Numbered from the stretch's first letter, positions 1-64,000 are shown. The stretch is DNA of 64,000 nt from an uncultured delta proteobacterium (GCA_963709485.1 CAVPWE010000005.1:207608-271607), one strand, 5' to 3'. Program-made: numbers and translations. Notes: generated from the sequence alone by a model not told the origin.

Positions 1-1008
1 TGCTGGGGCTTTCGGACCGGCGCTTTCTTTTCTCCCTGTCCGAAGCCGTGCTGGCGCGAGACGCGGGCAAGTGCCTGCAGATCGTCGAGGAGGGGTATTA
101 CGCCGGCCTGGACATGAAGCATTTCCATGAAACGCTGCTCGGTCACTTCCGGAACCTGCTGCTGACAAAGATCCTCGGCGGGGATAAGGATTTTCTGGAC
201 GTGGCGGACGACGACCGCGCCAGGCTCATGGCGCAGGCGGAAGTCATCCCGCGGGAAACGCTGCAGCGCCTACTGGACATTCTGATGGCGGAAGAGGAGA
301 ACATCCGGCGGAGCCAGAACCCGACGGATCAACCTGGAAACCACCCTTCTGAAAATGGCCTACCTCGAGCCCATGATCCCGATCGATGAGGTCCTTTCGA
401 AGATGGAGGGCCTGGAAAAAAGGCTGTCGGCGAACCCGGGCATGCCGCCCGTTCCCGGAATGCCCGGGAAGACCGGAAAGGCGGCGCCTGAAAAGGCCGC
501 AACGAAAACGCTTTCGGACCGCCCGTCGGAAGCAAAGACCGCCTTCGAGGAACCGGCGAAGAGGGAAACGGCAACGGAGCACGGGATCGGCGAAAGCCGG
601 GATCCGGAAAAACTCTGGGAGGATTACCGGTCCTTCCTGAAAAAGAAAAGCCCCCGGCTCTGGTCAAAAATCGAACCGGGCAAATGGCTCGGCTTCGAAT
701 CGGGGCGGCTGAGGATCGGCTTTCAGAAGGGATACATCTTCCTCGACGACATCAGCGAGAAGACGCAACGGTCCCGCCTTCTCGAAATCACCCGGGATTA
801 CTTCAAGAAGGACGTTTCCGTCGACATCGAAATCATGGAACCGGACCCGGAAAGCGCGCCTCCGAATCCCGCGGACAACGGAAGAAACGGCAGCAACGGC
901 GAAATCCGAAGACAGGCCCTGAACCAGCCCCTTCTGCAGAAGGTTCTCGACATATTCGAGGGCGCGGAGGTCCGCGAGGTCATTCTCACGGACCCCCTTC
1001 CGTCCTGA
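1..1008 (+). CDS. dnaX: DNA polymerase III subunit tau/gamma, C-terminal part. The 5' end lies outside the window and the frame is broken by one extra base near 324.
   Basis: The frame from base 3 reads LGLSDRRFLFSLSEAVLARD...EENIRRSQNP. The sequence continues as (R)INLETTLLKMAYLEPMIPIDEV only after skipping one base around 324. It sits in the conserved dnaX-ybaB-recR order. Confidence 0.85.
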
Positions 1009-1058
1009 GCGCACGGCGTTCCGGCGCACCCACAACAAATTAAGGAGGTCTTCGATCC

Positions 1059-1370
1059 GTGCAGAATTTTGGAAACATCATGAAACAGGCAAAGAAGCTT
1101 CAGGAAAGAATGGCCCAGCTTCAGGACCAACTGGCGCTCAAAACCGTGGAAGCCTCGGCGGGCGGCGGCATGGTCTCCGTGCTGGTCAACGGCAAACACG
1201 AACTCGTCTCGCTGAAGATCGACCGGGAAGTGGTGAATCCGGACGACCTGGACATGCTCCAGGACCTGATCATCGCGGCGGTCAACGAAGGGGTCCGGAA
1301 GGCGCAGGAGATGGCCACGGCGGAGATGGCCAAAATCACCGGCGGCCTGAGCATCCCCGGGCTCTCCTGA
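1059..1370 (+). CDS. ybaB: YbaB/EbfC family nucleoid-associated DNA-binding protein
   Basis: 103 aa with the family-typical N-terminus MQNFGNIMKQAKKLQERMAQLQ. An AGGAGG sits 10 nt upstream of the GTG start. Located between dnaX and recR. Confidence 0.9.
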   Translation: MQNFGNIMKQAKKLQERMAQLQDQLALKTVEASAGGGMVSVLVNGKHELVSLKIDREVVNPDDLDMLQDLIIAAVNEGVRKAQEMATAEMAKITGGLSIPGLS

Positions 1371-1416
1371 GCGGCCCTGAAACCTCTTCCCAAGCGACGA
1401 CAAGGAACCCCGCACG

Positions 1417-2016
1417 ATGACAGGTTATGCGCTCCCCATCAAACGCCTGATCCAGGAACTCGGCCGTCTCCCGGGTATCGGCGAGAAAACGGCCACAAGG
1501 CTGGCCACCCACATCCTCCGCCTTTCCGGGGAGGACGCCGGACGCCTGGCGGAAAGCATTCTGGAAGTCAAACGGAGGATCCGGCTTTGCTCCCTCTGCT
1601 TCAACCTGGCCGAGGGCGACCGCTGCGAAATCTGCGGCGACGCCTCCCGGGACCGGGAAGTGATCTGCATCGTGGAAGAGCCGGACGCGCTGATTGCCAT
1701 TGAAGACAGCGGCAGCTTCAGGGGGATTTACCATGTCCTCCACGGGGTTCTGGCCCCGCTGGACGGCATCGGTCCGGAACACCTGCGGCTGCAGGCGCTG
1801 GTCGACCGGATCCGGCGGGACGGGATCAGGGAAATCATCCTGGCGACGAACCCCAGCGTCCAGGGCGAATCCACCGCCCTGCTCATCATGAGGATGGTCC
1901 GGGATATGCCGGTCAAGGTCAGCCGGATCGCGCTCGGCGTGCCCGTCGGCGGGGACCTGAAGTACATCGACCGCATGACCCTGGCCAAGTCCCTCGAATA
2001 CCGGCGGGGGATGTAG
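1417..2016 (+). CDS. recR: Recombination protein RecR
   Basis: 199 aa. Contains the HhH motif [13 protein letters not shown], the Cys4 zinc finger CSLCFNL...CEICGD and a Toprim region. Confidence 0.95.
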
Positions 2017-2020
2017 CCCC

Positions 2021-2872
2021 ATGAACCCCGTCCGGGAGATTGCCTGCCCGATCATCACGGCCGCCGTCCGGCGGCTCTTCATCGAAGCCAACACAGAGCT
2101 GGGCCCGGACGTGACGATTTCGCTCGCGCGGGCCAGGGCCTCGGAAACGTCCGTTCTGGGTCGATACGTCCTGGACCGGATCCTTGAAAACGCGGAGATC
2201 GCCGCGCAGGACCGCATGCCGCTCTGCCAGGACACGGGGCTGGCCATCGTTTTTGCCGAGGTCGGGCAGGACGTGCACGTGACCGGCGGCGACTTCAGGG
2301 ACGCCGTTCAGGAAGGCGTCCGGCAGGCCTACGAGGAGGGATTCCTCCGCAAATCGATCTGCGACCCCTTCACCCGCCGGAACACCGGCGACAACACGCC
2401 GGCCATTATCCACACCGAGATCGTCCCGGGCCGGCAGATCCGGGTCGCGGTCATGCCCAAGGGCGGCGGCAGCGAAAACATGAGCGGCGTCGCCATGCTG
2501 GTCCCGGCGGCGGGATGGGAAGGCGTCAAGGGATATGTCATCGGCCGGGTCGCCGAGGCGGGGCCGAACCCCTGCCCGCCCACCGTGATCGGCGTGGGCA
2601 TCGGCGGCGACATCGAAACGGCGGCGATCCTGGCGAAGAAAGCCCTGCTCCGGCCGCTGGGTGAAAAAAACCGGCGGGATCCCCGCCTGGCGAGGCTGGA
2701 GGAGGAACTGCTGGCGGAAATCAACGGGCTGGGCATCGGCCCCCAGGGATACGGCGGCAAAACCACCGCCCTGGCCGTGCACGCCGAGATGATGCCCTGC
2801 CACATCGCGAGTCTTCCCGTGGCCGTCAACATCCAGTGCCATGCCGTGCGTCACAAAGAGACCCTCATTTGA
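2021..2872 (+). CDS. Fe-S type hydro-lyase alpha subunit (class I fumarate hydratase / tartrate dehydratase family)
   Basis: 283 aa. Contains the motifs MPLCQDTG, MPKGGGSENMS and IGVGIGG, typical of the N-terminal domain of class I fumarases. Confidence 0.85.
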   Translation: MNPVREIACPIITAAVRRLFIEANTELGPDVTISLARARASETSVLGRYVLDRILENAEIAAQDRMPLCQDTGLAIVFAEVGQDVHVTGGDFRDAVQEGVRQAYEEGFLRKSICDPFTRRNTGDNTPAIIHTEIVPGRQIRVAVMPKGGGSENMSGVAMLVPAAGWEGVKGYVIGRVAEAGPNPCPPTVIGVGIGGDIETAAILAKKALLRPLGEKNRRDPRLARLEEELLAEINGLGIGPQGYGGKTTALAVHAEMMPCHIASLPVAVNIQCHAVRHKETLI

Positions 2873-2891
2873 GAGACGGAGGCCGGATACC

Positions 2892-3437
2892 TTGAAAAAG
2901 CCCGTGGACATTCGGACCCCCCTGAACATCGACATCTGCAGGAGCCTCCGCGCCGGAGACCGCGTTTTTTTGAGCGGGGAGATCTACACGGGCCGCGACG
3001 TTGCGCACCGCCGCCTCTTCGAAATGCTGCAACGGGGCGAGACCCTGCCCATCGACATTGCGGGCGAGACCCTGTTCTATGCCGCCCCGACACCGGCCCG
3101 CCCGGGGCGCGTCATCGGCGCCATCGGGCCGACGACCAGCTACCGGATGGACGCCTACACCCCGGCCCTGATCGAACGGGGATTGCGGGGCATGATCGGC
3201 AAGGGAAAGCGATCGCCGGAGGTCATCGAAGCGATCGGGAAACACGGGGCCGTCTACTTCGGCGCCATCGGCGGCATCGCCGCCCTGACATCGCGGTGCG
3301 TCAAAAGGGCCGTCGTGGCAGCCTATGAAGACCTGGGGCCGGAGGCCGTCATGCGGCTGGAAGTCGACCGCATGCCCCTGATCGTCGTCAACGATGCTCA
3401 AGGCGGGGACCTGTACCGGGATCTCGCGGAACAATAG
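2892..3437 (+). CDS. Fe-S type hydro-lyase beta subunit (class I fumarate hydratase / tartrate dehydratase family)
   Basis: The ORF is open from 2841. I prefer the TTG at 2892, which has a GGAGG 10 nt upstream and lies after the alpha-subunit stop. Contains the motifs GDRVFLSGEIYTGRDVAHRR and GPTTSYRMD. Confidence 0.8.
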   Translation: MKKPVDIRTPLNIDICRSLRAGDRVFLSGEIYTGRDVAHRRLFEMLQRGETLPIDIAGETLFYAAPTPARPGRVIGAIGPTTSYRMDAYTPALIERGLRGMIGKGKRSPEVIEAIGKHGAVYFGAIGGIAALTSRCVKRAVVAAYEDLGPEAVMRLEVDRMPLIVVNDAQGGDLYRDLAEQ

Positions 3438-3565
3438 GAGTTCAAGCACAGAAAGATGGGCGCACCGGGGCAACGCGCAACGCGGCGGCAGCCCGACGCC
3501 GAAACGTCCGGGAATGCCCTTCCGATCCCTCTCGCAAGCTTCTCAACCTGCTGTTAATTTTGCTG

Positions 3566-3594
3566 TTGACATGGAATATAAATTCAACTATGAG
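3566..3594 (+). promoter_or_regulatory. Putative sigma70 promoter of the OFOR operon
   Basis: TTGACA (3566-3571), a 17-nt spacer, then TATGAG (3589-3594). It lies about 70 nt upstream of the first OFOR gene. Confidence 0.45.
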
Positions 3595-3664
3595 AGGGCG
3601 TCTCGATTCGGACATCTTGAACACATCAGCGACGCAGTAATCCAAAAGACGGGAGAAAAATCAA

Positions 3665-4213
3665 ATGATTGAAGTAAGGTGGCATGGAAGGGGCGGCCAG
3701 GGTGCGGTGACCTCCGTGGAACTGCTTGCCCTGGCGGCGATCGAGGAGGGAAAGTATGCCCAGGGCTTCCCCGCATTCGGGCCCGAACGCCGGGGCGCGC
3801 CGGTCATGGCCTATAACCGGGTATCCGAAAAGCCGATCAAGATTCGTTCCGGCATCTACCATCCCGACGTTGTGGTTGTTCTCGATCCGAGCCTCATCGG
3901 CCTGGTCAATGTCACGGACGGCCTGAAGCCCGGGGGGCTCCTGGTGATCAATACGGCCAAGCCGGAAAAGGAGATCCGGGAGAAGCTGAACTATGCCGGC
4001 AGGCTCGCCACGGTCGACGCAACGCATATCGCCCGGGAGGAACTGGGCGTCCCCATCGCCAATACGACCATGCTGGGGGCGGTGCTTAAGGTAACAAAGA
4101 TCCTGAAATTCGAGTCCCTCAACGCCCCGATCGAAGAACGCTTCGGCCGGATCGCCTTCAAAAATGAAAAGGCTTTGAAGCGGGCCTACAACGACGTCAA
4201 AATATCCAAGTAA
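3665..4213 (+). CDS. 2-oxoacid:ferredoxin oxidoreductase gamma subunit
   Basis: 182 aa beginning MIEVRWHGRGGQGAVTS, the signature start of the Por/Vor/Kor gamma subunit. Confidence 0.9.
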   Translation: MIEVRWHGRGGQGAVTSVELLALAAIEEGKYAQGFPAFGPERRGAPVMAYNRVSEKPIKIRSGIYHPDVVVVLDPSLIGLVNVTDGLKPGGLLVINTAKPEKEIREKLNYAGRLATVDATHIAREELGVPIANTTMLGAVLKVTKILKFESLNAPIEERFGRIAFKNEKALKRAYNDVKISK

Positions 4214-4232
4214 AAAATATTGAGGTGTGCCC

Positions 4233-4526
4233 ATGAAACAGAAGAAATGGCCGGAAGCCTGGCACGAAGTGAACCCGGGTTGCATCGTTTTCACCCCGGG
4301 AAGCGCCAGTACGTATAAGACGGGCAGCTGGCGGGCCCAGCGCCCCCTCTGGGACAACAAGAAATGCATCAAATGCGGCATCTGCTACATCTTCTGCCCG
4401 GAAGCCTGCATTTCCGAGACCGCTGAAGGTTTTTTCGAGGCGAACCTGGACTACTGCAAGGGCTGCGGGATCTGCGCCCATGAATGCTGGCCCCGGGCGA
4501 TCGCCATGGCCGAGGAGGAGGTGTAG
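4233..4526 (+). CDS. 2-oxoacid:ferredoxin oxidoreductase delta subunit (2x[4Fe-4S] ferredoxin)
   Basis: Contains CIKCGICYIFCPE and CKGCGICAHECW cluster motifs. The ATG at 4233 follows GAGGTG; the ORF track starts at a GTG at 4227. Confidence 0.85.
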   Translation: MKQKKWPEAWHEVNPGCIVFTPGSASTYKTGSWRAQRPLWDNKKCIKCGICYIFCPEACISETAEGFFEANLDYCKGCGICAHECWPRAIAMAEEEV

Positions 4527-4527
4527 T

Positions 4528-5691
4528 ATGGGCAAACGCGTAGGAATGGAAGTCGGGATCGCGGCGGCGGAGGCCGTCGGTTTATGCAATATCGATGTGG
4601 CGGCGGTGTATCCGATCACCCCCCAGTCTCACATTGCGGAGCACCTTTCGGACATCGTCCATGACGGCCGGATCGATGCGGAGTTCATCACCGTCGAATC
4701 GGAGCATTCATCGATCAGCGCCTGCGCGGGCGCCTCAGCGGCAGGCGCCCGGGTTTATACGGCCACCAGTTCCCAGGGACTGATGTACATGCATGAGGTA
4801 CTGCCCATCGTTTCTGCGATGAGGCTGCCCGTGGTCATGGGCAATGCCAACCGAGCCATTGCCGGTCCACTGAACATCTGGAACGATCATTCGGACATCA
4901 TGAACCAGCGTGACTGCGGCTGGATCGTCATGCATGCCGAGAACGGCCAGGAAGTGATCGATATGACCATCCAGTCCTTCAAAATCGCGGAACACCCCGA
5001 CGTCATGCTTCCGACGGTCCTTAATATGGACGGATTCCAGTTGACCCACATGATCGAGCCCCTCGAATTTCCTACCCAGGAAGAGGTGAATGCCTTTCTA
5101 CCCGATCGGGTTCCCTATGCCACCCTCCATCCGGATAAGCCCCTCTCCATGGGGTGTTTCAATATGCCCGAAATCTTTACGGAGACGATGAAGGTTAAGG
5201 ATACGGCCCTGATCAACTCCAAGAAGACGATCATCAAGATCTGGAAGGAATGGGGTAAACAGTTCGGACGGTACTACAAACCGGTGGAAACCTACAAGAG
5301 CAAAGGGGCGGAAACGCTGATTCTGACGATGGGCTCCATGGGAGAAACGGCGTCGGTTGCTGTGGATGAACTGCGCAAAAAGGGCAAGCCCGTTGGTCTG
5401 GTGAAGCTGAGACTATGGCGGCCCTTCCCCCTCGATGAACTCCGGGACGCAATCAAAGGCTGCAAGACCCTGATCGTCATGGATCGCGCCGTCTCCTTCG
5501 GCGGTGTTGGCGGACCCATGGCCACGGAAATCAAGTCGCTTATTTTCCATGACAAGGAAAGACCGCGGATCCTCGATTTTATTATGGGTCTCGGCGGCCG
5601 CGACGTGACGGTGGAAGACTTCATCTCCATGGTCGAGCGGGCCGGAAAGAAGAAAGATGAAACCTATGAATTTTACGGGGTGAGAGAATGA
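4528..5691 (+). CDS. 2-oxoacid:ferredoxin oxidoreductase alpha subunit
   Basis: Begins MGKRVGMEVGIAAAEAV and contains AAVYPITPQSHIAE. The ATG at 4528 lies just after the delta-subunit stop. Confidence 0.9.
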   Translation: MGKRVGMEVGIAAAEAVGLCNIDVAAVYPITPQSHIAEHLSDIVHDGRIDAEFITVESEHSSISACAGASAAGARVYTATSSQGLMYMHEVLPIVSAMRLPVVMGNANRAIAGPLNIWNDHSDIMNQRDCGWIVMHAENGQEVIDMTIQSFKIAEHPDVMLPTVLNMDGFQLTHMIEPLEFPTQEEVNAFLPDRVPYATLHPDKPLSMGCFNMPEIFTETMKVKDTALINSKKTIIKIWKEWGKQFGRYYKPVETYKSKGAETLILTMGSMGETASVAVDELRKKGKPVGLVKLRLWRPFPLDELRDAIKGCKTLIVMDRAVSFGGVGGPMATEIKSLIFHDKERPRILDFIMGLGGRDVTVEDFISMVERAGKKKDETYEFYGVRE

Positions 5692-6642
5692 TGAATACCG
5701 TCCAGAATTTTGAGATATTCGCGCCCAAGCTGATTGAAAAGAGAGAGCTCTTCAGCCCGGGGCATCGCGCCTGCCAGGGATGCGGCGAGGTCCTGGCCCT
5801 GCGGCTGATCATGAAGGCCCTGGGGGAGGACGTCGTGGTTTCCAACGCCACGGGGTGCATGGAGATCATCTCCACCGCCTATCCCCACACCGCCTGGGAA
5901 ACGCCCTACATCCACGTGGCCTTTCGAAAACGCCGCGGCGGTCGGCTCCGGCGTGGAGGCGGGCCTGAAGGCCCTGAGGCGCAAAGGCAAGATCGCCGAC
6001 CGGGACGTGAAGTCCGTGGCCATCGCCGGCGACGGCGGCACGGTGGATATCGGCCTGCAGGCCCTTTCCGGGGCGATGGAGCGGGGGCATGACCTGGTCT
6101 TTTTCTGCCTTGACAACGAGGCCTACATGAACACGGGGATCCAGCGCTCCAGCGCGACGCCCTTCATGGCCGCGACCACCACCTCCCCCGCGGGAAAATC
6201 CATCAAGGGGCAACGGACGGGCAAGAAGAACGTGGCCGAAATCATGGTCGCCCACAACGTCCCCTACGTCGCCACGGCCTGTCCGAGCTACCCGCTGGAC
6301 CTCATGGCCAAGGTGGAAAAAGCCAAGAAAACAAAGGGTCCCGCCTATGTCCACGTCTATACCGTTTGCCCCACGGGATGGCGCGCGCCCTCCGAGCAGA
6401 CGATCAAGCTGGGCCGCATGGTCGTGGAAACGGGCATCTTCCCCCTCTACGAGGTCGAAAACGGCAAGTACCGGCTGACGATGGAGACTCCCGAGCCGCG
6501 TCGGCCCGTCAACGATTATCTGAAGCTGCAGGGACGCTTCCGGCACCTGGACCCCGCGGATGTGGCCAAGGTGCAGGCCCTGGTGGACCTCGAATACCGC
6601 AAACTGATGCACAAGGTGAAGACTTCCGCCGCCTGGTCATGA
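5688..6642 (+). CDS. 2-oxoacid:ferredoxin oxidoreductase beta subunit (TPP-binding); frame broken by one extra base near 5925
   Basis: The first fragment reads GHRACQGCGE...PYIHVAF. The sequence ENAAAVGSGVEAGLKALRRKG...GDGGTVDIG continues in the +1 frame. The ATGA overlap with the alpha subunit indicates an operon. Confidence 0.85.
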
Positions 6643-6690
6643 GGCGGGTGGAGCGACATCACATCAAAAACAGGATAAGGTGGCTTAAGC

Positions 6691-8610
6691 ATGAAGACAG
6701 TCGCATTTAGCAGTTGGAACGGCAAGATTGTGGATAACCGGAAAGGCGAAACGGCAAAAACTGCGAAAACCGGGCTGAAAATTCCAGAACAGATCGCGGG
6801 TAAGAACATCGCCGCCCTGATGGGATGGAACGGTCTGGTGGTCATGGACCCGAAGGCGGACATTCCGTCTCTCGCCGTCGCCTACCTGAAGGAGGCCAGA
6901 AAACTGTCCTGCGGAGAGTGTTCCGTCTGCATGATCGGCATCGACCGCGTTCTCGACATTCTCGGCGGCATGAACGCAGGCCGGGGAACGAAGCAGGATC
7001 TCCAGGAGATCGAAACCGTCGCGAAGGGAGTGGCCGCCAACGGCAAGTGCAACTTCGGCCGCGCCGCCGCCCTGACGCCCGTTCTGGACGCCGTCAAATA
7101 TTTCAGAGCCGCTTTCGCCGCGCCGGCCGGGAAAAAGTCAAATCCGGACGCCAAAACCTACCAGGCTGCCGTTTCCGCGCCCTGCATGCAGGCCTGCCCG
7201 GCCGGTCTGGATATCCCCGGATACATCGAGCTGATCCGGAACAACCGCTTCGGCGAATCCCTGAACCTGATCCGGGAGCGCTGCATTCTCCCCGGCGTGA
7301 TCGGCCGCGCCTGCACGCATCCCTGCGAGGACGCCTGCGTCCGCAACGGGACGGACGAACCGCTGGCCATCCGCCTGCTCAAGCGGGCGGCGGCGGATGC
7401 GGATCTGCAGGGGGGCGCCTCCGCACTGAGCGCACCGGCTGCGGAGAAGCAGGACAAGGTCGCCGTCATCGGCGCCGGTCCGGCCGGCTTGGCGGCAGCC
7501 TATCATCTGCGCCGGCTGGGCTATCCGGTGACCGTCTTCGAGGCGCTGCCCCGCGCCGGCGGCATGGCGACCGTCGGGATCCCCGATTACCGGCTGCCCA
7601 AGGACATCCTGAACCATGAAGTGGACCTGATCAAGCGGACGGGCGTCGAGATCCGATACAACAGCAAGCTCGAAAAGCTCGACTGGCCCGACCTGAAGAA
7701 ACAGGGGTTCCGGGCGCTTTTCCTTGCCATCGGCGCCCATGTGGGAACGAAAGTCGGCTGTGAGGGCGAAGAGATGGGATACGACGGCTTCGTCCAGGGG
7801 GCCGAGTTCCTGAGGCAGTTCAGCCTCGGGACCAAAGTCGAACCGAAAAAGAAAGTCGTCATTGTCGGCGGCGGCAACGTGGCGCTCGACTGCGCCCGCA
7901 GCTGCGCCAGGCTCGGCTTCAAGGAAGTGGAGATTCTCTACCGGCGCTCCCGCGCGGAAATGCCGGCCAGCAAGGAGGAGATCCGGGAAGCCGAAGAGGA
8001 GGGCGTCACCTTCAATTTCCTGAAAGCCCCCGTGAAAATCCTTGCCAAAGACGGCAGGGTCACCGGGCTGGAATACCTCCGGATGAAGCTGGGCGAACCG
8101 GACGAGAGCGGCCGGCGGCGGCCCGTTCCGGTCAAGGGTTCGGAGGCGTCCATGTCTGCGGACATGGTGATCGCCGCAACCGGCCAGAAATCGGACCTGG
8201 CCCTCTTTTCCGGAAAGGACCCCGTGGCGACCACAGGCTGGGGTTCCATCAAAACGGATCCGGTCACCTATAAAACCAACGTGGAAGGAATCTTCGCCGG
8301 CGGCGACTGCGTCAGCGGCCCGGCCACCCTGATCGAAGCCCTGAATGCCGGGAACAAGGTTGCGCAGAGCATCGACTGCGCCCTGCAGGGAAAAGCCTAC
8401 GCGGATGCGAACGCTTTTTCGGGAATCGATACGGCCGAGCAGCGGGATTCCGGCTACGTCCGCGAACAGGGCGCGAAGAAGACCCGCTTCCTCGACGCAG
8501 ACCGGCGGCTCAAGGGAATGGCCGAGGTTGAAGGAGGCTTCAGCGCCGGAGAGGCCATGGCCGAAGCGGGGCGATGCCTGCGTTGCTACCGGCTGATGGT
8601 CTGGGAATAA
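6691..8610 (+). CDS. NAD(P)H-dependent flavin oxidoreductase: a NuoF-C-terminal-like 4Fe-4S domain fused to a GltD/SudA-like module
   Basis: The N-terminus carries SCGECSVCMIG...GKCNFG, the NuoF-type cluster pattern. This is followed by CMQACPAG...CTHPCEDAC and the dinucleotide fold VAVIGAGPAGLAAA, plus VVIVGGGNVALD. Confidence 0.8.
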   Translation: MKTVAFSSWNGKIVDNRKGETAKTAKTGLKIPEQIAGKNIAALMGWNGLVVMDPKADIPSLAVAYLKEARKLSCGECSVCMIGIDRVLDILGGMNAGRGTKQDLQEIETVAKGVAANGKCNFGRAAALTPVLDAVKYFRAAFAAPAGKKSNPDAKTYQAAVSAPCMQACPAGLDIPGYIELIRNNRFGESLNLIRERCILPGVIGRACTHPCEDACVRNGTDEPLAIRLLKRAAADADLQGGASALSAPAAEKQDKVAVIGAGPAGLAAAYHLRRLGYPVTVFEALPRAGGMATVGIPDYRLPKDILNHEVDLIKRTGVEIRYNSKLEKLDWPDLKKQGFRALFLAIGAHVGTKVGCEGEEMGYDGFVQGAEFLRQFSLGTKVEPKKKVVIVGGGNVALDCARSCARLGFKEVEILYRRSRAEMPASKEEIREAEEEGVTFNFLKAPVKILAKDGRVTGLEYLRMKLGEPDESGRRRPVPVKGSEASMSADMVIAATGQKSDLALFSGKDPVATTGWGSIKTDPVTYKTNVEGIFAGGDCVSGPATLIEALNAGNKVAQSIDCALQGKAYADANAFSGIDTAEQRDSGYVREQGAKKTRFLDADRRLKGMAEVEGGFSAGEAMAEAGRCLRCYRLMVWE

Positions 8611-8641
8611 AAAAAATCTTCTGATATTGAAAGGGATTCAA

Positions 8642-9349
8642 ATGGTAGACATCACGATAGACGGGAAAAAGGTACAGGCCAGGGAAGGCTCTACCGTTCT
8701 GGAGAATATCCGGGACCTTAGAATCGACATGCCGACCCTCTGCTATCACAAGGAACTGGTTCCCTTCGGCGCCTGCCGCCTCTGCACCGTGGAGATCCGG
8801 GCAAACGGCAAGGGCCGGCTCACAACCGCCTGCGACTGCCCTGTGAAACCCGGTCTGGAGATCGACACCGCTTCGGAGCCGGCCCGGGAGGCCCGAAAAC
8901 TCGCGGCTGCCCTGCTGGCCTACAAGTATCCGGGCACCGCGGCGGTTCGCGAGATTGCGCTGAGGCTGGGCGTTGCCGTCGCGCCGGCAGCTGCCGAGGC
9001 GCACGACTGCATCCTCTGCGGGCTATGCACGCGGACCTGCAAGGACATCGTGGGCGTCTCCGCCCTGAAGTTCCAGGACCGGGGGCCGGGCCGGAACGTG
9101 GAAAACCCGAAAATCGAATTCATCGCCGCCAACTGCATCGGCTGCGGGTCCTGCGCTTATGTCTGCCCGACGGGTTTCGTGCGAATGGAGAGCACGGAAG
9201 ACAAGCGCATGATCTGGAACAAGGTCTTCAAGATGGCCGCCTGCGATGTCTGCGGACGCTATTTCGCGCCTGTCGAACAACTGGAATACATCAGCCGGAT
9301 GACCGGCGTGGCGGCAAGCAGTCTCTCCACCTGCGTCAGCTGCCGTTAG
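8642..9349 (+). CDS. NuoG/HydA N-terminal-like [2Fe-2S] plus 2x[4Fe-4S] ferredoxin protein
   Basis: Begins MVDITIDGKKVQAREGSTVLE and contains CYHKELVPFGACRLCTVEI (2Fe-2S). Also contains CILCGLCTRTC and CIGCGSCAYVCP. Confidence 0.8.
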   Translation: MVDITIDGKKVQAREGSTVLENIRDLRIDMPTLCYHKELVPFGACRLCTVEIRANGKGRLTTACDCPVKPGLEIDTASEPAREARKLAAALLAYKYPGTAAVREIALRLGVAVAPAAAEAHDCILCGLCTRTCKDIVGVSALKFQDRGPGRNVENPKIEFIAANCIGCGSCAYVCPTGFVRMESTEDKRMIWNKVFKMAACDVCGRYFAPVEQLEYISRMTGVAASSLSTCVSCR

Positions 9350-9379
9350 GAAAACTTTTTGCTTTTTTCAAGACCGCTC

Positions 9380-9408
9380 TTGACATCCGGGCGGTCTTGC
9401 CTTATATA
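9380..9408 (+). promoter_or_regulatory. Putative sigma70 promoter for tRNA-Asn
   Basis: TTGACA (9380-9385), a 17-nt spacer, then TATATA (9403-9408). It lies 22 nt upstream of the tRNA 5' end. Confidence 0.5.
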
Positions 9409-9429
9409 GGCACGCTCATAATCAAATGT

Positions 9430-9505
9430 TCCTCAGTAGCTCAGTCGGTAGAGCAGATGGCTGTTAACCATCGGGTCCGTGGTTCGAGTCCGCGCTGAGG
9501 AGCCA
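9430..9505 (+). tRNA. tRNA-Asn (anticodon GTT), CCA encoded
   Basis: Cloverleaf read by eye. The acceptor stem is TCCTCAG/CTGAGGA, the D-arm is AGCTCAGTCGGTAGAGC, the anticodon loop is CTGTTAA and the T-arm is GGTTCGAGTCC. The 3' end is GCCA. Confidence 0.9.
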
Positions 9506-9514
9506 GTAAATCAA

Positions 9515-9550
9515 AGGGGTTAGCCGATTCAAGGCTAACCCCTTATTATT
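9515..9550 (+). terminator. Rho-independent terminator after tRNA-Asn
   Basis: An 11-bp stem AGGGGTTAGCC/GGCTAACCCCT with a 7-nt loop, followed by TATTATT. Confidence 0.7.
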
Positions 9551-9761
9551 AACAATGCCTTTTTGTCCCCATCCTGTTCCCACTTTGATACGATCAATTC
9601 CCCTCAATACGCCATGATGAACGTCCGGATTTCGCTCCACGCCGATACTGGCGACAAGTTTCCAAGAATCCGCGCGTTGATATTCCGCAGCAAGCGACGG
9701 ACGCATTGCAGATATCATTTCTGCTGGCATCCTGATCCGCGTCCAACTCGTAGACCATGCA

Positions 9762-10964
9762 TCAAAAAATAGCCCCCAGAAGCTTTATGATCAACTCTTC
9801 CAGCGGAATCATGGTCAACACCAGCGGCAGACCCGGCAAGATCGCAAAAAAAGCAAGCTGAATGACTGTATCTCTACCGAACGGGAACGGCTTGATGTCG
9901 CGAATCACCTGGAAGCTGTTCCCCAGGTCGGCCAGTGACTGGATGTCGCCGCTGCCGATGAGCGCTTCATCATCGGTTGCGCCTCCGCGCGCCCATTTGA
10001 GATCAAATTCAGTGACATACCTGCTGGCAAGTATGCCGTACTCACGCAAGCCTGTCCTTTTGGCTTGCATCAGGCGGAGTGAAAAAAACAGCAGCGGTCC
10101 CAGCACCAAGAGGAGTAGTAACGCGACGACACCGAAGATTTCAATCTTGAAATTCGTTAGTTTCGCCCCTGCATAAAAGATCGGATTCGCTATCAGTCCC
10201 GCCACCAGCGCGCCGTGCGCCATAACCAACGGCGCAAAGGCGGCACTGCTCCCGCCAAGAAACCCAAGGCCGGCGGCACGGTCGGGATGCGTCGGAATAA
10301 GATTGAGTTCAAGCCGCGAAGTCTGCCAGAGAAAACGAGCCCAGATAAACCCTCGAAAATACCAGCGAATAAAAAGAAATTGAAACAGGGGCCGACTGAC
10401 GAAGATGTACCAGTAGCCTGCCGGCGTGATTTGTGTGCCGCCATCGGTCACGGTGGCAAACCAGGTTCCCGCACCAGGCCCAATCTTTGATATGACGCTC
10501 ATTGTGCTCCAGGTGAAATATCCACCGACGAAGACCATGATGAACAGAATCAGTTCAATGGCCACCGAATTCCGCAGCTTCATTGCCGAAGCAATCACCT
10601 CATTGAACTTCGGTCGCGCCGCTTCGGTAATGATGCCCCGATCAATGAACTGTCCCACGATCGGGCGTATTCGCTGGTTAACCAGCAATTCTGCGGCAAT
10701 AAGCAGCGGCAGCGCCACCAGAAATCGGGACTGCATCTCGATGTCATACAGGAACGGCAGCCCGACACCTCCCCACGCTGTGCCATTCACCAGCGAGAGA
10801 AGCAAAAGCGGCAGCCAGGCGAACATGCTGATGCAGACAATCCTCCTGTTCACGAGCTCGAGAGCCGGGGTTGCGAGCCGAGAACGCACCAGGAACTGAA
10901 AAATCGGCCCTCCCAGAACAAGCGAGAAATCAGGCGTTTCGTGCGAATGATGGAGGTTGTTCAT
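9762..10964 (-). CDS. Multi-pass integral membrane protein of unknown function
   Basis: A 400-aa ORF with several hydrophobic segments. It lies in a visibly lower-GC stretch right after the tRNA. I recognise no family. Confidence 0.7.
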   Translation of the reverse strand: MNNLHHSHETPDFSLVLGGPIFQFLVRSRLATPALELVNRRIVCISMFAWLPLLLLSLVNGTAWGGVGLPFLYDIEMQSRFLVALPLLIAAELLVNQRIRPIVGQFIDRGIITEAARPKFNEVIASAMKLRNSVAIELILFIMVFVGGYFTWSTMSVISKIGPGAGTWFATVTDGGTQITPAGYWYIFVSRPLFQFLFIRWYFRGFIWARFLWQTSRLELNLIPTHPDRAAGLGFLGGSSAAFAPLVMAHGALVAGLIANPIFYAGAKLTNFKIEIFGVVALLLLLVLGPLLFFSLRLMQAKRTGLREYGILASRYVTEFDLKWARGGATDDEALIGSGDIQSLADLGNSFQVIRDIKPFPFGRDTVIQLAFFAILPGLPLVLTMIPLEELIIKLLGAIF

Positions 10965-11060
10965 CGCTTTCTCCTTGTCCGGCCTTTCATTCGGTTTTTC
11001 AGTAAATTCGCTTTCCTTTCTTAATGAGAATAGGTAATGCCCACCGTCTTCACAAAGCGC

Positions 11061-11297
11061 TCATTGCCAATACTTCTCCACGTGAACCTGTCCGGGCTCG
11101 CCCTTCCTGTGCTCTTTGAATCCCTCTTGTCCTAACAACTCGATCATGGATTCAATCATCCGGGGGTTGCCACACAGGAAAACATGGGTATTTTCCGGCC
11201 CCGGACGCAAGCCCTAAGCCTTTTCGAGAGCCCCGCTCCTCCACACGTCCTGGACGAAACCCGTCGCACCCTTCCAGGGAACAGGCTCTTCCTTCGG
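11061..11297 (-). pseudogene. 3' remnant of a ferredoxin-NADP reductase (FNR-family) gene with an in-frame TAG
   Basis: The minus strand reads PKEEPVPWKGATGFVQDVWRSGALEKA*GLRPGPENTHVFLCGNPRMIESMIELLGQEGFKEHRKGEPGQVHVEKYWQ*. That is the FNR C-terminal NAD(P)-binding end only. The internal stop is at 11214-11216, and upstream the frame is closed. Confidence 0.7.
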
Positions 11298-11351
11298 CTA
11301 TCCATCTGATGCGGTGAGCTATCGTCATTTCCATAGTGACGACCGACCTCA

Positions 11352-13796
11352 CTAATCCGACATCGCCTTCTTATGCGCGGCTATTGCGCGGCCCCTGTCC
11401 TCTGCTGCCTTTTCGGCCTTCCCCATTTCCTTCACATCCACCTTGACCTTGAGGATCTTGCCGGTGAACTTGTTGTCGTAGGCCTTGTAGTCCTCCGTGA
11501 CCGGCGTCGCGTCGTCCTCCCCTACGTCCGCCGTCTCGTCGGCGGAGAAGATCATCGGCTGGGTGCGTTCGATCCTGCCCTCGGCGACCTTCTTGTCGTT
11601 CACGAAGAGGGTTCCCAGGCCGCCCTTGCCCAGGCCGCCGCCGTCATAGGCGAATTCGAAGCGAATTGTCGCCTTTCCCGCAGGAACAACCTGGGACGAG
11701 GCAACGGTATCCCGCTTGAGGCCGATGAAGTTGTAGACATAGACGGGCTTTCCCTCTTTCATATAAAGGCTCCACCCGCCGAACCGTCCGCCCTGCGCGA
11801 TGATCACGCCGTTGGCACCGCCCTGCGGGATCTCGAGGTCGGCGGTGATCGTGAGCGAACGGTTCTTGATGTTGAGGAACACGTTCTCCGACATTCCCTT
11901 CATGCCGGCGTGCAGGGTGAGCGACGTGCGGTCACCCATGAGGTCCGGCCGTCCGGCCAGTTTTGCGTTCACCCGTTCGACGACCCGATCGTCGATGGGC
12001 AACGCCCGGTTTTTCACCGCTTCCTTCATGAAGAGGTCCTGCATCTCCTTGAGCTTCGCCGGGTTCTTGGCGGCCAGATCGTTCGCCAGGCTGAAGTCAT
12101 TGCGCGTATCGTAGAGCTCCCACTTGTCGTCGAGGAGCGCGGCGCGGGGTTTCATCTCCCAGGGCGCCCTGTGCACCGTGCCTGCCAGCCAGCCGCTGTC
12201 GTAGATGGCGCGGTTCCCGAACATCTCGAAGTACTGGGTCACATGGCGGTCCTTGGCCTTCGCTTCATTGAAGGAGTACATCATGCTCACGCCCTGGATC
12301 GGTATTTGCGGCGTGCCGTTCACGACCTTCGGCTCGGGCAGGCGCGCGGCTTCGAGCACCGTCGGCGCCACATCGATCACATGATGCCACTGCGAGCGGA
12401 CCTCTCCCTTCTGCCTGACCCCCTTCGGCCAGTGGACAACCATGCCGTTCCGCGTTCCGCCGTAGTTCGAGGCGACCTGCTTGGCCCAGGTGAACGGCGT
12501 GTCGCCCGCCACCGCCCAGCCGGCGGCCATGTGGGGATACGTGGAAGGCCCGCCCCAATCGTCATAGTGTTTGAGCATATCCTGCAGCGTTTCCTGAACG
12601 CCGTTGAAATAGGTCATCTCGCTGAACATGCCGTTCATGCCGCCCTCGGCGCTCGTGCCGTTGTCGCCGAGGATGTAGAAGATGAGCGTATTGTCGAGTT
12701 GATCCGTTTCCTTGATGGCATCGACCAGCCGGCCTATCTCCGTGTCCGTGTGCTCGCCGAACCCCGCATAGACCTCCATCTGGCGGGCGAAGAGCTTCTT
12801 CTCGTCGGCGCTCAGCTTGTTCCAGTCCTTGATCGCTTCGGGCTTGGGCGCCAGCTTCGTGCCTTTCGGCACCACGCCCAGCTTGATCTGGCGGGCGAGC
12901 GTCTCTTCCCGCAGTTTGTCCCAGCCCTGGTCGAACTTGCCTTTGTACTTGGCGATCCATTCCTTCGGAACGTGGTGAGGGGCGTGCGTCGCGCCCGGCG
13001 CAAAATAGATGAAGAAGGGCCTGTCAGGCGTCAGCGCCTTCTGAAACTGCATCCAGCCGATGGCCTTGTCCGTCATGTCGGTCATGAAGTGGTAATTCGG
13101 GTCCCGCGGTACCTCGACCGGGTTCATGCCGTGATAGATGAACGGGGCCCACTGGTTGGTCTCGCCCCCGAAGAAGCCGTAGAACTCATCGAAACCGGAG
13201 CGCGTCGGCCACCGGTCGGTCGGGCCGGAGGGGCTGACCTCCCAGGGCGCGGTCTCGTGGTTCTTGCCGAAGAAGGCGGTGCTGTATCCGTTCAGGCGCA
13301 GCATCTCCGCCAGCGGCGCCACGTTGTTCGGGCGCTGGCCGGTGTTGCCGGGGAATGCGGTGGCCGTCTCCGTGATGCCTCCCATGTTGTTCACATGGTG
13401 GTTTCGTCCTGTCAGAAGCGCCACCCGCGTCGGTGAGCATACCGCCGTCGTGTGGAACTGGTTATAGCGCAGGCCGCCGCCGGCCAGGCGATCGACCGTG
13501 GGCATGTGGATCGGCCCGCCGAAGGCGCTGGGCATGCCGAACCCCATGTCGTCGATCAGCACGATCAGGACGTTGGGCGCGCCGGCCGGCGCCTTGACCT
13601 CGAATCGCGCCGGCGGCGTGGCCTTGCGGGCATCGAGTTCGGTCTCATAGGGATATTCCGGTACCTGGATCGGCAGCACCGTGCGGTCCGGTGCAGCCGG
13701 CGCCTGCTTCGCTTCTGCCGCGAACAGGCCGGTTGCGCTCATCAGCACTGCCGCCAGGATCAGCATGACGGTGACGATCTTCTTGTTCCGTTTCAT
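11352..13796 (-). CDS. Secreted arylsulfatase-family (formylglycine-dependent) sulfatase
   Basis: Contains the CSPTRVALLTGRNHH formylglycine motif and DDMGFG. The signal peptide is MKRNKKIVTVMLILAAVLMSATGLFA. The ATG at 13796 is preceded by AGGAGA; the ORF track extends to 13862. Confidence 0.9.
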   Translation of the reverse strand: MKRNKKIVTVMLILAAVLMSATGLFAAEAKQAPAAPDRTVLPIQVPEYPYETELDARKATPPARFEVKAPAGAPNVLIVLIDDMGFGMPSAFGGPIHMPTVDRLAGGGLRYNQFHTTAVCSPTRVALLTGRNHHVNNMGGITETATAFPGNTGQRPNNVAPLAEMLRLNGYSTAFFGKNHETAPWEVSPSGPTDRWPTRSGFDEFYGFFGGETNQWAPFIYHGMNPVEVPRDPNYHFMTDMTDKAIGWMQFQKALTPDRPFFIYFAPGATHAPHHVPKEWIAKYKGKFDQGWDKLREETLARQIKLGVVPKGTKLAPKPEAIKDWNKLSADEKKLFARQMEVYAGFGEHTDTEIGRLVDAIKETDQLDNTLIFYILGDNGTSAEGGMNGMFSEMTYFNGVQETLQDMLKHYDDWGGPSTYPHMAAGWAVAGDTPFTWAKQVASNYGGTRNGMVVHWPKGVRQKGEVRSQWHHVIDVAPTVLEAARLPEPKVVNGTPQIPIQGVSMMYSFNEAKAKDRHVTQYFEMFGNRAIYDSGWLAGTVHRAPWEMKPRAALLDDKWELYDTRNDFSLANDLAAKNPAKLKEMQDLFMKEAVKNRALPIDDRVVERVNAKLAGRPDLMGDRTSLTLHAGMKGMSENVFLNIKNRSLTITADLEIPQGGANGVIIAQGGRFGGWSLYMKEGKPVYVYNFIGLKRDTVASSQVVPAGKATIRFEFAYDGGGLGKGGLGTLFVNDKKVAEGRIERTQPMIFSADETADVGEDDATPVTEDYKAYDNKFTGKILKVKVDVKEMGKAEKAAEDRGRAIAAHKKAMSD

Positions 13797-13827
13797 ATCG
13801 TTTCTCCTGTTCATAGGGTCTCTGTTC

Positions 13828-16040
13828 CTATTTCGATAATTCCTTGAGAAGCATCTCGGCATCTTTGTACCACGGATACTTTAATACGACGATCGCCTTT
13901 AGAAGTTCTGACCGCCTCGTCCTTATCTCCCTTCTGGTTCAGATAGAATGCAAGCGTATAGGCATACTTGGGTTCCTGCGGCCTGAGGTCTGACGCCTTC
14001 CTGCACCAGGTCACCGCCTCGCCGATCCTGTCCTTCGCGGTGATGATGCAGAGGTTATAGGCGGCCTGTGCCATCTGGGGATCGGCCTTCAGGGCCTTTT
14101 TGAGATGGTTCTCAGCCGGCTTGAGTCTCGTTTTTTTCCGCCTTCAGCAGCCCCATGTTGAAGTTCGCCGCCGCGTTCTCAGGCGCCAGCTTGAGGGCTT
14201 GCCGCAGGGATTGCTCCGCCTTGCCGCTCTCGCCCATCCGGGCATAGGCAATGGATAAGTTCACCATTGCCATGACTGCCCGGGGTTCGAGCTTCAGCGC
14301 CGCCCGGTACGAGGCAACGGCCTTCTTTGTCTCGCCGCGGCCGAGCTGGTAATTGCCCAGGTTGTAGTGGGACGGCCACTGGTCGGGCCGCGCCATGATG
14401 AAGTCAAGATATTCCTCATTCGCCTTTTTGAGCTGCGCCCGATAGGCGTCCGGCACGGTCATTGGCGGGAATGCCGCGATCCCGGCCGCCGCTCGGACCC
14501 TCACCAGCCGATAGTCATCTCCTGTCGCTTCGATCAGGGCCTGCAGACTTTCCGTCGTCGGCATCAATCCCAGCGCCTGGACCGCCGCTCCGCGCACGAG
14601 GGGCGATGGGTCTCTTGGCCGCAGATGAGCAGAACGGCGAGGACCTTTGGATCCTGCACGGCGGAGACAAGCCGGATGAGTGAGGTGGCGGTGACTTCGT
14701 CACGCTTCGGATCGTTGATATAGGCCAGCATTTCCGTGAGGTTCGTCCAGTCCCGCTTGCGGGCTGCTATCGACCAGCGCTGCTCGTTTGAGGACCGGCG
14801 CCTGGTAGTCCCGTGTGCGCCACTCCCGCACGTACTTATCAGCCCATGCAGCGTCTTTGTCGGTATGGCAGATGTTGCAGGCATTCGGCGACTTGTAAGC
14901 CATGGTCGCCGACGGCGCGGGCGGCAGCATCGAATGGTCGCTCCGGTTCATCCGCGCAAAGGCGGTCATCGGCATATGGCAGGAGATGCACTTGCCTGCC
15001 TCGCTTTCCGCGGGATGGTGCGTATGCGCCGACGGGTTCTTCACTTTATCTTCATGGCAGGGCAGGCAGGCATCGTTGAACTTTTCTTTCTTGAACCGGT
15101 AGCGTCCGCTGGAGGTATGGCAGTGGATGCAGTCGAGCTTGCCCGATTTGACGCAGGGGCTCATGAGCCACGAGGTGAGGGTGTAATTTTCTCCGAGGTC
15201 CCGGCCGTCGGGATAAAAATCCGGGTCCTCCAGGGTCGCGAGGTCGAAGTGATCAAAGAACCGTTCCTCGGGTTTATACTCCACGGTCAGGGGGCTTGCC
15301 TTCGCGTGGCAGCTCGAACAGAGATCGTTGCGCTGCTCCTTGGTCATGGTCTTGGTTCGTATGATCCTCAAGTCCGGCAGCGGCTCTCCCTTCGGCGTAG
15401 CCTTTGCGATCCTGTTGTGCTCGACTGATGAGCCGTGGCAGGTCTCGCAGTTGATGCCGGGCTCGGCCCAGGTGGTACGATAGGTGTCGGTTTTGGGATC
15501 GTAGTTGGTCGAAAGCTGGCTTACATGGCAGCCGTAGCAGGCGGTGTTGAAGGTGTACGGGGAGTCTTTCCAATCGACCGGCTGATCCGGCTGTTCACCC
15601 GGGATATGGCGCACGCCGCTGGCTGCCGTATCGAGCCATTCTTTCTTGTTCACGTCATAGGCCAAGGGCAGGGTCTGGAGCCGGCCTTTCTTCAGAAGCG
15701 TCAGGAAATAATAGACGTTCTTTCCGCCGAGTACGTGTTCTATTTTGTATCTTTTTGTGCCTTTCGGCCCTTTTTCCACGACCACGCCGGACTTCAGATC
15801 CGCGCGGTATCTATTCTTCTTGATGACGATCTCTTTTTCTTGCGGCATCAGCTGCTTTTGCGCAAACTCATCGCTGTAGGGCTGCATGGCAAGACCGTGC
15901 CGGGATGTGGACCAGAGCTGATAGAACTTCTCATGGCACTCCCGGCAGCTGGCAGAACCGGCGTAGGAGGGGGCTTTGCCCGCATCGGCAGGTATTGCTA
16001 TGAACAGGTATAGAACAAACAGGCTTGCGGCTATTTTCAT
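13828..16040 (-). pseudogene. Octaheme c-type cytochrome fused to HEAT/TPR repeats, split into five frame fragments
   Basis: The 14700-16040 fragment has a signal peptide and eight CxxCH motifs. The sequence continues across indels near 14768, near 14613, in the T7 run at 14131-14137 and near 13906. These lead into DPSPLVRGAAVQALG (HEAT) and TPR repeats, ending LLKAIVVLKYPWYKDAEMLLKELSK*. Confidence 0.75.
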
Positions 16041-16290
16041 ATTGATCCTTATCTGATCACCTCTGTCGCTGCCCTCAAGTCGTTTTTGAAGGATTTTTGA
16101 TAACTGTGTTTAAATATATACATCTTAATGATTGTCATTTTCCATATGAAATCGGCACGTCAGAAAACATGAATTGAATTAGGAAACACCTTCTGATAAA
16201 CTTTGAAAAGATACCGGATTATTGAGTTGGTGCACATACAATCTTTCGTGTGCGAAAACGCGATCGGGCTGCATAACGGAGGAAGTGCTT

Positions 16291-17361
16291 ATGGATAGAG
16301 TCTTGATCATGATTGTCATGCTGAGCATTCTCACGCTGACAGGGTGCACCAACCTCGGAGGCCCGGTCATCGAGCGCGGTCGCTTCGACTATAGCGTGGC
16401 GATTGCAGAGTCCTGGAAGAGCCAGATGCTCCTCAATATCGTGAAAATCCGCTATAGCGACACGCCGGTCTTCATGGATGTGACCTCCGTGATCAATCTG
16501 GTCGGTGTCCAGAATACCATCAATATGGGGGCAGGATGGTCCTTCCCTCCGAGCGCGAACATGCAGAGCATCGGGGGATCCACCACCTGGGGTGAGAAGC
16601 CGACAATCACCTACGCGCCGCTCAGCGGAGAGAAGTTCACCAGGAGTCTCTTGACACCGATTCCGCCACCCGCTCTTCTGAATATGACCCAGGCGGGTTG
16701 GCCCATCAGACCGTTGTTCAACCTGTGCGTCAAGTCTATCAACAATTGGGACAACCGATCCTCGGCACCGGCCTTTGCCCGCAGCGAGGACCCCAAATTC
16801 CGGCAGCTGATCAACCTGATGGAGAAGAATCAGAAGTTGGGGGCCCTGGGGACGCGGATTGAAAAGAAGGAAAAGCAGGAGGCGACCGTCGTGCTCTTCT
16901 TTCGCCGGAAAGCCGACAAACAGATCGAACTTGAATTGTCAGAGTTCAGACGATTGCTGGGCATGAAACCCGATGCGACTGAAATCAATGTCATCTACGG
17001 AGCGGTACCAACCAAGGAAGGCGAGATTGCCATACTGACCCGCTCGATCATGGACATTATCATCGAGTTGTCCGCCCAGATCGATGTGCCGGCCGAGCAA
17101 GCATCGGAAGGCCGTACCTATGCCACATCTCCCGAGATCGGTGACGGAAGCGGCCAGGTGCCGCCTCTCATCCGGATCCGTTGCAGCAAGGAAAAGCCTT
17201 CTGACAGCTTTGCCGCCGTAAACAATCGCAACCACTGGTTCTGGATAGATGACAGGGACCGGCAATCGAAGGGGATCTTTTCATTCCTGATGGTCCTGTT
17301 CAGTCTTGTTGAGACCGGAACGCCACCACAGGCACCCACGATTACAGTACCCATCAGTTAA
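16291..17361 (+). CDS. Lipoprotein of unknown function
   Basis: The lipobox is in MDRVLIMIVMLSILTLTGC. The protein is 356 aa with the conserved-looking C-terminal motif HWFWIDDRDRQSKGIFSFLMVLFSL. It sits in a lower-GC region. Confidence 0.7.
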   Translation: MDRVLIMIVMLSILTLTGCTNLGGPVIERGRFDYSVAIAESWKSQMLLNIVKIRYSDTPVFMDVTSVINLVGVQNTINMGAGWSFPPSANMQSIGGSTTWGEKPTITYAPLSGEKFTRSLLTPIPPPALLNMTQAGWPIRPLFNLCVKSINNWDNRSSAPAFARSEDPKFRQLINLMEKNQKLGALGTRIEKKEKQEATVVLFFRRKADKQIELELSEFRRLLGMKPDATEINVIYGAVPTKEGEIAILTRSIMDIIIELSAQIDVPAEQASEGRTYATSPEIGDGSGQVPPLIRIRCSKEKPSDSFAAVNNRNHWFWIDDRDRQSKGIFSFLMVLFSLVETGTPPQAPTITVPIS

Positions 17362-17390
17362 TTCACCCCGGCAGAGGAAGGAGGAAACCA

Positions 17391-17969
17391 ATGAAGACAA
17401 TTGCTCCAAAGAGTGGATCAATCATTTCCGTAATCGTTTTGATTGTGGTGTTCTGCTGCTGTCAAACAGTCATTGCAGGAAATCCTCCACAGGCGAACTC
17501 TGACAAGAGTATCGCTACTGGGCAACGGGTGGAGGACGAGGCTTTCATGTCCAAGTTGACTGGCAAGCCGCGTGCCGAGAAATTGACGGCAATCCGACAG
17601 CACACCATAAGTCAGTACGATAAAAACAAAACCTTACGGGAAAAGAATTATGAGCAGTCACTGAGCAAGTATAAAGCGAACTTACAGACAGGGAGCATGA
17701 TGAGACGTGGCATAATCGAAAGCCGTCTTGCGGCCTTGGATCGGAACTTTTACGGGCTTCAAGAATTTATCGCTGCCAAGCATCAGGAGAGCCTTGCCTT
17801 CATCGACAAGTTACAGGCCGACCCGGCCCTTGACGGTGCGGCACTTGACCAAGAGTTACGCAAGTTTTTCAAATCCCAGAAGGAGGCTGTTCAGAAGCGC
17901 TCGGAGGAATACCTCCAGAAACAAAGAGAGATCCATATGCAGGCTCGTAAGGAAGCGGGAGGATTTTGA
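17391..17969 (+). CDS. Secreted or membrane-anchored helical protein of unknown function
   Basis: 192 aa with an N-terminal hydrophobic signal/anchor. The rest is K/E/Q-rich and looks helical. GGAGGA lies upstream of the ATG. Confidence 0.6.
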   Translation: MKTIAPKSGSIISVIVLIVVFCCCQTVIAGNPPQANSDKSIATGQRVEDEAFMSKLTGKPRAEKLTAIRQHTISQYDKNKTLREKNYEQSLSKYKANLQTGSMMRRGIIESRLAALDRNFYGLQEFIAAKHQESLAFIDKLQADPALDGAALDQELRKFFKSQKEAVQKRSEEYLQKQREIHMQARKEAGGF

Positions 17970-18031
17970 GACAGTTCAATTTAGTTTTCCTTGATCACAA
18001 CTGTGCCTTACCAAAAGGAAGTTTTGTTTTG

Positions 18032-19246
18032 TCAGATCGGCTCTCGCGGCTCCCTCACAAACACCAGCAATCCGATTGCAGATAAGCCGGACAATGCTGC
18101 GCCGAAGTAGAAGGGGGCAGCGGGACTGATGGATTGCCAGAGCCAGCCGGCGATGAGGCTGGCGGGCAGAAGGGTAATGCCGACAATGCCGTTATACATG
18201 CCAAAAGCAGTGCCACGGCGATCTTCGGGAACCAGGTCGCAGACCAGCGCCCGGTATACGCCCTGCGTGAACCCGTAATAAAGCCCGTAGAAGGCATACA
18301 GCAACCAGATCATCCAGGCCTGTTTCGCGGCGGCGAGCCCGAGGTAGACCAGTGCATAGATGATCCAACCGGCAATGATGACATTCTTCCGGCCCAGCCT
18401 GTCGGACAAAATACCTGCCGGCATGGAAAAAAGGGCATAGACGATATTGAACATGATCAGCATGATGCTGATGAACAGCACGCTGTTGCCCAGGCTCTGC
18501 GCCCTGAGGACGATAAAGGCGTCGCTGGAATTGCCCAGTGTGAACAAGAACATGATGACCATAAAGATTCTGAATCGTTTATCGAGGGCTTTATCCTTTG
18601 CACTTGACTTTTCCGGTGCGTCACAGGCATCCACGCATTTCTTGGGCGGCTCCTGGATGAAGATGAAGAAGAAGAGAGATATGAAGGCGGGGACGATGCC
18701 GATGATTATCATCCAGCGATAGGTATCGATCTTCAGGTTGACCACGTCCCGCTGCAGCAGGAAGACGATCCCCGCAGCCAGCAGCAGACCCAGCGCAGCG
18801 CCGGATGTATCCATCGCCTTGTGATAACCATAGGCCTTACCGCGGTTATTTTCATCCACCGAATCACCGACCAAAGCATCACGGGGAGCTGCACGTATAC
18901 CCTTGCCGATGCGGTCGGCAAACCGGATGGCCATGATGGGGGCCCAGGCGTTGGCGACAAGCATCAAGGGCTTGGACAAAGTGGAAAGGGCATAACCGAT
19001 GAGGGAAAGGTATTTCCTGTTACCCAGCTTGTCGCTCAGCCAGCCGCTGAAAAGCTTGAGCAGGGAAGCGGTGCTCTCGGCCACACCCTCGATCAGGCCA
19101 ATGACGACCGTGGCGGTGCCCAGCACATTCGCCAGAAAAAGAGGCATGAGCGTGAAGATCAGCTCGCTGGAAACGTCGGTGAGGAAACTTATGACGCCGA
19201 TATAAATAACGTTCGGGGAGAGGTCAAACCACTTTTTTCTTTTCAT
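18032..19246 (-). CDS. MFS transporter
   Basis: 404 aa with about 12 hydrophobic segments. Contains the MFS loop motif GWLSDKLGNRK and a second SDRLGRK motif. Confidence 0.85.
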   Translation of the reverse strand: MKRKKWFDLSPNVIYIGVISFLTDVSSELIFTLMPLFLANVLGTATVVIGLIEGVAESTASLLKLFSGWLSDKLGNRKYLSLIGYALSTLSKPLMLVANAWAPIMAIRFADRIGKGIRAAPRDALVGDSVDENNRGKAYGYHKAMDTSGAALGLLLAAGIVFLLQRDVVNLKIDTYRWMIIIGIVPAFISLFFFIFIQEPPKKCVDACDAPEKSSAKDKALDKRFRIFMVIMFLFTLGNSSDAFIVLRAQSLGNSVLFISIMLIMFNIVYALFSMPAGILSDRLGRKNVIIAGWIIYALVYLGLAAAKQAWMIWLLYAFYGLYYGFTQGVYRALVCDLVPEDRRGTAFGMYNGIVGITLLPASLIAGWLWQSISPAAPFYFGAALSGLSAIGLLVFVREPREPI

Positions 19247-19413
19247 TCAGAATCATTTTTTCCCTGCGCTCGTCATTGCGAGCACCGTGAAGCTTAAGCA
19301 TGCCCGACAATCTGGGACGGTGGCTTTTGCCAGGGAAGATTTCGGAATTCCTGAAGCGATTGGGCTGCGGCCCCAGTGCATTGTCCCCGGTGTATCCACC
19401 CGTCAAGCCAAGT

Positions 19414-20916
19414 CTATTTGCCGGCGCCCGGCGCCACCTGCTCGCGGGCCTTCCTGACCGCCTCCATCGCATCGAGCTGGAGCCTGTAGGCAACGTAGTA
19501 TTTGTAGATGTTTCGGACGTATGTCGTGGTCTCCATCCCGATTTTCTGAGCGGTCACGATCTCCACATTGTTGAACCACTTGTTCGGGTCGAGCCCGCGC
19601 TTTGCAGCCATCTTGCGCATCTTCGAAATGTTCCCCGGGCCGGCGTTATAGCTGGCAAAGGCAAAAAGCGTTCGGTTGTTTTCGGTGAAGTTCGCATCAA
19701 GGAAATATTTGGTCATGAGCTGATCCATGTACTTCGCGCCGGCATGGATGTTGGGTTCGATGATGCGGATATCGCCCACCCCCAGCTCATTGCCCGTTGC
19801 GGGCATGACCTGCATGACCCCGATCGCGCCCACGTGACTTTTTGCGTTCTGGTCGAGCTGCGACTCCTGGTAGCCCTGAGCGGCCAGCATGAGCGGGTCG
19901 AACTTGTACAGATCCCCGTACTTGTTGAAGAGGGCAAGCGTCTGCTCGAAGCGTTTCCATTCCGATGTGCCTGTGGCATTGCTGACCTGCTTGACCCGCG
20001 ACATGTACTGCTTCAGACGGTACGCACTGACTCCCTGCTTCTTGAGGTAGTTCTTGTGGAAATCCAGGATCTCCGCTTTCAGTTTCGGGCTTTTCTTCCG
20101 GATTGCCCAGCCGATCTTCCCGCTCTCCCGAACAACCGCCTTCTCGTTCACCTTGACCCCGGGCAGGATCTGAGCCCACATCTTCGCTTTCCAGTCATCC
20201 ACGACGATGGCCTGCAGGAGACCGGCATTCAGCATCTCCATCATGTCCTCGTCCTCCAGGGCGTCGGGCACGTGGACCAGCTTTAAAGCGGGCTTTCCTT
20301 CCTTCTTAAATCGCCCATTGAGTGCTTCCAGGCTCTCGTAATAGCTCGATGCCCTGCGGACGTGGACGGTCTTGCCGGCGAGGTCCGCCGTGGAGGCGAT
20401 GGCCGGCGATTTCGGCCCGGTGACGACCAGTTCTTTCACACCGGGCTCCGCAGCCGGCGAGGCGAAATCCACGGTCTTCAAACGTTCTTCGGTGACGGTG
20501 AGGTTGGCCGCGGCAATGTCGCCCCGGCCCTGGACGATTTCCGGGAGCAGCTTGTCGCGGGTGGTGGGGATGATGAAGACGGTGACGGGACGTTTGCCCA
20601 GCTTCTTCAGGTACTTCTTGTTGATCCAGCGCTCGAAGTCGCGGACGGTCTCGGCGGAAATGCCGCGCTCACGGCCCTTGTCGTTGAAGTAGAGGGAACG
20701 GCTGTAAGGCACCAGCACACGGATTATACGGCGATTGAGCATCCGGTCGAAATCGCCTTTCCAGGGCTTGTTGGAAATGTCCAGTTGTCGAACCTTCTGC
20801 TTCGATACGGGACCGGGCCGGGCCGTGGTCGGCGGCTGACCGAAGGCGCTTGTGACCATAAACAAAGAAACAGCCATCCCTAATGTCAGTCTGCCGATTG
20901 TGCGCATTCTCATCAT
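19414..20916 (-). CDS. mltF: Membrane-bound lytic murein transglycosylase F-like protein (PBP3-type solute-binding domain plus SLT domain)
   Basis: 500 aa with a signal peptide. The N-terminal half resembles a periplasmic binding protein. The C-terminal half carries the SLT motifs GYQESQLDQNAKSHVGAIGVMQVMPATG and AYNAGPGN. Confidence 0.85.
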   Translation of the reverse strand: MMRMRTIGRLTLGMAVSLFMVTSAFGQPPTTARPGPVSKQKVRQLDISNKPWKGDFDRMLNRRIIRVLVPYSRSLYFNDKGRERGISAETVRDFERWINKKYLKKLGKRPVTVFIIPTTRDKLLPEIVQGRGDIAAANLTVTEERLKTVDFASPAAEPGVKELVVTGPKSPAIASTADLAGKTVHVRRASSYYESLEALNGRFKKEGKPALKLVHVPDALEDEDMMEMLNAGLLQAIVVDDWKAKMWAQILPGVKVNEKAVVRESGKIGWAIRKKSPKLKAEILDFHKNYLKKQGVSAYRLKQYMSRVKQVSNATGTSEWKRFEQTLALFNKYGDLYKFDPLMLAAQGYQESQLDQNAKSHVGAIGVMQVMPATGNELGVGDIRIIEPNIHAGAKYMDQLMTKYFLDANFTENNRTLFAFASYNAGPGNISKMRKMAAKRGLDPNKWFNNVEIVTAQKIGMETTTYVRNIYKYYVAYRLQLDAMEAVRKAREQVAPGAGK

Positions 20917-21327
20917 ATGCCGATCCCCTTCCCTGAATTTACCGCGCGATAATTATCACACTTCCGGTTAATATTTTCCACGTTTCTTTCGCTTCACGGA
21001 AGCTTGGATATCGATAATAATCCTCTACTCAGCGAAGCGCGATATGAACGAATCCAGAAAGACAGGTTCATTCTTCGTGAGCGGAAAGATACGTGCAGAC
21101 AATACTTTTTTCTGTGAAGTTGCGACTGACCTGGCCGGCCGGAGGGTATCGAAGGAATCGCCAATGAAGGCAATTTTATCGATTTTTTAAGAACTTGAAG
21201 AATTCCGAAGAAACATAGATTCTGCGCGGGTTTGTTACGGTGGATAATGGCGGAATGGAATTGCCTCGTCAGCGATCTTTCATGCCTTTACATGAAAGGA
21301 CTTCCGGATTGCTCAAATACAAATCGA

Positions 21328-21364
21328 GGAACCGGAAGATCGATATCGCAGATCTTCCGGTTCC
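21328..21364 (-). terminator. Perfect 14-bp inverted repeat; possible terminator of the minus-strand secreted-protein genes
   Basis: GGAACCGGAAGATC, a 9-nt loop, then GATCTTCCGGTTCC. On the minus strand it is followed by TCGATTTGTATTTG. It lies about 115 nt downstream of the stop at 21479. Confidence 0.45.
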
Positions 21365-21478
21365 ATCGTGCCCTGCTTCTATTTTCCGGGTTCCCCGTGC
21401 ACAGGGCATTCTGCGCCCCCGCAGCGGGATCACCCCGATCCACCGTCAATGGCAGCCCGGAAATGGAGAATGGCCTCC

Positions 21479-21892
21479 TTACTTCTTCATCCCCACATCC
21501 TTGATCGCCTGGGTGCACCGCCCGCTGATCTTCGCTTTGTTTTTCTGGAGGCAGTCCAGCAGGCGCCCTTCGCCGGGATCGACGGCCGAGCAGTAGGTCT
21601 TCAGGTCATTACGGCATTCATTGGCCACGTAGCTCAGCGCGTTGATCACTCGCTCGAGCTGCACGGAGGCGTCGTAGAGCGCATACTCGCAGCGGTTCGA
21701 GAGCTTGTCCCCATAGGCATAGAGGCAGGCCAGGACCCGGCCCTCACCCGGAGCCACACCCTTGCAGTAGGTTGTGATTTCCTTGTTGCAGCCATCCGTT
21801 ACGGTCTGGACCAGTCCTTCCTGAGCCAGCGCGCTTCCCGCAAAAAAAAGCACCAGGCTGATCGCCAGCAGACATCGGATCATGTGTTTCAT
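21479..21892 (-). CDS. Secreted cysteine-rich repeat protein
   Basis: 137 aa with a signal peptide. It contains two copies of the pattern C..(x)..YC..V.PGEGR.L.CL......S..C. Confidence 0.75.
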   Translation of the reverse strand: MKHMIRCLLAISLVLFFAGSALAQEGLVQTVTDGCNKEITTYCKGVAPGEGRVLACLYAYGDKLSNRCEYALYDASVQLERVINALSYVANECRNDLKTYCSAVDPGEGRLLDCLQKNKAKISGRCTQAIKDVGMKK

Positions 21893-21953
21893 CGTTCTCT
21901 CTCCTTCTTTCGTTCCTTATTCATGTTCACTCCGGGGCATCTCCCCGGCATGG

Positions 21954-22394
21954 TTACTTCTTCAGCATCAGCTTCACGCCGCCTGTGGCGAGCTTCACAT
22001 TGATGCCCTTGGTCGTCGCGATCAGATTGATCACAATCCCGTTCTGGTTCTTCATCGAGACGGCCCCGGCGCCTCCGCCCAGCGTGCCCTCCGCGGCGAC
22101 CGCGGTGTAGTTGCCGTCGAAGTCTGCGAGCTTCTTGAGGCCATACACCTGGCCGGTAGCCGTTGCTTTCGTAATCCCGACATCACCCACGGAAAGCCCC
22201 TGCACCGTCACGGGGTACTTCTTGCCCTTGTAGGTCAGGGTGCCCGATCCCCAACTGAACCCGATGCCGACGCCGACCTGCCCCTGCGAAAGTTCGAGGG
22301 TGGCATCAGGCTTCTGGTCCTGTGCAACGGCCATGCCGGATAAACAGAGAAACAGTGTCATCATCACAACGGTCATCAACGAGAAACGCTTCAT
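21954..22394 (-). CDS. Secreted Gly-rich beta protein of unknown function, possibly DUF1134-like
   Basis: 146 aa with the signal peptide MKRFSLMTVVMMTLFLCLSGMAVA. The family assignment is from memory only and is not verified. Confidence 0.65.
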   Translation of the reverse strand: MKRFSLMTVVMMTLFLCLSGMAVAQDQKPDATLELSQGQVGVGIGFSWGSGTLTYKGKKYPVTVQGLSVGDVGITKATATGQVYGLKKLADFDGNYTAVAAEGTLGGGAGAVSMKNQNGIVINLIATTKGINVKLATGGVKLMLKK

Positions 22395-22528
22395 GGCAAA
22401 ACCTCCTTTTTTAAAAAAATGGGATGTACATTTTTTAACTTTATTTATACTCGATTACCGCGCCTCCGGAGAGACTGTTCTTCTCCTTCTATATGCAATT
22501 TAGAACCTTCCCGCAAGTAATTTCCGTG

Positions 22529-22560
22529 AAAATCAATAACGCCCGACGAAATGTCGGGCG
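22529..22560 (-). terminator. Rho-independent terminator after the META-domain gene
   Basis: The stem is CGCCCGAC/GTCGGGCG with a 5-nt loop. On the minus strand it is followed by TTATTGATTTT. It lies 35 nt downstream of the stop at 22595. Confidence 0.65.
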
Positions 22561-22594
22561 ATCAATGGCGGCGCTCGGCAGACTTGGGGTTATT

Positions 22595-23377
22595 TTACCG
22601 GCTTGCTTTTCCGAATGTCGCCGACAGCGCGCCTTCGGCGTTGCGCAGTTCCAACTTTGCGCCGTCGATGCGATACGAAGCCGCCGTGGACAACGCCATC
22701 AGATATTGCGTCTCTTGATCCATCACCGCCTGCTCACATGCCTTCCGCGTCGTTGAAAAGGTCGGCGCGATTGTGATCTTATCTCCGACAATCCGGTACG
22801 AGGCAGCGTAGTTGTTGCAGCCCGCGCTGCCTCTCAACTTGCCGTCAGCACCGAAGTTCGCCGTGAGTTCGGTACCCGCCATCACGCTGACCACGGCCTG
22901 CCTGCCGTCGTTGTAACCGGTCACGATCCACGATGTGCCTGCCAGATCGCCGCTCTGCGAGACGAACGTGGCAAGCTCCTTGCCGCTGGCGTCATACAGG
23001 GATAGCTGCAGGGCATCGGCCGTGTAGGTGGCCGCCTGTCCCAACGCCTGCAGATAAGCGGTCGCCTGCATCGCGATCGGTTCCGGGCAGGCCATCATCG
23101 TCGAGGCGAAGGGTTGGTTGAACTTGATGTTTGTGCCATCGGCCGTGTAGGAATCCGTATAGCCGTTGCAGCCATCTGAGCCGGCCACTTTTCCGGCCGC
23201 GAAGTTGAGTGTGACCGTGGTGTCATTCAGTGCGGTCTGGCCCTGCAGGGTTGCCAACGTCCAGCCGGTTCCATCCAACGGGTTCGCACCGCTCATGGAC
23301 TGCTCGCTCTGCCCGCCGCATGCCGTCGCAATCAAAGCGAACACCGTCAGGGCTGCCGTAAAGATTGTGTGGCGCAT
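22595..23377 (-). CDS. Lipoprotein with two META (HslJ-like) domains
   Basis: The lipobox is in MRHTIFTAALTVFALIATAC. Two repeats have the pattern W.....G......V...F..GK..GS.GCN.Y...Y. The ATG at 23377 is preceded by GGTGGAGGAAAG. Confidence 0.8.
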   Translation of the reverse strand: MRHTIFTAALTVFALIATACGGQSEQSMSGANPLDGTGWTLATLQGQTALNDTTVTLNFAAGKVAGSDGCNGYTDSYTADGTNIKFNQPFASTMMACPEPIAMQATAYLQALGQAATYTADALQLSLYDASGKELATFVSQSGDLAGTSWIVTGYNDGRQAVVSVMAGTELTANFGADGKLRGSAGCNNYAASYRIVGDKITIAPTFSTTRKACEQAVMDQETQYLMALSTAASYRIDGAKLELRNAEGALSATFGKASR

Positions 23378-23580
23378 CTTTCCTCCACCCGCTTTTCCGC
23401 TTGAATGTTCGATCTGAAATCTTGCGGGTTGCTGCCGTTCCTCTCTGTCGGTCGGTAGGGGGGGGCGGCGCCCCCCCACCAAGTCGCTTGACTACTTGTT
23501 GAGTGCCAGGACATCGTTAACGTAAATCTGGGGACAACCTCGAAAATCCCGCGAACCCGGGCGTCGCCGCGTCTTTGCGC

Positions 23581-24213
23581 TTAGAAATGGAACCCCAGAC
23601 CGGCGCTGAGCCCAAAATAACGGATCGTATCAATATCGCTGCCAAATCCGGCCGTGTAGGCACCCTCGACGTTGAGGGACAGGGTCGGGGTGAGATAGAT
23701 GTCGACGCCGATCCCGAGCTTTGCGCAGGCGCCCATTTCATCGCTCGATGGCGAATTCGTCATTAACCCCGGGCTGCTGATCGTCTCTTCCCAGGATGCA
23801 TGCATGAGTCCCAGTCCGGCAGCAAAGTAGGGTCTGACAATTCCCTGCAGGGGTGGAAAGATTTTCGCCACCGCCATGGCCGTGAATACGTCAAGATCCC
23901 CATCGTAATTGTACTGCCTATGGCCCGATGACAGCGTCTGGCTTGCATTGAAACCGAACAAATACTGGAGATCCATTTCAACAGAAACGATCGGATTGAT
24001 TTTGTACCCGAACTTTCCGTTAATGCCCCATGTGTTGTCGTAGGAAGGATCGAATCCGTACGGCGCCGCGCCTTCGAACTGATCGGCATTGAAATACTCC
24101 ACGGCAAGCGTGCCCCCGACCCCCACGTACATCCTCGTTCCCTCTGCCGCAAAGGCAGAGCCTGCCAGGAAAAACAATGTCACGATGCAACCCATGATAC
24201 CCAGTTTTTTCAT
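23581..24213 (-). CDS. Outer-membrane beta-barrel protein (OmpA-like/OmpW-like porin family fold)
   Basis: The signal peptide is MKKLGIMGCIVTLFFLAGSAFA. The sequence shows alternating aromatic/Gly beta-strand patterns and ends in a terminal F (GLGFHF). Confidence 0.8.
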   Translation of the reverse strand: MKKLGIMGCIVTLFFLAGSAFAAEGTRMYVGVGGTLAVEYFNADQFEGAAPYGFDPSYDNTWGINGKFGYKINPIVSVEMDLQYLFGFNASQTLSSGHRQYNYDGDLDVFTAMAVAKIFPPLQGIVRPYFAAGLGLMHASWEETISSPGLMTNSPSSDEMGACAKLGIGVDIYLTPTLSLNVEGAYTAGFGSDIDTIRYFGLSAGLGFHF

Positions 24214-24341
24214 TTTCGTCTCCTTTCTTTCGCTGTGTTGTGAAATATGAAATGCCTTTTGACTGAATCCGTGATGGAACATTTTTCAGTTCCCCCCAAC
24301 ATGGCCGTTACAATCCTGGCCGTTGTGGGGTCTTTTGGAAT

Positions 24342-24455
24342 CCACTACAACTTCCCAGGCAGAAGGTAAATTGGACCTTAGTCCTAGACAAAATGGACTT
24401 TGGTCCCATATGGGCATGAAGGGGAAAACAATTCAGGAGAAGGGGGAAACATGGG
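24342..24455 (-). promoter_or_regulatory. Copy A of the conserved tandem-palindrome operator plus promoter, upstream of the OMP gene
   Basis: The minus-sense core is GGGACCAAAGTCCA-N7-TAGGACTAAGGTCC, then 2 nt, TTTACC, 17 nt and TAGTGG. About 45 nt of pyrimidine-rich conserved sequence lies upstream. Confidence 0.6.
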
Positions 24456-24708
24456 AGACAGAGGACAGTCCGCGGCATCGATGGAAAAATGGAAAAAAGG
24501 GGGGGGTATGTTCTCCTTTTCGGCCTTTTCCGATGCAAAAGGATCATCCATCGTGGTATAGAGAACAGTTAGTCGGAATATATCGACCAGACGGGATCGT
24601 ATCCGTACAGGTGGATTGACTTTTCAGTCGGCCGGAGTCATACATAAAATATGACAATTGCCCGTCACACAAACCCCATCAGGACCGGGGTGGAACGAAG
24701 GAGGGAAA

Positions 24709-24876
24709 ATGGCGCGGGTCGTCCAGGTCCACGGGACGTTTAATGAGTTCAGGTGTCCGCACGAACCGAAGGTGCGCTGGTTGCCTGTGCTGCAAGATGC
24801 GCTGTGGCAGGACGGTGTCGAGATCGCAGACGCCCGCGGGAGAGCTGTGATGACATGCAGAAGGGACCCGCGGTGA
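24709..24876 (+). CDS. 55-aa ORF resembling the N-terminus of an alpha/beta-hydrolase, with its stop overlapping the kinase GTG start
   Basis: AAGGAGGG lies 4 nt upstream of the ATG. The product MARVVQVHGTFNEFRCPHEPKVRWLPVLQDALWQDG resembles the first strand and helix of some serine hydrolases. There is a GTGA overlap with the downstream gene. It could be a gene remnant. Confidence 0.3.
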   Translation: MARVVQVHGTFNEFRCPHEPKVRWLPVLQDALWQDGVEIADARGRAVMTCRRDPR

Positions 24877-27519
24877 GCGCGAGGAAAACGCAAGCGGGGG
24901 GAATGGCGCTTCTGGCTTACCCTGTTATTCCTGATCATCGGGTCTTGCGGCTTTTGCTTTGCCCAGTCGCAGCCTCAAGTTGATCTGACCGGAAAGAATG
25001 TCCTGGTCCTGCACGCGTTCGAAGGCAACGCACCCGTTTTCCGGGATACCGACAGGGGAATCTCGAAGACGCTGCAGTCCGGCGGGATATCCAGCCTGAA
25101 TCACTTTTTCGAGTCTCTGGAGCTGCGGCGGAACCCCGGTTCCGAGCACAGGAAACTGTTGGTCGAACAGATGCGCTTGCGATACGGCAATCGCAGGCCC
25201 GACATCATCATCACCATGTACCCGGAAGCCATGGAATTTGTGATGAAGGATTGCGGAGACATCTTTCCCGATGTCCCCATTCTCGCCTTATACCTGCCGC
25301 AGGGCTTCGAGTTGCCGAAAACGAACCGCCCCATCATCGGGCATGCCCCTACAGTTGATATCCTTGGCACCCTCGAGATTGCGTTGAAGCTCGCTCCCGG
25401 GGCAAAACGCATCTATGTCGTGAACGGCGTCCACGAAGTCGACAGAAGGTTGGAGGGTCAGGCTCGACGCGTTTCCAAGAAATGGGAGGGACAGATGGAG
25501 TTTCTCTACCTGAGCCACTTGCCCTTCAAGGATATGCTGGCTGCTGTCTCCAACGCACCCCCCGACTCCATCATCCTGGCATTGGCCCTCAGTCAGGATG
25601 TTACCGGGAATAGTTACACAAGCCCGGTCGTGGCCGAACGGCTGAGCCGGATCTCTGCGGCCCCGATCTTCGGGATCCTCGAATCCATGCTGGGAGAAGG
25701 GATTGCCGGAGGCAAGCTCCTCAGCTTCGAGCTGATTGGCAAAAAATCGGGCCGACTGGCTCTGGATATTCTCAGCGGCGCCAAAACACCGGTTGATGTC
25801 CCGGCTGCCCTGGACGCGCCGACCGTGCCCATGTTCGATTGGCGGCAGCTCCGGCATTGGAAATTGAAGGAGAACGCTTTGCCCGCGGGAAGCATCGTCC
25901 TGCACAAGGAAGCCATGTTTTGGGACTTCAAGTATTACATCCTTGGCGCCCTGGCCTTCTTCCTGCTGGAAACCGCCCTGATCGTTTTCCTCATGGTTCA
26001 GATACGCCGCAAGAATATTGCCGAACAGTCCCTGAAGAGAGTGGAAGAAAAGTATCGAAACATTTTCGAGGGCGCCCTGGAGGGCATTTTTGAGTCATCG
26101 CCCGAGGGACGGCTCCTGACCGCTAACGACGCGCTGGCCAGCATGCTGGGCTACGATTCAGCGGATGAAGCCACATCGGCCCTGCAGGACCTTGCTGCGC
26201 AGGCGTGGGTGAATCCCGATGAACGTGCGCAGCACATTCGTCTGCTCGAAAAACAGGAGGTCGTCCTGAACTATGAATGCCAGCTCCGCCGCAAGGATGG
26301 AAAAGTGATCTGGGTGTCCATGAACACCCGGCGGATCTGCAGTCCGGACGGACGAACGCTGTACTTTTCGGGTTTCTTGCAAAACATTACGGAGCACAGG
26401 CAGAATTTAAAGGCACTGGCCGAGTCACAGGCGCAGATTCTGGCGCTGTTCGACAGCACCAATGACATGATCTGGTCCGTGGACCCCGTGACTTTCGGGC
26501 TCGTCACTTTCAACAGGGCACTCAAGGACTACTTTTTCGATCAGCGCGGGATCGAAATAAGCGCGGGCATGCCGCCGGAACAATTACTGCCGGCGGACTA
26601 TGCGGTCCAATGGCATGAATTCTATCAGCGCGCTTTGCGGGACGGATCCTATACGACGGAGTATCTTGTCGCGGCCGGTACGAATTATCTCCTGCTTTCG
26701 ATCAATCCCATGAAGCGCAACGGAAAGGTATTCGGTATTTCGGTCCTCGGAAAAGACATCACCGCGCGAAGGCAGGCGGAGATGGAGGCCCGGAGGCTCA
26801 AAGACGACCTCGCCCATGTCACCCGGTTGTCGACGATGGGAGGACTCACGAGTGCCGTGGCCCACGAAATCAACCAACCCCTGGCTGCGATTCTCAGCAA
26901 TGCCCAGGCGGCCAAGCGTTTTCTTGTGCAGGGCAATCCCGACATGAACGAGATCGCCGAAATCCTGGAAGACATCATCCGGGACGACAACCGGGCCGCG
27001 GAGGTGATCCGGAAAATCCGGACCCTGCTGAAAAAGGAGGAAATCCGGTACGAGCCGCTGGACCTGAACGACATCGTCGACGAGATTTTGATGGTCGTCC
27101 GCAACGACGCCGCTCTGAAGGCCGTGTCGATCGAAAAAGAATTCACCACATCGCTGCCGTCCGTGTGGGGTGACCGGATACAACTGCAGCAGATCATCCT
27201 GAATCTCCTCCTCAATGCGGCGGAGGCCATGAGGGATGCAGCGCTCGATTTTCGCAGACTGATCGTCAGGACGTCGAGGCGGGAGAACCGGTTCGCGCAG
27301 GTATCCATCCGGGACTTCGGGCCCGGCATTCCAGCGGATTCCCTGCGCCGGCTTTTCGAGCCTTTTTACACCACCAAATCCGGAGGTATGGGCATGGGCC
27401 TCTCCATCAGCAAAGATATCATCCAATCCCACAGAGGCGAAATCCGGGTTGTGAACAACCCGGACAGAGGCGTCACGGTTTCCTTCACCGTGCCGTTCGA
27501 CAGCGGGGTGAGGCCATGA
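24873..27519 (+). CDS. Sensor histidine kinase (periplasmic ABC-substrate-binding-like domain, TM, two PAS, HisKA, HATPase); N-terminus out of frame at a G6 run
   Basis: The main ORF has two PAS regions, the H-box LTSAVAHEINQPL, and the N, G1 and G2 boxes (LLLNAAEAM, DFGPGI, GGMGMGLS). Its TM/signal segment EWRFWLTLLFLIIGSCGFCFAQS joins the GTG at 24873 only if the G6 run at 24896-24901 is read as G5. Confidence 0.85.
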
Positions 27520-28145
27520 TGGAGACCAAGCCCGTCATCTGCATCGTCGACGATAATCCCTCCGTCCGGCGGTCCCTGGAAAGGCTCATTCAATCCCTCG
27601 GCCTCACGGCGCGGTCCTTTGCCTCTGCCACGCAGTTTCTGCAATCCGGCCATCAGGAAGAAACGGACTGCCTGATTCTCGATGTGCGGATGCCCGAGAT
27701 CAGCGGCCTCGACCTGCAGGAGAAATTATCCGGGATGGGCATCTTTTTACCCATTATCTTCATTTCGGGGCATGGGACGGTCCCGATGAGCGTGCGCGCC
27801 ATGAAAGCCGGTGCGGTGGACTTTCTCCAGAAACCCTTCGATGAGCAGGACCTGATCGATGCCATTTACGGGGCCATCGATCGCTGCAGGCAGAGGAAGG
27901 CGGAACGCGAGGAATTGACGGAAATCCAGGCGCGACTTTGTTCGCTGACCCCGAAAGAGCATCAGGTCCTGGCCTGTGTCATCACGGGCCTGCTGAACAA
28001 GAATATTGCAGACAGGCTCGCCATGGCGGAAAAAACCGTCAAAGTCCATCGTGCATCGGTCATGAAAAAAATGGGGGCCCCGTCTGTCGCCGATCTCGTC
28101 CGGATGGCCGAAAAGGCGGGCATACGCCCCCTGACACCAAAGTAG
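27516..28145 (+). CDS. FixJ/NarL-family response regulator (receiver plus LuxR-type HTH)
   Basis: 209 aa. Contains ICIVDDN, LILDVRMPEISG, FISGHG and the HTH region LTPKEHQVLACVITGLLNKNIADRLAMAEKTVKVHR. There is an ATGA overlap with the kinase gene. Confidence 0.9.
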   Translation: MMETKPVICIVDDNPSVRRSLERLIQSLGLTARSFASATQFLQSGHQEETDCLILDVRMPEISGLDLQEKLSGMGIFLPIIFISGHGTVPMSVRAMKAGAVDFLQKPFDEQDLIDAIYGAIDRCRQRKAEREELTEIQARLCSLTPKEHQVLACVITGLLNKNIADRLAMAEKTVKVHRASVMKKMGAPSVADLVRMAEKAGIRPLTPK

Positions 28146-28159
28146 CCGACCGGTGTCTG

Positions 28160-28271
28160 TTTTCCTCCCCTTCTGAACCCCACATGTTCCCCTGCATGGC
28201 CGTGTGGGACCAAAGTCCAGTGCGGATAGGACCAAGGTCCCATTGCCCTTCGGATTGAAAAGATTTATTGA
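28160..28271 (+). promoter_or_regulatory. Copy B of the tandem-palindrome operator plus promoter, upstream of the lipoprotein/K+ channel/antiporter genes
   Basis: GGGACCAAAGTCCA-N7-TAGGACCAAGGTCC (28206-28240), then 2 nt, TTGCCC, 17 nt and TATTGA (28266-28271). Confidence 0.6.
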
Positions 28272-28302
28272 ATTTCATAAGAGCAAAGAGGAGGAAAGCC
28301 TT

Positions 28303-28785
28303 ATGAGGAAAGTATGGGTGTTGTCCTTTGGGATCCTGACGGCGCTTGTGTGTTCCTGTTTGGGTTGTGCCGGCCTGCTTGCCGGGAAATACGGATCCAT
28401 GGTGCCGGACGGCAAAGCCAGTGCAGCCTTTGAATCTTTTCAGCTCAGCGCCGGCGTCAACTACTATGTGAGCGGTTCCGACGAGTATCCCAACGCGATG
28501 CTGGGCCTCAATAGGGAATATACGCTGGATTCGACGCTCTGGAAGAGGATCGAGCCCACGCCCGCGCGTTTTCGGGACCTGGTTTTGCAGATGCAGGCCC
28601 GGGCCTGGCAGATCGGGCAACGGCATTACGGGTTTGCCGTTGTCGACGAGCAGGGCCGCCAGATCGGGATATGGTATTCCTTCCTCGCCGCCAGGACGCC
28701 TGTTGTGATGAAGGAGGATCGGCATGTCGAGATTTACACTCCCGATATCGACACCTATATCAAATACGAGGCGAGTGAGCGCTGA
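28303..28785 (+). CDS. Lipoprotein of unknown function
   Basis: The N-terminus MRKVWVLSFGILTALVCSCLGC carries a lipobox. GAGGAGGAAAG lies upstream. The protein is 160 aa. Confidence 0.7.
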   Translation: MRKVWVLSFGILTALVCSCLGCAGLLAGKYGSMVPDGKASAAFESFQLSAGVNYYVSGSDEYPNAMLGLNREYTLDSTLWKRIEPTPARFRDLVLQMQARAWQIGQRHYGFAVVDEQGRQIGIWYSFLAARTPVVMKEDRHVEIYTPDIDTYIKYEASER

Positions 28786-28845
28786 CGGGATAGACTGCTT
28801 CCATTAATGGTTTCCTGATCTTACAGGCGATGGCTGCTTCTGACC

Positions 28846-29277
28846 ATGCTTGAGAAAATCCTCATCGCGTGCTTTCTGGTAGCCATCACGGTTGCCGTGC
28901 ATACCGCCGGATTATCCCTGGTGTTGCGCTTCTGGATGAAATCGCACGCCGCGCTGCCGACGCAGCCCTGGCCCATCACCTGGCTGCTCATCCGCGTGAC
29001 GTGGTTCCTGATCCTGATGCATGCAGCCGAGATCACGGTCTGGGCGTTGTTCTATCTGTGGGCGGGATGCCTGCCCGATGCCGAGTCGGCGTTCTATTTT
29101 TCCGGAGTCACCTACACGACCGTTGGCTACGGCGATCTGACATTGCCGCAACCCTGGCGGATCCTTGGCCCGATCGAGGCTTTGGCTGGCATTCTCATGT
29201 GCGGACTGTCCACGGGACTTTTCTTCGCGGTTGTGAGCAGGATTTACGCGTCGCGTCTGGAAGCAAAGCGAAAGTGA
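28846..29277 (+). CDS. Small two-TM potassium channel
   Basis: Contains the selectivity filter TYTTVGYGD flanked by two hydrophobic helices. The protein is 143 aa. Confidence 0.85.
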   Translation: MLEKILIACFLVAITVAVHTAGLSLVLRFWMKSHAALPTQPWPITWLLIRVTWFLILMHAAEITVWALFYLWAGCLPDAESAFYFSGVTYTTVGYGDLTLPQPWRILGPIEALAGILMCGLSTGLFFAVVSRIYASRLEAKRK

Positions 29278-29281
29278 ACCG

Positions 29282-30376
29282 ATGAAAACACTCCTCAAGG
29301 AAATCCGTCGCAATCCGCTGCTCTGGCTGCTGGTATTCGCGCCCGCGTTGTTTGCCGCCGCGGAGATCAAGCCCGAAGCACACACGCTGCTCTTCGTGCT
29401 GTCCGTGCTGGCCATCGTGCCCCTGGCCGCACTGTTGAGTCGTGCCACCGAATCGGTGGCGTCCAGGACGGGCGATGCGGTAGGCGGCCTGCTTAACGCC
29501 ACGCTGGGAAATCTGACCGAACTGGTCATTGCTCTTACAGCCCTGCGCGCCGGGCAGTACATGCTGGTGAAAGCGTCCATTGCCGGCGCGATTGTCACCA
29601 ACGCTTTGTTCATGTTGGGCGTGTCGTTTCTCCTGGGCGGACTCAAGCACCACGTTCAGGAATACAACCGGGTCAGCGCCCGTCTACAGGCCGCCCTGCT
29701 TTTCCTGGCCACGATCGCGCTGTTGATACCTTCGGCGGTCGCCGAAGCAGACTCGGCAGCGTGGGCAGCGTTCACTCAGAAGTTGAGTTTGGGGCTGGCG
29801 GTGCTGCTCATTGCCGGCTATGGGTTGGGCATGCTGTTCTCGCTCAAGACGCACCGCGAGCTGTTTGCCAGTGTGGATCATGCCGAAGCCGGCGAAGCGC
29901 CGTGGCCCATCGGTCTGGCCCTGGCCACGCTGGCCGGTGTCACGGTGCTGGTGGCCCTGGTGAGTGAAGTCTTCGTCGAGTCGGTGCAGAAGGCGGCGGA
30001 GACCTTCGGGATGACGCCCGCGTTCGTCGGTTTCATCGTCGTGTCGCTGGTCGGCGGCGCGGCGGAAATGGCCTCGGCGTTTTCGGGTGCGCGCAAAAAC
30101 CGGCTCGATTTGAGCGTGGGCATTGCCCTGGGCAGCGCGTCGCAAATCGCGCTCTTCGTTGCTCCGGTTCTTGTGCTCGTGAGCTATTTCATCGGACCGA
30201 CGCCGATGGACCTGCAATTCTGGCCGGGCGCGGTGGTGATGATGCTTATCGCCACCCTCACCGCATCGCTCGTCACGAACAGCGGTCGGTCGGCGTGGTT
30301 CGTCGGGGTGCTGGTGTTGATGGTCTATCTGATCTTCGCCATGACGCTGTACCTGCTCCCGCCCCAAGCGCCGTGA
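29282..30376 (+). CDS. Ca2+/H+ antiporter (CaCA/CAX family)
   Basis: 364 aa with about 11 TM segments. Alpha-repeat motifs GNLTELVIAL and GGAAEMASA are present. Confidence 0.85.
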   Translation: MKTLLKEIRRNPLLWLLVFAPALFAAAEIKPEAHTLLFVLSVLAIVPLAALLSRATESVASRTGDAVGGLLNATLGNLTELVIALTALRAGQYMLVKASIAGAIVTNALFMLGVSFLLGGLKHHVQEYNRVSARLQAALLFLATIALLIPSAVAEADSAAWAAFTQKLSLGLAVLLIAGYGLGMLFSLKTHRELFASVDHAEAGEAPWPIGLALATLAGVTVLVALVSEVFVESVQKAAETFGMTPAFVGFIVVSLVGGAAEMASAFSGARKNRLDLSVGIALGSASQIALFVAPVLVLVSYFIGPTPMDLQFWPGAVVMMLIATLTASLVTNSGRSAWFVGVLVLMVYLIFAMTLYLLPPQAP

Positions 30377-30458
30377 AAGCGCAGTCCATGCCTGCACCGC
30401 GCAAACCGGCAGGTTATGGAGACTAAAGATGAAAAAGAACGAAATGAATGCAACCGAA

Positions 30459-30572
30459 CCTCTTCCCGATCCCCATCATCTGAATTGATTCCCCCCATTT
30501 TCATGGGGGACCAAAGTCCAGTGCGCCTAGGACCAAGGTCCAATTTACAGGCTGCACCGGAAGGGATATTCA
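30459..30572 (+). promoter_or_regulatory. Copy C of the tandem-palindrome operator plus promoter, upstream of the receiver/CoA-transferase genes
   Basis: GGGACCAAAGTCCA-N7-TAGGACCAAGGTCC (30507-30541), then 2 nt, TTTACA (30544-30549), 17 nt and TATTCA (30567-30572). Confidence 0.6.
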
Positions 30573-30694
30573 ATCCGTAAACAGGGAAACTGATTTTTCC
30601 CTCTTGCCGATTGTTCCCGCATGGAACCGCCGGCACCGGATAACCCGCATCCATCCAAGCGGTGCTTCAACCGATGAGAAAGGCCGGTGACACG

Positions 30695-31135
30695 ATGCTC
30701 CCGATGACAGACACCGTTTTCATCGTGGACGATGATGCGTCCGTGCGCAAAGCCTTGCGCCGGCTGCTGAGATCCGCCCAATACCGTGTTCAGACCTTCA
30801 CGTCGGCCGAGGAGTTTCGATTGTCCGGTTTTAACAGCGAACGGGGCTGTCTGCTTCTTGATATCAGACTGCCGGGAATCAGCGGATTTGAACTTCAGGA
30901 AGAGCTGCTTGCCTCGGGCGTGCAAATGCCCGTGGTCTTCGTAACGGGTCATGACCTTCCCGGAATGGAGGAACGGGCGATGCTTCTGGGAGCCGCGGCA
31001 TACCTGCGCAAACCCTTCGATGAAAAGGCTCTGTTATCCTCCGTTCGCATTGCCATCCAATTACGATTCAACAGCAGGACGAATAAAACAAAATCACCCC
31101 CCGCATCGAAGCAAACGGAACAGGAGGAGCGATGA
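30695..31135 (+). CDS. Stand-alone response-regulator receiver protein
   Basis: Contains MTDTVFIVDDD, LLLDIRLPGISG, FVTGHD and YLRKPF. There is no output domain, only a short polar tail. The ORF is open from 30662 and the start is uncertain. Confidence 0.85.
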   Translation: MLPMTDTVFIVDDDASVRKALRRLLRSAQYRVQTFTSAEEFRLSGFNSERGCLLLDIRLPGISGFELQEELLASGVQMPVVFVTGHDLPGMEERAMLLGAAAYLRKPFDEKALLSSVRIAIQLRFNSRTNKTKSPPASKQTEQEER

Positions 31136-33117
31136 GCGAGCGCAAAATTGTCAGTCCGGTCGTGGATGACATCAAGGCCCATATGAAGCGGGGGAAGATC
31201 GTTTCGGCGGATGAGGCTGTGCGCGTCATCCGAAGCGGCGACACGGTTGCCCTGGACGGCGTCATGGGAGGGGGCGCCCCTGATGAACTGATCATCGCCC
31301 TCGAGAAGCGGTTTCTGGAGAGCGGAAAGCCCCGGGGGTTGACGCTGGTGTACGCCTCGGGAATCGGTGACGGGAAGGAGAAGGGTGTCAACCGCCTTGA
31401 CCATGATGGCCTGTTGAAGCGAGTGGTTGCGGGGCATTGGGGGCTGACGCCAAAACTGCAGAAGCTGGCCGTCGGCGGAAAAATCGAGGCCTACAATTTT
31501 CCCCAGGGTATTCTCGCGCACATGTTCCGCGATATCGCCGCTCATAAACCCCGGACGATTTCGAGCGTCGGCATCGGAACCTTCGTCGATCCGAGGCTGG
31601 GAGGGGGGAAGATCAATGCCATGACAACCGAAGATCTTGTCGAGGTGGTCACCTTCGACGGAAAGGAGTACCTGGCCTACCGGACGATGCCCGTACAGGT
31701 GGCGTTTCTCAGGGGGACGACGGCCGACATGGACGGCAACATCACGATGGAGCGGGAGGCGATGACGCTCGAAGTGCTTCCGATTGCCATGGCGGCCAAG
31801 AACTCCGGCGGCATTGTCGTCGTCCAGGTCGAGCGCATTGCCGACCGGGGCGCCCTGAACCCGCGCCACGTGAAGATTCCCGGGATTCTCGTCGACTGCG
31901 TCGTCGTGGCGCGGCCGGAAAATCACTGGCAGACGTATGGTGTGCAATACAACCCCGCTTTCAGTTGCGAGTTCAAGGTACCGGCCGCCAGCGTCGACCC
32001 GCTCCATATGGATGACCGTAAGATCATCGCCCGGAGGGCGGCGTTCGAACTGAGGCCGAACATGGTCGTCAATCTCGGGATCGGCATGCCGGAAGGTATG
32101 GCCAGCGTGGCCAACGAGGAAGGGATTTTCGAGTACCTGACCCTTACGGCGGAGGCCGGTTCGGTCGGGGGAATCCCGGCCGGCGGGGCGAATTTCGGGG
32201 CTGCCACCAACATGGACTGCCTGCTGGACATGCATTTTCAGTTCGATTTTTACGACGGCGGGGGGCTCGATCTTGCCTGTCTCGGGCTGGCGCAGATGGA
32301 CCGTCTCGGAAACGTGAACGTGAGCCGCTTCGGCCCCAGGCTCGCGGGCTGCGGCGGCTTCATCAACATCAGCCAGAACGCGAAGAAGATGGTCTTCGTG
32401 GGGACCTTCACCGCAGGCGGGACGAAGGTGGATATCGACGACGGGAAGCTCCGGATCGTGAAGGAGGGGGGTGTAAGGAAATTCGTGAACGAGGTTGAAC
32501 AGATCACCTTCAGCGGGAACACGGCGCGGATGAACAACCTCGACGTGATCTTCATCACGGAGCGCTGCGTGTTCACCCTGACCGATGAGGGCGTGGAACT
32601 GACGGAAATCGCACCCGGCGTGGATCTGGAAAAGGACATCCTGGCTTACATGGATTTCAAGCCGATCGTGAAGAACCCCAAGCTGATGGACGAAAGGATC
32701 TTCAAGCTCCCGCCCATGGACCTGAAATCGGATCTCCTCAGCAAGCCGATATCCGAGCGGCTGAAATACGACCCCGCGACGAACATCTTCTATGTCAATT
32801 TCGAGGGCCTCCAGATCCGATCCGCGAAGGACATCGAGGAAATCCGGACGCAAACGGAAGCCATCCTGGGCCCGCTGGGCCGGAAGGTGGACACCATCGT
32901 CAACTACGACAACTTTTCCATTCTGCCGGAACTCGTGGATGCCTATGCCGATGCGGTGAAAAATATTGTTTCGCGCTTCTACGAGAACGTCACCCGGTAC
33001 ACGACCAGCGCCTTCCTGCGAATGAAACTGGGTGACGGGTTGAAGGCGCGGGGGTTTGCCTCGCACGTCTACGAATCCAGGGAGGAGGCCCGCAAAGGGC
33101 TCAAATCCGGCAACTGA
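31132..33117 (+). CDS. Family I acyl-CoA:acetate/3-ketoacid (propionate) CoA-transferase, long form with a roughly 130-aa C-terminal extension
   Basis: Residues 1 to about 530 resemble YdiF/Pct: SADEAV..I.SGDTVA, EAYNFPQG, GIGTFVDPR and NLGIGMPEG. The extra C-terminal region reads NFEGLQIRSAKDIEEIR...VTRYTTSAFLRMKLG. There is an ATGA overlap with the receiver gene. Confidence 0.8.
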   Translation: MSERKIVSPVVDDIKAHMKRGKIVSADEAVRVIRSGDTVALDGVMGGGAPDELIIALEKRFLESGKPRGLTLVYASGIGDGKEKGVNRLDHDGLLKRVVAGHWGLTPKLQKLAVGGKIEAYNFPQGILAHMFRDIAAHKPRTISSVGIGTFVDPRLGGGKINAMTTEDLVEVVTFDGKEYLAYRTMPVQVAFLRGTTADMDGNITMEREAMTLEVLPIAMAAKNSGGIVVVQVERIADRGALNPRHVKIPGILVDCVVVARPENHWQTYGVQYNPAFSCEFKVPAASVDPLHMDDRKIIARRAAFELRPNMVVNLGIGMPEGMASVANEEGIFEYLTLTAEAGSVGGIPAGGANFGAATNMDCLLDMHFQFDFYDGGGLDLACLGLAQMDRLGNVNVSRFGPRLAGCGGFINISQNAKKMVFVGTFTAGGTKVDIDDGKLRIVKEGGVRKFVNEVEQITFSGNTARMNNLDVIFITERCVFTLTDEGVELTEIAPGVDLEKDILAYMDFKPIVKNPKLMDERIFKLPPMDLKSDLLSKPISERLKYDPATNIFYVNFEGLQIRSAKDIEEIRTQTEAILGPLGRKVDTIVNYDNFSILPELVDAYADAVKNIVSRFYENVTRYTTSAFLRMKLGDGLKARGFASHVYESREEARKGLKSGN

Positions 33118-33217
33118 ACCGCGAAATCAGCGATTTGAAAAAAAAATGGAGGATGCTCCTGAAAGTCATCCCTGTCCAGTTGATGATGATGCCTTGAGCT
33201 CGGGAAGGAGATGCAAG

Positions 33218-34541
33218 ATGCTCTGGAACCGGAGGTACATCCTCCAGGAGCTACATCAGATCCTCGCTGTGGCTCACGCCGTTTTTCGCCGTGCTGGCTT
33301 ATATGGTGGTCACCCGCATCACGCACGGCATCGGCGGCTGGCTCCTGCGCACCGGACGCATCGATGAAACGACCGCCTTCCTGGCTTTGTCCATGACGGG
33401 AGCGCGGACGATGCTCGAGACGATCATCACGTTAAATCTTTCCTTCATCGTATTCACATTCGGATCGCTGCTCATTGCGATTCAGGTTGCAGGCGGGCAG
33501 TACACGCCGCGGATCATCGCGACGACACTGCTGCGGAACAACGCGATCCGGTTCACCGTCGGTTATTTCGTCTTTACCCTGTTGTTCACCCTGAGGGTGC
33601 TGACCAGGATGGGCGATGAGGTCGTCCATCAATTCAACACCTTTATTGCAGTGATGCTCGGGGTGGTCTCGCTTGTGGTGTTCCTTTACCTGATCGACTA
33701 CGCCGCGCGGATGCTGCGTCCCGTCAGCCTCGTGCAGAGCGTGGGGAAGTCGGGAATCGCGGTCATCCAAAGCGTATATCCGGAATTAACGGCACCTTCG
33801 CGCCTGCGAAGAGACGTCCGGCAGAGGCGTATCCCCGGACAGGACCGTGGTCAATGCGGGCGCCTCGGGAATCGTGCTTGCCGTGGATTTAAAGGATTGG
33901 TCGAGCAAGCGCGGCATGCCGACGGCATTATTGAATTTGTACCCCAGGTGGGTGATTTCGTGGCGGTGGACGAGCCCCTGTTTCTATTGTATGGCGGCGC
34001 CAGCGCCATCGACGACCGTGCGCTGCGGACAGCTTTCGCGCTCGGCACCGAGCGAACGCTCGAGCAGGATCCGACCTTTGCATTCCGCATCCTCGTCGAT
34101 ATTGCGATCAAAGCGCTGTCACCGGCCATCAATGATCCGACGACAGCCGTGCTCGCCATCGACCAGATACACCGCCTGCTTCGGATGGTCGGGCTGCGGC
34201 ATGTCAGCCGTGAGGAAATCTGCGACAAAACCGGCAAGCTGCGGCTTGTATTCCGGACGCCGAACTGGGAGGACTTCGTTCACATGGCATGCACCGAAAT
34301 TCGTCATTACGGCGCGGGAAGCGTACAGATCATGCGGCGGATGCGCTCAATGCTGGAAAATCTCATGCAAACCCTGCCGCCGCATCGTCATCCCGGTTTG
34401 CGCAAGCAGCTGGAGCTCCTGGATCACACGATTGAGGGGCATTACACCTTTGCCGAGGACCGGGCGCTTGCCCGCATTCCCGACTCGCAGGGGTTGGGCG
34501 GGTCAGCGGTTCGCCCGGACGAGACAACAAGAGGTGGATGA
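33218..34541 (+). pseudogene. DUF2254-like membrane protein with three frame disruptions
   Basis: The ATG at 33218 lies after AAGGAG and reads MLWNRRYILQELHQ. One extra base near 33260 leads to SSLWLTPFFAVLAYMVV. A second shift into the +1 frame occurs between about 33790 and 33840 (RTVVNAGASGIVLAVDLK). The frame returns near 33889 (GLVEQARHADGIIEF). Confidence 0.65.
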
Positions 34542-34673
34542 GCTTACAATCCTCGAGCCCCAAGCAATTTGTCCCGAACACCGATCCGGCAGGGATTCGC
34601 CCGAGGCAGCTTGGAGCGTCCCATCACGGATTCAATCGGGAGGTTTCTCACATATTTCAGGAGAAATGACATC

Positions 34674-35765
34674 ATGAAAACCAAAGTGGCGATTGCCTGT
34701 CAGGGGGGAGGCAGCCAGACTGCCTTCACCGCCGGCGTACTGAAAGCGCTCTGTGAAAACAAGAAGATTCGTGACCATTTTAACATTGTCAGCCTGAGTG
34801 GCACGTCAGGAGGGGCAATTTGTGCCTTCCTCATCTGGTACGCCTATAAGAAAGGCGATGATTGCCTCTGGAAAAGATTAATCGATTTCTGGCAGGACAA
34901 CACCGCCCAAACCGTCCAGGAGCGCCTCTTCAATGATTATGCCATCAAGACGCTGGAATCGGCCAGTCGGGGACTGATTCCCCAATACAACCTCAGCCCC
35001 TCTTCCCCTCTGGTCAAGAACTGGTTTTCCTTTGCCACGCTGGGCCTGCGTCGTCGATTCACCGACTTCAAAGAATTGCTGACAGCCCACATTGATTTCT
35101 CGGAAGTGGCGGCCTGGGGCGCCCAGCCGGAGCCGCCGATCCTGATCATCGGCGCCAGCAACATCCTCACCGGAAGACTGCATAAATTCAATTCCCGTCA
35201 TGAACCGATGAGAATCGAACATCTCCTCGCCTCTGCCTGCGTCCCCAGTATTTTCCCGGCAGTCGTCATTGATACAATGGCCTATTGGGATGGTCTCTTC
35301 TCCGACAATCCGCCCATTGATTCTTTGCTCAATCGCGACTCCGTCGGCCTTAACAACATTGCCCAGGAAATCTGGGTCATCAAGATCAATCCGACGAAGA
35401 GTGACAAGATTCCCGTGTCACCGGCTGAGATTGCCGATCGCCGCAATGAACTGGAAGGGAATGTCTCCCTGTTTCAGGGCCTGCGCGAAGTCGAGGATCT
35501 CAATCGAATAATGATGAGAGGAGCATTCCATAAAGAATTCCTGGCTGAAGGAAATATTGAAGCACCCTTCAAAATACCCAAATTATTCCCGGAAGATCCC
35601 GACCAGCCCTATCACATTCCCATGATCGAAATGTCTGATGATCTGGCAAACAGCCTGACCTATGAGAGCAAATTGGATCGCTCTCCGGAAAGCATCAACC
35701 GGCTCATCCTGGATGGCGAGAGACAAGGGGAAAAGTTTATCGAAGCCAGACTGCGAGAAATGTGA
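34674..35765 (+). CDS. Patatin-like phospholipase
   Basis: Begins MKTKVAIACQGGGSQTAFTAGVL (oxyanion GGG). Contains the GTSGG nucleophile elbow and the DGLFSDNPP catalytic Asp motif. GGAGA lies upstream of the ATG. Confidence 0.85.
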   Translation: MKTKVAIACQGGGSQTAFTAGVLKALCENKKIRDHFNIVSLSGTSGGAICAFLIWYAYKKGDDCLWKRLIDFWQDNTAQTVQERLFNDYAIKTLESASRGLIPQYNLSPSSPLVKNWFSFATLGLRRRFTDFKELLTAHIDFSEVAAWGAQPEPPILIIGASNILTGRLHKFNSRHEPMRIEHLLASACVPSIFPAVVIDTMAYWDGLFSDNPPIDSLLNRDSVGLNNIAQEIWVIKINPTKSDKIPVSPAEIADRRNELEGNVSLFQGLREVEDLNRIMMRGAFHKEFLAEGNIEAPFKIPKLFPEDPDQPYHIPMIEMSDDLANSLTYESKLDRSPESINRLILDGERQGEKFIEARLREM

Positions 35766-36751
35766 TGTCACTTTCACCGCTGCTTCGCATATTGATCGGA
35801 GGGGCCTGTGCCGTCATCATCCTGGCCGGCATGAAGGCCGCATCGCCGGTCCTGAACATCATCCTGCTGGCCTTTCTTCTGGCCCAGAGCGTGATCCCCT
35901 TCCCCGTCTGGCTGATCCGGAAAGGGTTCAAGCCAGGCATCTCCGTGCTTCTGACCATCCTGATTGTCATCATCGGGGGATCTGTAATTCTCTCCGTGCT
36001 GGGAGCGTCGATCGCGGATCTGCTCCATAAGCTTCCCGTCTATCAGGAAAAACTGGCCGGTCTCCGTGACAGCATCACGAACTTCCTGACTGCCCGGGGG
36101 TTCGATGCGGCCAAACTGGTCCCTCTCGACGCAATCCCCCCCAAGCGCATCATCGAACTGGCCGCCGGCATCCTGGGCACCGTGGCCGGCACGATGGGCA
36201 ACGGGCTGCTGCTTCTCATCATCATGATTTTCATGTTGATTGAATTGTTGACGGTGCAGCAAAAGCTCATCGCCGGGGAATACCCCGAAGGGTCTTTCAT
36301 GCACCGATTCGAGGATATCAATCGGGATACCCGGAAATACGTCGCCATCACGGGACTTGCCGGCTTCGTGCAGGCGGCGATCAACGTGGGCGTGCTTGCC
36401 GTGATCGGGGTCGACTATGCCATCACCTTCGGCGTGTTCTTTTTCTTCTGCAATTTCATCCCTGCCGTCGGGTTTTTCATCGCCCTCATCCCGCCTCTGA
36501 TCATTGCCCTGCTCGACAACGGATGGGTTCAGGCCCTTTATGTGCTCGCCGGCTGGTGGCTGGTCAATGTCGTCTTTGACAATGTCATCAAGCCAAAGTT
36601 CATGAAGGAAGGTCTCGACATATCGCTGGTTCTCATTATCGTCGGTGTGATCAGCTGGACCTGGGTGCTGGGGCCTGCGGGGGCCATTCTGGCCATACCG
36701 CTGACGATGGCGGTCGTCCGTCTCGTTCATTTTACAGGAAAGGTTCTATAG
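35762..36751 (+). CDS. AI-2E family (PerM/UPF0118) transporter
   Basis: 329 aa, multi-pass. The conserved C-terminal region is FIPAVGFFIALIPPLIIAL...LGPAGAILAIPLT. The start overlaps the patatin stop. Confidence 0.8.
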   Translation: MMSLSPLLRILIGGACAVIILAGMKAASPVLNIILLAFLLAQSVIPFPVWLIRKGFKPGISVLLTILIVIIGGSVILSVLGASIADLLHKLPVYQEKLAGLRDSITNFLTARGFDAAKLVPLDAIPPKRIIELAAGILGTVAGTMGNGLLLLIIMIFMLIELLTVQQKLIAGEYPEGSFMHRFEDINRDTRKYVAITGLAGFVQAAINVGVLAVIGVDYAITFGVFFFFCNFIPAVGFFIALIPPLIIALLDNGWVQALYVLAGWWLVNVVFDNVIKPKFMKEGLDISLVLIIVGVISWTWVLGPAGAILAIPLTMAVVRLVHFTGKVL

Positions 36752-36818
36752 GCCGTTGTGGACAGCTCCACAACATGATGATATAAGTAATTGAAATTAA
36801 ACAAGCAGGGGGTCAGTC

Positions 36819-38072
36819 ATGAAAATCGCATCGGCACGGTGTCGTCAGGTTTTACCGCCACGGATTATTCCCCGGTTGATGCCGCACCGGGCGGCAGTCA
36901 TTCCTTTGCTTGCCATCCTGTTCATGGTCACGGCGGGCGGTTGCTCAAAAGAACCGCAGCAGGCCCCTCAGCCACCGACGGTGGAGGTGACGACCGTTAC
37001 CCAGAAGGATGTTCCCATCTACCATGAATGGATCGGAACCCTCGACGGGATGGTGAACGCGACCATCCGGGCCCAGGTCCAGGGCTATCTCGTCAAGCAG
37101 AATTACCGTGAAGGCGACATTGTGAAGCGGGGCCAGATCCTCTTTGAGATTGATCCGCGCACCTTCCAGGCGGCCCTGGATCAGGCGAAGGGACAGATGG
37201 AAGCCCAGCAGGCACGGTGGACTACGGCCAAGGCGAACCTGGCCCGCATCAAGCCGCTGGCGGAGCAGAATGCCGTCAGCAAGAAGGACCTCGACGACTC
37301 TATCGGCACGGAGCAGTCTGCCCGTGCGGCGGTGATCTCCGCCCAGGCCGCCGTCGACAAGGCCCTGCTCGACCTGGGTTTCACGAAGATCGCCTCGCCC
37401 GTGGACGGCATCGCCGGCCTTGCCAAGGCCCAGATCGGAAACCTCGTGGGACCGGGGGGAATGGAAGAGCTGACGACGGTCTCGACGGTCAACCCGATCA
37501 AGGTCTACTTCCAGGCGAGCGAGCAGGAATACATCCGGTCTGCGCAACGTGCGGCCTCGTCGAGAGAAAAAAAGGAGGCCGAACTCCTTCTTGCTGACGG
37601 AAGCGTTTACCCGCAAAAAGGCTACTTCGGCTTCGCCGACCGCCAGGTCGACGTGAAGACGGGGACCATCAAAGTGGCAGCCATTTTCCCCAACCCGGAC
37701 AATTTTCTGAGGCCCGGCCAGTACGGAAGGATTCGCGTTGCCACATCTGTCCGAAAGGATGCCCTTCTCGTGCCCCAGCGGTCCGTGTCTGAAGTTCAGG
37801 GGAAATACATGGTGGCCGTGGTGGGAGCAGACAGCAAGGTGGATATCCGGCCCGTCCAGGTCGCCGAGCGGATCGAAAATCTCTGGGTTATCCTCGAAGG
37901 TCTCAAGCCCGGGGAGCGTGTCATTGTCGAGGGGATCCAGAAGGTCCGCCCGGGAATCACAGTGACGCCGAAGGCCCTCGCGGAGACACCGGCAAAGTCC
38001 GAAGCGAAACCGGAGGAGAAGCCCCGGACATCCCCGAAACCGTCCGAGCCTGCGAAGGCCGAGAAGAGGTAG
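36819..38072 (+). CDS. RND efflux periplasmic adaptor (MFP, AcrA/MexA-like)
   Basis: 417 aa with a lipoprotein-like N-terminus (TAGGC). Contains the motifs GQILFEIDPRTFQAALDQAKG and FTKIASPVDGIAG. Confidence 0.9.
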   Translation: MKIASARCRQVLPPRIIPRLMPHRAAVIPLLAILFMVTAGGCSKEPQQAPQPPTVEVTTVTQKDVPIYHEWIGTLDGMVNATIRAQVQGYLVKQNYREGDIVKRGQILFEIDPRTFQAALDQAKGQMEAQQARWTTAKANLARIKPLAEQNAVSKKDLDDSIGTEQSARAAVISAQAAVDKALLDLGFTKIASPVDGIAGLAKAQIGNLVGPGGMEELTTVSTVNPIKVYFQASEQEYIRSAQRAASSREKKEAELLLADGSVYPQKGYFGFADRQVDVKTGTIKVAAIFPNPDNFLRPGQYGRIRVATSVRKDALLVPQRSVSEVQGKYMVAVVGADSKVDIRPVQVAERIENLWVILEGLKPGERVIVEGIQKVRPGITVTPKALAETPAKSEAKPEEKPRTSPKPSEPAKAEKR

Positions 38073-38078
38073 GCTGCC

Positions 38079-41000
38079 ATGTCAAAATTCTTCATCAATC
38101 GTCCCATCGTCGCCATGGTGATCTCGATCCTGATGGTCATCGTCGGACTGGTGGCCATGTCGGGGCTGCCCACGGCGCAGTTCCCCAACATCGTCCCCCC
38201 GGAAATGCAGGTGAAGGGCACATACCCCGGGGCGGACGCGCTCACCGTCGAGCAGTCGGTGGCCACGCCCATCGAGCAGCAGATGTCGGGCGTGGACAAC
38301 ATGAACTACATGTACTCCCTCAACGCGAACGACGGCTCGATGAAACTCACCGTGAACTTCGACATCAAGACGGACCCCAACACGGACCAGATCCTCTCCC
38401 AGATGAGGTCCAACCAGGCCAACTCGCAGCTCCCTGCCGATGTGATCAACCAGGGCGTCACGGTGCAGAAGTCGACCTCGTCGCCGCTGATCATGTTCGC
38501 CCTCTTTTCCCCCAACGGGACCTACGACAACGTCTTCCTGGCCAACTATAGTTACATCAACATCAACGACCAGATGACCCGCGTGCCCGGCATCGCCAGC
38601 GTCACCGTCTTCGGCGCCGGGCAGTACGCCATGCGGCTGTGGGTCAGGCCGGACCGGCTGGCCTCCCTCGGCATCACGATCCCCGAGATCGTCAACGCCG
38701 TCCAGCAGCAGAACACCGTCAACCCCGCCGGTCAGGTCGGCGGCGAACCGGTGCCGCATGGCCAGGAGTTCACCTATGCGGTTCGCTCCCAGGGGCGCCT
38801 CGAAAACGAACAGCAGTTCGGCGAGATCGTGATCCGCGCCAACCCCGACGGCTCCCTTGTCCGCGTCAAGGACGTCGGCCGGATCGAGCTCGGGGCCCAG
38901 AATTACACGATGCTCGGCCGCCTCAACGGAAAACCCGCGGCCCTCATCGCCCTCTACCAGCTGCCGGGCACGAACGCCATCGATGCCGCCGACGGCGCCA
39001 AGAAGGTGATGGCGGCGCTGAAGGAGAGATTTCCCGCCGACCTGGAATACGTGGTCGCCCTGGACACGACGCTGGCCGTCACGGAGGGCATCAAGGAGAT
39101 CGTCAAGACCCTCTACGAGGCCCTGATCCTCGTCATCATCGTCGTCTTCATCTTCCTGCAGGGCTGGCGGGCGACTCTCATCCCGCTGCTGGCCGTTCCC
39201 GTATCCCTGGTGGGGACCTTTATGTTCTTTCCCCTCCTCGGGTTTTCGATTAACACGCTCTCCCTCTTCGGCCTGGTGCTCGCCATCGGGCTTGTCGTCG
39301 ACGACGCCATCGTCGTCGTCGAGGCCGTGGAGCACCACATCGAGCACGGGATGAGCCCGAAGGACGCGACCCTGAAGGCCATGGAGGAGGTCTCGGGCCC
39401 CGTCATCGCGATCGCCGTCATCCTGGCGGCCGTCTTCGTCCCGACGGCCTTCATCCCGGGGATCACGGGGCGTCTCTACCAGCAGTTCGCCGTGACGATC
39501 TCCGTCTCCGTCATCATCTCGGCCTTCAACGCCCTGACGCTTTCCCCGGCCCTGGCGGCCATGCTGCTCCGACCGAAAACAAAATCCTGGGGACCGCTGC
39601 AGAAATTCTACGACGGGTTCAACAGAGTCTTCGGCCGGTCGACGGATGGGTACGTGAACTGGTGCGATCACCTCATCCGCAAGAGCAAGATCAGCCTCCT
39701 GTTTCTCCTCGCAACGGCCGTCCTGGCCGGCTTCTTCGGGAAGCAACTGCCGGTCTCCTTCCTGCCCGACGAGGACCAGGGGTTCGTCTACGCCGGGCTT
39801 CAGCTTCCCGATGCGGCCTCGATGCAAAGAACCGACGCCGTGACGAAAAAGGCCGAGGAGATCATCATGAAGACCCCCGGCGTCAAGTACTGCACCGCCG
39901 TTGTCGGCTACAGCATGCTCAGCGGCGTTGCCAACACATACAGCTCGTTCTTCTTCATCACGCTGGAGGACTGGGCCGCAAGGAAAAAACCGGAGGAGAA
40001 ATACGAGGCCATCAAGGCTCACCTGTCCCGCGAGTTGCGCGGGTTGACGGAGGCCATCGCTTTTGCCTTCCCGCCCCCCGCCATCCCCGGCGTCGGGACC
40101 TCGGGCGGCTTCACCTTCGTCCTGGAGGACAGGGCAGGGAAGGACATCGCGTTTCTTGCCGAGCAGACCGGCAAGTTCCTCGATGCAGCCCGGAAGCGGC
40201 CGGAACTGGCCGGTCTCAGCACGACCTTCCGCCCCAATGTGCCCCAGGTCTTCGTGGACGTGGACCGCGACAAGGTCCTCAAGCAGGGGGTAAACCTCTC
40301 GGACGTCTACAAGACGCTCCAGTGCTTCATGGGTGGCGCCTTTGTGAACTACTTCAACCGGTTCGGCCGCCAGTGGCAGATCTACGTCCAGGCCGAGGGC
40401 GAGTACAGGACGAAGGCCCAGAACCTCGGTCAGTTCCATGTCCGGAACAATGACGGCGTGATGGTGCCCCTTGCCGCCGTCACAAGCGTGCGGTCCACTG
40501 CGGGACCGGAATTCACCATGCGCTACAACCTTTACCGCTCGGCCCAGATCAATGGATCGGCGTCCCCGGGATACAGTTCAACCCAGGCCATGGAGGCCCT
40601 CGAGCAGGTCTTCGCCGAGACGATGCCCAGCGAGATGGGCTTCGATTACCTCGGCATGAGCTACCAGGAGAAGAAGGCCCAAGAGGGCGTGTCGCCCGCC
40701 GTCATCTTCGGCTTCTCGCTTCTGTGCGTGTTCCTGATCCTGGCCGCCCAGTACGAGAGCTGGTCCCTCCCCTTCAGCGTGCTGCTGGGAACGCCGATTG
40801 CCGTCATGGGGGCCTTCGGCGCCCTGTGGCTGCTCCGTTTCGATAATAACGTCTATGCCCAGATCGGGCTCGTCATGCTCATCGGGCTTGCAGCGAAAAA
40901 CGCGATCCTCATCGTCGAGTTCGCCAAAATGGAGTACGACAAGGGCAAGCCCGTGATCGAGGCGGCCCTCACGGGTGCGAAACTGCGCCTGCGGCCGATC

Positions 41001-41243
41001 CTCATGACGTCCTTCGCCTTCATCCTGGGCTGCGTGCCCCTGGCCCTTGCAAGCGGCGCCGGGGCGATCTCGCGGCAGGTGATGGGCATGGCCGTCATCG
41101 GCGGGATGCTGGCGGCGAGTTTCATCGCCATCTTCCTCATCCCCGTCACGTTCTACGTCGTGGAGAAAATGACACACAAGGAGAAACCGGGCAGTCATGG
41201 ATGGGTTGAACAAACCGGAAAGGAGGGGGATGGCCATGAATAA
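38079..41243 (+). CDS. RND multidrug efflux permease (AcrB/MexB-like)
   Basis: 1054 aa beginning MSKFFINRPIVAMVISILMVIVG. Contains the DDAIVVVE motif and shows the 12-TM architecture. Confidence 0.95.
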   Translation: MSKFFINRPIVAMVISILMVIVGLVAMSGLPTAQFPNIVPPEMQVKGTYPGADALTVEQSVATPIEQQMSGVDNMNYMYSLNANDGSMKLTVNFDIKTDPNTDQILSQMRSNQANSQLPADVINQGVTVQKSTSSPLIMFALFSPNGTYDNVFLANYSYININDQMTRVPGIASVTVFGAGQYAMRLWVRPDRLASLGITIPEIVNAVQQQNTVNPAGQVGGEPVPHGQEFTYAVRSQGRLENEQQFGEIVIRANPDGSLVRVKDVGRIELGAQNYTMLGRLNGKPAALIALYQLPGTNAIDAADGAKKVMAALKERFPADLEYVVALDTTLAVTEGIKEIVKTLYEALILVIIVVFIFLQGWRATLIPLLAVPVSLVGTFMFFPLLGFSINTLSLFGLVLAIGLVVDDAIVVVEAVEHHIEHGMSPKDATLKAMEEVSGPVIAIAVILAAVFVPTAFIPGITGRLYQQFAVTISVSVIISAFNALTLSPALAAMLLRPKTKSWGPLQKFYDGFNRVFGRSTDGYVNWCDHLIRKSKISLLFLLATAVLAGFFGKQLPVSFLPDEDQGFVYAGLQLPDAASMQRTDAVTKKAEEIIMKTPGVKYCTAVVGYSMLSGVANTYSSFFFITLEDWAARKKPEEKYEAIKAHLSRELRGLTEAIAFAFPPPAIPGVGTSGGFTFVLEDRAGKDIAFLAEQTGKFLDAARKRPELAGLSTTFRPNVPQVFVDVDRDKVLKQGVNLSDVYKTLQCFMGGAFVNYFNRFGRQWQIYVQAEGEYRTKAQNLGQFHVRNNDGVMVPLAAVTSVRSTAGPEFTMRYNLYRSAQINGSASPGYSSTQAMEALEQVFAETMPSEMGFDYLGMSYQEKKAQEGVSPAVIFGFSLLCVFLILAAQYESWSLPFSVLLGTPIAVMGAFGALWLLRFDNNVYAQIGLVMLIGLAAKNAILIVEFAKMEYDKGKPVIEAALTGAKLRLRPILMTSFAFILGCVPLALASGAGAISRQVMGMAVIGGMLAASFIAIFLIPVTFYVVEKMTHKEKPGSHGWVEQTGKEGDGHE

Positions 41244-42687
41244 AGCGATCCTCTCCCTGTTGCTTGCGATGTTCCTTGCCGGATGCGCCATCGGACCCGA
41301 CTACAAACGGCCGACCATCGACACCCCTGCCGCCTGGCGCGTTGTGGAAAAGGAGGCTCAGGACACGGCCAACACGGCCTGGTGGCACCAGTTCGAAGAC
41401 AAAGTCCTGAACGGGCTGATCGACGAGGCCCTGAAGCAGAACTACGACCTCCGGGTCGCCACCGCCCGGGTGGAAGAGTACGTGGGCCGCTACTGGGTGG
41501 GGCGCTCGGGGCTGTTTCCGCAGATCGGGGCCTATGGCTCCGCAACACAGGACCGCGCGACCGAGCGGGGCGCCGCCCCGATACCGTCCGCCGTGAAAAA
41601 CCCCGTGGAGAATTACCAGGCGGGTTTCAACGGCAGCTGGGAGATCGACATCTGGGGAAAACTCAGGCGATCCACCGAAGCGGCGAAAGCCGACCTGCTC
41701 TCGACCGAGGAGGCACGGCAGGCCGTTATCCTGTCGCTGGTCAGTTCCGTGGCGACAGGCTACATCAACCTTCGTGACCTCGACAAGCAACTGGAGATAG
41801 CCACACGAACGGCAAAGACCCGGGAGGAGTCCTACAAGCTCTTCAAGCTGCGCTATGAGGGGGGTGTCATCTCGGAGTTGGAGCTCAACCAGGTCAAGTC
41901 AGAGTACGAGCAGGCCCTGGCCACGATCCCGCAGATCGAGAAACAGATCGGCTTCCAGGAAAACGCCCTGAGCCTCCTGCTCGGGAGAAACCCGGGGCCC
42001 ATCGACCGGGGCAAGAGCATCGACGAGATGGTTCTGCCGGCCGTTCCGGTAGGACTGCCCTCGGATATGTTGGAGAAGCGCCCGGATGTCCGCCAGGCGG
42101 AACAGGCTCTCGTTGCGGCCAACGCCCGGATCGGCGTGGCAAAGGCCCAGTTCTTCCCCACCATTTCGCTGACAGGCCTCTTCGGCTGGGCAAGTACGGA
42201 ACTCTCAAGCCTCTTCACCGGGCCCGCGCAAGTCTGGAGCTGGGGCGGGGCTGCAGTGGCCCCGATCTTCAATGGCGGCTCCCTGCTGGGACAGTTTTGG
42301 GCATCGGAGGCCATCCAGCAGCAGACGCTCTTCAACTACCAGAGCACCGTCCAGACGGCCTTCCGCGAGGTCAATGACGCCCTCCTCGATCAGAAGCGCA
42401 CCCGCGAGCAGCTCGAGGCGCAGAAACGGCAGGTCGATTCCCTGAAGGAATACGCACGCATCGCCAGGCTCCGTTACGACAACGGCTACACGAGCTACAT
42501 CGAGGTCCTCGACGCCGAGAGGAGTCTCTTCAACGCCGAACTCCAGTACGCCCAGACCCAGGGGGTCCTTTTCCAATCTCTGGTCAGCCTCTACAAGTCC
42601 ATGGGTGGCGGATGGGTGGTCGAAGCGGACAAGCTGACAACGGCGGCCGCGCCGGACCGTGGCGGAGAAAAATCAGAGGGCCATTGA
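41236..42687 (+). CDS. RND efflux outer-membrane factor lipoprotein (NodT/OprM family)
   Basis: The lipobox is in MNKAILSLLLAMFLAGC, followed by GPDYKRP. Two OEP repeats are present. The gene overlaps the pump gene's stop. Confidence 0.9.
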   Translation: MNKAILSLLLAMFLAGCAIGPDYKRPTIDTPAAWRVVEKEAQDTANTAWWHQFEDKVLNGLIDEALKQNYDLRVATARVEEYVGRYWVGRSGLFPQIGAYGSATQDRATERGAAPIPSAVKNPVENYQAGFNGSWEIDIWGKLRRSTEAAKADLLSTEEARQAVILSLVSSVATGYINLRDLDKQLEIATRTAKTREESYKLFKLRYEGGVISELELNQVKSEYEQALATIPQIEKQIGFQENALSLLLGRNPGPIDRGKSIDEMVLPAVPVGLPSDMLEKRPDVRQAEQALVAANARIGVAKAQFFPTISLTGLFGWASTELSSLFTGPAQVWSWGGAAVAPIFNGGSLLGQFWASEAIQQQTLFNYQSTVQTAFREVNDALLDQKRTREQLEAQKRQVDSLKEYARIARLRYDNGYTSYIEVLDAERSLFNAELQYAQTQGVLFQSLVSLYKSMGGGWVVEADKLTTAAAPDRGGEKSEGH

Positions 42688-42752
42688 GGGGGGTTCGGAG
42701 GTCATTCTCATTTCCACGAACAACCGTTTTGTATTTGAAAAGGAGATCCATC

Positions 42753-45038
42753 ATGGAAAACCGGCAGGAAAAAATGGCGGGCCTTCTCGGCCTCATGGGA
42801 AAGATCACCCGCCTCTATACGGTTCGCGCTCTCGAGGCCCAGAAGAACTTCATGAGCCACATGCAAAGGGCAGCCCTGGACGAGAAACAGCGATCCGCGG
42901 TTGCGGCCGCCGAAAATCCCTGGCAGGCATGGGCCTCCTACGTGACCGACGCCGCGCAGCGCTCGGTGCTGTTCTGGGACATTTTGCGGGAGCGCGGCAA
43001 CACCTACCTGGAGCATAAGAAGGAGGGAAGCCCGCCGCTCCTGGCCTTTGAATGGGAGATCATCTCCGACGGGCGGACTTTTGCGCGACCCGTCAACTAT
43101 GCCCTAATCCGGATCATCCCGCCGGAGGGTGTGAAAATCGATGACACCCGGCGTCCCTTCATCATCATCGACCCGCGCGCGGGCCACGGGCCGGGCATCG
43201 GGGGGTTCAAGAGGGATTCCGAAGTCGGCGTCGCCTTGCAGTTCGGCTACCCCGTCTATTTCGTGATCTTCTTCCCCGAACCCGAACCGGGACAGACGAT
43301 CCTCGACGTCAGTGCGGCGGAGGCGAAATTCCTGGACACCGTCATTGAGCGGCACCCGAAGAGCCCCAAGCCGACGATCTACGGAAACTGCCAGGGCGGC
43401 TGGGCCTCCATGCTCATCGCGGCGAACGATCCCCACAAAGTCGGACCCGTCGTGATCAACGGCGCGCCCATGTCTTACTGGAGCGGCAGCTGGAGCGGGG
43501 GCGAGGGGGAGAACCCGATGCGCTACAGCGGGGGCCTTCTCGGCGGGTCCTGGATGTCGCTGCTGGCCAGCGACCTGGGGAACGGCAAGTTCGACGGCGC
43601 CTACCTCGTGGAGAATTTCGAGAACCTCAACCCGGCAAACACTTTCTGGAACAAGTACTACAACCTCTGGAAGAACGTCGACACGGAGCGGGAACGCTTC
43701 CTGGAGTTCGAAAAGTGGTGGGGCGGCTACTTCCTGATGAACGAGGAGGAGATCCACTGGATCGTGGACAACCTCTTCATCGGCAACAGGCTGGCCCGCG
43801 GCGAGGTGAAGGCGGCGCCCGGCACGTATATCAACCTCAAGGCCATCCGCTCCCCCATCGTCATCTTCTCCTCGAAGGGGGACAACATCACACCGCCGCA
43901 GCAGGCGATGAACTGGGTCTCCGACGTTTACGCGAGCACGGCCGAGATCAAGGCGAACGGGCAGGTCATCGTGGGGATCCTCCATGAGGATATCGGCCAC
44001 CTCGGCATTTTTGTCTCGGGGAAGGTCGCCCAGAAAGAGCATACCGAGATCGTCGAGGCGCTCGACTACGTCGAGAGGCTCCGGCCCGGCCTCTACGTCA
44101 TGGAGCTCGAGGAGACCTCGGGCACGGGCAAGGACAAATACCTCTCCACATTCCGCGAGGTGCGGCTGGAGGATATGAGAAAGCTCAACCGGCTGGAGCG
44201 GCGGGACGAGAAACCCTTCGAGCTCGTTTCCGAGGTGTCGCTGATGAACGAAAAGGCCTATGCCTTCTACGGGAGGCCCCTGGTCCGGAACATGGTCAAC
44301 GAGACCTCCGCAGAGCTGGGCCGCACGCTTCACCCCCTGCGGGCGCAGCGATGGAGCTTCAGCGACACGAACCCGATGATGTGGCCCCTTCCGGCCATGG
44401 CCTCCGCCGTCAAGGCGGGCCGGAAGCCCCTTTCGAAAGACAACCCCTTCCGCAGCCTCGAAGAGGCCTGGTCCGAAATGATTGCGGGCGCCTGGAATCT
44501 TTTCCGGGATCTGAGGGATGCCGCGAGCGAGGCGGCCTTTTTCCAGATCTACGGATCCATGACCACCCTGGGGGCCGGGAGCGTCAAACCCGGGATACAG
44601 CCCGATGCGACTGTCGATCCTCATGAACTGCCCTACGTGAAGGAAGCCCTGTCGGCCATCGATCAGGGGGGCTACCCGGAGGCCCTTGCCCGGATCGGTG
44701 CGCTCGTGGGCCGTTATGCGGGGTCCATCCCCCTTTATCGGCTGGAAGCGGCGGACAATTTTGTCCGTTCGGACAAGGTGCTCTCGAAACTCTCGGCAGA
44801 ACAAATTCGAAGCCTGCGTTCCGAGGCCGGCGTGATGGTGCTCCTGGAGCCCGAACGCACCCTGGATGCCCTGCCGCGGCTGCTGGCCACGGCAGAAGAA
44901 AGGGAGCGCGTCCTGTCGATTCTGAAGCGGGGGCTGTCGCTGGAAGGAATCACGGCGGAACAGCATGCCATGGCCCGGACTATCATGGACCGTCTCCGTA
45001 AACCGGGCGCCCGCGGCGCGAAGGCGAAGAAGAAATGA
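42753..45038 (+). CDS. DUF3141 family protein (alpha/beta-hydrolase fold, PHA-synthase/depolymerase-like)
   Basis: 761 aa. Contains FIIIDPRAGHGPGIGGFK and the nucleophile-elbow-like GNCQGGW. AGGAG lies upstream of the ATG. The family call is by recollection of conserved motifs. Confidence 0.75.
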   Translation: MENRQEKMAGLLGLMGKITRLYTVRALEAQKNFMSHMQRAALDEKQRSAVAAAENPWQAWASYVTDAAQRSVLFWDILRERGNTYLEHKKEGSPPLLAFEWEIISDGRTFARPVNYALIRIIPPEGVKIDDTRRPFIIIDPRAGHGPGIGGFKRDSEVGVALQFGYPVYFVIFFPEPEPGQTILDVSAAEAKFLDTVIERHPKSPKPTIYGNCQGGWASMLIAANDPHKVGPVVINGAPMSYWSGSWSGGEGENPMRYSGGLLGGSWMSLLASDLGNGKFDGAYLVENFENLNPANTFWNKYYNLWKNVDTERERFLEFEKWWGGYFLMNEEEIHWIVDNLFIGNRLARGEVKAAPGTYINLKAIRSPIVIFSSKGDNITPPQQAMNWVSDVYASTAEIKANGQVIVGILHEDIGHLGIFVSGKVAQKEHTEIVEALDYVERLRPGLYVMELEETSGTGKDKYLSTFREVRLEDMRKLNRLERRDEKPFELVSEVSLMNEKAYAFYGRPLVRNMVNETSAELGRTLHPLRAQRWSFSDTNPMMWPLPAMASAVKAGRKPLSKDNPFRSLEEAWSEMIAGAWNLFRDLRDAASEAAFFQIYGSMTTLGAGSVKPGIQPDATVDPHELPYVKEALSAIDQGGYPEALARIGALVGRYAGSIPLYRLEAADNFVRSDKVLSKLSAEQIRSLRSEAGVMVLLEPERTLDALPRLLATAEERERVLSILKRGLSLEGITAEQHAMARTIMDRLRKPGARGAKAKKK

Positions 45039-45051
45039 GGAGGCGCGTTTC

Positions 45052-46458
45052 ATGAGCAACAGCCGGGATATGACCAATATCCCCTTCGGGGAAATCGAGG
45101 TCGGCCAGTCGGCCGAGCTGGGCGTCACGCTGACGCAACCACAGATCGACATTTTGACCGTGGTGGCCGGGGATGTGGATGCCCTGCATTTGAAAGGGGA
45201 AGCAGGCCAGAGCCGGTCCGATGTCAGGACCACCGAGGCGGTCGGGGCCGAAGTAATTCTATCCAATGTGATCGGCATCAAACTGCCCGGCCCCGGGTCC
45301 CGGATCCTGAGCCGGAGTCTGGCATACAAGGGAGACATCCACACGGGAGACACCATCACGGCAACCGTCACGGTCCGGCAGAAACAAACCGAAGGCGCCG
45401 TTGTGGTGCTCGATGCCCGCTGCGTGAACCAGAATGGCGACGAACTGGTCAACGGTACGGTTTCCGTGGCTGCGCCGACGTCTTCACTGGTGTACGACAA
45501 CATTGTGCCGCCCAATCTGGTCCTTCGCCGAAACAACGCATTTGCCCGGTTATTGAAGATCTGCGAGGGATGCGAACCGATCGTCTGCGCCGTCGCCCAT
45601 CCCTGTGACAACGACTCCCTGATGGGGGCGATTGAAGCGGCCCGCCGAAACCTCATCATCCCCCTCCTTGTCGGCCCGGAGGATAGGATCCGGAGCATTG
45701 CCGCCGCGCTGGAAATCGATCTTTCCCCCTATCGGATTATCCCGACGCCACACAGCCACGCCTCCGCGGCAAAAGCCGCGGAACTGGCCAGTTCGGGACA
45801 GGCCGAGGCCCTCATGAAGGGAAGCCTCCACACCGACGAGATCATGGGCGCCATCGTCACGAAGGCCGCCGGGCTCCGCACCTCGCGCCGGATCAGCCAT
45901 GCCTTTGTCATGGATGTGCCGACCTATCACAAGCCGTTCATCATCACCGACGCGGCCGTGAACATCTTCCCGAAGCTCGAGGACAAGGTCGATATCATCC
46001 AGAATGCGATCGATCTCGCCCGAGTGTTCAAGATTGAAAATCCCAAGGTTGCCCTCCTTTCGGCCGTGGAGACGGTCACATCGAAAATTCCGTCCACGCT
46101 CGATGCGGCGGCGCTGTGCAAGATGGCCGACAGGGGCCAGATCACGGGCGGCATTCTGGACGGGCCGCTTGCCTTCGACAACGCGATCAGCGCCGAAGCG
46201 GCCAAAACGAAGCACATTGCCTCGCCGGTGAGCGGAGATCTCGACATCATGGTCGCGCCGGACCTCGAAGCCGGCAACATGATATTCAAGCAGCTCACCT
46301 ACCTTGCCGGTGCCGAGGGTGCCGGCATCGTGCTCGGGACGCGGGTGCCGGTCATCCTGACGAGCCGGGCCGACACGGTGAGGACGCGCCTGACGTCCAC
46401 GGCGGTCATGACCCTTGTCGCGCACGCGCGCCGGGCGGGGACATACGGGTTAAGGTGA
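45052..46458 (+). CDS. Fusion of a MaoC-like hot-dog (enoyl-CoA hydratase/dehydratase) domain with phosphate acetyl/butyryl-transferase
   Basis: The N-terminal 140 aa form a hot-dog fold (ITATVTVRQKQTEGAVVVLDARCVNQNGDELVNG). The C-terminal 320 aa carry PTA_PTB motifs (LMKGSLHTDE, SHAFVMDVP, ITDAAVN, LDGPLAFDNA, APDLEAGNM). Confidence 0.85.
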   Translation: MSNSRDMTNIPFGEIEVGQSAELGVTLTQPQIDILTVVAGDVDALHLKGEAGQSRSDVRTTEAVGAEVILSNVIGIKLPGPGSRILSRSLAYKGDIHTGDTITATVTVRQKQTEGAVVVLDARCVNQNGDELVNGTVSVAAPTSSLVYDNIVPPNLVLRRNNAFARLLKICEGCEPIVCAVAHPCDNDSLMGAIEAARRNLIIPLLVGPEDRIRSIAAALEIDLSPYRIIPTPHSHASAAKAAELASSGQAEALMKGSLHTDEIMGAIVTKAAGLRTSRRISHAFVMDVPTYHKPFIITDAAVNIFPKLEDKVDIIQNAIDLARVFKIENPKVALLSAVETVTSKIPSTLDAAALCKMADRGQITGGILDGPLAFDNAISAEAAKTKHIASPVSGDLDIMVAPDLEAGNMIFKQLTYLAGAEGAGIVLGTRVPVILTSRADTVRTRLTSTAVMTLVAHARRAGTYGLR

Positions 46459-46467
46459 TGTGATATC

Positions 46468-46834
46468 ATGGGAGACTTTATTCTCGTTCTCAACGCAGGT
46501 TCCTCCAGCTTGAAATTCACTCTTTTTGAGTGTTTTGGCGAGGTTCTCCGGACGGCTTACGGCGGTCAGATCGAAGGCCTTTTCACAGAACCTCTCTTCA
46601 AAGCGAAAGATGCCGCCGGCAGGGTCGCTGCAGAAGAGGCGTGGCCCGCTGGAACTCCGTTCGGGCACGACGGGGCGCTGGAGGCCCTTTTCGCATGGGG
46701 CAGAACGATCCTGGGCGGCGGCGACCGGATTGCGGCCGTCGGGCAGCCGCGTCCGGGCCTGGGTGATCCCGACGGACGAGGAACTGATGATCGCCCGACA
46801 CACGCAACAGGCGGTCCTGGCGAAACCGTCCTGA
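46468..46834 (+). pseudogene. ackA: Acetate/propionate kinase remnant with a large internal deletion
   Basis: The N-terminus ILVLNAGSSSLKFTLF...DRIAAVG (about 92 aa) runs directly, and out of frame, into the extreme C-terminus RVRAWVIPTDEELMIARHT...*. About 280 aa of core, including the expected HRVVHGG, are absent. Confidence 0.8.
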
Positions 46835-46885
46835 ACGGAGGATCCGGGCTTCTGAATTTCACCTTGACAGGAGGAGCATTCCTAT

Positions 46886-47662
46886 ATGGAGAATGAGCAT
46901 CGATACCTCACAGGCAAAAAGGGCCTCGTTGTCGGTATTGCCAATGACGAGAGCATTGCCTACGGCTGCGCCCTTCGTTTCAAGGAGCTGGGGGCAATAC
47001 AGGCCATCACCTACCAGAGCGAAAAGTCGAAATCCTTTATCGAACCCCTGGCGGAAAATCTCACTGCCGAAATTTTCATGCCGCTGGATGTTCAGAAACC
47101 GGATCAGATGGATGCTGTCTTTACCGCCATCCACAAAAAATGGGGCCGGCTTGATTTCCTCGTTCACTCCATAGCCTTCATGCCCAAGACGGACCTCCAG
47201 GGAAGGGTGATCGACTGCTCCCTCGACGGTTTTCTCATGGCCATGGACATATCCTGCCATTCCTTCATACGGATGGCGAAGAGGGCCGAACCATTGATGC
47301 CGTCCGGGGGGTGTCTTGTCGCGATGAGCTACTACGGTGCAAACCAGGTTGTGGCGAATTACAACGCCATGGGGCCCGTGAAGGCGGCCCTTGAAAGCGC
47401 CGCGCGCTACCTTGCGGCTGAGTTGGGACCTAAGCGCATCCGTGTCCATGCCCTTTCGCCGGGCCCGCTCAAGACGAGGGCCGCATCCGGCATCGGCCAT
47501 TTCAGCGAGCTTTTGGACCAAGCCGAGAAGAAATCGCCCCAGAAACGCCTCGTGACCATTGAGGACGTGGGCGCCGTGGCGGCTTTTCTCGTGAGCGATC
47601 ATGCGGAAGCCCTGACGGGGAATATCACGTTCATTGATGCCGGGTATCATATCATGGACTAA
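46886..47662 (+). CDS. fabI: Enoyl-[acyl-carrier-protein] reductase (NADH), FabI-type SDR
   Basis: 258 aa. Contains GKKGLVVGIANDESIAYG, the SYYGA...Y..MGPVKAALE catalytic Tyr/Lys spacing, and ITFIDAGYHIM. Confidence 0.9.
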   Translation: MENEHRYLTGKKGLVVGIANDESIAYGCALRFKELGAIQAITYQSEKSKSFIEPLAENLTAEIFMPLDVQKPDQMDAVFTAIHKKWGRLDFLVHSIAFMPKTDLQGRVIDCSLDGFLMAMDISCHSFIRMAKRAEPLMPSGGCLVAMSYYGANQVVANYNAMGPVKAALESAARYLAAELGPKRIRVHALSPGPLKTRAASGIGHFSELLDQAEKKSPQKRLVTIEDVGAVAAFLVSDHAEALTGNITFIDAGYHIMD

Positions 47663-47693
47663 TGAAAGCAAACTTGCACAAAGGAGGATCCGG

Positions 47694-48191
47694 ATGAAAG
47701 GAAATTGGAAGCGTGCCGGTTTAATGATCGTTGTGGCTGCCGTGCTTCTCCTCTGCACGAGTCCGTTGACGGCTCAGGACAAAGGGGCGGACAATATGCA
47801 GATTCTTGTCGAGAAGATCAAAGCGGACAAGAAGCTGGTGGTTGCGGAAAACATGCAACTCACGGAAAAGGAGGCCAGGGCTTTCTGGCCGGTGTACGGG
47901 CGCTATCAGAATGAACTCTTTCTACTGCGCACTCGGACCATGAACTTGGTCCAAGATTACGCAGACCACTATGAAACGATGACCGATGCGATGGCGAAAA
48001 AGCTCCTGGACGAGATGATGGCCATCGAGACCCTTCGCGGCAGGCTCGCCGGGACCTACCTTCCCAAATTCCGTGCGGTGCTGTCCGAAAGGAAGGTCGC
48101 GCGCTATTACCAGATTGAAAACAAGATCAACGCAGCGCTTTACTACGAGCTGGCTGCGCGAATCCCGCTCGTCAAAGCGGGCAATCCGTAA
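47694..48191 (+). CDS. Periplasmic helical protein of unknown function
   Basis: The signal peptide is MKGNWKRAGLMIVVAAVLLLCTSPLTA. AGGAGG lies upstream. The protein is 165 aa. Confidence 0.7.
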   Translation: MKGNWKRAGLMIVVAAVLLLCTSPLTAQDKGADNMQILVEKIKADKKLVVAENMQLTEKEARAFWPVYGRYQNELFLLRTRTMNLVQDYADHYETMTDAMAKKLLDEMMAIETLRGRLAGTYLPKFRAVLSERKVARYYQIENKINAALYYELAARIPLVKAGNP

Positions 48192-48211
48192 GGAAAGGAG
48201 GAGGGGTTCTG

Positions 48212-48769
48212 ATGCGATACGTTCATGTCCAACTGCGGCTGGTTGCCTTCTTGACCATGATGATTTTTTGCGCCCTCCCGATCACCGCTTCCGCCGATTC
48301 CGCATGGAAGATCAGCAACGATGCGCAAAAGGCGCTGCAGGCGCTTTATGCCAAATCCGCCTCCGCGAAGGCCCTGGGGGAAAGGGCAATAGGCATTCTT
48401 GTTTTCCCGGTCATCACCAAGGGAGGCCTGGTGGTCGGCGGGCAGTACGGTGAAGGCGCCCTGATCAAGTCCGGAAAGGTCGCCGGATACTATAGTACGG
48501 TTTCGATTTCCTACGGGCGTCAGTACGGCATTCAGAAATACGGATACGCGATGTTCTTCATGTCGAATGCGGCATTGAACCATCTGGACAGAAGTGACGG
48601 CTGGGAGCTCGGTTCAGGCCCGACCGTGGTCGTCGGCGATGTCGGGGCTTCCGGCGGCATTTCGACGACCACCGCGAAATCGGACGTCTATGCCTTCTAT
48701 TTCGGTCAAAAGGGCGTGATGGCCGGTCTCGGCCTTCAGGGAACCAAGATCACGAAAATCTACAAGTGA
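48212..48769 (+). CDS. SYLF (Ysc84/DUF500) domain lipid-binding protein, secreted
   Basis: Has a signal peptide. Contains ILVFPVITKGGLVVGGQYGEGAL and G.Q.G....Y.MFFMS..AL, typical of SYLF domains. Confidence 0.75.
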   Translation: MRYVHVQLRLVAFLTMMIFCALPITASADSAWKISNDAQKALQALYAKSASAKALGERAIGILVFPVITKGGLVVGGQYGEGALIKSGKVAGYYSTVSISYGRQYGIQKYGYAMFFMSNAALNHLDRSDGWELGSGPTVVVGDVGASGGISTTTAKSDVYAFYFGQKGVMAGLGLQGTKITKIYK

Positions 48770-48892
48770 CAGGAAAGGGAGCCATAATCTTCCTGCAAAC
48801 AGGCACCATCGAATGAACCGGAATTCACGCATCGAGAAGGAACGGGTACGATACGTCTTCCTTCTCAATCCCTTCACAGGAGGTCAGGAAAG

Positions 48893-51088
48893 ATGAAAAC
48901 CGTCAGATGCATTGTCGCTTCTCTGGTACTGGTTCTGGTTTCGGTGGCAGCAAGCCTCGCTCAGGATCAGGGATGGCCCCGTCTGCGCACGGAAAACGGG
49001 AACACGCTGATCATCTACCAGCCCCAGGTGGATGACTGGAAGAACTTCACGGAACTCAACTGCAGAATGGCGATCTCGCTCACGCCCAAAGGAGGGAAGC
49101 CGGTCGTGGGCGTGCTGGTCATGACAGGAGACACCCAGGTTGACAACGACCGGAAAATGGTGTGGATCAGCAACATCAGGATCGCGAAGACCCACTTCCC
49201 TTCCCTGGATCCCGGGACGGCCGAAAAGATGGACCGGCTGACGAGAAAGTTCCTGCCGCAGACCATCGAAATCTCCCTTCCGCGGCTGGCGGCGCTGGTT
49301 CCCAAGAAGGGATCCGTCCCCGGTGTGCAGTTGAAGAGTGACCCGCCTGCCGTCTTCGTCAGCTACAAGCCGGCCATCCTCCTGGATCTGGATGGCCAGC
49401 CGGTCCGTGCCCCGGTCCAGAATGCCAGGTTGGAGTATGTCGTCAACACGCACTGGCCGCTGTTTTTCGACACGCAAGGTTCCATGTTCTATCTGCTCGC
49501 CGGCGAGCAATGGCTTGCGTCGGAGGCGCTGAAGGGTCCATGGTCGGCTGTGAAGAAGCTTCCGCAAGACATGGAAAAGGCGGTCAAGGAACCGCAGTGG
49601 GCGGACCTGAAGAAATTCATACCGCCGCGCGCAAAATCCGCCGCCGTCGTGCCCACGGTCTTTTACAGCACCACTCCCGCCGAGATCATTCTCTTCAACG
49701 GGAAGCCTGAATACGCGCAAATCCCGGGGACCCGGCTCAGGTACGCCACGAACACGACAAGTTATCTTTTTCTTTACACCCCCACAAACCACTATTACTA
49801 TCTGACGGCCGGCCGCTGGTTCAGTGCCGACAGCCTGGGTGGCCCATGGACCTTTGCGACCCCCAGCCTGCCGGCCGACTTTGCCCGCATCCCCCCGTCG
49901 AGCCCCGCCGGCCAGGTGCTTGCCTCCGTCCCGGGGACCGAAGAGGCGAAAGATGCCGTACTGCTGGCGCAAATTCCAACCACGGTGATTGTCGATCCGG
50001 CAGCCGCGGCTGCAGACGTCAAAGTGTCATATGTCGGGGACCCCCAGTTTGTCCTCATCGAAGGGACAACACTCTACTACGCCACAAACACCTCTCAAAA
50101 GGTGATCCGGGCGGGGGACCTCTACTACCTTTGCCTGCAGGGCATCTGGTTTGTTTCCACGGGCCCGCAGGGGCCCTGGCAGACGGCCAAATCCGTCCCC
50201 CAGGCGATTTACACCATTCCGCCCAGTTCGCCGGTTTACAACGTCACCTACGTGACCCAGGTCACGACCGCTGACGGCGCCGTAGAGGCCAGCTACACCG
50301 CAGGGTACACGGGCGCCTTTGTCATGGGCGTCGGAACTGGAGTCATCATCGCCAGCGGCACGGGGTACTACTATCCGCCCTATGTCGCCTACTACCCCGG
50401 CTATATGTACCCCGTTTACTACCCGCCCCCCTACACCTATGGCTACATGGCGCATTACCATTCGCCCACGGGCGCTTACGGCGTCTCCCAGACGGCCTAC
50501 GGGCCGTACGGATCGGCCACGAGGACCGCTTCGTACAATCCCTACACGGGGACCTATGCGCGGACCGCCTCGGTTTCCACGCCCTACGGCAGCGCAGCAG
50601 CCGGGCGGGCGTACAACCCCTATACCGGGGCGTCTGCCGCCACCCGTCAGGGATCCAACGCCTACGCCTCGTGGGGCAGTTCCGTGGTCTCGAAGGGAGG
50701 CAGGAGCGCCGCCACACAGCACTATTCCACAGCCCGGGGAACCGTGGGTTCGGTGCAGACCTCCTCCGGCGGGAAGGCCGTCGGCGCTTCGACCCAGCGC
50801 GGCACGACCACCGCGGCTAAGACGGGGAGCGGCAACATGTATGCCACCCACGACGGCAATGTCTACAAGAATACGGGGTCGGGCTGGCAGAAATACGACA
50901 ACGGAAACTGGAACAGCACGCAAGCGCAGGGGCTGCAGCGAGAAGCACAGAACCGGCAGCGGGGTGAGCAGTCGAGCCAGCGCACCCAGCAATACCAGCG
51001 GTCCGGCGGCGGAAGTTCAAGCAGCATGGCCGGATCCGGTGGCGGAGCCCGAAGCCGGGGAGGGGGCGGCGGCCGCGGGAGGCGTTAG
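48893..51088 (+). CDS. Large secreted protein of unknown function with a Tyr/Gly/Pro-rich low-complexity C-terminal half and an Arg/Gly tail
   Basis: 731 aa with the signal peptide MKTVRCIVASLVLVLVSVAASLA. The N-terminal 420 aa look globular. The C-terminal half has repeated YNPYTG(T/A) and PYG motifs and ends GGGARSRGGGGGRGRR. Confidence 0.75.
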   Translation: MKTVRCIVASLVLVLVSVAASLAQDQGWPRLRTENGNTLIIYQPQVDDWKNFTELNCRMAISLTPKGGKPVVGVLVMTGDTQVDNDRKMVWISNIRIAKTHFPSLDPGTAEKMDRLTRKFLPQTIEISLPRLAALVPKKGSVPGVQLKSDPPAVFVSYKPAILLDLDGQPVRAPVQNARLEYVVNTHWPLFFDTQGSMFYLLAGEQWLASEALKGPWSAVKKLPQDMEKAVKEPQWADLKKFIPPRAKSAAVVPTVFYSTTPAEIILFNGKPEYAQIPGTRLRYATNTTSYLFLYTPTNHYYYLTAGRWFSADSLGGPWTFATPSLPADFARIPPSSPAGQVLASVPGTEEAKDAVLLAQIPTTVIVDPAAAAADVKVSYVGDPQFVLIEGTTLYYATNTSQKVIRAGDLYYLCLQGIWFVSTGPQGPWQTAKSVPQAIYTIPPSSPVYNVTYVTQVTTADGAVEASYTAGYTGAFVMGVGTGVIIASGTGYYYPPYVAYYPGYMYPVYYPPPYTYGYMAHYHSPTGAYGVSQTAYGPYGSATRTASYNPYTGTYARTASVSTPYGSAAAGRAYNPYTGASAATRQGSNAYASWGSSVVSKGGRSAATQHYSTARGTVGSVQTSSGGKAVGASTQRGTTTAAKTGSGNMYATHDGNVYKNTGSGWQKYDNGNWNSTQAQGLQREAQNRQRGEQSSQRTQQYQRSGGGSSSSMAGSGGGARSRGGGGGRGRR

Positions 51089-51100
51089 GGAAGGTTCTGA

Positions 51101-51775
51101 ATGTCCTCTCCGATCGAAAATATTGTCGCGTGCCCCGACTGCGACCTTTTGCAGCGCATCCCCGAAGTCCCGCCGGGCGGCAGGACGCGCTGCCTCCGCT
51201 GCGGCCGCACGATCGCCGTCAGCAAACCCGCTTCACTGGACCGGACACTGGCCCTCGCGATTGCCGCGGCGGTTGTCCTTGTCATTGCCAACACAGAGCC
51301 TCTCATGGGGCTTTCCGCCGCAGGGCGCCAGTCGAGCACGACCATTCTCGGCGGCGTGCTGGAAATGTGGAGGCAGGGTCATGCGCTCACAGCCATCCTT
51401 GTGGCGTTCTGCGTGATCATCGCACCAGCGGCTTATATCGCCTGCATCCTGGCGGTCCTTCTTGCCGTGAGGCGCCCGCCGGCGCCCTCGTGGACCGGCA
51501 TGCTGATGCGGATGCTGGCGTTCAACCAGCCCTGGGCCATGGTCGAGGTGATGCTGCTCGGCATCCTGGTTGCCCTGGTTAAGATCGCCGACCTGGCGAC
51601 GGTGATTCCCGGCATCGGGATGTTTGCCGCCGGCGCGCTCATCGCGCTCATTGCCGCCATGACGGTCAGCTTCGACCCGCATGAGGCGTGGATGCGCATC
51701 CGGTGGGCCGAAGAGGCAAATCCGCCGCCGGCCGCCGTGCCGAATGCACTTGATCCGGGGAGGACGGGACCGTGA
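51101..51775 (+). CDS. pqiA: Paraquat-inducible protein A family, first half-gene
   Basis: Contains the zinc-ribbon-like CPDCDLL...CLRCG followed by 4 TM segments. The protein is 224 aa. Confidence 0.85.
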   Translation: MSSPIENIVACPDCDLLQRIPEVPPGGRTRCLRCGRTIAVSKPASLDRTLALAIAAAVVLVIANTEPLMGLSAAGRQSSTTILGGVLEMWRQGHALTAILVAFCVIIAPAAYIACILAVLLAVRRPPAPSWTGMLMRMLAFNQPWAMVEVMLLGILVALVKIADLATVIPGIGMFAAGALIALIAAMTVSFDPHEAWMRIRWAEEANPPPAAVPNALDPGRTGP

Positions 51776-52409
51776 GCGCCGGCGCCCCGACAGGCATCCG
51801 GCTGGGGCTGGTATCCTGTGAGACCTGCGGTCTCCTGACGCGGCCGGCGGATATCCGTGAGCCGGGGTGCTGCCCGCGCTGCGGCGAGGCGCTTGCGCTG
51901 CGCCGGCACAATGCGATCCAGCGCACCTGGGCCCTCATCGTCGCCGCCGCGGTTTGCTACATCCCGGCGAACCTGATGCCCGTGATGATCACGAAAACGG
52001 TGACGACCGTCGAGGTGGACACGATCATCAGCGGCGCCGTCCTGCTCTACATGACCGGATCGTGGCATCTGGCGCTGATCGTGCTGATCGCGAGCGTCAT
52101 GATCCCCCTGGCCAAACTCGCCGCCCTGGCCTATCTGCTGATCGCAGTTCAGCGCCGTTCGGGCGGGGACCGGCACGGACGGGCCCGGCTCTACCGGCTG
52201 GTCACGTTCGTGGGACGATGGTCGATGCTCGACATCTTCGTCATCACCTTCACCGTCGCCCTCATCCAACTCCAGCCGCTCATGTCGATTCAGCCGGGGG
52301 CCGGCGTGCTTTTTTCGGGGCGGTCGTCGTGCTGACCATGATCGCGGCGGAGACATTCGACCCCCGCCTGATCTGGGATTCCAGCAACAAGGAGGAAAAC
52401 AATGACTGA
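51772..52409 (+). CDS. pqiA: Paraquat-inducible protein A family, second half-gene; frame broken in the T6 run at 52320-52325
   Basis: Contains CETCGLL...CPRCG plus TM segments. The C-terminus FFGAVVVLTMIAAETFDPRLIWD continues in the -1 frame after the T-run. Confidence 0.8.
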
Positions 52410-54027
52410 CCATGGCGATCTCGACAACATTCCGCAGGCCGTTGCCGTGCCCAGGAAACGAATGCCCTTCTCGGTGGTCTGGATCATTCCCGTCCTGGCG
52501 GCCCTGGTGGCCCTCGGGATCTGGGTCCAGCGGATCATGAGCGAAGGGCCGACGATCACCATCGTCTTCAAGGAGGCCACGGGCATCGAGGCCGGGAAAA
52601 CCCATATCAAATACAAGGACGTCAGTATCGGTCTGGTGAAGACGATGAAACTGTCAAATGACTTCACAAAAGTTGTGCTGACGGCGAAGATCGACAAAAG
52701 CGCAGTGGGCCTGCTTGTCGACGATGCGAGATTCTGGATCGAACAGCCGCGCGCCACCCTGAGCGGGATATCCGGCATCGGCACACTGCTGTCCGGAAAC
52801 TACATCGGGCTGGAACCCGGAAAGTCCAAAAAGGCAAGGCGCGAGTTCACCGGCCTCGAGGCGCCGCCGGCGATCACCTTTGATCAGCCCGGCAGGCGGT
52901 TTGTGCTGCAGACCGCCACCCTCGGGTCGATCGGGAGCGGCGCCCCCCTGTATTACCGGCAGTTGAACGTGGGACAGGTGATCGGATACGACCTTGCGGA
53001 AGACGGCGGGTCCGTCAAAATCGAAGTTTTCGTGCGTGCGCCTTACGACCAATACGTCACCGAGGAGACGCGTTTCTGGCAGGCGAGCGGCGTTGACGTG
53101 TCCCTGGGGGCAGAAGGTCTGTCCGTTCGCACCCAGTCGGTCCTGTCGATGCTGATCGGCGGGATCGCCTTTGAAACGCCCCCTTCGTCCGGCGATGTGA
53201 AACCGGCTGGCGAGAAAACGGTTTTTTCGCTCTACAGCGACAGGAAGACGGCAATGGCCCCGCACGAGACGATTGTTACACCTTACGTTCTCTACCCCAA
53301 CGAGCCGCTGCGCGGACTGGTTGTCGGCGCACCCGTCACCTACCTTGGGCTGCCGGTGGGCGAGGTGACCGCCGTGGGTCTCGAATACAAGCGGGAGACG
53401 GAAGATGTTCGGCCCCGCGTGGACTTTGTAATCTACCTGCGCCGTTTCCTGACGCACATGAAAGACACGTCTTCCGCCGATCAGAAGGCCTCCAGCGAAA
53501 AGGAGCGTCGCGCCTTCATTCAGAATATGGTCAACCGGGGGCTCAGAGCGCAGCTGCGCAGCGGAAGCCTCGTGACGGGACAGCTCTACGTGGCCCTGGA
53601 TATGTACCCGAATGCTCCCAGGGTGAAGATCGACTGGACGAAGACGCCGCAGGAGCTGCCGGTGGTGCCGAGCGGCCTGCAGGATCTTCAGAACAAGGTA
53701 AACAGCATTCTGGCCAAGATCGAGAAAATGCCCCTGGACGGCATCAGCGCGGATTTAAGGAAGCTGCTTGCAACGATCGACAGCCTGCTGAAGCGTGTCG
53801 ACGGGGAAATCGTGCCGGATGTGAAGAAGACGCTGGAAGACCTTCAGCGCACCCTGAAGAGCACCGATGCCACCCTGGTCGGCAAGGACGCGCCGGCGCC
53901 GCAGGAACTGCGGGAGGCCCTGCAGGAGGTTCGCCGGGCGGCGCAGGCCGTCAGCGGCCTCATCGATTATCTCGAGCGAAACCCCGATGCCCTCATCCGG
54001 GGGAAAACACAGGAGAAATCAAAATGA
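52402..54027 (+). CDS. pqiB: PqiB-like multi-MCE-domain protein
   Basis: 541 aa with an N-terminal TM segment and repeated MCE domains (e.g. IKYKDVSIGLVKTM, YYRQLNVGQV, VTYLGLPVGEV). The C-terminus is helical. Confidence 0.9.
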   Translation: MTDHGDLDNIPQAVAVPRKRMPFSVVWIIPVLAALVALGIWVQRIMSEGPTITIVFKEATGIEAGKTHIKYKDVSIGLVKTMKLSNDFTKVVLTAKIDKSAVGLLVDDARFWIEQPRATLSGISGIGTLLSGNYIGLEPGKSKKARREFTGLEAPPAITFDQPGRRFVLQTATLGSIGSGAPLYYRQLNVGQVIGYDLAEDGGSVKIEVFVRAPYDQYVTEETRFWQASGVDVSLGAEGLSVRTQSVLSMLIGGIAFETPPSSGDVKPAGEKTVFSLYSDRKTAMAPHETIVTPYVLYPNEPLRGLVVGAPVTYLGLPVGEVTAVGLEYKRETEDVRPRVDFVIYLRRFLTHMKDTSSADQKASSEKERRAFIQNMVNRGLRAQLRSGSLVTGQLYVALDMYPNAPRVKIDWTKTPQELPVVPSGLQDLQNKVNSILAKIEKMPLDGISADLRKLLATIDSLLKRVDGEIVPDVKKTLEDLQRTLKSTDATLVGKDAPAPQELREALQEVRRAAQAVSGLIDYLERNPDALIRGKTQEKSK

Positions 54028-54614
54028 ACAGACTTGCCGCCATCATGATTGCATGCGCCGTCGCCGCCCTGATCTCAGGGTGCGCTTCTTCGCCGTCGCG
54101 CTTTTACACGCTGAGCACCACGGCCGCGCCGGCGGCAGCGCCGGCGGCGGGCTGTGCCGTGTCGGTGGGCCCCGTCTCGGTGCCGGCCGCCGTTGACCGG
54201 CTGCAGATCGTCGTACGGACGGGCCCGAATCAGGTTTTCATCAGCGAGTTCGACCGCTGGGCCTCGCCGCTGAAAACCGACATCTCCCGGGTTGTCGCCG
54301 AGAACCTCGTCTCGATGCTCGGCACGACACAGGTGACGGTGTTCCCGGCATCGTCGGCGGCGGACGCATCCTACCGCGTCATGATCGACGTGCTGCGTTT
54401 CGAATCCGAACCGGACCGGGCGGCAACCCTGGATGCCCTGTGGACGATCAGCGCCGTGAAGAGCGGGCAGGCACGAAGAAGCCGCACGACGCGCACAGAG
54501 TCCACGCAAAACACCGGCTATGCCGCCCTTGTCGCGGCGCACAGCCGTGCGCTCGGGCAACTCAGCGTGGAAATTGCCGCGGCGATCCGTGAGATGGAAG
54601 CCAGAAACCGCTGA
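54024..54614 (+). CDS. pqiC: PqiC-like (YmbA/DUF330) transport-auxiliary lipoprotein
   Basis: The lipobox is in MNRLAAIMIACAVAALISGC, followed by FYTL. There is an ATGA overlap with pqiB. Confidence 0.85.
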   Translation: MNRLAAIMIACAVAALISGCASSPSRFYTLSTTAAPAAAPAAGCAVSVGPVSVPAAVDRLQIVVRTGPNQVFISEFDRWASPLKTDISRVVAENLVSMLGTTQVTVFPASSAADASYRVMIDVLRFESEPDRAATLDALWTISAVKSGQARRSRTTRTESTQNTGYAALVAAHSRALGQLSVEIAAAIREMEARNR

Positions 54615-54654
54615 GAAGAAAAGCCAATGTGGCCCTGACGACGGTTTGTCTCTC

Positions 54655-55290
54655 CTATCTGCAAGAGCCGGTCGACCCCTCTCTGCAAATTTTGCCGTCG
54701 ACCCAGACTGCCTCGTCCATCATTGCGCCGGTCAGAATCGCACCGGTCAGGTCCGCGTCGATCAGACGCGCGTCGGTCAACCGCGCGCCCGTCAGGTTGG
54801 CGCCCTTCAGATTGGCGCCGCGCAGATTCGTCCGGATCAGGCGCGCGCCGGTCAGGTTCGCACCGGTCAGGTTCACCCCGGTCAGGTTCGCCCCAGTCAG
54901 GTTCACACGGGTCAGGTCCGCTTTCGTCATATCCGCGCCGGACAGATTTGACTCCGACACGTTGGCCCCCGTCAGATTCGCGCCGCTCAGGCTCGCTTCA
55001 CCCATTGCCGTGTGCGAAAGATTTGCCCCGCGCATGTCCGCGCCGGACAGGTGGGCGCCGTTCAGTGCCGTATAGTAAAGATTCGCACCCGTCATCTTCG
55101 CACCCTGCAGCTGCGCCCCATTGAGGGTTTCATTCGCGATGAAAGCGCCCGACAGATCGCAATTCGGGCATTTCTTGAAAATCTTGGTCCGCTGTACGTC
55201 GCCCGCCTCGAATGCCGGGCAGCCGGCGGCGGCAATCAAGCCTGCAGCGAGGCCGGCAAAAGAAATGAAAAGCGCTCTTTTCCAAGTCAT
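54655..55290 (-). CDS. Pentapeptide-repeat lipoprotein
   Basis: The N-terminus LIAAAGC is lipobox-like. About 28 consecutive A(N/D)L(S/T)G-type pentapeptides follow, for example ANLTGANLTGVNLTGANLTGARL. Confidence 0.9.
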   Translation of the reverse strand: MTWKRALFISFAGLAAGLIAAAGCPAFEAGDVQRTKIFKKCPNCDLSGAFIANETLNGAQLQGAKMTGANLYYTALNGAHLSGADMRGANLSHTAMGEASLSGANLTGANVSESNLSGADMTKADLTRVNLTGANLTGVNLTGANLTGARLIRTNLRGANLKGANLTGARLTDARLIDADLTGAILTGAMMDEAVWVDGKICREGSTGSCR

Positions 55291-55467
55291 GGAAGCACCT
55301 CCTTTTCATCCTAAAGATTCAATACAACAATTATTTGAAAAAAACACGGCGAATTCAAACCCAAAAAAAAGTGGATTATTTTTTACAGATTGATTAATAG
55401 ATCAAACCCTGAAGCGCGCCTTGCGAAGCTCGGCCGCAACGATACTCTGAAAAGAACAGGAGTTCTC

Positions 55468-56316
55468 ATGAATCAGAAAAATTCCGCAAACCGGTTCCGG
55501 GGGGGATCCCGTTATGTCCTGGACGACGAGCTGGCAAAAATCGTCAACGTTTCCATGGCCCTCGAAATGCCTCTGCTCCTGAAGGGGGAGCCGGGCACCG
55601 GCAAGACCATGCTGGCCTATGCCATTGCAGAGAGCCTGAAGATGCCCCTGATCGTCCTCAACGTGAAATCCAGCATGAAGCTGGTGGACGCCCTCTACCA
55701 GTACGACACCCTGACCCGTCTCAACGACAGCCGCTTCGGGGATTCCAGCCGCGACGTGAGCCGGATCGAGGAATACATCCGCATGGGCAAGATCGGCCAG
55801 GCCTTTGTCGCGGAGGAGCGGACCGTCCTGCTGATCGACGAGATCGACAAGGCGGACAGCGACTTCCAGGACGACATGCTCGACGTTCTCGATCAGATGC
55901 AGTTCGACATTATGGAGATTGACCGGACCGTCACGGCGAAAAACCGCCCGGTGATCGTGATCACCTCCAACGCGAAGAAGGACCTTTCCGACCCCTTCCT
56001 CGGCCGCTGCAATTTCCATCACATCGCCTTCCCGGACCCCGACATGATGCGGCTCATTCTGGGCGTGCATTTCCCGAACCTCAGCCAGGACCTGGCCAAC
56101 GGCTGCATCGAGGCCTTCTACGGCCTGCGGGAACTGCGGGGGATCGAAAAGAAGCCGGCCACCCGGGAACTGATCAACTGGGTCCGCGCCCTGAAGGCCG
56201 ATCCGGACTTCCAGGCAAAGTCCCTGAGCCGGGCAAACATTCCCTACCTGGGCATTCTGTTCAAGAAAAGCGGCGACCTGAACATGGCCGCCCAGCAGAT
56301 CGCCCGCACGCGTTGA
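55468..56316 (+). CDS. MoxR-family AAA+ ATPase
   Basis: Contains Walker A GEPGTGKT, Walker B LLIDEIDKA and arginine-finger/sensor regions. AGGAG lies upstream of the ATG at 55468. Confidence 0.85.
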   Translation: MNQKNSANRFRGGSRYVLDDELAKIVNVSMALEMPLLLKGEPGTGKTMLAYAIAESLKMPLIVLNVKSSMKLVDALYQYDTLTRLNDSRFGDSSRDVSRIEEYIRMGKIGQAFVAEERTVLLIDEIDKADSDFQDDMLDVLDQMQFDIMEIDRTVTAKNRPVIVITSNAKKDLSDPFLGRCNFHHIAFPDPDMMRLILGVHFPNLSQDLANGCIEAFYGLRELRGIEKKPATRELINWVRALKADPDFQAKSLSRANIPYLGILFKKSGDLNMAAQQIARTR

Positions 56317-56326
56317 GGCAGGAACC

Positions 56327-57520
56327 GTGTTCATCGAGTTTTTCTATACCCTGCGGGAGCGCGGCATTCCCGTCACTCCGACTTCCTTTCTCAGACTGCA
56401 GAAGGCCCTGAAGCTGGGCATGGTCCGCTCCATCGACGATTTCTACACGGCGGCCCGGGCCATTCTCGTCAAGAGCGAACGGTACTTCGACACCTACGAC
56501 CAGGTCTTCGCCCACTTTTTCAAGGGTGTCACGCTGCTGGAGCCGGAAGACTTCGAACTGACGGAGATTGCCAGGGCGATGCTGGAGGAATGGCTGAAGA
56601 ATCCCGCGGAAATGGCCCAGGCCCTCGGCCTGGACGAGAAGGAGCTCAAGTCCATGACGCCGGAGGAGCTGATCCGCTATTTCTTCGACCGCCTCAGGGA
56701 GCAGACCGAGGCCCATCACGGGGGGAACCGCTGGATCGGCACGGGGGGGACGTCCCCGGTGGGCCACTCCGGCCACCATCCCGGCGGGATGCGCGTGGGC
56801 GGGCGGTCGCGCAGCAAGTCGGCCATCAAGGTGGCCATGGAGCGACGGTACAGGGACTACTCCCAGGAGGGCCCCCTGACGGAGTTCCAGATGGGGGAGG
56901 CCCTGAAGCGACTGCGCCGGATGATCCCCACCGGCCCGCGGGACGTGGTCAACGTGGACAAGACGATCCGCGAGACGATGCGAAACGCCGGCGAAATCGA
57001 GATTGTCTTCGACCGCCGCCTGGCGGACCGGCTCAAGGTGATCCTGATGATCGACAACGGGGGCTGGTCGATGGACCCTTATATCGCAGTGGTGCAGACC
57101 CTCTTCAACTACGCCCGGTCCCAGTTCAAGGACCTGAAGCTCTACTACTTCCACAACACCATCTACAGCCGCATCTGGAAAGACCCGCAGCGGCGCCATC
57201 AGGCGGAGCCCATCGACGAATTCGTCCGCCGGGACCCGGAAACGCGGCTGATCCTGGTGGGGGACGCCAGCATGGCCCCCTACGAGCTCATGCATGTCAA
57301 CGGGTCGATCTATATCGAACAGCGGGAAAGCAACGCCAGCCTGGACCGTCTGAAATTCCTGTCCCGGACTTTCCGCCATGCCGTGTGGCTGAACCCCCAG
57401 ACCGAGGAGGAATGGGACCACACCTGGACGGTGGGCATCATCCGGCAGGTCTTCCCCATGTTCGAGCTGACCCTCGACGGGCTGGAGAAGGCCGTCCAGC
57501 ACCTGATGGCGAAGCACTGA
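56327..57520 (+). CDS. VWA-domain CoxE-like protein, the partner of the MoxR ATPase
   Basis: 397 aa. The N-terminus MFIEFFYTLRERGIPVTPTSFLRLQKAL is typical of the CoxE/VWA_CoxE family. The C-terminal VWA fold contains LMIDNGGWSM. Confidence 0.75.
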   Translation: MFIEFFYTLRERGIPVTPTSFLRLQKALKLGMVRSIDDFYTAARAILVKSERYFDTYDQVFAHFFKGVTLLEPEDFELTEIARAMLEEWLKNPAEMAQALGLDEKELKSMTPEELIRYFFDRLREQTEAHHGGNRWIGTGGTSPVGHSGHHPGGMRVGGRSRSKSAIKVAMERRYRDYSQEGPLTEFQMGEALKRLRRMIPTGPRDVVNVDKTIRETMRNAGEIEIVFDRRLADRLKVILMIDNGGWSMDPYIAVVQTLFNYARSQFKDLKLYYFHNTIYSRIWKDPQRRHQAEPIDEFVRRDPETRLILVGDASMAPYELMHVNGSIYIEQRESNASLDRLKFLSRTFRHAVWLNPQTEEEWDHTWTVGIIRQVFPMFELTLDGLEKAVQHLMAKH

Positions 57521-57570
57521 GGTGTGCGGGAATTGTGCCGGCCGTTCCGGATTTCGAACAACACCCGTCC

Positions 57571-58440
57571 TTATTGACGGACGAGGCGGATTTCAAACAG
57601 CTTCGGCCAGAATTTCCCCGTCACGAAGAGCCGGTCGCCCCGCCCGTCATGGGCGATCCCGTTGAGCACGTCGACGGGCGCACCCGCCCCGAGCTTCCCC
57701 GACAGGCCCCGCAGGTCGATCCAGCCCAGGACCCTGCCGGATTCCGGCGAGATCCGGGCGATGTAATCGGTCCCCCAGACATTCGCGAAGAGCTCGCCCT
57801 TCACGAACTCGAGCTCGTTGAGACGGGCGACCGGCCGGCCCCGGTCGGTGACGGTCACCTGCCCGACAGGCTTGAAGGTGCGGGCGTCGAGCCGGCGCAG
57901 GACCGCCGTCCCGTCGCTCATGACAAGGCGTGTTCCGTCACAGGCGATCCCCCAGCCCTCGGTGGGGTAAGCGAAACGGCCGGCCGGCCGAAGATCGAGG
58001 TCATAGACGAAGCCGACCCGGGACTGCCAGGTGAGCTGGACGAGGCGGTCCCGGCAGAGGGTAATCCCTTCCCCGAAATATCTGTCCGGCAGGCGGCGGA
58101 TCTTCAGCACCTTCCCCGTTTTCAGGTCCACCTTCCGCAAAGAAGACCGGCCCTCGAGACCCGTTCCCTCGTAGAGGAAACCGCCTGCCCAGGCAAGGCC
58201 CTGCGTGAAGGCGGCGGGGTCGTGCGGGTATTCGCGGATGACCCGGTATCCGTAAACCGGGACATCGGAAGGATCGGGGGCCGGGGATGCGTCTGCCGCT
58301 CCCGGCGGCGATGGCGACAGTGGCGGAACCGGGCCGTCAAGCGAATCGCCCCGGAACGGCAAAAGGACGAGGCATGCGGCGAGAAGGACCGCTCTGATCC
58401 GGGACTTTCTTTGCAATGCCGACCGTCCTGACCGTTTCAC
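57571..58440 (-). CDS. Glutaminyl-peptide cyclotransferase (beta-propeller type), secreted
   Basis: Contains YPHDPAAFTQGL, LYEGTGLEGRSSLR, FGEGIT, WGIACDG, NELEFVKGELFANVW and NGIAHD. An N-terminal signal and a Pro-rich linker are present. Confidence 0.85.
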   Translation of the reverse strand: MKRSGRSALQRKSRIRAVLLAACLVLLPFRGDSLDGPVPPLSPSPPGAADASPAPDPSDVPVYGYRVIREYPHDPAAFTQGLAWAGGFLYEGTGLEGRSSLRKVDLKTGKVLKIRRLPDRYFGEGITLCRDRLVQLTWQSRVGFVYDLDLRPAGRFAYPTEGWGIACDGTRLVMSDGTAVLRRLDARTFKPVGQVTVTDRGRPVARLNELEFVKGELFANVWGTDYIARISPESGRVLGWIDLRGLSGKLGAGAPVDVLNGIAHDGRGDRLFVTGKFWPKLFEIRLVRQ

Positions 58441-58461
58441 CGATCCGAATGCCTTTCGCCG

Positions 58462-59850
58462 CTACCGCATGACGATCCAGTGAAAAAAACGTTTTGCCAG
58501 ATAGTACAGGTGCCTGAGCGAACGGATGGACCGAAGCTGGTAGGCCAGGATGCCGGGCCGCATGTAGAACCTCAGGAAGGCCAGCCGCTGCCAGCGCTTC
58601 AGCGCCTTCCGGGTGAGGCCTTCCGGCACGTAGGCCGCATTCATGAAATAGAAATGCGTCCAGTCCACATCTTTCAACTTGCCGCCGGCCTGGAGCATGC
58701 GGAAGCTCTCCGAACCGGGAAAGGGCAGATAGGTGAAGTAATTGGCCCGCTTCAGCGGGAGCCCGGCGGAAAAGCGGATCGTCTCGCGGATCGTCCCGAC
58801 GGTCTCGCCGGGATATCCCAGGATGAAGAAGCCGGCCATGTCGACGCCGGCCCGCCGGATCATTTGCACGGACGCCCGGATCCCGTCCTTCGTCATGCCC
58901 TTGCGCATCAGCTTCAGCATCCGGTCGGAGCCGGACTCGATTCCCAGCGAGATCAGGTACAGGCCGGTGTCCTTCATCAAGCCGAGCAGCTCCTCGTCCA
59001 GGGTGTCCATGCGGACGCCGTTCGGCACGGCCCAGCTCATGCCCAGGTTCGCCGCCTTGAGCTGCCGCAGCAGCGCCTTCGCATAGGCCCGGTCCTGCGT
59101 GAAGTTGTCGTCGACGATGTGAAACTCCCGGATCCCGAATTCCCGGTACAGATATTGGATCTCGCCCAGCACATGGCCGGCGCTCCGCCGGCGGATCTTG
59201 CGGCCGGACACCACATGCCCCGCGCAGAAGGTGCACGGGTAGGGGCAGCCCCGGGTCACCATGACGGGCGCGATGGGAAACTGCCGGTAAAAGGCGCCGT
59301 GCTGGGATTCCGGGTAGGTCTCCGGCCGGATGATGTCCCAGGCCGGCATCCCGAGCGCGTCCAGGTCTTCGGGGAAAGCGGGAAGCTTCGACCGGATCCG
59401 GCCGTTGTCGCGCCAGACCAGGCCCGGTATGGCCCGGTAGTCCGCCTGCCCGTCCTGCAGTCCGTCCAGCAGCAGCGGGAGCCCCGTTTCCGCTTCGCCG
59501 ACAAAGGCGAAATCGAGGTTTTCCCCGGCCGTCCGGAACAGGTCCTCGGGCAGGGCCGAGGGGTGGGGACCGCCGACAACGGTGACCATTCCCCGGCGGA
59601 CCCGCTTCGCGGCCTCCAGGGCCTTCAGGACGAATTGAAGATCGAAGGTGTAGCATTGCAGGCCCAGGACATCGGGTGGGTTCCTTCTGAGGATGGATTC
59701 CAGTCTTTCGACGGGGATGTTTTCTTTGATGCAGTCGAGGATGGCGACTTCGTGCCGCTTGCGGATCGCCGTGGCCAGATAGCCCAGTCCCAGGGAGGGC
59801 TGGATATGGTCGCTCAGGTTGTGGGGCTTGACCAGGAGGACTTTCATCAA
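58462..59850 (-). CDS. B12-binding-domain radical SAM enzyme
   Basis: The N-terminal cobalamin-binding fold begins KVLLVKP...LGLGYLA. The radical SAM motif is VTRGCPYPCTFCAG. Confidence 0.9.
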   Translation of the reverse strand: MMKVLLVKPHNLSDHIQPSLGLGYLATAIRKRHEVAILDCIKENIPVERLESILRRNPPDVLGLQCYTFDLQFVLKALEAAKRVRRGMVTVVGGPHPSALPEDLFRTAGENLDFAFVGEAETGLPLLLDGLQDGQADYRAIPGLVWRDNGRIRSKLPAFPEDLDALGMPAWDIIRPETYPESQHGAFYRQFPIAPVMVTRGCPYPCTFCAGHVVSGRKIRRRSAGHVLGEIQYLYREFGIREFHIVDDNFTQDRAYAKALLRQLKAANLGMSWAVPNGVRMDTLDEELLGLMKDTGLYLISLGIESGSDRMLKLMRKGMTKDGIRASVQMIRRAGVDMAGFFILGYPGETVGTIRETIRFSAGLPLKRANYFTYLPFPGSESFRMLQAGGKLKDVDWTHFYFMNAAYVPEGLTRKALKRWQRLAFLRFYMRPGILAYQLRSIRSLRHLYYLAKRFFHWIVMR

Positions 59851-60545
59851 TCCGTGAACCGGTATCGGATCAGGGCCACGACGGCGCCGATCCCGTGCTT
59901 CCAGGAAATCTTCTTCCCCTCCTCGTAGGTCCGGCCGTAGTAGGAGATGGGCATCTCGTATACCCGCAGGCGCCTGTTCTTGAAGATCTTGGCCGTGATC
60001 TCCGGCTCCACGGAAAAGTCGTCCGAACGGATATGGATCTGCCGGATCACCTCGCTTCTGAACATCTTGTAGCAGGTCTCCATGTCGGTGAGGGTCGTGT
60101 TGTAGAGCAGGTTGGTCAGGAACGTCAGGAAGCCGTTTCCGACGCGGTGCCAGAACATGTAGACCCGCTGCGGCTTGCCGCCGGAGAGCCGCGACCCGAA
60201 AACGACGTCGGCCACGCCGTCCTGAATCGGCCGGATCATTTCATTGAACTCGGCCGGGTCGTATTCCAGGTCGGCATCCTGTATGGCGACGACCGCGCCC
60301 GTTACCTGCTGAAAAGCCGTGCGCAGGGCCGCGCCCTTGCCGCGGTTCCGGTCGTGAAAGAAAATCCGGACGCGGCCGTCAAAGGCCGTCGATCTCAACA
60401 GTTCCCCCGTGCCGTCGTCGGAGCCGTCGTCCACAATGACGAGTTCCCTGACGATCTCCAGCCGCAGGACCTTCCCGATGATCGCCAGGACCGTTTCCCG
60501 CTCGTTGTAGACCGGCATCACCACCGACAGGACCGGTTCCGTCAT
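59847..60545 (-). CDS. Family 2 glycosyltransferase (polyprenyl-phosphate sugar synthase-like)
   Basis: Contains VVMPVYNE, VIVDDGSDDGT, NRGKGAA and QDADLEYDP (the DxD region). The protein is 232 aa. Confidence 0.9.
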   Translation of the reverse strand: MTEPVLSVVMPVYNERETVLAIIGKVLRLEIVRELVIVDDGSDDGTGELLRSTAFDGRVRIFFHDRNRGKGAALRTAFQQVTGAVVAIQDADLEYDPAEFNEMIRPIQDGVADVVFGSRLSGGKPQRVYMFWHRVGNGFLTFLTNLLYNTTLTDMETCYKMFRSEVIRQIHIRSDDFSVEPEITAKIFKNRRLRVYEMPISYYGRTYEEGKKISWKHGIGAVVALIRYRFTD

Positions 60546-62050
60546 GGCCTTCTCCCCCTTTTTTCATGTTTCTCTTTGACGCTTCCCGCTTTCGCGGGCA
60601 TCGCGGCCCTGCCGGCAAGGGCCTGCTCCGGCGTCCGGACCGCCATGAAAAAGAGGAAAACGGCGCTGGGCCACAACTGCATGTACAGGCGGTTCAGGGA
60701 CGTCATCAGGTGGTAGTTCAGCTCGTAGGGCGCGATGAGGTGGATCGCGAAGTACCCGGCCAGCATCAGGACCAGGACGGCGGCGCCGGCCAGGAGGTTC
60801 AGCCGGTCTTTCCCGTCGATCGCCGGCCCCATCAGGGCCAGGTAGGCGGCGAGCAGAATGACGTTGACGAGGCCGGGGTTGAAATGGATGCCCGTGCGGA
60901 TATCCGCGAACCCCTGGGTGAAGCTGAGTCCCGTCAGGACGTAGGCCTTGAAGATATCGCAGTACCGGTGAAGGTCGGTCAGTTTCGGCAACACCTGCTG
61001 GATTGTCTGTCCGGCAAAGAGGTGGTTGGAGAGCGCCAGCTCCGCCTTGAAGACGGCCACGATAACCAGGACCGGGCAGGCGCCCGCCGCGATCCACAGG
61101 AGCTGCCTCGCCGATTCTTTCCCGCCACCGCGGAAGGACTGGAGAATCAGGCGGGTGAGAAAGAACAGGATGAAAAAAAGCAGTCCCTCGTTTTTCGTCC
61201 AGGCGGCGAGCCCCGCCGCCAGTCCGGCCAGGACGAGGAAGCCCCTTCCCCCCTCGGGAAACCGGTCATGGAGGAAGACAAACACAAAGGCGAGAAGGAA
61301 AAAAAGCGCCAGGGGGATATCGGCGAACTGCGCCGCGCCCAGGACGATGAAAAAAGGGCTCCCCATCAGGACGAGGCCGCCCAGAAAGCCCTGGCTCCGG
61401 CCGCGCAGGACGGACAGGGCCGCCCAGACCGCCCCGACAACTGCAAAGGTGAAGAGGCAGGCCAGCAGGACCGGCGCCTGCAGCGTCTCGCCGCCCGCAT
61501 ACTGCCAGGACCGCACGACGGAGAGGGGAACCAGCAGGGGGTAGTCCAGGTGCGTCCAGTCCAGGGCCTCGGTGAACATGCCGCGCCACTGTTCGGCACC
61601 CCGGAAGATGAAGCGGGCGTGAAAATTCCAGATCCACCAGGCATCCCATTTTCCGTGGGGCTCACGCAGGGTGGCGATAATGAAGGAAGCGATGGAGAAC
61701 AGAAGGGCGCCGCAGAAGACGGCCGGCAAGACCCATTGAAACCTGAACTTCCCGATCGGCGAGTCCTCCGGCAGACCGTCCCCTTGCCTGCCTCTTCGAA
61801 AGATGAAAAAAACGAGAGCCGCAAGAGAAAGGGCCGCGAGAATTTCCACGGCAAAGATCGCGCGAGGCTGGCCGGCCATGAGGCAGAGAAAGCAGAGGCA
61901 GGAAGTCAGCCCCATGCCGAGGGCGGCGCCGGCCGTCAGCCGGAGCATGAGCCCTGCCGGCCGCTTTTCCGAAACCGGGGCAAGGGCGAAGGACAGCAGC
62001 GTGCCGATCGCGGCGGCAACGACGAGGGACAGAAGGACCGGAAGCGTCAT
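60542..62050 (-). CDS. Polytopic membrane protein, GT-C (ArnT/PMT, family 39)-like glycosyltransferase candidate
   Basis: 502 aa with at least 12 TM segments. Sits in an operon with the GT2 gene through 4-bp overlaps on both sides. The assignment rests on architecture and context only. Confidence 0.6.
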   Translation of the reverse strand: MTLPVLLSLVVAAAIGTLLSFALAPVSEKRPAGLMLRLTAGAALGMGLTSCLCFLCLMAGQPRAIFAVEILAALSLAALVFFIFRRGRQGDGLPEDSPIGKFRFQWVLPAVFCGALLFSIASFIIATLREPHGKWDAWWIWNFHARFIFRGAEQWRGMFTEALDWTHLDYPLLVPLSVVRSWQYAGGETLQAPVLLACLFTFAVVGAVWAALSVLRGRSQGFLGGLVLMGSPFFIVLGAAQFADIPLALFFLLAFVFVFLHDRFPEGGRGFLVLAGLAAGLAAWTKNEGLLFFILFFLTRLILQSFRGGGKESARQLLWIAAGACPVLVIVAVFKAELALSNHLFAGQTIQQVLPKLTDLHRYCDIFKAYVLTGLSFTQGFADIRTGIHFNPGLVNVILLAAYLALMGPAIDGKDRLNLLAGAAVLVLMLAGYFAIHLIAPYELNYHLMTSLNRLYMQLWPSAVFLFFMAVRTPEQALAGRAAMPAKAGSVKEKHEKRGRRP

Positions 62051-62514
62051 GGTCTCGGTCCTTTTCGATAGAGGATGAGGCCGTCCCCGAAATCCCGGGC
62101 GGGTACCAGTTTATATTTCTGCAGGAGACCGGCGTCGGGAGATCCGGTGATGTAGTTGCCCACCACGAGCGGGTGGTCGGGGCTGTTGTGTACGATCACC
62201 GGGGCCAGCGTGTACTGCGTCAGCATGTACTGCGCCAGGAACTCGACATCCTGAAGGGTCCGCTCGTAGAGGAAGATCTTCTCGTTGTCGACGGACGTGA
62301 CATAGCCCATCGCGGCGGTCCCGGCGGGCAGGGCACCCCGGATCTGGTCGATCCTGGCCTCGTGGATCGTCACCGGATCGGTTTTCAGGAATTCCGGGTA
62401 GGATGCTGCGCCCCGGTACAGCGCGTTCAGGCCGGAGGCAAAGGTCAAGGCCAAAAGCAGGGCCAGGGCCGTCCCGGCGCGCACGCGCGCATATGTTCCG
62501 TCTGGTTTTCCCAC
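62047..62514 (-). CDS. Membrane-anchored protein of unknown function; first gene of the operon
   Basis: 155 aa with an N-terminal TM segment (GTALALLLALTFASGL). There is a 4-bp overlap with the next gene. Confidence 0.6.
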   Translation of the reverse strand: MGKPDGTYARVRAGTALALLLALTFASGLNALYRGAASYPEFLKTDPVTIHEARIDQIRGALPAGTAAMGYVTSVDNEKIFLYERTLQDVEFLAQYMLTQYTLAPVIVHNSPDHPLVVGNYITGSPDAGLLQKYKLVPARDFGDGLILYRKGPRP

Positions 62515-62564
62515 ATCATGGGCCTTTCCGCCGGCATGGGCCGAATGGAGTCTACGCGGCGGGA

Positions 62565-62593
62565 AGTATAGGGAACGGGCCGGGGCCTGTCAA
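62565..62593 (-). promoter_or_regulatory. Putative sigma70 promoter of the GT-C/GT2/rSAM/cyclase operon
   Basis: The minus strand reads TTGACA (62593-62588), a 17-nt spacer, then TATACT (62570-62565). It lies about 50 nt upstream of the start at 62514. Confidence 0.5.
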
Positions 62594-62670
62594 TGGTAAA
62601 AAGCCTTGCGCATCAGTCTCGCGGGCGCGCAGCCCCAGGGTGGGAATCTTTCTTTTCAAGAACAATGCTT

Positions 62671-63816
62671 CTACCGGAGGATCTGGCCGGCGATGATGAT
62701 GCGCTGGATCTGGTTGGTGCCCTCGTAGATCTGGGTGATCTTCGCGTCCCGCATCATCCGCTCCACCGGATATTCCCGGACATAGCCGTATCCGCCGAAG
62801 ATCTGGACAGCGTCCGTGGTCACCTTCATCGCCACGTCCGAGGCGTACCACTTCGCCATGGAGGCGATCTTCGGCTGGTCCGGCGATTCCGGCTCGGTGT
62901 CGATCATCGAAGCCGCCCGGTAGACCATGGTCCGCGCCGTCTCCACGGAAAGGGCCATCTCCGCCAGCATCCACTGTATCCCCTGGAACGATGCCAGGGG
63001 CTTGCCGAACTGCACCCGCTCCTTCGCGTATTTGATCGACGCCTCGAGCGCCCCCTGGGCAATCCCCAGCGCCTGACCGCCCACGGCGGGCCGCGTGTAG
63101 TTGAACGTCGTCATCAGCGTCCGGAATCCGCCCCCCTCGGGGCCCAGCAGGCGGTCCGCCGGAACGAACACGTTCTCGAAGACCAGCTCCCGCGTGTCCG
63201 ACCCGTGAAGGCCCATCTTGTGCTCCTTCTTCCCCACGGTGAACCCCGGCATGCCCTTCTCCAGGATGAACATGCTGATGCCCCGGTTGCCCTTCTCCTT
63301 GTCCGTGTAGGCCAGGACCGTCACGATATCCGCTTCGCCCCCGTTGGTAATGAAGATCTTGGCGCCGTCCAGCACGTAGCCGCCGTCCACCTTCTTCGCC
63401 GTCGTCTTCATCCCCGACACGTCGGAGCCGGCCCCCGGTTCGGTGATCCCGCAGGCGCCGAGGCATGCCCCCGAGGCCAAACGGTAGAGGTAATTCTTCT
63501 TCTGCTCCTCCGTGCCGGCCAGAAGCAGGGGGTCGCTCGCCAGCGCCTGGGTCGTCAGGATGACCGAGGTTGAACAGCAGACCTTCGCAATCTCTTCCAC
63601 CACCAGGACCATTGCCAGCATCCCCGCCCCGGCACCACCATATTCCTCGGGAATCTGGATGCCCAGCAAACCGTTCTCCGCCAGGACCTTCACCGAATCG
63701 GACGGAAAGATCTCCTTCTCGTCGATTTCCGCGGCGATGGGGGCAAACTTTTCCTCCGCGATCCTCCGCACCGTGTCCCGCAACATCTTCTGGTCATCAT
63801 TCAAAATAAAATCTAT
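62671..63816 (-). CDS. Acyl-CoA dehydrogenase (short/medium-chain, butyryl-CoA dehydrogenase-like)
   Basis: The product reads (M/I)DFILNDDQKMLRDTVRRIAEEKF and is about 382 aa, with GITEPGAGSD, the catalytic region YEGTNQIQR and other ACAD motifs. AGGAGA lies 6 nt upstream of an ATA codon at the expected start. The upstream in-frame extension to 63957 has no homology. Confidence 0.85.
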   Translation of the reverse strand: MDFILNDDQKMLRDTVRRIAEEKFAPIAAEIDEKEIFPSDSVKVLAENGLLGIQIPEEYGGAGAGMLAMVLVVEEIAKVCCSTSVILTTQALASDPLLLAGTEEQKKNYLYRLASGACLGACGITEPGAGSDVSGMKTTAKKVDGGYVLDGAKIFITNGGEADIVTVLAYTDKEKGNRGISMFILEKGMPGFTVGKKEHKMGLHGSDTRELVFENVFVPADRLLGPEGGGFRTLMTTFNYTRPAVGGQALGIAQGALEASIKYAKERVQFGKPLASFQGIQWMLAEMALSVETARTMVYRAASMIDTEPESPDQPKIASMAKWYASDVAMKVTTDAVQIFGGYGYVREYPVERMMRDAKITQIYEGTNQIQRIIIAGQILR

Positions 63817-63832
63817 GCGACTTCTCCTATAC

Positions 63833-64000
63833 CTATAAAAGGCCCCTTTCCCGGGCAATTTTGAGCTGCATGTCCATGACGTCCCGCGGTGGGGTGTATC
63901 GCTCCCGAGGTTCCTTCTGCAGCAGCTTGATGGCCTCCAGAGGGCAGATCCCGACACAGACGCCGCAGCCGATGCAACGGTCCAGGTTCACCACGGCTGT
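63833..64000 (-). CDS. 4Fe-4S ferredoxin-domain protein, C-terminal fragment; continues beyond the window
   Basis: The minus strand reads TAVVNLDRCIGCGVCVGICPLEAIKLLQKEPRERYTPPRDVMDMQLKIARERGLL*. Confidence 0.6.
   Translation of the reverse strand, partial: TAVVNLDRCIGCGVCVGICPLEAIKLLQKEPRERYTPPRDVMDMQLKIARERGLL

Follow-up and report, generated by a model that had tools for sequence, protein, structure and literature searches.

Three tandem-box elements around a FixJ-type two-component system in an uncultured delta proteobacterium share the box architecture of DosR/DevR

Among described systems, that of the NarL-family regulator DosR/DevR of Mycobacterium tuberculosis is one of the closest to the locus studied here. 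DevR boxes are tandem and phased, with centres at -42.5 and -63.5, and the phasing is essential; the DosR half-site is G4G5G6A7C8T9 (PMC3177182). DosR reads GGGACT via residues K179, K182 and N183 (PMC13486717). StyR, a regulator from Pseudomonas, activates from a high-affinity palindromic site at about -40 (PMC2442086), and in Caulobacter the receiver-only protein FixT acts as a feedback inhibitor of FixL/FixJ (PMC7078487).

Here, we analyzed a 64-kb stretch of DNA from an uncultured delta proteobacterium (the window), in which the tandem site GGACCAAAGTCC-N10-GGACYAAGGTCC is present in three copies, termed A, B and C (Table 1). Sequence inspection bore out the positions given for these copies in an initial annotation, and in each of them the two boxes start 22 bp apart, as had been stated; the same distance from centre to centre places both boxes on one face of the helix. 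The earlier description of two 12-bp palindromes per core holds for the GGAC-N4-GTCC arms, which are found in six of six window boxes, but not for the centres, which are not palindromic. The box is best described as GGACC-AA-GGTCC, palindromic in the arms only and widening to an 18-bp near-palindrome with the consensus AywGGACC-AA-GGTCCwrT in 76 non-redundant related sites. When GGACYAARGTCC was searched for with at most one mismatch, seven matches were found in the 64 kb, six of which are the boxes of copies A-C; the expectation was 1.15, and none of 100 shuffles attained seven. A PWM of 45 columns derived from the 76 sites scored copies A-C at 59.5-71.4, while no further window position attained 18 and none in 20 shuffles attained 10. 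The three-copy pattern is far beyond chance. A third box was not found; the conserved pyrimidine-rich element 5' of box 1 was checked and is not one. The upstream likeness among the copies (CCCC..TCTGAA..TTCCCC..CATG), pointed out earlier, is real.

Table 1. Coordinates of putative operator copies, regulatory genes and putative target units in the window
Feature	Position	Strand	Basis
Copy A distal box (box 1), GGACCAAAGTCC	24395..24406	-	sequence, mismatch search, PWM
Copy A promoter-proximal box (box 2), GGACTAAGGTCC	24373..24384	-	sequence, mismatch search, PWM
Copy A promoter-like module: TTTACC (24370-24365), 17-nt spacer, TAGTGG (24347-24342)	24342..24370	-	sequence; positional conservation in 76 sites
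Copy A upstream part: conserved pyrimidine-rich element and regulator 3'-end relic	24407..24525	-	
Copy B tandem boxes, GGACCAAAGTCC-AGTGCGGATA-GGACCAAGGTCC	28207..28240	+	sequence, PWM, related loci
Copy B individual boxes	28207-28218, 28229-28240	+	
Copy B promoter-like module: TTGCCC, 17 nt, TATTGA	28243..28271	+	
Copy B upstream pyrimidine-rich element, 3' of regulator stop codon	28160..28206	+	
Copy C tandem boxes, GGACCAAAGTCC-AGTGCGCCTA-GGACCAAGGTCC	30508..30541	+	sequence, mismatch search, PWM
Copy C individual boxes	30508-30519, 30530-30541	+	
Copy C promoter-like module: TTTACA, 17 nt, TATTCA	30544..30572	+	
Copy C upstream pyrimidine-rich element	30462..30507	+	
Sensor histidine kinase: N-terminal TM, ~300-aa periplasmic domain, PAS, HisKA, HATPase	24903..27519	+	Pfam
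Response regulator, REC + GerE/LuxR HTH, StyR/FixJ clade	27516..28145	+	
Target unit A: OMP_b-brl outer-membrane protein	23581..24213	-	Pfam
META gene, 3' of OMP gene	22595-23377		
EipA-like gene, 3' of OMP gene	21954-22394		
Cys-rich gene, 3' of OMP gene	21479-21892		
Target unit B	28303..30376	+	
Lipoprotein-like gene, no family match	28303-28785	+	
Ion_trans_2 K+ channel	28846-29277	+	Pfam
Na_Ca_ex cation/H+ antiporter	29282-30376	+	Pfam
Target unit C	30695..33117	+	
Stand-alone receiver	30695-31135	+	
Fused CoA-transferase	31132-33117	+	

The initial annotation had not recognised the motif as any described operator. The motif does have a precedent: both the half-site and the tandem, phased layout abutting the -35 element match the DosR/DevR boxes (PMC3177182, PMC13486717). 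The half-site is GGGACT there and wGGACC here, in both cases with AC and GT cores set 4 bp apart, and at least two in-phase tandem boxes are present in both systems, 21 bp apart from centre to centre in DevR and 22 bp here, a distance common to all three copies and all related sites. The window sites thus have the GGAC half-sites with a 4-bp gap and the tandem phased boxes of a DosR/DevR operator; the gene-switch arrangement is real and of a kind already familiar. One difference lies in the boxes themselves, both of which are near-consensus here, whereas secondary DevR sites are poorly conserved.

The regulator, in contrast, is no DosR orthologue, a relationship that we rejected given 27% identity and a 26th rank for DosR (E 2.7e-11) among its PDB matches. 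StyR and FixJ head these matches, and StyR (1YIO, E 1.9e-54) is the nearest solved relative. The protein has the domains of a NarL/FixJ-type regulator (Pfam Response_reg, 1.8e-29; GerE, 2.7e-19). Its best NCBIfam match is FixJ (NF006900), but at 213.8 bits against a cut-off of 255 it was not accepted as a FixJ equivalog, although it belongs to the FixJ family. The recognition helix, AEKTVKVHRASVMKKMG, shares TVKVHR with StyR. Lysines K179 and K182 of DosR correspond to K173 and K176 in an identical AEKTVK context, while V177 stands in place of N183, and a His in place of Y184. At the position aligned to K179, StyR has Val and the window regulator Lys. The box of the StyS/StyR and TodS/TodT systems of Pseudomonas is ATAAAC-N4-GTTTAT, and the known StyR box is A/T-rich. 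The layout xxxAC-N4-GTxxx is common to that box and ours, but the half-site is A-rich there and G-rich (GGAC) here; furthermore, Sty/Tod promoters use IHF and three sites that differ in affinity, whereas exactly two equal boxes are present here.

The kinase differs from its counterparts as well. Its periplasmic domain is without a family match and its PAS domain gave only generic PAS matches in Pfam; the DosR system has GAF-haem sensing instead, and StyS and TodS, double kinases for aromatics, are cytoplasmic. The catalytic core is FixL-like; the kinase scores 188 bits against the FixL equivalog cut-off of 850. The kinase start at 24873 given in the initial annotation is in the wrong frame, which stops at 24983. 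Relative to a 96%-identical contig (L139), a single T is inserted 8 nt past the ATG at 24903, so that the frame from this ATG, shifted at codon three or four, runs into a stop at 24983, leaving the main frame (24877-27519), which follows a TGA at 24874, without a start codon. The system may be inactive here, or the frameshift may be an indel error in the sequence.

Related uncultured bacteria of the Syntrophales show this arrangement as well. Eight loci were fetched by regulator homologues alone (L001, L003, L226-L231; 69-82% identity), and all eight have a tandem site that starts 57-73 nt past the regulator stop (PWM scores 50.6-79.0), of which copy B is the positional orthologue. In motif-first scans, a regulator orthologue ends 60-73 nt upstream of the site in ~38 of ~105 loci, and the gene downstream of the site varies although the regulator adjacency holds. 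Regulators with 45-57% identity in the DNA-binding domain, from Acidobacteriaceae, Desulfobacterales and Ca. Desulfatibia MAGs, adjoin the motif too and keep EKT[VI]KVHR; EKT[VI]KVHRA is kept in 112 of the 120 best regulator homologues, the pattern being unmatched in the other eight. The copies in relatives are always oriented toward the start of the downstream gene. A complete scan of the whole metagenome collection gave 101 stretches with the element, and on a 366-kb contig four of five strict sites lie within ~16 kb of the two-component system. Alongside the observed motif, geometry, conservation, regulator linkage, low copy number and orientation toward genes, we judge it likely that the three elements serve as cis-regulatory modules for the intervening two-component system. 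The sites are very probably binding sites of the adjacent FixJ-type regulator, each just upstream of a promoter, and the assignment in the initial annotation of a tandem-palindrome operator to this LuxR/FixJ-type protein is supported by the protein-first, motif-first and distant loci alike.

A different regulator could bind the boxes, for instance a true DosR- or NarL-type protein encoded elsewhere, with adjacency being incidental or reflecting co-regulation. GGAC-N4-GTCC is a DosR-type half-site, actinobacterial genomes gave 22-bp-spaced tandem boxes in the same scan, and the nearest relative of the adjacent regulator has an A/T-rich box. We nevertheless consider this improbable, since the distance to the regulator stop is fixed while the downstream gene changes, adjacency holds in distant phyla with the same recognition helix, and this helix has both lysines that read GGGAC in DosR.

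In all three copies, 2 nt separate box 2 from a -35-like hexamer, and a TA-initial hexamer comes 17 nt after the latter (checked by hand), exactly as the initial annotation had it. The copy A module is directed toward the OMP beta-barrel gene, and an RBS and the ATG at 28303 lie 3' of that of copy B. Among the 76 sites, columns not fixed by the search are conserved to ~+67 from the start of box 1 (AATTtmCCT, A at +53, TGTA at +57-60 and AAT at +64-66) before conservation decays, although the search patterns themselves account for part of the overall conservation statistics; the family consensus is TTtmCC-17-TAwkgA with TG before the -10-like hexamer. The ATG is never closer to the end of box 2 than 52 nt (52-73 nt in 13 of 54 sites), which leaves just enough room for -35, spacer, -10, start site and RBS. 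The -10-like hexamers TAGTGG, TATTGA and TATTCA do not end in the canonical T (position 6). A standard sigma-70 scan, which requires agreement with TTGACA/TATAAT at 9 or more of the 12 positions and, within the -10, an A in second and a T in sixth place, picked out none of the three modules. The promoter assignment is grounded in conservation and geometry, not in consensus, and the hexamers would fit a weak activator-dependent promoter without proving one. From the -35- and -10-like elements and the decay of conservation after +70, the box centres would lie at about -43.5 and -65.5, close to the DevR positions, with the proximal box against the -35 as in DevR; the non-canonical hexamers leave sigma factor, start site and these positions uncertain.

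Activation is deduced from position alone, and the regulator might instead bind and repress, or act as a roadblock or terminator-like element that ends its own operon. Copy B lies ~60 nt past the regulator stop, and no intrinsic terminator was found in this interval. Such a role appears distinctly improbable: the boxes are upstream of the -35-like hexamer and do not cover it, the weak, conserved hexamers are like those of activator-dependent promoters, DevR-activated promoters have the same architecture, and neither copies A and C nor many of the sites elsewhere come after the regulator gene.

Highly improbable is an RNA element, in which transcription would come from upstream and the boxes would fold as a hairpin in a 5' or 3' UTR; the initial annotation had considered a 5' UTR element. 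The boxes can cross-pair (GGGACC with GGUCCC, GUCC with GGAC), copy B would be part of the regulator operon's 3' UTR, and copy C has a better fold than shuffles (z = -2.42), but copies A and B do not (z = 0.49 and -0.12), and Rfam gave no match for the element even at E<=1. Covariation is absent, the arms being invariant, and the central bases vary as in a protein site; in addition, promoter-like parts follow every copy at fixed spacing, with genes starting as near as 52 nt.

A REP/MITE-like dispersed repeat without regulatory role is scarcely credible: the same 12-mers do occur in abundant repeats of Microcoleus/Oscillatoriales and Campylobacterota genomes and copy A arose by segmental duplication, but those repeats are long perfect hairpins (GGTTCGTAGTGA-GGACTTTAGTCC...GGACTAAAGTCC-TCACTACGAACC) with 12-mers that are mutual reverse complements, whereas the Syntrophales-type element is oriented toward gene starts and tied to one regulator family. 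With three copies in 64 kb, 101 stretches in the collection and a fixed orientation, we rejected this class; the many scattered copies that the initial annotation would have expected of it were not found.

If the sites are operators of the adjacent regulator, the kinase would sense a periplasmic or envelope cue and phosphorylate the regulator, one dimer of which would occupy each box, probably cooperatively. The proximal box would abut a weak sigma-70-type promoter (TTtmCC, 17 nt, TG-TAwkgA), where the bound regulator would recruit RNA polymerase as a class-II-like activator, leading to transcription of envelope, ion and solute genes and of the stand-alone receiver paralogue. The latter would probably act back on the kinase, by inhibiting it or by serving as a phosphate sink.

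At 24500-24525, next to copy A, lies a non-coding relic of the 3' end of the regulator gene that resembles 28106-28131, and copies A and B form an inverted repeat (I1; 96 nt, 75%). Copy A therefore arose by duplication of a B-type segment and was copied from a site downstream of the regulator. It is conceivable, though doubtful, that a StyR/FixJ-clade regulator converged on the DosR code by a single Val-to-Lys change and that its regulon grew by cassette copying. The change from EVTVKVHR to EKTVKVHR at the first base-reading position would retarget the protein from A-rich TAAAC to G-rich GGAC, and the regulon would expand as a ~190-bp promoter cassette is copied. If true, the locus would offer a clean natural example of a specificity switch combined with promoter-cassette propagation.

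The gene content reported earlier for the three putative target units agrees with Pfam. In related genomes the commonest motif target is the stand-alone receiver gene, the remainder being mostly envelope, ion and solute genes, as opposed to the dormancy regulon of DosR. The small envelope/ion regulon proposed in the initial annotation is supported, but the putative regulon is wider, with the receiver as its most frequent member. The window receiver is 43% identical to the receiver domain of the regulator. As a single-domain protein and putative target that could feed back on the kinase, it is reminiscent of FixT; unlike FixT, it has a single Cys, so that a FixT-like Fe-S cluster is not expected, and its gene would be a direct target and not controlled via FixK. 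In unit A, the META, EipA-like and Cys-rich genes may or may not be co-transcribed with the OMP gene. In other genomes, EipA-like genes have a separate motif copy.

The three tandem elements lie where the initial annotation had placed them, and each carries two GGAC-N4-GTCC boxes spaced 22 bp from start to start, box 1 being distal and box 2 proximal to the putative promoter. The six exact 12-mers in the window are far above chance. A search of the 64 kb allowing one mismatch returned seven matches against 1.15 expected, and none of 100 shuffled sequences reached seven, while GGACNNNNGTCC had only one further occurrence in 64 kb. With a PWM built from related sites, copies A to C scored 59.5-71.4, the rest of the window remained below 18 and all shuffles stayed below 10. 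The promoter-like geometry previously described was present in all three copies: a -35-like hexamer stands 2 nt past box 2 (TTTACC in A, TTGCCC in B, TTTACA in C) and is followed, after a 17-nt spacer, by a TA-initial -10-like hexamer (TAGTGG, TATTGA and TATTCA, respectively). Similarity reached well past the boxes, in agreement with the conservation claimed upstream of the cores: A and B match at 75% over 96 nt, and the similarity to C covers 60-73 nt.

Positions and content of the operator copies, the surrounding genes and minor features of the window
Feature	Position	Strand	Description	Basis
tRNA gene	9430-9502		sole Rfam match in the window	Rfam
Copy A boxes	24395-24406 and 24373-24384	minus		sequence
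Copy B boxes	28207-28218 and 28229-28240			sequence
Copy C boxes	30508-30519 and 30530-30541			sequence
Pyrimidine-rich elements directly 5' of box 1	24407-24452, 28160-28206 and 30462-30507		TTTyCnCTTC...TCCrTAyT	
Unit after copy A		minus	OMP beta-barrel, then META, EipA-like and Cys-rich secreted proteins	Pfam
Sigma-70-like match	24621-24650		the only one upstream of the kinase gene	sigma-70 scan
55-codon ORF	24709-24876		strong RBS (gaaggagggaaaATG); end overlaps the kinase start region	
Between copies A and B			PAS-HisKA-HATPase kinase and REC+GerE regulator	Pfam
After copy B			lipoprotein-like protein without family match, Ion_trans_2 channel, Na_Ca_ex antiporter	Pfam
After copy C			stand-alone receiver and fused CoA-transferase	Pfam
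Repeat region	54710-55094		about 20 consecutive 15-nt units (GCNCCGGTCAGNTTC-like), as is typical of DNA coding for pentapeptide repeats	

The gene content proposed for these units was borne out by Pfam, but the start of the kinase needs correction. In the main kinase frame (24877-27519) no start codon follows the TGA at 24874, and the ATG at 24903 belongs to a different frame that stops at 24983. In L139, a metagenome contig with 96% identity, the kinase gene is intact and has one T fewer 8 nt past the ATG, which indicates that the kinase gene of the window is frameshifted. This is either a true frameshift or pseudogene, or an indel error of the assembly. The 55-codon ORF in front of the kinase, also conserved in L139, could represent a small gene upstream of the kinase or the remains of a gene. 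Pfam and PDB sequence searches gave no match for the periplasmic domain of the kinase or for the 160-aa lipoprotein. As to autoregulation, no single or tandem box in the window faces the kinase gene.

The link between motif and regulator was tested from two independent directions, starting from the protein and from the motif. Regulator homologues with 67-99% identity came from uncultured Syntrophales/Syntrophaceae; a look-up of the exact regulator sequence of the window matched no recorded protein or contig. Eight loci were collected via regulator homologues alone (L001, L003 and L226-L231; 69-82% identity), and scanning them with the PWM revealed a tandem site (score 50.6-79.0) in every one, beginning 57-73 nt past the regulator stop codon. 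Most of these loci carried additional copies close by. In the opposite direction, species-representative genomes scanned with a symmetric pattern gave three unrelated classes: long hairpin repeats abundant in Microcoleus/Oscillatoriales and Campylobacterota, whose 12-mers are mutually reverse-complementary and lie within a perfect stem; tandem GGGACC..GGTCCC boxes of actinobacteria; and Syntrophales-type sites with the full architecture found in the window. The cyanobacterial and Campylobacterota hairpin repeats dominated this genome scan and were removed by an oriented pattern, which yielded 101 stretches in total from the whole metagenome collection. At about 38 of about 105 loci with oriented sites, a regulator orthologue (69-98% identity) ended 60-73 nt upstream of the site, and this adjacency persisted while the downstream gene varied between species. 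The motif also stood beside a regulator gene in MAGs labelled Acidobacteriaceae, Desulfobacterales and Ca. Desulfatibia, where the DNA-binding domain of the regulator is only 45-57% identical but the helix EKT[VI]KVHR is kept. Among the 120 best homologues EKT[VI]KVHRA was kept in 112; the pattern search had no match in the remaining eight. It is mainly because this linkage holds while the neighbours change that the adjacent regulator is taken to be the binding protein. This comparative evidence, from eight of eight and about 38 loci, supports the proposal that the copies are a putative tandem operator of the adjacent cognate LuxR/FixJ-type regulator.

Two alternatives had been named in the initial annotation. 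An RNA element was examined by folding, which gave z = -2.42 for copy C, and 0.49 and -0.12 for A and B, no better than shuffles; Rfam had no match for the copies at the gathering threshold nor at E<=1. Overall, folding and Rfam were negative, and invariant arms around variable central bases are what a protein site would show. A dispersed MITE/REP-like repeat was rejected on the low copy number, amounting to those 101 stretches in the metagenome collection, and on the constant orientation toward a gene. On a 366-kb contig there were five strict sites, and four of these lay no more than about 16 kb from the two-component system. The hairpin repeats that share the operator 12-mer are a different, REP/MITE-like element. 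They have the form GGTTCGTAGTGA-GGACTTTAGTCC-N10-GGACTAAAGTCC-TCACTACGAACC, are abundant, perfect and sometimes tandem (L006-L124, loci from other genomes), and occur in Microcoleus, Oscillatoriales and other cyanobacteria as well as in Sulfurovum and other Campylobacterota.

The anatomy of the element was drawn from 76 non-redundant sites. Each box is an 18-bp near-palindrome, A-y-w-GGACC-AA-GGTCC-w-r-T, with 4 bp between the two boxes; the box centre (CAAr) is asymmetric and conserved in orientation within otherwise palindromic boxes. Outside the columns fixed by the search pattern, conservation reaches about +67, counted from the first base of box 1, and includes AATTtmCCT with the -35-like hexamer inside it, an A at +53, TGTA at +57-60 and AAT at +64-66. 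It falls off past about +70, and the A-rich positions found there would be compatible with a transcription start, which would put the centres of the boxes at about -43.5 and -65.5. Between the end of box 2 and the first ATG with an RBS in front there are never fewer than 52 nt, and 13 of 54 sites have 52-73 nt. This floor of 52 nt just fits a -35, spacer, -10, start site and RBS, and so speaks for a transcription start downstream of the boxes. From conservation and geometry we infer that copies A to C carry promoters. Their -10-like hexamers have no T at position 6, where the consensus has one, and none of the three was called in a standard sigma-70 scan.

Several further features were noted around the sites. 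The pyrimidine-rich element is conserved at positions -21 to -1 in the 76 related sites, and a second TTTCCCcCTTCTgAAT element lies about 40 nt upstream in about a third of the sites; neither of the two is a degenerate box. A third, degenerate upstream box, comparable to the secondary sites of DevR, was rejected on the basis of a symmetrised 18-mer PWM that scored at background at offsets -22 and -44. In leaders, about 45-60 nt past the -10-like hexamer, a GGGGAnTTTCCCC-like short palindrome was seen after sites in L003 (10680), L012, L091, L097 and L120, all loci from other genomes, and after copy C (about 30590-30620); this palindrome could form a hairpin in the leader or serve as a second site. 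In the protein-first locus L230 (4668-4701) a -35/-10-like module stands on either side of one box pair, which suggests a bidirectional promoter and recalls the divergent tgs1-Rv3131 promoter of DevR.

The claim that the motif resembles no described operator was not upheld, as half-site and tandem phasing are Dev-box-like. The operator resembles the DosR/DevR system, whereas the regulator resembles StyR and FixJ. Its closest solved relatives are StyR (1YIO, E 1.9e-54) and FixJ (5XSO, 4.9e-41), with DosR distant (2.7e-11), and its 213.8 bits fall below the cut-off of 255 for the NCBI FixJ equivalog. The StyR box is A-rich, and StyR has Val at the position of DosR K179. It activates from a site at about -40 (PMC2442086). 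The DevR half-site is G4G5G6A7C8T9, and all DevR promoters contain at least two tandem boxes; at tgs1 these are centred at -42.5 and -63.5, and a phase change abolishes cooperative binding and activation (PMC3177182). GGGACT is read by DosR K179, K182 and N183 (PMC13486717; PMC5861037). When the regulator (NKNIADRLAMAEKTVKVH) was aligned with DosR (NKQIADRMFLAEKTVKNY, its numbering in agreement with the residues named in PMC13486717), K179 and K182 were conserved and N183 and Y184 were replaced by V and H. By analogy, the element would work like a Dev-box promoter, and the comparisons support a LuxR/FixJ-type response-regulator operator of Dev-box-like architecture with putative binding and activation. 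Neither the regulator nor the system belongs to the DosR family. No new regulatory principle is revealed; the result offers a concrete hypothesis on how LuxR-type recognition helices specify GGAC versus AAAC half-sites. A literature search with the exact 12-mers returned unrelated primers only and no operator. The actinobacterial tandem boxes, which have the same 22-bp spacing, were found in nine loci (L009, L014, L023, L030, L064, L065, L083, L118 and L124) from Streptomyces, Mycobacterium, Actinoplanes and Acidimicrobiales, presumably as sites of the DosR/OsdR type. In these nine stretches, no FixJ-type regulator bearing the EKTVKVHR helix was found next to the boxes.

The commonest first gene after a site encodes a stand-alone receiver, as it does at copy C; of 94 unique sites, at least 21 have it, often followed by CusF-like, DUF3141, Ysc84 and CoA-transferase genes. 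The receiver of the window is 43% identical to the receiver domain of the regulator and recalls FixT, a receiver-only inhibitor of FixL (PMC7078487); by this analogy it probably gives feedback. A lipoprotein of about 50 aa ranks second (11 sites). The remaining targets are EipA-like proteins, OmpA/VWA lipoproteins, porins, OMP barrels, Ysc84, DUF3300, a GH63/MGH1-like hydrolase, patatin and a CoA-disulfide-reductase/rhodanese, to which the window contributes the K+ channel and cation/H+ antiporter. The target set across sites points to an envelope or osmotic/ionic stress response, in line with the theme first proposed, to which the likely feedback receiver is now added. Four of the protein-first loci (L226, L228, L229 and L230) share the order receiver-only, CusF-like (about 195 aa), (DUF3141), Ysc84 and fused CoA-transferase 3' of the regulator, of which the window retains the receiver and CoA-transferase only. 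For the Syntrophales, uncultured or hard-to-grow syntrophs, our literature searches found no response-regulator operator; the analysis yields a precise candidate (18-bp box, two copies, 22-bp phasing), its cognate regulator and the outline of a regulon.

Upstream of copy A, and in its orientation, a non-coding relic preserves the final codons of the regulator gene and the flank 3' of them: its 26 nt at 24500-24525 are 85% complementary to 28106-28131, and the likeness runs on through the flank. This regulator-gene relic marks copy A as a duplicate of the segment carrying copy B, and is evidence that a segment of about 190 bp was copied when the promoter cassette was duplicated. In another species than that of the window, a 458-nt segment made up of an operator cassette and a gene for a protein of about 103 aa (MKSYKVE...; a related 123-aa homologue was scanned without Pfam match) was duplicated. 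The two copies, at L004 16397-16853 and L007 3717-4173, are 88% identical and lie a few kb apart in the same genome.
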